Shown here: positions 1 to 29,591 of the stretch, piece after piece
Layout of the letters: each line of letters opens with the position of its first letter
How positions within the stretch are numbered: the stretch's first letter is position 1
Source: a virus
Taxonomy: Duplodnaviria; Caudoviricetes
Reading direction: 5' to 3' (one strand)
IMG/VR virus record: IMGVR_UViG_3300025098_000197
Location: 1 to 29,591 of that record
Length of the DNA stretch: 29,591 bases
Program-made: the position numbers and the translations under genes
Notes under the pieces: model-generated
The model's input: the letters and a program-made list of their open reading frames with translations, nothing else
The model's database searches: none
What the model was told of the DNA's origin: nothing

Positions 1-349
1 GGTTGGTAGCCATGTCCATGAAATTAACATGAGAGTGTGCTTCTTCGATGTCGTCGATTTTAAATGCAAAGTAGTTTGCTTTATCTACAACAAGTGAAAA
101 ATCAGCATCAGCTAAATCTTGTGCAGCTATGGTCGTGCCACGCTTGTATGCTGATACGCTTACTTCAGGCTCTTTTATAATTTTCACTGTATCGCCTTGT
201 GCAGCGATCTCACCGAAATAATCAGAGTTAGTGATGTCTCCACATACTGTGGACTTGCGGAATGCAAGTTGTACTTTTTTTGAATAAATTACGGAACTAA
301 AGTTACCATTCGGTAAGTTTGTATATCCGCTTGCGGATGCAAATGCCAT
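1..349 (-). CDS. Major capsid protein, 5' part (runs off window)
   Basis: ATG at 349 with GGAGG SD at 356-360; translates MAFASASGYTNLPNGNFSSVIYSKKVQLAFRKSTVCGDITNSDYFGEIAAQGDTVKIIKEPEV..., typical podovirus capsid N-terminus; follows the scaffold-like gene. Confidence 0.85.
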   Translation of the reverse strand, partial: MAFASASGYTNLPNGNFSSVIYSKKVQLAFRKSTVCGDITNSDYFGEIAAQGDTVKIIKEPEVSVSAYKRGTTIAAQDLADADFSLVVDKANYFAFKIDDIEEAHSHVNFMDMATN

Positions 350-389
350 TATAATCCTCCATTAGGTGTTTGGCTTAGTTTTAAGTAAG

Positions 390-516
390 CTAAACGAACC
401 GATAAGAGGCTGTACTTTCTAGGGTGCATGTATATTTAAGTTGTAAGGATCAGTCACAATATTAAACTACACGGGCCTATACTTATTCAGGTAGGTCTTA
501 TTATTGGTATGTTTAG
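390..516 (-). promoter_or_regulatory. Structured 5' leader of the capsid gene (multi-stem)
   Basis: Minus-strand pairings CUAAAC/GUUUAG and AUAAGA/UCUUAU, plus an inner long hairpin 427-473 (CGUGUA/UACAUG, UUUAA/UUAAA, UUGUGA/UUACAA) with G-U pairs that only work on the sense strand. Confidence 0.55.
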
Positions 517-588
517 ACTTATTGAGATAGTGTCTTAATAGTAAGGTGGTCACAGTGTGAGGCTTACTACAGGTTAAAGACACCTATA

Positions 589-616
589 GTTATACATTAT
601 AGTCTATAGATGTCAA
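589..616 (-). promoter_or_regulatory. Sigma70-like promoter for the capsid gene
   Basis: Minus strand TTGACA-N16-TATAAC. Confidence 0.6.
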
Positions 617-630
617 TACTTTATTTGCAA

Positions 631-1533
631 TTAACGTGCGCCACCTGTCATATCATAGGTAAACTTACCTGCACGTATTGCTTCCATGATAGCATCAGAG
701 TTTTTCTCGTACTCACTAGCTGTCATCTTGTGTACTTGAGACTCGCTGAAGTGTCCAGCCACATCGTTAGAGTCAGGCTTAGTAGAACGTTTAGTTACTA
801 CTGCAGAAGCCGCCGCTTTAGTAGCTTTCTTTTTAGACTTAGTATCTAAACCATTGTGCATCTTGTATAGATCTATTACACGAGCAACTGATGCAGGGTC
901 TTCAGAGTTGTCGTATAGAGCATCTTTGACCCACTTAGGTTCTTTCTTAGCCCAATCGTGAAAAGCATCACTATCACGTAGTTCATCAAAGTCAGGGTGT
1001 ATGGCTCTGATTTCTTGCTCTAGCTTACTACGAGTAGCTTCTTCACTAATGCGATCAATCTCTTTTAGTCTTGCCTCAGCACCAGAAAATCGTTCATCTG
1101 CTTTCTTAGATGCAATAGTTTCTACTATAGCCGCAATGTCAGGAAACTCATTAGCCCACGCCTCAATATCTTCGTCTGACTTGGGTGGCCTAAGAGTACC
1201 ACTTGTTTCAGCATTCTCTAGTTTAGACTGTAATTGTTTTATTTCTGCAGACTGTTTGTTTAAATGATCACGTAAATCACTATAACGTTTTTTGTATGTG
1301 CGTTCTTCACTACTTAACGTTTCATCTTTCTTATCAGATTCATCACTAAGTTCTTGAGTCTCATCATCAGGTTCTTGATCTTCTGAAGTATCTTCCTCAT
1401 TCTGTTCCCCTTTCATGAGCTTGTCTAGCTCTTCTTCTTCTTGTTCTATACGTCTCCTGTTAGCTTTATTGGTATAGTTAGGGTCAACGAACCCTGATAC
1501 TTTAGGAGATTCTACTGTTTCTAATTCAGGCAT
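631..1533 (-). CDS. Putative capsid scaffolding protein
   Basis: 300 aa, acidic, coiled-coil rich, directly upstream of the capsid gene; AAGGA SD. Confidence 0.7.
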   Translation of the reverse strand: MPELETVESPKVSGFVDPNYTNKANRRRIEQEEEELDKLMKGEQNEEDTSEDQEPDDETQELSDESDKKDETLSSEERTYKKRYSDLRDHLNKQSAEIKQLQSKLENAETSGTLRPPKSDEDIEAWANEFPDIAAIVETIASKKADERFSGAEARLKEIDRISEEATRSKLEQEIRAIHPDFDELRDSDAFHDWAKKEPKWVKDALYDNSEDPASVARVIDLYKMHNGLDTKSKKKATKAAASAVVTKRSTKPDSNDVAGHFSESQVHKMTASEYEKNSDAIMEAIRAGKFTYDMTGGAR

Positions 1534-1609
1534 ATTGTTTTCCTTTATGTTGGGGCCAGCTTTTTGAGCCGGGTAGCCTTATAGTTTTTATAGGATAGTC
1601 TTTTAGTTA

Positions 1610-3397
1610 TTACTTTTTCTTCTTCATCAAGCCGCCCTTATTATATCTTCCGGGCTTGCTCCAATCTGTTTTACTGTTACCTGTTCGTCCTCTACCTGCA
1701 CTATATTTACTAGAGTTATTGTTACTAGAGTTGTTGTTATTACTAGAAGTATTTCTTGAGCTTGTATTACGGGTAGGGCTAGAACTACTTTCTCTAGCTA
1801 GTCTAGCTCTTTTAGCTAAGGCACTCTCGTAACCTACATCGCCAGCCCTTTTGCCACTAGCATCTGTACGACTTCTAGATGCATCTACTGTAGCCTTACC
1901 ACTTTTATTTCTCATAGCGGCTACAGTGTCAGATATTCTGGCAGACTCTGCTTTACTGACTGTTCTGTCTCTATCAGAGCTTAAATTTCTTTCGGCTGGA
2001 GTTGAATCTATAGTATCAAAAGAAGTACCTATGCTAGTTCTTGACGATGTAGTATTAGCAAATAAGTCATCGCCTAGAGTATCTTTAATTACATCTGTCA
2101 GACCCCAACCATTAGAAACTAGACCCATAAGAGGGCCTCCTAATCCGTGTTGCTCTTTATATTGTGCGGCTAGTTCTTTAAGTTCTGCTATCTCTTCGGC
2201 AGATGTTTGTCCTTGTTTCTCTAGCATACGTATGTGTGCATTAGTTTGACCTAATATCATAAGTTGTGGTCTTTTAGCCATAATACCAGTCTTATCAAAC
2301 TTACTGATAAACTGTATTATACCATGTTGAGCTTCTAGTTCAGCTTCCATAGCTTGCTTAGTAGTTTGATAAAGACCTTCAGAACTAGTGTAATCATATC
2401 TCTTCATCCAATCTGTATCTTTCATGGATTCTTCTAGTAGCTTCTGAGAGGCACTACGAGTATCTTCATCTCTATTTTCTCTAGGTGCTACAGTTTCTAC
2501 AGGAGTAACAGGAGTACCTGTTCCTGCCGGTCTTATTATGTAACCTGCAGGTACAACTTGTGTAGGTTGATTAGTAGCTTTGTCGTGAGCTATCATCATA
2601 GTATCACCTGTAGTAGGATTGTAATACTCAACCATAATAGTTTCTATTTCTTGTACAGGAGAAGATCCTGCGCCTGACCCTCCTCCAAAGACAGAGAAAC
2701 CTAACCCATAATTACTAGGAGTGAAACCTAATGCACCACCTGTATTAAAAGCTCTTTCAGTCTGTCTATTAGCGGACTGCATCTCTTGAGGATTCATGTT
2801 AGCACCAGTAGTATTTAATGTAACACCTCTACTAGCAAGCTCTTGCATTAACGCTGGACTATTCTGTGCGGCTATCATAAACTTATCAATAAGAGCATCT
2901 ACTCTTGTAGGGTCAGTGTTAAGAGGAGCTTGAACTGCACCACCATCTGCATAACCTACAGACATACCTTTAGCGTTCATACGAGCATTGATTAACTTAT
3001 CACTCTTAGCGGCAGTAGCTAACTTATCCATCAAGCCACCATCAGCTACCCCTGTAGCCATAGCTTGTTCTAGTGCGGCTAAGTCTTCTTCCGTTATGTC
3101 CTGCATACCCTCCATACCGCCTTCTGTTGGCGTGGCTGGTACAGGCTCTCCACCTATACGACCATCTGCATCCATCTGAGATAAACCCATCTTAGCTTCA
3201 TTACGCATGTCTTCAAAGACTTTCACACCAAAGTAACGAACAACATCTGCAGGTACAACGTATTCACCTTCACTGAGTCTAGCGTCTATATCATCACGCA
3301 CCTCTTCAGGTAAAGATCCCGGAGGAACTTCGTTTCCGCTTACTGGGTCTACGTCATTAGATCCACCAGTTAATGCCATTTCCATTTGTCTGCTCAT
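1610..3397 (-). CDS. Putative internal virion/head-associated protein
   Basis: 595 aa; N-terminal DDIDARLSEGEYVVPADVVRYFG block seen in marine phage structural modules; repeated xxxGG motifs; Ser/Asn low-complexity tail. Confidence 0.55.
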   Translation of the reverse strand: MSRQMEMALTGGSNDVDPVSGNEVPPGSLPEEVRDDIDARLSEGEYVVPADVVRYFGVKVFEDMRNEAKMGLSQMDADGRIGGEPVPATPTEGGMEGMQDITEEDLAALEQAMATGVADGGLMDKLATAAKSDKLINARMNAKGMSVGYADGGAVQAPLNTDPTRVDALIDKFMIAAQNSPALMQELASRGVTLNTTGANMNPQEMQSANRQTERAFNTGGALGFTPSNYGLGFSVFGGGSGAGSSPVQEIETIMVEYYNPTTGDTMMIAHDKATNQPTQVVPAGYIIRPAGTGTPVTPVETVAPRENRDEDTRSASQKLLEESMKDTDWMKRYDYTSSEGLYQTTKQAMEAELEAQHGIIQFISKFDKTGIMAKRPQLMILGQTNAHIRMLEKQGQTSAEEIAELKELAAQYKEQHGLGGPLMGLVSNGWGLTDVIKDTLGDDLFANTTSSRTSIGTSFDTIDSTPAERNLSSDRDRTVSKAESARISDTVAAMRNKSGKATVDASRSRTDASGKRAGDVGYESALAKRARLARESSSSPTRNTSSRNTSSNNNNSSNNNSSKYSAGRGRTGNSKTDWSKPGRYNKGGLMKKKK

Positions 3398-3418
3398 TGA
3401 GTTGCTCCTTGGGTATTT

Positions 3419-3613
3419 CTATGTACTGCCATTTACTTCATCCCTTAAGTATTTAAGTTTTCGTAGTCCTGCTATCTCGCCTTGGCAACGAAACATTTCA
3501 TCTGTAGTCTTAACTTGTTCCATCTTCTTGTGTGACTGTGCTATCTTAGCATCAAGAGTTTCACAGAAAGAATCCCATAAGGGTTTGTCGTTTACTAGTT
3601 TCTTTATTTGCAT
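3419..3613 (-). CDS. Small head-module protein
   Basis: 64 aa helical protein with FRCQG motif, of the type found near portal genes; coupled to the upstream stop. Confidence 0.6.
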   Translation of the reverse strand: MQIKKLVNDKPLWDSFCETLDAKIAQSHKKMEQVKTTDEMFRCQGEIAGLRKLKYLRDEVNGST

Positions 3614-5286
3614 TATGAGGGTCTTTGCATTAAGCCGGGCTTCTTAACTAAGCCACCTTCGTTAAATCTTAGTTCTTCTTTTTGTGGGTTAAACTTAAAG
3701 TTAGATATGTCTAGTTGTGTGCCAGCCGTAGTACGTTCACCACCACCACCAGCACCTTCTCCTGTATACATCAAGTCTCTAGTGCCTACTTTAATTGTAC
3801 CCTTAGATTCTTTATTTAATTCATTTATAACTTTACGAAGTGAGTCTTCATAGGTCTTCTTAAAAACTCTCTCGTAGTAATCTATAGCAAACTTTCTTTC
3901 TTCTTCAGAACCTTTTTGTTTAGCTTTTTCGTACTTCTTAGCTATCTCTGATCCTGCTTCTGTTTCCATAGCTTCACTTATACTACTAGCTCTTATTCTA
4001 GCTATCTCTTTGTAATTAGGAATAACTATTTTGTCTATGCCTTGAGACTTAGCAAAAGATATATTAGCAAGTAGTAATCTTTTTAAGTAATCACTTCTAC
4101 TTACTACAGGCGACTTAGTTTCAAACTCTCTAAATTTATCTCTATAATAAGAAACTGTATTTTTATCAATAGCATTATGAACTCTAGCCATTTCATTTAT
4201 TATTATATTATCTGCGTCTTGCCAAGGTACTGTAGGGGCAACTTTTTTCATAGTTATTAAAGCGTCTATAACAATCTCTAACATTGTGTTAGATCTAGAT
4301 TCTGGTATAGTTAGACTATATTCTTCTTCTAACTCGTTTTTAAATTCTTTAAGAAACTTAGATTTAGATTTTAGCCTTTCTGTAGCAGAACCTACTTTAT
4401 CTCTAAATATAAAACCTGCATAATTACTAGTACCTTCTTTTACATTTAAATAATGTTTATCATCGTGATACTTACCGTAATATTTAATTACAGTTTCTAA
4501 AATATCTTTATCCAGAGTAATGTCTTCAATATTCTCTAATTGCTCTTCTAAATCTAATATACTATCTTTAATAAAAGCTTCTTTTTTCTCTTTAGCTAAC
4601 TTAGGATTTGTACGTACTCCTCGTTTAGCTACCTTACTAATAAATGTAGATAAATCTGATTGTGCTTCTTCTATAAGTAAGTACATATCTTCAGGATCAA
4701 AATAGTTTTGTCTAACAGAAGACCTACTATGTCCTAAGTTTTTAGCCCCTCCATAATGCATAAATTTCGCATCTTTAGGGGATACTAAATCTTTGTTTGC
4801 TTGTAGTTGATGTACAACATAATTTACTTCTCTATCTAAAATCTGTTGTCGTTGAATGCTTCTATATACATCAGTAGAGGGAGGATACAAAGTATCAACT
4901 GTATATCTGTCCGTACCTTTTTCTCTAGCTATATTTAATGCTTCTTCTCTAGAGTATAAACGTTTAGGATCTAAGTCAAGATCAAAAGAATCTAATTCAG
5001 CCTTTGCTACATTAGGTGCACGTTTATTTAGGAAGGCTGATATGTTTTCCCCTTTAGTACCCTTCTTACCTATAGACATCTGTTCTAAAGTGTTGACAAC
5101 GGGACTATAGAAAGTTGATTGATAAAAACCTTTTTCGTCTACACTTTCAGTTCCCGGTTCTCTTGTCTGAACTAAAGGATTCATTTTAGACTTAGGTATA
5201 GTTAAATCAGGAGTACGACCTTTAGAGGTAACACCCTCAAACGCCTCTGTCAGTTCTTTAGCTATGAGTTTACTGAGTGCACCCAT
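3613..5286 (-). CDS. Hypothetical protein, possible GNAT-like/polyvalent-protein domain
   Basis: 557 aa ORF between portal and head genes; motifs GHSR...LLIEEAQSD and LLLANISFAKSQGIDKIVIP; C-terminal FNEGGLV. Confidence 0.5.
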   Translation of the reverse strand: MGALSKLIAKELTEAFEGVTSKGRTPDLTIPKSKMNPLVQTREPGTESVDEKGFYQSTFYSPVVNTLEQMSIGKKGTKGENISAFLNKRAPNVAKAELDSFDLDLDPKRLYSREEALNIAREKGTDRYTVDTLYPPSTDVYRSIQRQQILDREVNYVVHQLQANKDLVSPKDAKFMHYGGAKNLGHSRSSVRQNYFDPEDMYLLIEEAQSDLSTFISKVAKRGVRTNPKLAKEKKEAFIKDSILDLEEQLENIEDITLDKDILETVIKYYGKYHDDKHYLNVKEGTSNYAGFIFRDKVGSATERLKSKSKFLKEFKNELEEEYSLTIPESRSNTMLEIVIDALITMKKVAPTVPWQDADNIIINEMARVHNAIDKNTVSYYRDKFREFETKSPVVSRSDYLKRLLLANISFAKSQGIDKIVIPNYKEIARIRASSISEAMETEAGSEIAKKYEKAKQKGSEEERKFAIDYYERVFKKTYEDSLRKVINELNKESKGTIKVGTRDLMYTGEGAGGGGERTTAGTQLDISNFKFNPQKEELRFNEGGLVKKPGLMQRPS

Positions 5287-7406
5287 TACTGTACGTTTCC
5301 ACTAAATCCCGGCTCTCCGGGCGTAGCCGCCGCACCTACACCGATGTTACCACCTCCGCCACCAGTCATATCTTGTGGGCCTGTAGGAGCTTGTCCTTGA
5401 GGTGTTGTAGGTGGTGCATTTGGATCAGTAGGCTCAGGAGGAGCTTGGAATCCTTTTAGTATCTCTGCCTGTATTGCCGCATCGTCCATAGAGTTAGTCA
5501 CCTTGTCAGGATCTAAGTCCATGCTTATAGCAATCTCACGGATGATATAGTCCATCTTAGCAAACGGAGCTAAGGTAGGATTCTGTGCAACTTGTAAGAA
5601 TTGCATTAGTCTTTGTGATCTGACTTCGTTAGCCATGAGAGAAGCAGTACCTTGAGCCTTTACGTCTAAGTCACCCTTAATGCTAGGATCATAGTCGAAC
5701 TGCATGTTGAAGCTAAAGAAAGCTTTGCCTAAGGGATTCAATAAGTAGTCATCTACGTTCTTAATAACTGTACGAATAGAACCGTTAGCCGCAGACATAA
5801 GCATAGAGATACCTGAAGCTGTACGACCTACACCTGACACACCGGTTTGACCGTGAGCAAAGCTAGGGAAGCCAGTCGATTCGTCTGACAATACTCTTGC
5901 CTTATCGAACAACTGCATGTTCTCTCCAGCTACGTTAGGGAACTTTGTGCCGAAGATAGCCTGTCCGGGTGCACCTCCTTGTCTACGAAACACCTTGCCG
6001 GGATACACAGATAGATCTTGTCCCGGAACTAAGTTAGTCTCATCTACTTCAATCAGTAAGTTACCAGACAACACAGCATTATCAACAGCCATACGCATGA
6101 AGCCATTCATTAGCGTTTGAGTGTCATCCATGTTCTCTGCTATACCTACACCGAAGAAGCTGTAAGGGTTAATCTCATAAGGTACAGCATAGTAAGGTAT
6201 AAGAGCAGGTTTGAATGGATTCATAACCATACGAATAACTTGACCGTTACACGACCATAGGTTTACGTTTACTTGCTCTGAATCTTTTAACTCACTAGGA
6301 ATCTTAAGGTCATGGTCTTCTAGCACTTCACGATCAACAAAACCCCAGAACTCTTTTACTTCATAGCGTTCTGCTTTAGAGCCTTGCTCATCATCCTCCA
6401 TGACTTGCTCCCACCACTTCTTCTCGTAGGACTCACCCAACTTAATAGCTGTGTCTATAGAGTTGTCACGGAAGAAAGGACGACCTTTGAGTGCTCTTAA
6501 TTGTGAGCGTGACATCTTGTGTCTCTCTATGATGTACTCAGCCTCATCCATGTTAGCCGCATCAGGATCAGGATAGAAGTCCCATATAGAAACATTACTC
6601 GTAGATGGTACAGTCTTTATTACAGGGTCATAGTTACCTTCATCATCCCAACGTGGATACTCTTTGTTAGTAGCAAATGGGCCTTTCATTATACCTGTAC
6701 CGAATAGAGCACATTCAAATGCGGCTAAGCGAAGCTGTTTGTTAGCTCCGCTTTCTTCTAACTGATCATGTATCTTTTTCTGCATCTTCTTAGCGGCAAC
6801 TTGTGCAGGGCGCACTGTTACAGTAGAAGGTGTAGTTCCCGGCCCTTCAACTAGTTTATCCATTACAGGCTCTAGTTTGTTAGCCATACCACCTAGTCGT
6901 TCCGACAATTGTTGCATTGTCTCGCCCGGCTGTAATTTAGCTTCTTCTGTAGAGAAGGGAGAGAACGTTTGTTTTAGTTCATCTACAGCTTCATCAGCGG
7001 CAGGGTCTAAGTTAAAGTGTACAGAATCAGCTACACCTTCAGGTAAAGTAGTAGGATCTACATTAATAGGAAACTTATTGTTACCGAATAGTACATCTAC
7101 TATCTGCCCGTAAGCGGCTAAAGTTTTTGTCTTAGTTACTTTAACGAATACACGAGATCTCTCAGCTTCAGTAAACTGTACATCAGGACTATATAATCCT
7201 CTGTAGTTTCTGTAAGACTTCATCCATCTGTCTTCGTCTACACGTCTTGCATCTTCAGCTTTGGAGAAGCGTTCATTAATAAAGCCTATAATATTACCTA
7301 CAGAAGGATCAGATTCTAAGTCCTTCTCTTTTACATCTTCAATGTATGAAGAATCCGCAGATTCAATATTCTCTTCATAGTCGTCTTCAAAATCATTAGG
7401 GTTCAT
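5286..7406 (-). CDS. Portal (head-tail connector) protein
   Basis: 706 aa following TerL; podovirus portal-like blocks (FGTGIMKGP, DFYPDP, PYSFFGVGIAENM, RTASGISMLM). Confidence 0.88.
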   Translation of the reverse strand: MNPNDFEDDYEENIESADSSYIEDVKEKDLESDPSVGNIIGFINERFSKAEDARRVDEDRWMKSYRNYRGLYSPDVQFTEAERSRVFVKVTKTKTLAAYGQIVDVLFGNNKFPINVDPTTLPEGVADSVHFNLDPAADEAVDELKQTFSPFSTEEAKLQPGETMQQLSERLGGMANKLEPVMDKLVEGPGTTPSTVTVRPAQVAAKKMQKKIHDQLEESGANKQLRLAAFECALFGTGIMKGPFATNKEYPRWDDEGNYDPVIKTVPSTSNVSIWDFYPDPDAANMDEAEYIIERHKMSRSQLRALKGRPFFRDNSIDTAIKLGESYEKKWWEQVMEDDEQGSKAERYEVKEFWGFVDREVLEDHDLKIPSELKDSEQVNVNLWSCNGQVIRMVMNPFKPALIPYYAVPYEINPYSFFGVGIAENMDDTQTLMNGFMRMAVDNAVLSGNLLIEVDETNLVPGQDLSVYPGKVFRRQGGAPGQAIFGTKFPNVAGENMQLFDKARVLSDESTGFPSFAHGQTGVSGVGRTASGISMLMSAANGSIRTVIKNVDDYLLNPLGKAFFSFNMQFDYDPSIKGDLDVKAQGTASLMANEVRSQRLMQFLQVAQNPTLAPFAKMDYIIREIAISMDLDPDKVTNSMDDAAIQAEILKGFQAPPEPTDPNAPPTTPQGQAPTGPQDMTGGGGGNIGVGAAATPGEPGFSGNVQ

Positions 7407-7408
7407 AC

Positions 7409-8998
7409 TTAATATCCAAATGTAGGATCAGACGATTGAAAGCCTGATCTTGATGTTGCAGGGTCATAGTCAAATAAAGAACTACGAGGTCTGGTCATTA
7501 TACCATATCTTAGAGCGTCATACAGGTGATCTTCAGCGTGTGTATCAACGTCTTCTGGGTTGCGTTTATCTAGTGGTATGCTAGGTAGCTGAGCTACAAG
7601 GTTAGTACAATTATTAAAGATAACTAGTCTAGGTTGTTCAGTAAACTCGTCTATCTGTAAACGTCTGTGTATTTCGTTCTTACCTGCTATACGTGAACCT
7701 TTAGATCTATCTGAAGGCCTCCATCTACAGCCTTTCATTATCATTTGTTCTGCAAGGCTAGGCCCTGTATCACCTCGTTTGTGCCACAAGGATGAGTCTA
7801 ATACTCCATACCTTATAGTACCATCATCTGACTCAGCATTCAATATCATATCAGCTAAATCAGTAGCTGTAACTTTAGAGCAATACATCTCTCTATAAAC
7901 AACCAACTGTTCATCTGGTGCTACAGCGAACCAGACAACTCCTGTATAACTACCGTAACCATAATCACAAGCTCTGAACTTAGCCCAGCTATTAGGTATA
8001 TCATAAGGGGCTACTACATGTATCTTACGATTAAACTCAGGAAAAGCCGCACCCTCATTAATATCCCAGTCACCCTCCAGTAACTGCTTACGCTGATGTT
8101 CTGGTAGTGATAGAAGCATCGCTTCGTAGTCGCCACCATCAGCTAAGTAAGGATTGTCAAACAAACTAGCAGGTATAAACTTACGTTTGAATAACGGCTC
8201 ACCTTCTTTACTATGACCTCTAGGATAAGAAAGAGTCTCTCCTGTTTCTATATCCGTAGCCCAGAACGACTTGTTAGGTGTAGAAGGATCAATAAACATC
8301 TTCTTGACCCAAGCATGTCCCGGCCCTCCGGGGTTTGTTGTAGCTCTCATGTACAAACCTAATTCAGGTGATGCACTACGCAAACGTGAACGCATATAAT
8401 TCCACGCATAGGGACTGTTCCATTGAGTCAACTCATCGAAAGCTACATAGTTAAACGCCTGTCCTTGGTAACGCATAACGTCTGTGTCTTTATCCAAGTA
8501 AGACATCCATAGTCTACCACCTTGAGGTGTAGTCCATTGAGACTTTCTTTCTGACCATTTGATACCCGGAATAGCTTTAGGGTATAACTCTTGGCTCTTC
8601 TGTATAAGTTCACGTAACTCTTCTGTTGTGTGACGTACAAGTAGACCGCTAAAGTCTTTATGGTTTAGGTTACGAAGAGGGTCTGCGAGTGTGGCATAGC
8701 TCTTCCCACCTCCGGCTGCCCCTCCATATAGTACCTCTCTCTCACTAGCCGCTAGATATTGTGTCTGTGGGCCGGGATTGGGTTGAAATACTACGTCTTG
8801 AGCATACTCTACATCGAATGGGGCTGGTGCTACTTGCGCTGGTACAGTTTGTACAGGCTCTTGCTCAACTATCTTCGTCGTAGGTGTAGTAACCGAGTCT
8901 TTCTTTTTCGAGGGCTTCGTACTGCGCTTTCGTTTCTTCGAGCCAGAGGGCAAGCTTGCGTTTAATTTTAGCAAGTGACTTACGTTTTCTTTCGACAT
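7409..8998 (-). CDS. terL: Terminase large subunit (start uncertain)
   Basis: Walker A YGGAAGGGKS, Walker B VAFDELTQ, ATTNPGG coupling motif, nuclease ACDYGY and EDHLYDALRY. Confidence 0.95.
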   Translation of the reverse strand: MSKENVSHLLKLNASLPSGSKKRKRSTKPSKKKDSVTTPTTKIVEQEPVQTVPAQVAPAPFDVEYAQDVVFQPNPGPQTQYLAASEREVLYGGAAGGGKSYATLADPLRNLNHKDFSGLLVRHTTEELRELIQKSQELYPKAIPGIKWSERKSQWTTPQGGRLWMSYLDKDTDVMRYQGQAFNYVAFDELTQWNSPYAWNYMRSRLRSASPELGLYMRATTNPGGPGHAWVKKMFIDPSTPNKSFWATDIETGETLSYPRGHSKEGEPLFKRKFIPASLFDNPYLADGGDYEAMLLSLPEHQRKQLLEGDWDINEGAAFPEFNRKIHVVAPYDIPNSWAKFRACDYGYGSYTGVVWFAVAPDEQLVVYREMYCSKVTATDLADMILNAESDDGTIRYGVLDSSLWHKRGDTGPSLAEQMIMKGCRWRPSDRSKGSRIAGKNEIHRRLQIDEFTEQPRLVIFNNCTNLVAQLPSIPLDKRNPEDVDTHAEDHLYDALRYGIMTRPRSSLFDYDPATSRSGFQSSDPTFGY

Positions 8999-9290
8999 CT
9001 ATACGCTTCTTAAGTCCATCATGAGTTATTTTTCTACCCGACTGTGTGGTTAACCAAGCAGATACTTCTCGGTAACTATATTGCTTCAAGTGTTTCTTTG
9101 CAAGTTCTAATAACTCTAACTCTGTAGCAATAGGTTCTAACCACCTGTCATCCTCTGGATCTATACGATATCCGAAGGGTACAGTTCGTTTAGATAGTCG
9201 TGGGATTCGCTCCCATCTTTTAATGTGAGAGGGCTTTGGTAGCATCCAATAGCCCAATTCAGTTTTCTGAAAGTCAGTCTTATGTTTCAT
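8865..9290 (-). CDS. DNA-binding protein resembling the Recombinase (winged-helix) domain of large serine recombinases
   Basis: VPFGYRID...ELELLELAKKHL..YSYREVSAWL pattern; no catalytic Ser domain. Confidence 0.5.
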   Translation of the reverse strand: MKHKTDFQKTELGYWMLPKPSHIKRWERIPRLSKRTVPFGYRIDPEDDRWLEPIATELELLELAKKHLKQYSYREVSAWLTTQSGRKITHDGLKKRIDVERKRKSLAKIKRKLALWLEETKAQYEALEKERLGYYTYDEDS

Positions 9291-9657
9291 CGCCTTGTGA
9301 GGAATCCTTTGGTGGTAATATAAATAAACCTCCGCTAGACTCTACTGCAACTTTCTCAGTCTTCACTAAGCCAGAACGGTCAAGAACCTGACCTGCAGCT
9401 ATCATCCTTTCCTTAACACCTAACTGTGTAGGGTCATCTAAAGCTGAGCCATAAGCTATAGCCGCTTTCGGGCCTAGCCTAGACATATATTCTTTAGTAG
9501 CATCAAAGATTTCATCCTTTAGTGCTGACGTAATAGATCTAGTAGGCGTTGTATCACTATAACCTGCTAATCGCTTAGCCATAGCCGCATCTCCGGAAGC
9601 CTCTTCAAACAAGACTTCCAGAAACTTTTTTTGGTTCTCTGTAAGATTACGAGCCAT
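9280..9657 (-). CDS. Putative terminase small subunit
   Basis: LTENQKKFL...AKRLAGYS HTH pattern typical of TerS; upstream of TerL. Confidence 0.6.
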   Translation of the reverse strand: MARNLTENQKKFLEVLFEEASGDAAMAKRLAGYSDTTPTRSITSALKDEIFDATKEYMSRLGPKAAIAYGSALDDPTQLGVKERMIAAGQVLDRSGLVKTEKVAVESSGGLFILPPKDSSQGDET

Positions 9658-9811
9658 TCATTCTCCGTCTGATATCATATCTTGCGATACCTATATCTTT
9701 TAGTTCTCTATCTGTTAGATGTGTAAGTAACCACAAATCAGCCCTAGCTTGTTGTGATCTTTGTATTGACTTATGTATTGATTTGAGTCTCTTTGAAAAT
9801 GTCTTAAACAT
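9647..9811 (-). CDS. DUF1127 (YjiS/CcaF1-like) small protein, 54 aa; absent from the ORF track
   Basis: MFKTFSKRLKSIHKSIQRSQQARADLWLLTHLTDRELKDIGIARYDIRRRMNGS; LTDRELKDIGIxRxDI is the DUF1127 signature; GGAG SD. Confidence 0.85.
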   Translation of the reverse strand: MFKTFSKRLKSIHKSIQRSQQARADLWLLTHLTDRELKDIGIARYDIRRRMNGS

Positions 9812-9818
9812 GTATATT

Positions 9819-9858
9819 CTCCAGTATGATACTACAAACTATTTGTAGCTTTCTGGAG
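9819..9858 (-). promoter_or_regulatory. Hairpin sequestering the DUF1127 Shine-Dalgarno
   Basis: Minus strand CUCCAG-aaag-CUACAAA-uag-UUUGUAG-uaucaua-CUGGAG-aauauac-AUG. Confidence 0.6.
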
Positions 9859-9876
9859 CATAGTTATACATATATA

Positions 9877-9905
9877 GTTATATCACACTATTGCTGATAT
9901 TGCAA
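9877..9905 (-). promoter_or_regulatory. Sigma70-like promoter for the DUF1127/terminase genes
   Basis: Minus strand TTGCAA-N17-TATAAC; a second TATAACTAT copy lies 14 nt downstream. Confidence 0.6.
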
Positions 9906-9917
9906 CCCCGTTATGTA

Positions 9918-10280
9918 TTACCGGTTAGGGCTATAGAACTCTCTACAAGATATTAAAGCTTCTATAGTATTAGTAGTCTCGCCATAGGCAAGAATCTTAT
10001 CTCCAGCATGTAGGTGCAATACACCATTGCCGAATACATTTTCTGCTGAGTTCCCTGAGATAGTGTGGTTTTTAAGTACATAATGATAGGTAGTATCGTC
10101 TTGGTGGTAAAACTGTAGATACACTTTCTTTGATGAGTTGTTATTGTTAGCTAAATGCAATAGGTCTACAGTAGCATCATGTAAAGGAGGACAAGTATAT
10201 ATAACAGTAGCGTTAGCACCCGTAGTAGTAGATGCTATCGTTACTGCTTCTGTAGCTGTAGAGTAAGCTGTCTCAACCAT
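9918..10280 (-). CDS. Hypothetical, beta-rich probable virion protein
   Basis: 120 aa, Thr-rich, tightly packed in the late operon. Confidence 0.5.
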   Translation of the reverse strand: MVETAYSTATEAVTIASTTTGANATVIYTCPPLHDATVDLLHLANNNNSSKKVYLQFYHQDDTTYHYVLKNHTISGNSAENVFGNGVLHLHAGDKILAYGETTNTIEALISCREFYSPNR

Positions 10281-10550
10281 CTAATCTTTATTTCCTACAG
10301 TCTTTGTTGTCCAAGCTTCATTCTCAGGAGTTGTTGGATCATCCTTTACGAAATGCCCAGACTTAGTTCGAGCACGTACTTTTTTAGTTACGACAGAAGA
10401 TAATATCTCTTGCACTCTGGAATCAGTACACCAATAAGAACCATAAGGATCTAAAGCAGCTAGTACATCACCCATCTTAGTAGTAACGTTTTCAGAAGTT
10501 ACTAAGTAACCGCACTTTTCTAATTGATCTTTATAGTCTTTAAAGTTCAT
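10281..10550 (-). CDS. Hypothetical protein with RARxxxGxFxxDDPxTPxNEA motif
   Basis: 89 aa; motif recalled from marine phage small proteins. Confidence 0.55.
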   Translation of the reverse strand: MNFKDYKDQLEKCGYLVTSENVTTKMGDVLAALDPYGSYWCTDSRVQEILSSVVTKKVRARTKSGHFVKDDPTTPENEAWTTKTVGNKD

Positions 10551-11014
10551 TACTTCCTCGACATCCTGTTAGGCTTCATAGATGCACCACAGTTTACTGA
10601 ACCGCCTTTATTGTAACCCATCTTCTTAGCTACAGCAGGTGCGGCTTTCTTTAAGGCTTTCATACCTTTAGTCATACCGCCGTGCTTATAGCCTGACTTC
10701 TTCTTCATGTCCGAATCCTTCATCATTGTACCGTCTGGCATTCTATGATAACCTTTTTTCATTGTGAGTCCACCCTTTGATGCTCTATATTTTGCAGTCT
10801 TCTCTGCAATTTTCTTTGGTTGTTTTACGAATTGTTTACCTGCGGCTGTGCCTTTACGTTTAGCCGCAGTAGTAGCCGCATACTCTGATGCAGTCAAAGC
10901 TTCTCTTGCTTTCTTAGGAAGGTAACGTTCTCCGGTCTTGCCACTGGGCTTGCCACTCTTCGTTCCCCACTTCTCTTTAGTCCACTTCTTGAGTGATTTC
11001 TGTGAGGCTTTCAT
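10550..11014 (-). CDS. Highly basic protein (resembles the C-terminal half of a DUF5872-like family)
   Basis: SQKSLKKWTKEKWGTKSG...GERYLPKKA; strong AAGGAGGAGG SD; three xxxGG motifs. Confidence 0.55.
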   Translation of the reverse strand: MKASQKSLKKWTKEKWGTKSGKPSGKTGERYLPKKAREALTASEYAATTAAKRKGTAAGKQFVKQPKKIAEKTAKYRASKGGLTMKKGYHRMPDGTMMKDSDMKKKSGYKHGGMTKGMKALKKAAPAVAKKMGYNKGGSVNCGASMKPNRMSRK

Positions 11015-11196
11015 TTGTAGCCTCCTCCTTTAGCTTTGTATTGTTTAGCTAACATTTGAGCTTTACGTGCAGACCATTGACCTGCTTTACCGCCTTTAGT
11101 ACCTGCTTTGATTTTGTTAAACAAGTTCTTACGCATTGTAGGCTTAGTGTAGTTACCTGCTTGGTTTACTTTTGATTTAGGTTTAGTCATTACCAC
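11011..11196 (-). CDS. Small basic protein (resembles the N-terminal half of a DUF5872-like family)
   Basis: NYTKP...GGKAGQWSARKAQMLAKQYKAKGGGY; ATGA overlap with the next gene. Confidence 0.6.
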   Translation of the reverse strand: MVMTKPKSKVNQAGNYTKPTMRKNLFNKIKAGTKGGKAGQWSARKAQMLAKQYKAKGGGYK

Positions 11197-11465
11197 TTAG
11201 CCTTATTTGCCCAGTAAGCCGCTGACATCTTGCCTCTCTTAATATTCTTGGCATGTCTAGCTTTAAAAGAGGCTCTCTTCTTTTTCATCTTGTCTGACTC
11301 ACCTGCTTTAGGTTTACCTGCAGTCTTAGCACCTTGTTCACCAAACCTAATCAGTTTTATCTTAGTGCCTTCTTTAGCTAATACTGCGTGAGACTTCTTA
11401 GGGTGTCCCGGAGTACGTTTAGGTTTATTGTAACCTGAAAACTTTTCGCCTCTATAATCTACCAT
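11190..11465 (-). CDS. Small basic hypothetical protein
   Basis: 91 aa; KLIRFG...RASFKARH...SAAYWA motif common in marine phages. Confidence 0.65.
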   Translation of the reverse strand: MVDYRGEKFSGYNKPKRTPGHPKKSHAVLAKEGTKIKLIRFGEQGAKTAGKPKAGESDKMKKKRASFKARHAKNIKRGKMSAAYWANKAKW

Positions 11466-11974
11466 TATATCATCTTCAATGCTTGCTCTAGTGTTTCTTT
11501 GTTTCTTCTAGTCCAGCCACGACCAAATGTCTTGAACGTATCTAGGCCTTCATAGAAGCCTTGCCTTACGTGATATACGTAATCAATAATGTACTTAGGG
11601 TCTTTCTCTAATATAAGACCTAATGTCTGTGGCCCTATAGCTCCATCAGCTGTAGCTCCTACTGCACGTTGTATAGCTTTAGCTGGCCTACCTGAACCTG
11701 AGTTAACCGCCCAGTCAAACGCACACCAATCTACACCTGACGGTAAATGGTCACCCTTTACTCTGTCCCAGTAGTTCTTCTTGTAGATTGGCCCTACATC
11801 TTCTGGCGTTAAGTCACGCATCTCTTCTTCGGTAGACTCTCTGCCTATCCATTCGTCGTATACTCTTTTAGTTACACCAAGGTTAGTCATACCACCGGGA
11901 TCTTTGGGGTGATTTACGAATCCTCCCTCGTGTTCCAGTAACATATGTAGACATTCATCAAAGTTTTGTTTCAT
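11465..11974 (-). CDS. Endolysin, glycoside hydrolase family 108 with peptidoglycan-binding domain
   Basis: HEGGFVNHPKDPGGMTNLGVT, FDWAVNSG, ADGAIGPQT, FGRGWTRR. Confidence 0.92.
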   Translation of the reverse strand: MKQNFDECLHMLLEHEGGFVNHPKDPGGMTNLGVTKRVYDEWIGRESTEEEMRDLTPEDVGPIYKKNYWDRVKGDHLPSGVDWCAFDWAVNSGSGRPAKAIQRAVGATADGAIGPQTLGLILEKDPKYIIDYVYHVRQGFYEGLDTFKTFGRGWTRRNKETLEQALKMI

Positions 11975-12330
11975 TATTTCTTCCCGAAGTATTTACTTAC
12001 ACCACGCATACCAATACTGGCACTAACGATTCCACCCAAAGAGTATTGATACCAGTCAGGCATAATCTCTAAGGCTTCGAACCCTGCATGTACTATATCG
12101 TTACCCCACTGACCACAAAACGCTAGGATTAACGGAATCGAGAACAGTAAAGTTATCCATTCGTCTTTCCAGCTATTCTGTGTAGCTTTCATAGCCTCTA
12201 TATCCCAGTCAATCTCACCGGTGGCTATCTTCATCTTAGTTTCAGCTTCTGCTTTCTTGACTGCAGTCTTGCCTTCGATCATTGTACCAGCTAGATTAGC
12301 TACTTGACCGATTAGGTTTAAGCCCATCAT
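11974..12330 (-). CDS. Putative holin (GTA 3TM-holin-like)
   Basis: SWKDEW followed by hydrophobic helices, PDWYQY, basic C-terminus; adjacent to the endolysin. Confidence 0.65.
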   Translation of the reverse strand: MMGLNLIGQVANLAGTMIEGKTAVKKAEAETKMKIATGEIDWDIEAMKATQNSWKDEWITLLFSIPLILAFCGQWGNDIVHAGFEALEIMPDWYQYSLGGIVSASIGMRGVSKYFGKK

Positions 12331-12656
12331 CCGTTGTTACCTTTCACTTCTTTCTTGCTCATGTTAGTGACTCCAAAGAACACACCAACTATACCAGCTA
12401 CAGATAAAAAGTAGATTGAAGCCATAGATCCTATAATATCTGCGGCTTGGTCTGCCCCTACGATGCTACATAGTAACACTAAGAAAGGGTAAGCTAACAT
12501 TCCAACTAAACAGAACCACGCCATACGCCGTTGTGCGTCTCTCTGACTGTCTTCATCGTCTAATCGTCTACGTCTGTCTTCTAGTTCTAAGGCTTCCCAC
12601 TCAGATTTGTCTATAGTGCCGCTTTTGTCTACGTCAACTTCTTCAAAACTAGTCAT
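12327..12656 (-). CDS. EF-hand plus two-TM membrane protein
   Basis: Canonical loop DVDKSGTIDKSE (residues 8-19), then two hydrophobic segments. Confidence 0.7.
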   Translation of the reverse strand: MTSFEEVDVDKSGTIDKSEWEALELEDRRRRLDDEDSQRDAQRRMAWFCLVGMLAYPFLVLLCSIVGADQAADIIGSMASIYFLSVAGIVGVFFGVTNMSKKEVKGNNG

Positions 12657-12910
12657 TCTTCCCAGTCTCTCTTCCTGTTTGGATCAAGTACGTCTCTTTT
12701 GTCTAACATCCCCTCTAGATACATAGCTCGTTCTACTCTGTCTAAAGTATACCTTACTCCGGTGTCGCTTTCTATAGCGGTACGGACATAAAATACGTCA
12801 CTCTTGGGGATATGAACTCGTGTTAATGCACGAGAGTCCTTGTTAGCTAACGCATCGTAGAACTCTTCAAGTACATTTTCACTTGCGTATAGTTTTATTC
12901 GTTTTGTCAT
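12653..12910 (-). CDS. Hypothetical protein, first gene of the late arm
   Basis: ORF of about 85 aa from ATG 12910; ATGA overlap with the next gene. Confidence 0.6.
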   Translation of the reverse strand: MTKRIKLYASENVLEEFYDALANKDSRALTRVHIPKSDVFYVRTAIESDTGVRYTLDRVERAMYLEGMLDKRDVLDPNRKRDWEE

Positions 12911-12939
12911 TATTGTCAATACATATTTAAGATAAAATT

Positions 12940-13037
12940 GTACCGCAAACTAAATGAAAGTTTATACTACTATCAAGAGGGAGGAGACAAATGAGGAGAC
13001 TTAACAATAATACAGTCTATCAAGTAGTCTACGGTAC
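12940..13037 (-). ncRNA. Candidate anti-Shine-Dalgarno hairpin RNA (sRNA or leader)
   Basis: 13-bp outer stem GUACCGUAGACUA/UAGUUUGCGGUAC; 15-bp inner stem UGUAUUAUUGUUAAG/CUUGAUAGUAGUAUA with 5 G-U pairs; 22-nt loop UCUCCUCAUUUGUCUCCUCCCU. Confidence 0.65.
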
Positions 13038-13106
13038 TTTAGTTACACTATGAGTTATAACTTCTTTAACAGTTAAGTCGTTTAATGTCTTAACCTTGTA
13101 CAAATT

Positions 13107-13135
13107 ATTATATACTACTCTAAATATGGTGTCAA
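13107..13135 (-). promoter_or_regulatory. Consensus sigma70 promoter, leftward
   Basis: Minus strand TTGACA-ccatatttagagtagta(17)-TATAAT. Confidence 0.8.
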
Positions 13136-13277
13136 CACCTAAGTTTAACTATACGTGACACTTTTCCTAAGTCCAAGAACTAATATGCAACAGTGTTAGT
13201 TAAACTTTATAGTAAGATATTTTTTTATTGTAACTTTATATTGTAACTTATAGTTTAACTAAGCTTCCCTGCGGTCA

Positions 13278-13305
13278 GTTATAACCATTTTTGTGCCTAT
13301 GTCAA
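13278..13305 (-). promoter_or_regulatory. Second leftward sigma70-like promoter
   Basis: Minus strand TTGACA-N16-TATAAC. Confidence 0.55.
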
Positions 13306-13653
13306 CCCCTCTTCACGAAATATTACAGTTTGTAACACTTTGTGTACAGCTTTAGGCCATTCTAAAATCCACTTCTGTGTAGGAGTACATATACGTATAC
13401 GGGTAGATGGGGGGTGGCCCTCGCCGGGGTAGGCATTATGAGGCATGATATGCGCTATAAGGCACGCTTGCTAGGCCTAAGCTACTGAAAACGTTACACT
13501 TTTATACGGATTATCTATCCGGATATGCCTATAATGCCCAGATTATGCATGACATTAGGCAGGAGGGCATAAAAAGCAAAGCTTCATGCACTAGAACCAT
13601 ATCCCCTCTTTAGAGGGACAAAATAGCCTACCCCATAGTCCCAAAAATTAGGC

Positions 13654-13672
13654 CGTTGTCGGACGATCCGAC
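13654..13672 (-). repeat. Palindromic repeat copy 1 (centre in opposite orientation)
   Basis: CGTTGTCGGA-CGA-TCCGAC. Confidence 0.8.
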
Positions 13673-13790
13673 CACTCTCCGCTTTTCCTTGCGCATAATG
13701 CACACCAAAAGTTGTTGACAATTTGTTTGGCATCTGTCCTATTGGTCTCATCAAATCGGCAATCAAGCCAACTAACAATCGGAGATTGAT

Positions 13791-14384
13791 ATGACTAATG
13801 TAACGAAGTTAAAAGCACAAATCGAAGTTTCAGGTACAGTGAAACTGGGTAAAAGTACCTTCAGTATAACTGAAGCTCTTGATCATGGCGCAAAGATCTA
13901 TGACAAGTTATACTTGTTGCAAGAGCAACAACTGGACTACTACAGAGAATTGGGTAACATACTGTTACAAGTTCGTAGTTTGCATAAAGATAATATATCT
14001 TTCGGTAAGGCTATAGCCGCTTCAGCTTTAGCTGGAATATCAAAGCAAGACAGATCGGATACGATCTTCATCGCCGCTAACTGGATCAAGATCCAGAAGT
14101 TAAACAAGAACGGCCTCTTCGATACTCTAGGAGTATCAGCTATCAGAAAGAGGGTCAAAGCTTCTGACCAACCCAAGACTAAGGTTGGTTCAGCAGGTAA
14201 TGTTTCCAAAGGAAAGAAAGCTTCAACAGCTAAAGCTGAACCGAAGCAAGACAATAGCAAAGCTATACCAAAACCTAAGACTGAACTTGACCTAGCAAAG
14301 CTAGTACATCAGATCATGACCGAGGCAGGGTTTAGCAAAGCTACATTCACTAAAGAGCTTACAAAGCTCTACAAGAAATCATAA
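13791..14384 (+). CDS. First early gene, basic hypothetical protein
   Basis: 197 aa, GGAG SD, TTGACA at 13715, followed by terminator-like hairpins. Confidence 0.75.
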   Translation: MTNVTKLKAQIEVSGTVKLGKSTFSITEALDHGAKIYDKLYLLQEQQLDYYRELGNILLQVRSLHKDNISFGKAIAASALAGISKQDRSDTIFIAANWIKIQKLNKNGLFDTLGVSAIRKRVKASDQPKTKVGSAGNVSKGKKASTAKAEPKQDNSKAIPKPKTELDLAKLVHQIMTEAGFSKATFTKELTKLYKKS

Positions 14385-14386
14385 CT

Positions 14387-14443
14387 TAAGCCCTTCGGGG
14401 CTTACTTCACAATCTTATTGCAAGCCCTACGGGGCTTGTTTTT
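14387..14443 (+). terminator. Tandem UNCG hairpins; the second is an intrinsic terminator
   Basis: TAAGCCC-TTCG-GGGCTTA (14387-14404) and CAAGCCC-TACG-GGGCTTG followed by a T-tract (14421-14443). Confidence 0.75.
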
Positions 14444-14465
14444 GTTTGTAATACAAACAGTAGAA

Positions 14466-14488
14466 CGTTGTCGGATCGTCCGACGACG
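14466..14488 (+). repeat. Palindromic repeat copy 2
   Basis: CGTTGTCGGA-TCG-TCCGACGACG. Confidence 0.9.
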
Positions 14489-14516
14489 ACTTAACGTAGT
14501 TAAATAGGAGATTAAA

Positions 14517-14819
14517 ATGCGAATAGGAGATGAACAATTTGTTCAAGACATGGGGTCTATCTTTAATCACATCCAAGCAGGATTTTATAAGATTGATGGG
14601 GAGACAGATGAAAGCTTTGAAAAGTACAAGTATCACTACAATTACAAATGCTTTAATGCTTTCTTCTTAGGTGTGAAGTATGGCCTACGTGATGTGATGA
14701 CATTTGACATAGAGGCAGGTGCTTACAAGCATTGGAAAGACAATGAAAAGTATTACAGAATGCAAGGTGTTTACAAAGCGGCCTTCCCTCGCTTCATTAA
14801 ATATAAGGATCTATCATGA
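14517..14819 (+). CDS. Hypothetical early protein
   Basis: 100 aa, AGGAG SD just after repeat 2. Confidence 0.7.
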   Translation: MRIGDEQFVQDMGSIFNHIQAGFYKIDGETDESFEKYKYHYNYKCFNAFFLGVKYGLRDVMTFDIEAGAYKHWKDNEKYYRMQGVYKAAFPRFIKYKDLS

Positions 14820-15019
14820 CGTATGGGGTGTCAAAACGTGACCGACTAGCCAGACGTGGCGACAAGCGATGGCGTAGCACATGGCATAGGCAGATGTTGT
14901 CGATGAATAGAACCAGATCCATTGACAAACGAGATGGGATCGGCCTTGATAGTAGGACAAATATTAAATCGTTGTCGGATCGTCCGACGACACTAACAAC
15001 GGAGACTAATGATGAATAA
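14816..15019 (+). CDS. Possible small Arg-rich protein (doubtful)
   Basis: ATGA overlap with the upstream gene, but it runs through a TTGACA and repeat 3. Confidence 0.3.
   Translation: MTYGVSKRDRLARRGDKRWRSTWHRQMLSMNRTRSIDKRDGIGLDSRTNIKSLSDRPTTLTTETNDE
14967..14993 (+). repeat. Palindromic repeat copy 3
   Basis: AATCGTTGTCGGA-TCG-TCCGACGACAC. Confidence 0.9.
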
Positions 15020-15194
15020 CCCTATTGAACCAACTGGATTGGTACATACACCAGATAGCATGGAGGATTTTATAGCTATCATAGATAGGCTGAGTACGGA
15101 ACAAAGAATTGTAGCTTACACCTATTCTATGATGGCTTGGAACTTGGCTTGTAAAATAACTATGAAACACTTGAAGGAGATGAAGAATGACTAA
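15009..15194 (+). CDS. Hypothetical early protein
   Basis: 61 aa, GGAG SD after repeat 3. Confidence 0.65.
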   Translation: MMNNPIEPTGLVHTPDSMEDFIAIIDRLSTEQRIVAYTYSMMAWNLACKITMKHLKEMKND

Positions 15195-15501
15195 GAATTT
15201 ACTAGGAAGATCACGCACTAAAGAGAACCCTTACGCTGTATGGCAGGGCTTCGGTGCATTCGGTGACACTGAGGTACGATTGCTCAAGACGTACCAAAAA
15301 CCTGACAGAGAACAGAAGAACCCATATGCTAAATGGTTTGTGGCTGTTAGGTCTGACCATACGTATGGATCTTTTGACATGGGTGACAGTTACATACGTG
15401 ATTTGTTAGAAGGTATGACACTCAAGCAAGCTGACCCTCTGTTCGAAGAACAGTACGGCATTACTGTACCTGATGGGGTAGAACTAACTGAATGGGTTTA
15501 G
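15187..15501 (+). CDS. Phage hypothetical protein
   Basis: 104 aa, AAGGAG SD; YQKP..E..NPYAKWFVAV...GSFDMGDSY block. Confidence 0.7.
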   Translation: MTKNLLGRSRTKENPYAVWQGFGAFGDTEVRLLKTYQKPDREQKNPYAKWFVAVRSDHTYGSFDMGDSYIRDLLEGMTLKQADPLFEEQYGITVPDGVELTEWV

Positions 15502-15508
15502 TATAACT

Positions 15509-15535
15509 AATCGTTGTCGGATCGTCCGACGACGA
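15509..15535 (+). repeat. Palindromic repeat copy 4
   Basis: AATCGTTGTCGGA-TCG-TCCGACGACGA. Confidence 0.9.
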
Positions 15536-15558
15536 CACAAACAATAGGAGATTAAGCA

Positions 15559-15822
15559 ATGAAAGACACACACTTTACAATAGAAGATCCGGGACGTGAT
15601 GAGGTGCAAGCCGTGTTCCTCAAAGCGGCACTTAAGATGATACGTATTGGCCTCAAGCCGGCACGTCATCTGACTAAGACTAAACTAATGTCTAAAGCTT
15701 CACAGATTAGTGGCGTGAAGTACAAGCGTACCGAGATAGACAAAGCTATCGAGGACATGGAGACTATCATCAAGGATCACTTAGATCCAACTTTACCTGC
15801 AGGATATAGAGGAGATAACTAA
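15559..15822 (+). CDS. Hypothetical early protein
   Basis: 87 aa, AGGAG SD after repeat 4. Confidence 0.7.
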   Translation: MKDTHFTIEDPGRDEVQAVFLKAALKMIRIGLKPARHLTKTKLMSKASQISGVKYKRTEIDKAIEDMETIIKDHLDPTLPAGYRGDN

Positions 15823-16166
15823 TGGGAAACAGAGCAACACTTGAAGTAATAAGCGACAACTACACAGGCAAGGAGTCAGAGTGCTACATATACCTACACT
15901 GGAATGGTAGCCCCAACACTGTGACACAACTCGTAAGAGGTGCATCATCTAAAATGCGTAAGTCTGATGTTAGCTATGCTACAGCCAGACTGATAGCTCA
16001 CATCTGTAGCAAGGTGGAAGGTGGTCTGTCTGTAGGTGTACGTCCTGCTATGGAGAAGTACAAAGAAGAGTGGGACAACGGACACTACATCATAGACATA
16101 AGCAACGGTCACATTAAGAATGATGGTAGGGTTGTAGCTAGAAACATAGAGTTTGGTAACTTCTAG
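15822..16166 (+). CDS. Phage hypothetical protein (MGxRA...YxHWxGxP type)
   Basis: 114 aa, GAGGAG SD; motif IYLHWNGSP. Confidence 0.7.
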   Translation: MGNRATLEVISDNYTGKESECYIYLHWNGSPNTVTQLVRGASSKMRKSDVSYATARLIAHICSKVEGGLSVGVRPAMEKYKEEWDNGHYIIDISNGHIKNDGRVVARNIEFGNF

Positions 16167-16167
16167 T

Positions 16168-16365
16168 ATGGAACACGTAGTAGAAGTGTGTCCTACGTGC
16201 ATCAAGAAGATGAAGGTGTACGAGACACGAGAACACTTAACTAGGAATAGCATTCTAACGAGGCGACGAAGCCGCAGATGTTTGGAGTGCGACTACAGGA
16301 GTACAACGGTAGAGATACCGGAGTACTACCTGTACCATTACTTAAAAGAAATAGGAGAAGAATAG
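16168..16365 (+). CDS. Stand-alone NrdR-like zinc-ribbon protein
   Basis: CPTC...KVYETR...RRRSRRCLECDYRSTTVE mirrors the NrdR N-terminus (CPxC..VxDSR..RRRRxCxxCxxRFTTxE); no ATP-cone. Confidence 0.65.
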   Translation: MEHVVEVCPTCIKKMKVYETREHLTRNSILTRRRSRRCLECDYRSTTVEIPEYYLYHYLKEIGEE

Positions 16366-16440
16366 TGTTGGATCAAATCAAAGAAGATATAATGCACACA
16401 CAAAGAATTAAAGTGTTGGATCAAATCAAAGAAGATATAA
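16364..16440 (+). repeat. 29-bp perfect direct repeat, period 48
   Basis: AGTGTTGGATCAAATCAAAGAAGATATAA at 16364 and 16412. Confidence 0.9.
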
Positions 16441-16526
16441 AGTTTGATGATTACACAGCACTCTATGAGTTGCTGAAATATCTACCTCACTATGCAATCA
16501 GTGAATATTTACCTAAAGGAGAATAG
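16365..16526 (+). CDS. Small hypothetical protein with internal duplication
   Basis: GTG start after AGGAG; VLDQIKEDI occurs twice. Confidence 0.5.
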   Translation: MLDQIKEDIMHTQRIKVLDQIKEDIKFDDYTALYELLKYLPHYAISEYLPKGE

Positions 16527-16528
16527 AA

Positions 16529-16732
16529 ATGATTAAACCATTAGACGTAGAGATATTAATAGGCGATCACGCATACACATGGAATGGCAAAGCTACCTTC
16601 AATGTATTCGAGAATGACCATAGGTTTAGAGAGAAGTACAACTGTGACTGCTTCACTATGCATGACGTAACAGGTTGGGATAAAGCTATGGAAGCTATAC
16701 TCGACTACCACTGGACACACCATTGGCAGTAG
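16529..16732 (+). CDS. Hypothetical protein
   Basis: 67 aa, AAGGAG SD. Confidence 0.6.
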   Translation: MIKPLDVEILIGDHAYTWNGKATFNVFENDHRFREKYNCDCFTMHDVTGWDKAMEAILDYHWTHHWQ

Positions 16733-16745
16733 GAGGGATTGACAA

Positions 16746-16922
16746 ATGAGTACTATAGGTATTACAAAAGAGAAAGAAGATCTTGTAGAGCAAGTCATCA
16801 TGGACTGGGTAAACAAGCAAGATCATTCTGTACTCAGACGCTTGGTAGCGGATGACATGTGGGAATATTATCGCAACGCCGATGATGCTACCCTCAAAGA
16901 ATTTATATTAACATATAAGTAA
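16746..16922 (+). CDS. Hypothetical protein, 58 aa (absent from the ORF track)
   Basis: AGGAGG SD; MSTIGITKEKEDLVEQ...; stop codon overlaps repeat 5. Confidence 0.6.
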   Translation: MSTIGITKEKEDLVEQVIMDWVNKQDHSVLRRLVADDMWEYYRNADDATLKEFILTYK

Positions 16923-16947
16923 TCGTTGTCGGATCGTCCGACGACAC
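16921..16947 (+). repeat. Palindromic repeat copy 5
   Basis: AATCGTTGTCGGA-TCG-TCCGACGACAC. Confidence 0.9.
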
Positions 16948-16966
16948 AACAATGGAGACTATCACA

Positions 16967-17581
16967 ATGTATCAGCGTGACTGCACAATCATATCTAAAC
17001 ATAGCATATCATCACCCGATGGTTTGTATGACACAATAGAGTTTACTCTATGCACTATCAACATGCCCTTATCTAGGGTGCACACTCAACGTGTGTCTAT
17101 CAAGAAGGAGGGCATCCATTCTAAGTGGGTGTCAGACACTAAGGCCAAGGGCATACTGTATGCTCAACAACACAAGCAGGAACTACATGCCCTTATGCTA
17201 AACATCCGTGAGACTATGGGTGTGGACAGTGTAGATGCAGGTCAGGCCGTAGTGGATCTGTTCATGCGGATACCATCAATAGGCATGGTCAAGGCAGGGT
17301 TCATAGCTCAGATGTGTGGCTTCAACGTGGCGTGTCTCGACAGGCACAACGTGCGTATGCTTGGTATGTCTGAGACTGCACTACGAGTAAGCAAGACGAT
17401 CAAGCCAGAGCTTAGGCTCAAGAAGATCCGCAAGTACATAGAGTTGTGTCAGGTGTCAGGTGCTAAGCATTGGTGGGATACGTGGTGTAACTTTGTAGCA
17501 GAGAAGGGTGGCATGAATGCTTCCCTACCCACAGGTGATGCGGTGTCAGCCTATCACGTAACAGCAATCATGGAGATATAA
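16967..17581 (+). CDS. HhH-GPD superfamily DNA glycosylase-like protein
   Basis: LFMRIPSIGMVKAGFIAQMCGFNVACLDRHNVR: helix-hairpin-helix with Lys followed by LDRH Asp; start placed after the GGAG SD. Confidence 0.65.
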   Translation: MYQRDCTIISKHSISSPDGLYDTIEFTLCTINMPLSRVHTQRVSIKKEGIHSKWVSDTKAKGILYAQQHKQELHALMLNIRETMGVDSVDAGQAVVDLFMRIPSIGMVKAGFIAQMCGFNVACLDRHNVRMLGMSETALRVSKTIKPELRLKKIRKYIELCQVSGAKHWWDTWCNFVAEKGGMNASLPTGDAVSAYHVTAIMEI

Positions 17582-17582
17582 G

Positions 17583-17804
17583 ATGAAGATCGTAGACAAA
17601 GACGACGGTACACAAGAGATACAAACGTATGACATGTACGTAGCAACCCAAGGTTTGAGAGAGGGCTATGAAGTATACGTAACCCATCCTCTCAGATCAT
17701 CAGCAGATGACAGGGAGTGGGCTGATGACAGGCTATGGACTAAGGAAGATATAGTAGAGGCACAGAATCATCTGTACATACTGAAGGAAGCAAAGGAGGT
17801 ATAA
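17583..17804 (+). CDS. Hypothetical protein
   Basis: 73 aa, GGAG SD. Confidence 0.6.
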   Translation: MKIVDKDDGTQEIQTYDMYVATQGLREGYEVYVTHPLRSSADDREWADDRLWTKEDIVEAQNHLYILKEAKEV

Positions 17805-18022
17805 TGTTGGAAATAGTTAGACAAAAATATGGTAAGCACGTAGACACTAGGGTTTACTTAGACTTAGGTTATGGTGAGATGGAGATAGATATAGAAGATA
17901 TAGAAATGGTTGACGGAGAACTGTCAGCTATGGCTTACTGTCATCAAAGAGAAATAGAAATGTATGTAGATCACAAAGATTGTGAACGTGCATTAGCTAA
18001 ATATGAAGAGGAGAATGACTAA
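17804..18022 (+). CDS. Hypothetical protein
   Basis: 72 aa, AGGAGG SD, TAATG coupling. Confidence 0.65.
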   Translation: MLEIVRQKYGKHVDTRVYLDLGYGEMEIDIEDIEMVDGELSAMAYCHQREIEMYVDHKDCERALAKYEEEND

Positions 18023-18270
18023 TGGAAATGATAACACCAACAAATGAAGTAATGGTAAACTATCTAAACGAAGCGTTAGATGAGAAGATCTTCTACTTAG
18101 AAGACACGTACAACAGAGACTTTGGTAAAGCTATCATAGTTATGTATCATAAGATCATAACATTGACTGATAAGTTATTGTATACGTTGTATAGTTTACG
18201 GCAGTTAGATCTGTCACCCAAGGCATACAAAGATGCTATCTATATAGTAGTAAGTGGAATGGAGGACTAA
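18022..18270 (+). CDS. Hypothetical protein
   Basis: 82 aa, GAGGAG SD. Confidence 0.6.
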   Translation: MEMITPTNEVMVNYLNEALDEKIFYLEDTYNRDFGKAIIVMYHKIITLTDKLLYTLYSLRQLDLSPKAYKDAIYIVVSGMED

Positions 18271-18273
18271 CAG

Positions 18274-18450
18274 ATGACAGTTAATGAACTAATAATACAC
18301 ATGCTTAGACACTATCAGCTAGACAATCGAGTGCTAGTACACACAGAAACCAAGGGAGAACTACTATTCTGTGAGGCTGTAGCTATCCACCGGATTGACA
18401 AAGATACTATAGCCATAGTAGGTAAGAAGGGTGAGGACGATGAAGCTTAA
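18274..18450 (+). CDS. Hypothetical protein, 58 aa (absent from the ORF track)
   Basis: GGAGG SD; MTVNELIIHMLRHYQLD... Confidence 0.55.
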   Translation: MTVNELIIHMLRHYQLDNRVLVHTETKGELLFCEAVAIHRIDKDTIAIVGKKGEDDEA

Positions 18451-18655
18451 CTTAGATGTACAAGATAGACTAAGACTAGCTCATGCATCTGTATGCCAAG
18501 AGGAGAACAAAAGAATGCGTGAAGTATTCAACATGAGAACCTACAAGGAAGGTGATCAGTGGACACAACAAAAGAACAGACAAATAACTGGAGCTAAGGG
18601 AGGTAAACAAAATAAACTTAAGAGGCTGTGGGTTAAAGAGAGGACAACAAGATGA
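18440..18655 (+). CDS. Small basic hypothetical protein
   Basis: GAGG SD before ATG 18440. Confidence 0.55.
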   Translation: MKLNLDVQDRLRLAHASVCQEENKRMREVFNMRTYKEGDQWTQQKNRQITGAKGGKQNKLKRLWVKERTTR

Positions 18656-18867
18656 TTAAGCTACACTTAACGAATAAGCATGGAGGTTCACCTCTACACA
18701 TGTATCTCAAAGGAAACTTTACTGTGTATGAGAGGTTAGACGAACATGAGTACAGAGAAAATGATCTTACTACTGTGATCATGGATGGACTACACAACAA
18801 TGGAGGTTGGCACGTAGAAGAATCTGTGGAGGAGGTTAATCGTATGATTAGTGAGCAACTTGATTAA
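18652..18867 (+). CDS. FlbD/SwrD-like small protein
   Basis: MIKL...TTVIM...HVEESVEEVNRMI matches the FlbD pattern. Confidence 0.45.
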   Translation: MIKLHLTNKHGGSPLHMYLKGNFTVYERLDEHEYRENDLTTVIMDGLHNNGGWHVEESVEEVNRMISEQLD

Positions 18868-19483
18868 GCTACATGGAGTTGGCCCAGATAACATGCACTA
18901 CAGTCACAATTATTTCGTGATACCTATAGCATACGAAGACACAAAGGATCTCATACTCAACGTACACTACGCCAGACGTATGCCTTCCGTATCGTATGCC
19001 TTCGGTTTGTATCGAGGTACAGATGGTCTACAAGGTATATGTACATTCGGTTCACCTGCTTCGCCTTGGTTGTGCAAGGGTGTGTGTGGTGAAGAACACA
19101 AGTCTAAGGTACTTGAACTCAACAGAGTAGTGCTAGTAAACAACAGACCTAACGAGGCAAGCTTACTTGTAGCTAGATCTATTGCATTACTACCTAAGCC
19201 TAAGGTATTGGTAAGCTATGCTGATACAGCACACGATCATGTAGGCTACGTATACCAAGCAACTAATTGGTTATACACTGGTGCAACCAAGCCTCGCACT
19301 GACATAGCTACTGTGAACGGCAAGCACCCTAGGCATCATGCAGGTGACAGGACTAAGCGTGTTTACAGATCAGCTAAGCATCGCTATGTGTACATGCATG
19401 GCAACAAGAAAGACAAAAGATTACTAACTAAGTGCCTACGTTATGGCACTGAATCATATCCAAAGAAGGAGATTATACAATGA
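18851..19483 (+). CDS. Mom-like (GNAT-fold) DNA modification protein
   Basis: HY...FGLY...GICTFGSPAS...LELNRVVL...NEASLLV...VSYAD...HVGYVYQATNWLYTG. Confidence 0.75.
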   Translation: MSNLIKLHGVGPDNMHYSHNYFVIPIAYEDTKDLILNVHYARRMPSVSYAFGLYRGTDGLQGICTFGSPASPWLCKGVCGEEHKSKVLELNRVVLVNNRPNEASLLVARSIALLPKPKVLVSYADTAHDHVGYVYQATNWLYTGATKPRTDIATVNGKHPRHHAGDRTKRVYRSAKHRYVYMHGNKKDKRLLTKCLRYGTESYPKKEIIQ

Positions 19484-19722
19484 GTGGAGATAGAGTACCC
19501 GACCTAGATGAGAACGGTAAGTTTGTATGGTATGAGCCTAGCATACCAGAAGGTTTTACTGATATAAGATTGTGGGACGTACTGTTCACAGTACATGATG
19601 ACAATGGCAACCCAGTTGAGAGGCCTGACGGAGGCATAATGTTTTACACTGCACCCAAGCTAGACTTTGGTAGCTGTGAGAATGACGTAGAACTAGACGA
19701 CTTAGTACAAGAGGAGTATTAA
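19480..19722 (+). CDS. Acidic hypothetical protein
   Basis: 80 aa, AAGGAG SD. Confidence 0.6.
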   Translation: MSGDRVPDLDENGKFVWYEPSIPEGFTDIRLWDVLFTVHDDNGNPVERPDGGIMFYTAPKLDFGSCENDVELDDLVQEEY

Positions 19723-19723
19723 T

Positions 19724-19894
19724 ATGAAGAACAAACCTTATTACAAAAGCAAACCAGTAACAGTACAAGCACGTAAAGACAGACGTGATGACATCATAGC
19801 TAAGATAGCTACAATAATATTTGTAGGCTTTGCTTTCATCGGCATGGGATATATCTTTTCCCTTGCTATATTTTCACTATCCAAATTGTTTTAA
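19724..19894 (+). CDS. Small membrane protein, 56 aa (absent from the ORF track)
   Basis: GAGGAG SD; basic N-terminus then hydrophobic IATIIFVGFAFIGMGYIFSLAIF. Confidence 0.6.
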   Translation: MKNKPYYKSKPVTVQARKDRRDDIIAKIATIIFVGFAFIGMGYIFSLAIFSLSKLF

Positions 19895-19908
19895 GAGGAG
19901 ACAAACAC

Positions 19909-20175
19909 ATGACTAAATATAATCTATGCGTAACGCACAACGACAAGCTATGTAGGATTACTACATGCAAGACACCTCAAGGTGCTAACCTAATGTTACA
20001 GATACTCCAACGAGTGTATCCTAAGTATGACTTCGAGGTATCAGAGAAGGCAGTAAGTACAGATCTATCTGATAGAGATTCAGAACTACAACAAGACTTA
20101 CGACACGTACTACTTAACCCATACGAATACCGAGGCACTGAGTCTCGTTTCGTTGTGATAGATGGAGGTGTATGA
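19909..20175 (+). CDS. Hypothetical protein
   Basis: 88 aa, GAGGAG SD. Confidence 0.65.
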   Translation: MTKYNLCVTHNDKLCRITTCKTPQGANLMLQILQRVYPKYDFEVSEKAVSTDLSDRDSELQQDLRHVLLNPYEYRGTESRFVVIDGGV

Positions 20176-20315
20176 TGTCTATCAGTACAGCACTAGAACT
20201 CAAAGTACTTAATATGATACAACAAATACTCCCTCGCACAATCATGAAAGATAATGCAGAACTGAAACAATTACTCAAAGACATTAATAAAAACTTAAAG
20301 GAGAATAACAAATGA
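20172..20315 (+). CDS. Hypothetical protein, 47 aa (absent from the ORF track)
   Basis: GGAGG SD, ATGA overlaps at both ends. Confidence 0.55.
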   Translation: MMSISTALELKVLNMIQQILPRTIMKDNAELKQLLKDINKNLKENNK

Positions 20316-20611
20316 AGAATCATACACGACCAACAAAGAAGTTTAGTCAGAAGAGATACATAACCTTAACAAAAGATGATACAGTAAAGGTTTTAGATTT
20401 GTACAACGCAATCAATAACATGTTGAATGATGTAGGTGAGACACTAGATGTAGATCTTAGTGCGCTAAAAGATATTAGGCACAAGAACAATGACATAGAC
20501 CACCTATTTAACTTTAGAGCTAAGGTTCAAGATAACGGTGATGTATGGGCTTGGGCTGATAGTGTACTACCAGATGACGACAAGGCGTATTACTACCGTG
20601 AGACAGACTAG
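20312..20611 (+). CDS. Hypothetical protein
   Basis: 99 aa, AAGGAG SD. Confidence 0.65.
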   Translation: MKNHTRPTKKFSQKRYITLTKDDTVKVLDLYNAINNMLNDVGETLDVDLSALKDIRHKNNDIDHLFNFRAKVQDNGDVWAWADSVLPDDDKAYYYRETD

Positions 20612-20613
20612 TA

Positions 20614-20703
20614 GTGCTTGTATGGTTTGAGACGTTAGTAAAATGGTTAGTAATACTAATAGTAATATATGTACTCTTCGGAGTAGGTAGTGGTATACTT
20701 TAG
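20614..20703 (+). CDS. Possible 29-aa single-TM peptide
   Basis: GTG..TAG fills the gap before the integrase; MLVWFETLVKWLVILIVIYVLFGVGSGIL. Confidence 0.35.
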   Translation: MLVWFETLVKWLVILIVIYVLFGVGSGIL

Positions 20704-20715
20704 AAAGGAGAACGA

Positions 20716-21624
20716 ATGGAACTTAAACCCAGTAATACTATTGAGTATGCGTGTGAATACTACATGCGAACACCTAAGTATTCTGCTTTAAGTCAGCGTA
20801 GCAAGTATGACTATGATTTAAATCTGCGTCATGCTTGCGCTACCAAGGTGCAAAACAATAAAGCTATAGGTAATATCAAACTAAAAGATCTAAAGTTTAA
20901 ACATATAACATTAGGTTATGATACTTGGTTGGAGAGTAAGGGTGTACGTCAGGCTAACTACATAGCTACGTGTCTAGGTATCGTATTCAATACAGCGATA
21001 CGACACGAGGCTTTGCTTAGTAATCCTGTATCCTTACTTCAACGTACTAAGGAGAAGAGACGTAAAGTTAAATGGACTCAAGATGAAGTGACATCTTTCT
21101 TAAATACAGCTTACAGTAACTGGGAATGGCGTAGCATTGGTCTGATCGTACACATGGCATACGAGTGGGCGCAACGTGTAGGTGACATGCGCCTACTTAC
21201 ATGGAACAACCTTGACTTAAAAGAGAAACGCTTAGACTTAGAGCAAAGTAAACGTAGGGCTGATGTGCATCTACCTATCAGTGACACACTATGTAGTATG
21301 CTAATACAACAAGAGACTGACTTCGGCTTCCAACCTTACGTAGCACCTCGCCCTGAGCCTTATAATGGTGTCTATACAGCGTATCATTCAACGGATATAC
21401 ACAGGTTAGTAAATGAAGTTAAAGAGGAAGCTAAACTATCTAAAGAATTAACTGCATTAGACTTACGTAGGACAGGTATAACCGAGATGGTTGAGGCAGG
21501 TGTAGATACACTAGGTATCATGCAAGTCAGTGGACACAGTAATCCGCAGAGTGTTAAGCCTTATCTAGTCAACACACTCAAGGGCGCAAGCAATGCACTA
21601 AGTAAAAGGAATGGAGACAAATGA
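20716..21624 (+). CDS. int: Tyrosine recombinase/integrase
   Basis: Catalytic set QRVGD (R), QSKR (K), LDLRRT, SGHS (H), KPY (Y). Confidence 0.85.
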   Translation: MELKPSNTIEYACEYYMRTPKYSALSQRSKYDYDLNLRHACATKVQNNKAIGNIKLKDLKFKHITLGYDTWLESKGVRQANYIATCLGIVFNTAIRHEALLSNPVSLLQRTKEKRRKVKWTQDEVTSFLNTAYSNWEWRSIGLIVHMAYEWAQRVGDMRLLTWNNLDLKEKRLDLEQSKRRADVHLPISDTLCSMLIQQETDFGFQPYVAPRPEPYNGVYTAYHSTDIHRLVNEVKEEAKLSKELTALDLRRTGITEMVEAGVDTLGIMQVSGHSNPQSVKPYLVNTLKGASNALSKRNGDK

Positions 21625-22427
21625 ATTTAAAAGACTTTGTAGACGGGCTATGTCTAGGTGAGGGTGAGACTACACGTTTGTCTTGCCCTAACTGTCATGG
21701 TAACAACACCTTCACTGCATCTAAGGAAGGAGGCATGGTGGTGTACAACTGCTATAAGCTAGGGTGTGGTGTGCGTGGTGCAGTTACTACAGGCATGACT
21801 GCTCTGGAGGTACGTAACCATATGCAGAACAGAGACATGCCTATACGTAAAGAGTTAGAGCCTATGGTGTACCCTGAGTATATCGTTAATCCTACAGCGG
21901 AGCACACACTACTACATAAATTTTCTAAGCGTTGGGATCTTACCAATGAGGACATGTTGTATGACGTTAAAGACAGACGTGCAGTCTTTCCTATAGTTGA
22001 CAAAGGTGTAGTAGTAGATGCAGTAGGCCGTGCCTTAGATGGTGCTATACCTAAGTGGTACAGATACACAGGTAACGCATCAGTATACAAACGTGTATTA
22101 GGTACACCCAATGGTGTATGTGTGGTAGTAGAAGATGTGATCAGTGCAATAGCTGTGGCTCAGATTTCACCTAACACTACAGGCGTAGCTATCTTAGGTA
22201 CGTCATTAGGCCTAGCTCAAATGGAACACATAGCAGATTTCTATAAGGTTATCATAGGGTTAGACCCCGATGCTATGTCGAAGACGCTATCATACAAGAG
22301 AGAAGTAGAGGCGTGGACAGGTAAAACAGTTAAGGCATTGAGGCTTGACGACGATATAAAATATAAGTTAGACACAGATCAAGATAGATTAAAGGAGATG
22401 ATAAATGATGGAACTCGCACTCATTAG
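21621..22427 (+). CDS. DNA primase (zinc finger plus TOPRIM)
   Basis: CPNC...CYKLGC; VVVED, ILGT, LDPDA. Confidence 0.88.
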   Translation: MNLKDFVDGLCLGEGETTRLSCPNCHGNNTFTASKEGGMVVYNCYKLGCGVRGAVTTGMTALEVRNHMQNRDMPIRKELEPMVYPEYIVNPTAEHTLLHKFSKRWDLTNEDMLYDVKDRRAVFPIVDKGVVVDAVGRALDGAIPKWYRYTGNASVYKRVLGTPNGVCVVVEDVISAIAVAQISPNTTGVAILGTSLGLAQMEHIADFYKVIIGLDPDAMSKTLSYKREVEAWTGKTVKALRLDDDIKYKLDTDQDRLKEMINDGTRTH

Positions 22428-23637
22428 GACTTTGATGAACAAAGAGTTCTACGATAACAACAAGGGTATACGATGTCCTGATGAGTTGTTCAGTAAAGAT
22501 GTTCGTAAGATGAAGCAGACACTAGACTATGCTATGACTACGTATGACCGTAGCCTGACTGCATCAGAGCTAGAGGCTTTGTTCTTTGCTAACAATAGCA
22601 CTATGACTACTGCTACCAAGCAAGTGTATAGTGATTTGTTTAAACGTGTAGCTCGTGAGCAACCTATGAACCAAGACATAGCTGATGAGGTATTATCTAA
22701 ACTATTTCAACAGGTGTTAGGTAATCAGGTAGCTAACATAGGATTTGATTACGTCAATGGATCTCTTGATAGCCTTGAGCCTTTACGTAACTTAGTAAAG
22801 AAATATCAGGATGACTTCACACCTAACCTTAACATAGAGTTTGGTGATATAACTATTGATCATCTACTCAAGGCTAATGCTATACAGTCTCAATGGAAGT
22901 TTAATATACCTAGCCTATCACGACAGGTAGAAGGTATTAGTGGCGGTCACTTAGTTATCGTAGGTGCTAGACCTAATACAGGTAAGACAAGCTTTCATGC
23001 ATCTCTGTTGGGTGCACCTAATGGCTTTGCATCTCAAGGTGCTAAGTGTTTGATATTGTGTAATGAGGAATCGTATGAACGTGTAGGTGCACGTTACCTC
23101 AGTGCCGCATCAAGCTTATCTATGGAGGAGGTCAAGGGTAACTATGCCTTAGCCGCCACACGTTACGAGCCAGTACGAGAGCAGATCAATCTGTATGACA
23201 GTACCGGTAAGGATATGGCGTGGGTAGAAGCTATCATCAAAGCCTATCGTCCTGACATTGTAGTGTTAGACATGGGAGATAAGTTTGCGGTTAAGAGTAG
23301 CGACAAGTCAGATGTGTATCTTAAGAATGCGGCTATCCATGCACGTAACATAGCGAAGCAATACAGTTGTGCTATCATATGGATGTCACAGTTGTCTGCC
23401 GCCGCAGAAGGTATGGTCAATCCTGATCAGTCTATGCTTGAGGGATCTAAGACAGGCAAGGCGGCTGAAGCTGACCTGATGGTGCTAATATCTAAGAACC
23501 CTGTACTAGCTGACACAGCAGAGGATGCTGATGATTCGCAAAGGTATTTAGTTATAGCTAAGAATAAGCTACAAGGAGGATGGCATGGTAAGATTACATG
23601 TACATTAGATGGAGCTAGGTCACAGTACTTAGCATAG
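22405..23637 (+). CDS. DnaB-like replicative helicase
   Basis: GARPNTGKT Walker A, IVVLD Walker B, SQL, AEAD, KNK. Confidence 0.92.
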   Translation: MMELALIRTLMNKEFYDNNKGIRCPDELFSKDVRKMKQTLDYAMTTYDRSLTASELEALFFANNSTMTTATKQVYSDLFKRVAREQPMNQDIADEVLSKLFQQVLGNQVANIGFDYVNGSLDSLEPLRNLVKKYQDDFTPNLNIEFGDITIDHLLKANAIQSQWKFNIPSLSRQVEGISGGHLVIVGARPNTGKTSFHASLLGAPNGFASQGAKCLILCNEESYERVGARYLSAASSLSMEEVKGNYALAATRYEPVREQINLYDSTGKDMAWVEAIIKAYRPDIVVLDMGDKFAVKSSDKSDVYLKNAAIHARNIAKQYSCAIIWMSQLSAAAEGMVNPDQSMLEGSKTGKAAEADLMVLISKNPVLADTAEDADDSQRYLVIAKNKLQGGWHGKITCTLDGARSQYLA

Positions 23638-23650
23638 AAAGGAGCAGACT

Positions 23651-25729
23651 ATGGAATTAGTTCTTGATGTAGAGAACACAGTCACACACAGGGGTGGCAA
23701 GATGCACCTCGATCCTTTCGAGGCAAGCAATAAGTTAGTGCAGGTAGGTGTACAAGAAGTTGTATCAGGCAACCAAGCTATATATAACTTTGATCATACT
23801 GAAGCTAACGACTATGATGGTAGCCAAGCTAAAGCACTACAAGATTATTTAGATAGAACAACCCTACTAATCCTACACAATGGGCAACACGATATGCCTT
23901 GGCTATGGGAGAGTGGGTTCAAGTATGATGGTCTTATATATGACACCATGTTAGCTGAGTATGTGCTGATGAGAGGCAATCATATTGAGATGACATACAC
24001 TGGAGCTTTCAAGAAGAAGTCACTGGCGTTAGGTGAGTGTGCGATAAGACGTAAGCTAGACTTTCAGAAGGATGACACACTAAAGAAATACTTTAAGGAT
24101 GGTTACAACACCAACGAGATACCACTCAAGGAACTTACGTATTACTTACAGTGTGATCTATCTACTACTCGTGCTTTGTACTTAGACATTGAGTCAGACT
24201 ATGCTCAACCTGATAGTGAATCATTACGTAACATAAGAGATATAACATTTAAGGTATGCTTGGCATTGTCTCGTATGTATTCATCAGGCATCAAGGTAGA
24301 CTTGAAGGCATTGGATGAAGTTCGTAAGCAGTTCGAAGAAGAGAAGGCAGACATTGAAGGTAGGCTAGGCATCAAGGTACGTAACCTTATGGGTGACACA
24401 CCTATCAATCTTAATAGTCCTGCTCAGATGTCGGAGGTTGTGTATAGTATGCGACCTAACAATAAGAAAGAATGGGTAGACCTATTCGATCACACTAAGA
24501 CAGACAAAGAGTATAAGAGTGCAGTCAAAGCTAACACTACAATGATACGTAAGACGACAGCGTTTACTTGCCCTGAGTGTAAGGGCGAGGGTAGTGTGTA
24601 CCGTATAAAGAAAGATGGTACTAAGTTTGCTAGGCCTAACAAGTGTAAGCCTTGCGAGGCTAGAGGCTACCAACTTAAGAAGACTAATCAGATGGCAGGG
24701 CTAGGGTTCATGCCTCCCTCAAAGAAATGGGTAAGTGCTAATGGCTTTAGTACAGGCAAGGACAACTTGGATACGTTGATGTCTACAGCTAGGGCTAATG
24801 GTATGGACAGTGCGGTTGACTTCTTAGGAGATCTTAAACGTCTATCCGCTATCAGTAGTTACCTGTCTAGCTTTGTTGAAGGTATATCTGTATTCACAAA
24901 AGAGGATGGGTTTCTACACGTAGGTCTAACGCAACACATCACCAGTACAGGCAGGTTCTCAGGGCGTAACCCTAACATGCAGAACATGCCTCGTGGTGGT
25001 ACGTTCCCTGTTAAGAAGGTGTTCGTGTCTCGATGGGAGGGAGGCTACGTGATGGAGGCTGACTTCGCTCAGCTAGAGTTTCGTGTCGCCGCATTCTTAT
25101 CTCAAGATACTACAGCCATGAAAGAGATAGACACAGGCTTTGATGTACATAGCTACACCGCTAAGGTTATCACAGAAGCCGGTCAGCCTACGTCTAGACA
25201 AGATGCTAAGGCACATACCTTCGCCCCTCTCTTCGGGGCTACAGGGTATGGTAGAAGCCCTGCTGAGGCTGAGTACTACACACACTTCATTAAGAAGTAC
25301 AAAGGTATAGCTACATGGCACAAGAAGCTAGGCGATGAGGCCATACGCTTTCAAAAGATTACTAACGTTGGTGGTAGGCAGTATGCTTTCCCTAACACAG
25401 AGAGAAGACCCAATGGTATGCCAACTAACTTCACCATGATAAAGAACTATCCGGTGCAAGGGTTTGCCACTGGCGATTGTGTACCTGTAGTACTACTAGA
25501 GTTAGAGGATAGGCTTATGTCTATGCGATCTAAGGTAGTCAACAGTGTACATGATTCAATGGTGATAGACATACATCCATACGAGAAGGATCAGGTGATA
25601 GAGATCATTAACACCTTGAATATGGATCTGAATGAGATCATCTATAAGTACTATAAGGTTAAGATGAATGTACCCTTATTATTAGAAGCTAAGATAGGCC
25701 CGAATTGGCTTGACACAAAGGACGTTTGA
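23651..25729 (+). CDS. polA: Family A DNA polymerase with DnaJ-like zinc-finger insert
   Basis: Exo I LDVE; TGRFSGRNPNMQN; motif A DFAQLE; motif B RQDAKAHTF; motif C VHDS; CPECKGEG/CKPCEARG insert. Confidence 0.95.
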   Translation: MELVLDVENTVTHRGGKMHLDPFEASNKLVQVGVQEVVSGNQAIYNFDHTEANDYDGSQAKALQDYLDRTTLLILHNGQHDMPWLWESGFKYDGLIYDTMLAEYVLMRGNHIEMTYTGAFKKKSLALGECAIRRKLDFQKDDTLKKYFKDGYNTNEIPLKELTYYLQCDLSTTRALYLDIESDYAQPDSESLRNIRDITFKVCLALSRMYSSGIKVDLKALDEVRKQFEEEKADIEGRLGIKVRNLMGDTPINLNSPAQMSEVVYSMRPNNKKEWVDLFDHTKTDKEYKSAVKANTTMIRKTTAFTCPECKGEGSVYRIKKDGTKFARPNKCKPCEARGYQLKKTNQMAGLGFMPPSKKWVSANGFSTGKDNLDTLMSTARANGMDSAVDFLGDLKRLSAISSYLSSFVEGISVFTKEDGFLHVGLTQHITSTGRFSGRNPNMQNMPRGGTFPVKKVFVSRWEGGYVMEADFAQLEFRVAAFLSQDTTAMKEIDTGFDVHSYTAKVITEAGQPTSRQDAKAHTFAPLFGATGYGRSPAEAEYYTHFIKKYKGIATWHKKLGDEAIRFQKITNVGGRQYAFPNTERRPNGMPTNFTMIKNYPVQGFATGDCVPVVLLELEDRLMSMRSKVVNSVHDSMVIDIHPYEKDQVIEIINTLNMDLNEIIYKYYKVKMNVPLLLEAKIGPNWLDTKDV

Positions 25730-25738
25730 CGCTATAAC
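25710..25738 (+). promoter_or_regulatory. Sigma70-like promoter overlapping the end of polA
   Basis: TTGACA-N17-TATAAC. Confidence 0.7.
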
Positions 25739-25776
25739 TTAGCATCCCAGAAACCCTCATACATAAAGGAAAAGAT

Positions 25777-26640
25777 ATGAGCACAGAGTTACAAACACTA
25801 AACATAGAAGGCATGTCATTATCGGAAGCTATGGGCATGTCTCCCTCAACAGGCGGATCACAATCCACACTGGCACGGATTAAGCAGATACACTCAGCAA
25901 TTACAGTAGAAGATTCGGAAGGTGACGAGAAGATTGTTGTACCTATCGGAGCATATCAAGTAACAATGCCGGATGGTGAGGTTGTTTATAGCAAGACACT
26001 TACAATGAGATTATTCTCTCAACGTATGCAATGGCAACGATGGGATGCAGGTGCAAACACTATGCACAAGACATTACTTTCGGGAAACCTGAATGTAGAC
26101 TTGAAGGACACATCAGGTAGACATAATTGTGGTAGACCATCAGGTTACATCAAAGACTTTAAAGCTTTACCAGAAGAAACGAAGTCAGTAATACGTGATG
26201 TGAAGCGTACAAAAGTTATGCTAGGTATGGTAAAGCTAGACAAACCTATAGATGAATTAGGTAATGTAGTGAAGGGTCACGATGAAGAGATTCCATTCGT
26301 AATGGACTCAAGGAATACTGAGTCAAACAAAGCTATTGACTCCGCCTTATCTCAGATCATGGCTAAGAAACTTACACCTGTAGAGCACACACTTAATCTA
26401 GGTAGTGCTAAGCGTGACATGAATAGTGGTGGCAAGTATGCTGTTATTGTTCCTTCGTTAGGTATAAAAGTTCCTTATCAACCAGAGGATAGTCACACAC
26501 TAAAGTCTTTCCTTGATTGGATTACTAATACTAACACATGGGTAGAAAGTAAGCATGATGAAATAGTTAATTCATCTATGTCTTCTGAAGATGCAGAGTT
26601 AGTAGGATCTATCGTAGAAGTTAAAGAGTTCGAGGGATGA
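25777..26640 (+). CDS. Putative single-stranded DNA-binding/annealing protein
   Basis: 287 aa, position after polA, acidic C-terminus, own promoter; function inferred from synteny. Confidence 0.5.
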   Translation: MSTELQTLNIEGMSLSEAMGMSPSTGGSQSTLARIKQIHSAITVEDSEGDEKIVVPIGAYQVTMPDGEVVYSKTLTMRLFSQRMQWQRWDAGANTMHKTLLSGNLNVDLKDTSGRHNCGRPSGYIKDFKALPEETKSVIRDVKRTKVMLGMVKLDKPIDELGNVVKGHDEEIPFVMDSRNTESNKAIDSALSQIMAKKLTPVEHTLNLGSAKRDMNSGGKYAVIVPSLGIKVPYQPEDSHTLKSFLDWITNTNTWVESKHDEIVNSSMSSEDAELVGSIVEVKEFEG

Positions 26641-27491
26641 TCCACCCTGCTGAGTTATCAGTACACTCTTTCTTACGTTCTGCTATAGAAGGTAAGGCAT
26701 CTATGAGTGATGAAATAATAGAGCAGGTAGCCGCTGATGTGGTTACCTCTTTACATAAACAGTTCAATGGTGGGCCTCGTGATGAGTTTCGTTTACGTAT
26801 GTCTAACATAGGTAAGCCTAGATGTCAGCTATGGTTTGCTAAGAATAATCCAGAGACTGAAGAAAACAAACCAACATCCTTCATGCTTAACATGTTGATG
26901 GGCGATTGGTCAGAGGCTATCTTTAAGGGGATACTACGTGCTTCTAAGGTAGACTTCAAAGACAATGATAACGTAGTCTTAGATCTAGGTGATGTATCTA
27001 TTAAAGGTGAATACGACATGATCCTAGATGACAAGGTAGATGACGTTAAATCTACTACACCTTGGGGGTATGATAATAAGTTTACTGACTATAACACACT
27101 AAAGAATGCTGATGACTTCGGTTACGTAGCTCAGCTTGTAGGCTATGCAAAAGCCGCAGGTAAAGAGGTAGGTGGTTGGTGGGTTATCAACAAAGTCAAT
27201 GGTCAGTTCAAGTACGTACCTGCAGAAGAAGCAGATAGTGAAACAGTATTGGAAACTATAAAAGATACTGTAAACTATATAAACAATGATGAGCCTTTTG
27301 AGAGATGCTTTGAACCAGAGGAAGAAACATATCGTAGGAAACCTAGTGGTAATTTTAAGCTAAACAAAACCTGTAATTGGTGTGATCATAAAAAGAAATG
27401 TTGGCCAGATCTACAAGAAAGAGAATCTCTGGTAAGTCAAGCCGCCATAAAACCTGTCGTTAACTATACATATATAAAGGAAGAAACATAA
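26637..27491 (+). CDS. Cas4-like PD-(D/E)xK exonuclease
   Basis: LRMSNIGKPRC, GEYD..DDVKS, QLVGY, CNWCDHKKKC. Confidence 0.8.
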   Translation: MIHPAELSVHSFLRSAIEGKASMSDEIIEQVAADVVTSLHKQFNGGPRDEFRLRMSNIGKPRCQLWFAKNNPETEENKPTSFMLNMLMGDWSEAIFKGILRASKVDFKDNDNVVLDLGDVSIKGEYDMILDDKVDDVKSTTPWGYDNKFTDYNTLKNADDFGYVAQLVGYAKAAGKEVGGWWVINKVNGQFKYVPAEEADSETVLETIKDTVNYINNDEPFERCFEPEEETYRRKPSGNFKLNKTCNWCDHKKKCWPDLQERESLVSQAAIKPVVNYTYIKEET

Positions 27492-27697
27492 TGACAACTG
27501 TTACTTTAGATGACGTAGAATATACTATCGAAGACTTTACGGATGAGGCAAAGAATGTCCTTAATCTTGTACAACATTTACAAAGGGTCACAGAAGGACA
27601 CCAATTAAATGCACAGTGTACAGATGCCATGCTTAAAGTTAAGATAGCAGAACTTAAACAGTTATTGACAGGTGAGGAAGCACCGTCTGATGACTAA
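27491..27697 (+). CDS. Small coiled-coil hypothetical protein
   Basis: 68 aa, AAGGA SD. Confidence 0.65.
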   Translation: MTTVTLDDVEYTIEDFTDEAKNVLNLVQHLQRVTEGHQLNAQCTDAMLKVKIAELKQLLTGEEAPSDD

Positions 27698-28145
27698 GTT
27701 TGCAAAGGGCTACAGACGTAGGCACAATGCTAGTAAATATAAGTCCGGCCTTGAGGAAGAGGCCGTTCTTTTTCTCAAGAGCAGACAAAAGAAAGTACGT
27801 TACGAGAAACTAAAGATAGAGTGGGAAGACCTACGATATCGTACATACACACCAGACTTTGAGCTAGACAATGGTATCATAATAGAAACCAAAGGAAAGT
27901 TCGATCCTGATGACAGACGCAAACATCTTGAAATAAAAAGACAACACCCTGAGCTAGACATACGCTTTGTATTTAGTAACGCTAAAGCTAAGATAAATAA
28001 AGGTGCTAAGCAAAGAAACTTTGAGTGGTGTGAGAAGAATGGATTCAAATGGGCGCATAGAATTATTCCAGAAGAATGGTTGCAAGAGAAAGGACAATGT
28101 ACTAAGTTAGATCGTATAGTCCTCAAGACAGAAAGAAGAAAGTAA
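27690..28145 (+). CDS. T7 endonuclease I-like Holliday junction resolvase
   Basis: YKSGLEE, YTPDF, IIETKG, HPELDIRFVF, WCEKNGF. Confidence 0.9.
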   Translation: MTKFAKGYRRRHNASKYKSGLEEEAVLFLKSRQKKVRYEKLKIEWEDLRYRTYTPDFELDNGIIIETKGKFDPDDRRKHLEIKRQHPELDIRFVFSNAKAKINKGAKQRNFEWCEKNGFKWAHRIIPEEWLQEKGQCTKLDRIVLKTERRK

Positions 28146-28146
28146 T

Positions 28147-28482
28147 ATGCCCTACACATTAGACGATGACGAGATTGCCGTAATAATAAGACCTGCTTCC
28201 TCTAAAGATATAGAAGACTGGAATGGTAACGTGACTACAGGTATAGTAGTAGGAGATGATTTTGCATTACCTCAACATATACTAAGAGATCTCGTCCATG
28301 TAGCCAGTATGTTTACTTCAGCAATAGATGTTATGAATTATGATGACTATGTTTATGATACAGTTATGGATCACAGACAAAACGTTCTGATGAATGAGAT
28401 TGAGAATCAAGAAATAAAAGACAAGAACACAGGCGAAGTAATAAACTTCAATGAGTTCACTAAGACAAAAGGCAATGCATAA
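28147..28482 (+). CDS. Hypothetical protein
   Basis: 111 aa ORF in a tight operon. Confidence 0.65.
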   Translation: MPYTLDDDEIAVIIRPASSKDIEDWNGNVTTGIVVGDDFALPQHILRDLVHVASMFTSAIDVMNYDDYVYDTVMDHRQNVLMNEIENQEIKDKNTGEVINFNEFTKTKGNA

Positions 28483-28751
28483 TGGCTAAATGGAAAGACT
28501 TCCCTGTAACAAAAGATCAAGAAGTATTTGATCCAGTAGAACGTCCTGCTCACTACAATCAAGGCGGTATAGAGTGTATTGATTATATCAGACAGGTGTT
28601 AGGCTTAGAAGGATTCATTGCTTACTGTAAGGGTAACGTTACTAAGTATAATCATAGAGCCTCATACAAAGGCAACCCTGTTGAGGATACACATAAGGCT
28701 CAGTGGTATATGAATCGTATGGTTGAGGCTATGAAGGAGAAGCATAAATGA
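28482..28751 (+). CDS. DUF3310 (T7 gp1.7-like) protein
   Basis: DPVERPAHY..GGIECID...GNVTKY..R...K....ED..KAQWY. Confidence 0.85.
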   Translation: MAKWKDFPVTKDQEVFDPVERPAHYNQGGIECIDYIRQVLGLEGFIAYCKGNVTKYNHRASYKGNPVEDTHKAQWYMNRMVEAMKEKHK

Positions 28752-28906
28752 GATGCTATCACTGTGAATCTGAGTTGATATGGGGTGGTGATGAAGATCT
28801 TATAGACAAAGAAGAGTGGTCTATGGTTACAAACCTCACCTGTCCTAGATGTCACTCAGATGTCCTAGTATATTTACCTTGCGAGGATAGAGACGATGAC
28901 TCATAG
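28748..28906 (+). CDS. Small zinc-ribbon protein, 52 aa (absent from the ORF track)
   Basis: MRCYHCESELIWGGD...NLTCPRC. Confidence 0.7.
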   Translation: MRCYHCESELIWGGDEDLIDKEEWSMVTNLTCPRCHSDVLVYLPCEDRDDDS

Positions 28907-29069
28907 AACATTTAGTATCACGTTCTCATTAAAGATAGATGAGGATAATAACATATTAGGATCACACGATGATTCGCATACGGAAGACGTTTATGATTTG
29001 ATTGTAAATACTTTCTATGATATAGACGATGTAATGATTAATAATTTAATAGTGAAGGAAAAGTTATGA
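28896..29069 (+). CDS. Acidic hypothetical protein, 57 aa (absent from the ORF track)
   Basis: MTHRTFSITFSLKIDED...; ATGA overlap with mazG. Confidence 0.6.
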   Translation: MTHRTFSITFSLKIDEDNNILGSHDDSHTEDVYDLIVNTFYDIDDVMINNLIVKEKL

Positions 29070-29383
29070 CTATAGGATTTAGGGAGTACCAAAAGAAAGC
29101 GGTAAGTTTTGCAATCTATCCTGCAACACACAAGGTATTATACCCTGCGCTAGGTCTTTGTGGTGAATCAGGAGAAGTAGCTGACAAAGTTAAGAAGCAA
29201 GTACGTGATAATGTTTTTAATAGACATGAAGTAGCTAAAGAACTAGGGGATGTAATGTGGTACGTAGCTGTTCTCGCTAACGATATAGGTTATAACTTAG
29301 ATGAAATAGCAGATATAAATATAGAAAAACTTACAAGCAGACAAGACAGAAACAAAATAAAAGGGTCAGGAGACAACAGATGA
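29066..29383 (+). CDS. mazG: MazG-like nucleotide pyrophosphohydrolase
   Basis: LGLCGESGEVADKVKK, KELGDVMWY, NIEKL..R. Confidence 0.88.
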   Translation: MTIGFREYQKKAVSFAIYPATHKVLYPALGLCGESGEVADKVKKQVRDNVFNRHEVAKELGDVMWYVAVLANDIGYNLDEIADINIEKLTSRQDRNKIKGSGDNR

Positions 29384-29591
29384 GCAACACACTACCAACA
29401 GACTATCAATCATTCATACACAAGTCACGTTACGCTCGTTGGCTTGATGATGAAGGCCGTAGGGAGACATGGAGTGAAACAGTAGATCGCTACATGAAGA
29501 ACTTAGTACGACCAGCATTAGGTGATAACCCTAAACAGATAGCTGAGATTGAACAGGCTATATTAGGACTAGAAGTTATGCCTTCTATGAG
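29380..29591 (+). CDS. nrdJ: Class II (B12-dependent) ribonucleotide reductase, 5' part
   Basis: MSNTLPTDYQSFIHKSRYARWL..EGRRETWSETVDRY...VMPSM; class inferred from this N-terminal pattern. Confidence 0.8.
   Translation, partial: MSNTLPTDYQSFIHKSRYARWLDDEGRRETWSETVDRYMKNLVRPALGDNPKQIAEIEQAILGLEVMPSM

Follow-up and report, generated by a model that had tools for sequence, protein, structure and literature searches.

To our knowledge, most small RNAs known from phages target host genes or a single antisense partner. In bacteria, RNAs with anti-Shine-Dalgarno (anti-SD) sequences address ribosome-binding sites, and roseobacters carry such RNAs of their own (PMC4615179), DUF1127 proteins bind RNAs of the cuckoo/CcsR type in Rhodobacter (PMC8034643), and covering the SD together with the AUG blocks 30S binding in the characterised members (PMC4615179, PMC8844928). 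A motif shared by phage start sites has been described in the start-associated sequences of Cluster K phages, for which the authors left open whether the binder is an RNA or a protein (PMC3203893, in part). Here we describe a hairpin that joins these themes: it is a conserved RNA family of HMO-2011-type roseobacter phages, structured at the RNA level and displaying an anti-SD loop.

The carrier phage and its two arms

The stretch of DNA analysed, 29,591 nucleotides long and called the window below, covers about half of one phage genome. The minus strand carries a late arm with capsid, portal, terminase and lysis genes and a DUF1127 gene; opposed to it, the plus strand carries an early/replication arm with genes for integrase, primase, helicase, polymerase A and RNR. 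The hairpin sits between the two arms, on the late strand. The nearest isolates are the roseobacter phages CRP-207, CRP-2 and CRP-603, followed by CRP-9, -13, -345, -1 and HMO-2011. The carrier has the traits of the HMO-2011 type, namely integrase, primase, helicase, family A polymerase and opposed early and late arms. A DnaJ-like insert in the polymerase, which we take to be the signature of the group, gave a weak match (E = 8e-4) that lies under the cut-off. HMO-2011-type phages rank among the abundant phage groups of the sea, and their hosts are major ocean bacteria; we know of no RNA polymerase encoded by the phages themselves. Contigs of the group (L201-L204) were also met inside MAGs labelled Blastopirellula and Flavobacteria, where they are probably mis-binned. 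Two genes of the late arm are needed below:

9647..9811, minus strand: DUF1127 gene (PF06568, 29.8 bits against a cut-off of 23.3), late arm, 3.1 kb and eight genes downstream of the hairpin
12653..12910, minus strand: 85-aa ORF, first gene of the late arm, conserved, without an SD, used as anchor for finding relatives

The 85-aa ORF returned no match in Pfam, PHROG or the Atlas, and its structure model, of low confidence (pLDDT 61), gave no fold match at Z of at least 5; the idea of a helix-turn-helix protein is unsupported by the fold and Atlas comparisons. A membrane protein with an EF-hand-like loop (12327-12656, minus strand; Pfam E = 7e-6, under the cut-off) lies ahead of the lysis genes. 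The early arm includes a Mom-like DNA modification gene (18851-19483, plus strand) and an NrdR-type zinc-ribbon ORF (16153-16365, plus strand). It also holds five copies of a 15-bp near-palindrome, GTCGGA-TCG-TCCGAC, for which 0.03 would be expected by chance and which looks like a candidate operator for a repressor or activator:

13658..13672, 14470..14484, 14974..14988, 15516..15530 and 16928..16942: near-palindrome copies, ahead of early-arm genes

A strand-specific hairpin with an anti-SD loop

The elements of the predicted small RNA are as follows:

12940..13037, minus strand: main rod hairpin (13-bp outer stem, 15-bp inner stem, seven G-U pairs)
12978..12999, minus strand: 22-nt C/U loop with twin anti-SD motifs (core GUCUCCUC; CAU opposite AUG)
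13041..13095, minus strand: two small A/U-rich 5′ hairpins of the transcript from promoter P2 (below), without C/U loops (predicted)
12929..12939, minus strand: U-rich tail, predicted 3′ end, terminator-like in sequence

A preliminary description of the locus had proposed a minus-strand hairpin with stems of 13 and 15 bp, a 22-nt loop and seven G-U pairs, and each of these features was recovered, two of the G-U pairs lying in the outer stem and five in the inner. When both strands were folded against shuffled sequences, the minus strand reached -35 kcal/mol (z = -8.5, with none of 200 shuffles as stable) and the plus strand -16 kcal/mol (z = -1.2). The loop is predicted to be 99.5% unpaired in both transcripts proposed below, and it holds CUCCUCCC preceded by a U.

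Relatives were collected around the 85-aa ORF, which gave 130 distinct upstream regions; loci with less than 170 nt upstream were left out, and raw counts of loci exaggerate their independence because certain contigs entered the set twice. In 92 of the 130 regions a C/U-loop rod adjoins the ORF, and a further nine carry a C/U rod farther upstream, so that the hairpin is kept in 101 of 130 distinct loci. The remaining 29 have no C/U hairpin, among them the viable isolates CRP-1, -9, -13, -345 and HMO-2011. By strand, 104 C/U hairpins lie on the late strand versus nine on the other; within 400 nt, 92 regions have one such hairpin and four have two. In the 92 rods the loops are 87% pyrimidine (1877/2153 nt), a TTT run follows in 84, and the late strand folds better than the other, likewise in 84. 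Loop length across the family is 20-28 nt, with GUCUCCUC present in 57 of the 92 loops and CCUCCUCCC in five. Scans for variant loops yielded for the most part contigs that were short or unrelated.

An arrangement nearer to that of the cuckoo RNAs, with two C/U-loop hairpins in tandem, is seen in L039 (upstream of 870), L051 (upstream of 588), L061 (upstream of 1425) and L071 (upstream of 473). The sister clades L019-L029 and L055-L062 have kept the basal stem and the U-tract and lost the C/U loop, and thus represent natural knock-outs.

Stem covariation was counted on a 24-sequence subfamily picked for its alignable ends, plus five close relatives. Eight of the 11 basal pairs show changes on both sides among the 24 sequences, a count equalled by none of 500 shuffles and by no slid register, in a test where relatedness alone can beat shuffles. 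In the inner stem of the window, compared among five close relatives, eight columns have changed and all stay paired through G-U. Retention of this kind works only on the minus strand and at the RNA level. The hairpin also stayed upstream when genes were inserted between it and the 85-aa ORF in two lineages. Whole-family MAFFT alignments lost register, with no consensus for 39 short rods and eight pairs for 31 long rods, and a model built from the 24-sequence subfamily did not recover the hairpin of the window at E up to 1; its membership of the family therefore rests on position, fold and loop. Searched against Rfam, the window as a whole gave nothing at the gathering score, the hairpin itself nothing at E up to 10, and 14 relatives nothing at E up to 1.

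The same region reads on the plus strand as a strong SD followed by ATG and 20 codons, and an SD-start pair is present there in 55 of the 92 rods, so that an opposite-strand mini-gene, or else the DNA hairpin itself, could be the selected unit. The encoded peptides, however, range from 1 to 41 residues and shift frame between relatives that are 98% identical, no promoter was found on the plus strand in 60 relatives, and the DNA fold is weak (only -9 kcal/mol, on either strand). These two readings are largely refuted; we rejected them and give them almost no weight.

No description of the hairpin family was found in the literature searched, and further papers on HMO-2011-type genomes could mention the element. 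The comparative data point to a real, previously undescribed phage RNA family, with evidence for self-targeting that is set out below.

Promoters and the predicted transcripts

Upstream of and behind the hairpin lie three promoter-like sites, two of them of a class that recurs in the window:

13107..13135, minus strand: promoter P2, perfect sigma-70 consensus TTGACA-17-TATAAT (12/12 positions)
13277..13305, minus strand: promoter P1, phage class TTGACA-N16-TAHAACT, in 49/60 relatives
12891..12919, minus strand: promoter-like P3, P1 class, immediately behind the hairpin and overlapping the 85-aa ORF start
588..616 (minus), 12891..12919 (minus), 13277..13305 (minus) and 25710..25739 (plus): P1-class sites of the window, ahead of the capsid gene, the late arm and an SSB-like gene

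The perfect TTGACA-N17-TATAAT promoter noticed earlier upstream of the hairpin was confirmed at all 12 positions (13135-13107). A sigma-70-type site lies at most 140 nt upstream of the hairpin in 59 of 60 relatives, with none on the opposite strand; a TTGAC-N16-TAHAACT site lies 194-372 nt upstream in 49 of 60, again with none on the opposite strand. The TTGACA-N16-TAHAACT class has four sites in the window against 0.09 expected. P3, placed inside the first codons of the ORF at 12653-12910, is kept with invariant spacing in 108 of 122 regions, HMO-2011 included. RNAs ending at the U-tract, itself a predicted end, would measure about 170 nt from P2 and about 340 nt from P1, and P3 would restart the late operon behind the hairpin.

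Contigs from RNA libraries cover the locus; seven of the 23 runs listed were compared, all of them in the form of contigs, and such contigs show neither strand nor ends and may hold DNA. Gaps in their coverage were given no weight. Contig X1 corresponds to 12943-13238 without differences to the window and X3 to 12943-13259; both end at the hairpin base, and the two may stem from one campaign. X18 spans 13009-13291, X8 spans 12917-13166 and 12692-12941, and X10 (12892-13058) crosses the predicted 3′ end, while X2 and X5 have no piece over the hairpin among the matches listed. We regard these contigs as a weak hint that the hairpin RNA is expressed.

The form of P2 bears on a reading in which the RNA serves lysogeny or superinfection control: made from P2 in the prophage or just after entry, it would silence replication genes and so favour lysogeny or block kin. 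P2, as a perfect sigma-70 site, would need no phage factor and is better conserved than P1 (59/60 vs 49/60); HMO-2011-type phages carry integrases and CRP-3 integrates (PMC6918029); and helicase and primase, both among the genes matched by the loop (below), are ones that a silent prophage must hold down. Against this, CRP-1 and CRP-345 bear an integrase and have no loop, and P2 itself lies inside the contigs from RNA libraries, whose extension in the direction of P1 weakly fits the longer transcript. We consider this role unlikely.

Predicted target sites in the window

Perfect pairings between loops and targets span only 6-12 nt. In the window the predicted sites are:

21613..21624, plus strand: primase SD and start, 12-nt perfect complement of the loop, predicted clade-specific target
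19895..19905, plus strand: SD of ORF 19909, 11-nt complement, kept in 13/17 loci at >=90% identity
29368..29376, plus strand: RNR SD, 9-nt complement, -23.2 kcal/mol, kept in close relatives and lost in a sister clade
16741..16750, plus strand: start of ORF 16746, 10-nt complement, -23.0 kcal/mol, an addition to the sites first described
22383..22416, plus strand: helicase start region, a predicted target pairing at -21.1 kcal/mol with wobble and bulge

The complements proposed at first for the primase (12 nt), ORF 19909 (11 nt) and the RNR (9 nt) are all in place, and the GGAGACU SDs said to match the adjacent motif are present as GGAGACT ahead of starts near 15009 and 16970. The caveat attached to them, that SD-like sequence inflates chance matches, proved apt: set against the early starts of 29 other genomes, the loop of the window found 12 nt in none, 11 nt in five and 10 nt in four, and a lone match of 10-11 nt is thus nothing special (11 nt in 5/29 other genomes). 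Among 23 loci at >=90% identity the primase match extends over 12 nt in nine; in the other 14 a core of 8-9 nt across the AUG is left. Covariation of loop and primase ribosome-binding site had been suggested as a check in the preliminary description: the loop co-varies with early starts, and the perfect 12-nt match is particular to a clade (9/23).

Loops and start sites across the family

In the 20 genomes whose loop carries GUCUCC, GGAGAC was found at 80 of 325 early GGAG starts vs 5 of 83 late ones (p = 7e-5); the corresponding figures for 13 loop-less genomes are 17/253 and 3/53, and away from starts GGAGAC reached only 37/513 vs 17/361. Loops without the GUCUCC core accompany a low GGAGAC share. 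Among phages of the same host, FZCC0023, the share is 5/20 in CRP-2, which has the loop, 0/27 in CRP-1 and 2/20 in CRP-9. A loop match of at least 9 nt is present at 48 of 823 own early starts and at 3 of 431 own late starts. In each of the seven annotated genomes, the loop-less ones included, pairing is better at early than at late starts, and SD strength therefore needed controlling.

A first cognate test of loops against their own early arms (26, not independent) gave p = 0.28 for the best energy, 0.096 for the top three and 0.003 for a third measure, with the best matches falling on differing genes. For 14 clade representatives, own starts were compared with those of other loop-bearing phages, yielding p = 0.003 for the top three, 0.013 for the share at >=9 nt, 0.047 for the best match and 0.053 for the share at >=8 nt. 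Starts fixed by homology reach at least 8 nt in 11/19 cases for the helicase, 7/17 for the RNR, 6/21 for the integrase, 4/21 for the primase and 3/18 for the polymerase, in none for SSB, exonuclease, endonuclease, MazG and one unknown gene, and in 0/65 for homology-defined late starts; for the early genes of loop-less phages the proportion is about 3%.

The clearest single-gene signal comes from the helicase, chosen as the best of ten early genes. Its start fits the loop of its own clade best (13 clades; p = 0.002 by longest match, p = 0.003 by energy), with a leave-one-out p of at most 0.015 and a value of about 0.03 after correction for ten genes. The pairing energy is -18.3 kcal/mol with the own loop versus -12.0 for nine loop-less helicases, and in one subclade the helicase SD has shifted to AGGAGAGA, a change mirrored by its complement in the loop. 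By energy, G047 and CRP-207 are exceptions, ranking 12th and 9th of 13. For the primase the cognate test (14 clades) gave p = 0.0015 and 0.0006, which became 0.19 and 0.036 without two clades, and primase starts of loop phages pair no better than loop-less primase starts (p = 0.17). Signals weaker than that of the helicase were obtained for the RNR (energy, p = 0.015) and the polymerase (match, p = 0.005), and none for the integrase or for six other genes, SSB, exonuclease, endonuclease and MazG among them.

Mapped onto a primase tree of 31 genomes, the loop label requires five changes, and because loop presence is clustered in this way the clades are not fully independent; sister contrasts on this tree point the same way, but they are few. 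Taken together, these comparisons suggest with moderate strength that the loop co-varies with the phage's own early/replication starts and that late starts are spared. The helicase start, which the preliminary description had not named, is the most consistent partner of the loop across the family. As for the silencing of early and replication genes proposed there, the family-wide match to own early starts stands, and the single-gene matches turned out weaker.

With a Ruegeria megaplasmid as host stand-in (143 starts), 2.6% of 110 SD-led starts reach 9 nt, and for this reason host mRNAs are possible targets of the loop. Extrapolated, this rate would amount to dozens of host genes, and the loop motif CUCCUCCC is identical to aSD1 of AbcR (PMC8844928). 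The RNA could accordingly be a host-directed anti-SD RNA of the AbcR/cuckoo kind that silences host mRNAs, for instance of transporters or receptors, with the phage matches as a by-product. Such an RNA should select against matches inside the phage's own genes, however, and it would leave unexplained the early-only enrichment, the absence of this enrichment in loop-less phages of the same host, and the clade-matched helicase changes. We consider it unlikely. A search for the host returned four genome matches, which are phage contigs in unrelated MAGs, and a 15-nt target pattern was absent from the 31 genomes of one class that were scanned.

DUF1127 and the late leader

The preliminary description had joined the RNA and DUF1127 into one module, and this part of it was not supported. 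DUF1127 was found in 37 of 45 records, loop-less clades included, and was not found in the loop-bearing G047 (94% complete) nor in the less complete G044 and G048; it thus appears to be a near-core gene of the phage group and not a partner that tracks the RNA. Nor does the likening to CcsR hold, since the hairpin differs in cuckoo motif, in hairpin number, in adjacency to DUF1127 and in lacking an Rfam match.

The hairpin stands first in the late arm and has a U-tract behind it; the 85-aa ORF that follows has no SD and needs read-through. This setting would suit a cis element of the late leader (a terminator, attenuator or processing site) whose pyrimidine loop binds a protein, for example S1 or DUF1127, and whose matches to starts reflect a shared SD style. 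In loop-less clades the position is still occupied by a hairpin, though a shorter one, and DUF1127 proteins bind such RNAs in Rhodobacter (PMC8034643). A cis role nevertheless leaves unexplained why the loops are complementary, clade by clade, to helicase starts on the opposite strand; the gene downstream of the hairpin can change, and DUF1127 does not co-segregate with the loop. We hold such a role to be decidedly unlikely.

Discussion

On balance we lean towards a trans-acting anti-SD small RNA that pairs with the phage's own early/replication starts and blocks their translation, its late rise winding down replication. The long stem would hold the 20-28 nt loop open, and the loop would cover the SD, the spacer and often the AUG of mRNAs of the GGAGAC type and so block initiation. 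The RNA would increase as the late genes come on, winding down replication and early protein synthesis; a late rise is favoured because P1 and the promoter of the capsid gene have the same form. Host mRNAs with GGAGAC-type SDs would be hit too. A bolder version, for which we would put the chances somewhat below even, is that one small RNA runs the switch from replication to assembly through a private SD code, borne by early and replication genes as an SD extension that fits the loop and avoided by late genes, loop and code co-evolving in each clade. This version would amount to an RNA-only RegB and would suggest a purpose for the Cluster K start-associated sequences.

Covariation shows pairing and not the sign of its effect, and roseobacters have anti-SD RNAs of their own (PMC4615179), so that the pairing might be real and yet stimulating or protective, stabilising early mRNAs or shielding their sites from a nuclease or from a host anti-SD RNA. 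We think this very unlikely, as cover of SD and AUG blocks 30S binding in the anti-SD RNAs characterised in the excerpts used (PMC4615179, PMC8844928).

If blocking of the phage's own early starts is the function, the phage cycle would be timed in a new way, by one RNA acting at the ribosome-binding sites of an entire temporal class of phage mRNAs. The idea is directly testable, because CRP-2, with the loop, and the loop-less CRP-1 and CRP-9 are cultured on one host strain, and the clade-matched helicase sites offer ready-made compensatory pairs.

Comparison with known systems

The cuckoo/CcsR/ar14 (NfeR1) RNAs of Rhodobacterales and Rhizobiales (PMC4615179, PMC8034643; RF02344) have in common with the phage RNA a C/U anti-SD motif displayed in a loop, stems that vary with compensation, an alphaproteobacterial setting and a DUF1127 gene, which in the phage lies in the same arm. 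They consist of two to four short adjacent hairpins, each with CCUCCUCCC in its loop, whereas the phage RNA is one long rod with a twin-motif loop of 20-28 nt, the core GUCUCCUC and the exact CCUCCUCCC in only 5 of 92. They adjoin DUF1127 (CIN1), from which the phage hairpin is separated by 3.1 kb and eight genes; and they show RpoH-dependent stress induction, Hfq binding and RNase E processing. The promoters seen for the phage RNA are sigma-70-like. The phage RNA further differs in being phage-encoded, in its match to phage mRNAs and in having no Rfam match.

AbcR1 and AbcR2 (alpha-r15) of Sinorhizobium (PMC8844928) likewise have two anti-SD seeds per RNA and many targets that share an SD type. 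Their aSD1, CUCCUCCC, sits in a hairpin loop and is present in the loop of the window; aSD2, UUCCCCUC, sits between stem-loops and is absent from the predicted phage RNA, which again has no Rfam match to offer. Both seeds of the phage RNA lie in one loop, and its predicted targets are the phage's own genes.

T4 RegB (PMC3014915) shuts down early mRNAs through a class of GGAG-containing SDs and spares late ones, as is predicted for the phage RNA, which would thus be the RNA counterpart of RegB. RegB is a protein endoribonuclease that needs S1, whereas the agent predicted here is an RNA with a putative effect on translation.

The start-associated sequences of Cluster K (PMC3203893) present a similar pattern: non-structural genes alone carry an extended SD motif, and one copy of it lies in opposite orientation. 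Theirs is a 13-bp near-invariant repeat, whereas the part shared in the phages described here is 6-11 nt long and specific to a clade, and the opposite copy here lies in the loop of a conserved, promoter-led RNA, unlike that of Cluster K as described.

Finally, the c4 antisense RNA of P1/P7 (PMC12197685) also displays in its loops sequences that pair with the ribosome-binding region of its own mRNA, as is predicted here. c4 controls one antirepressor mRNA, whereas the loop of the phage RNA fits a class of start sites, those of replication and early genes.
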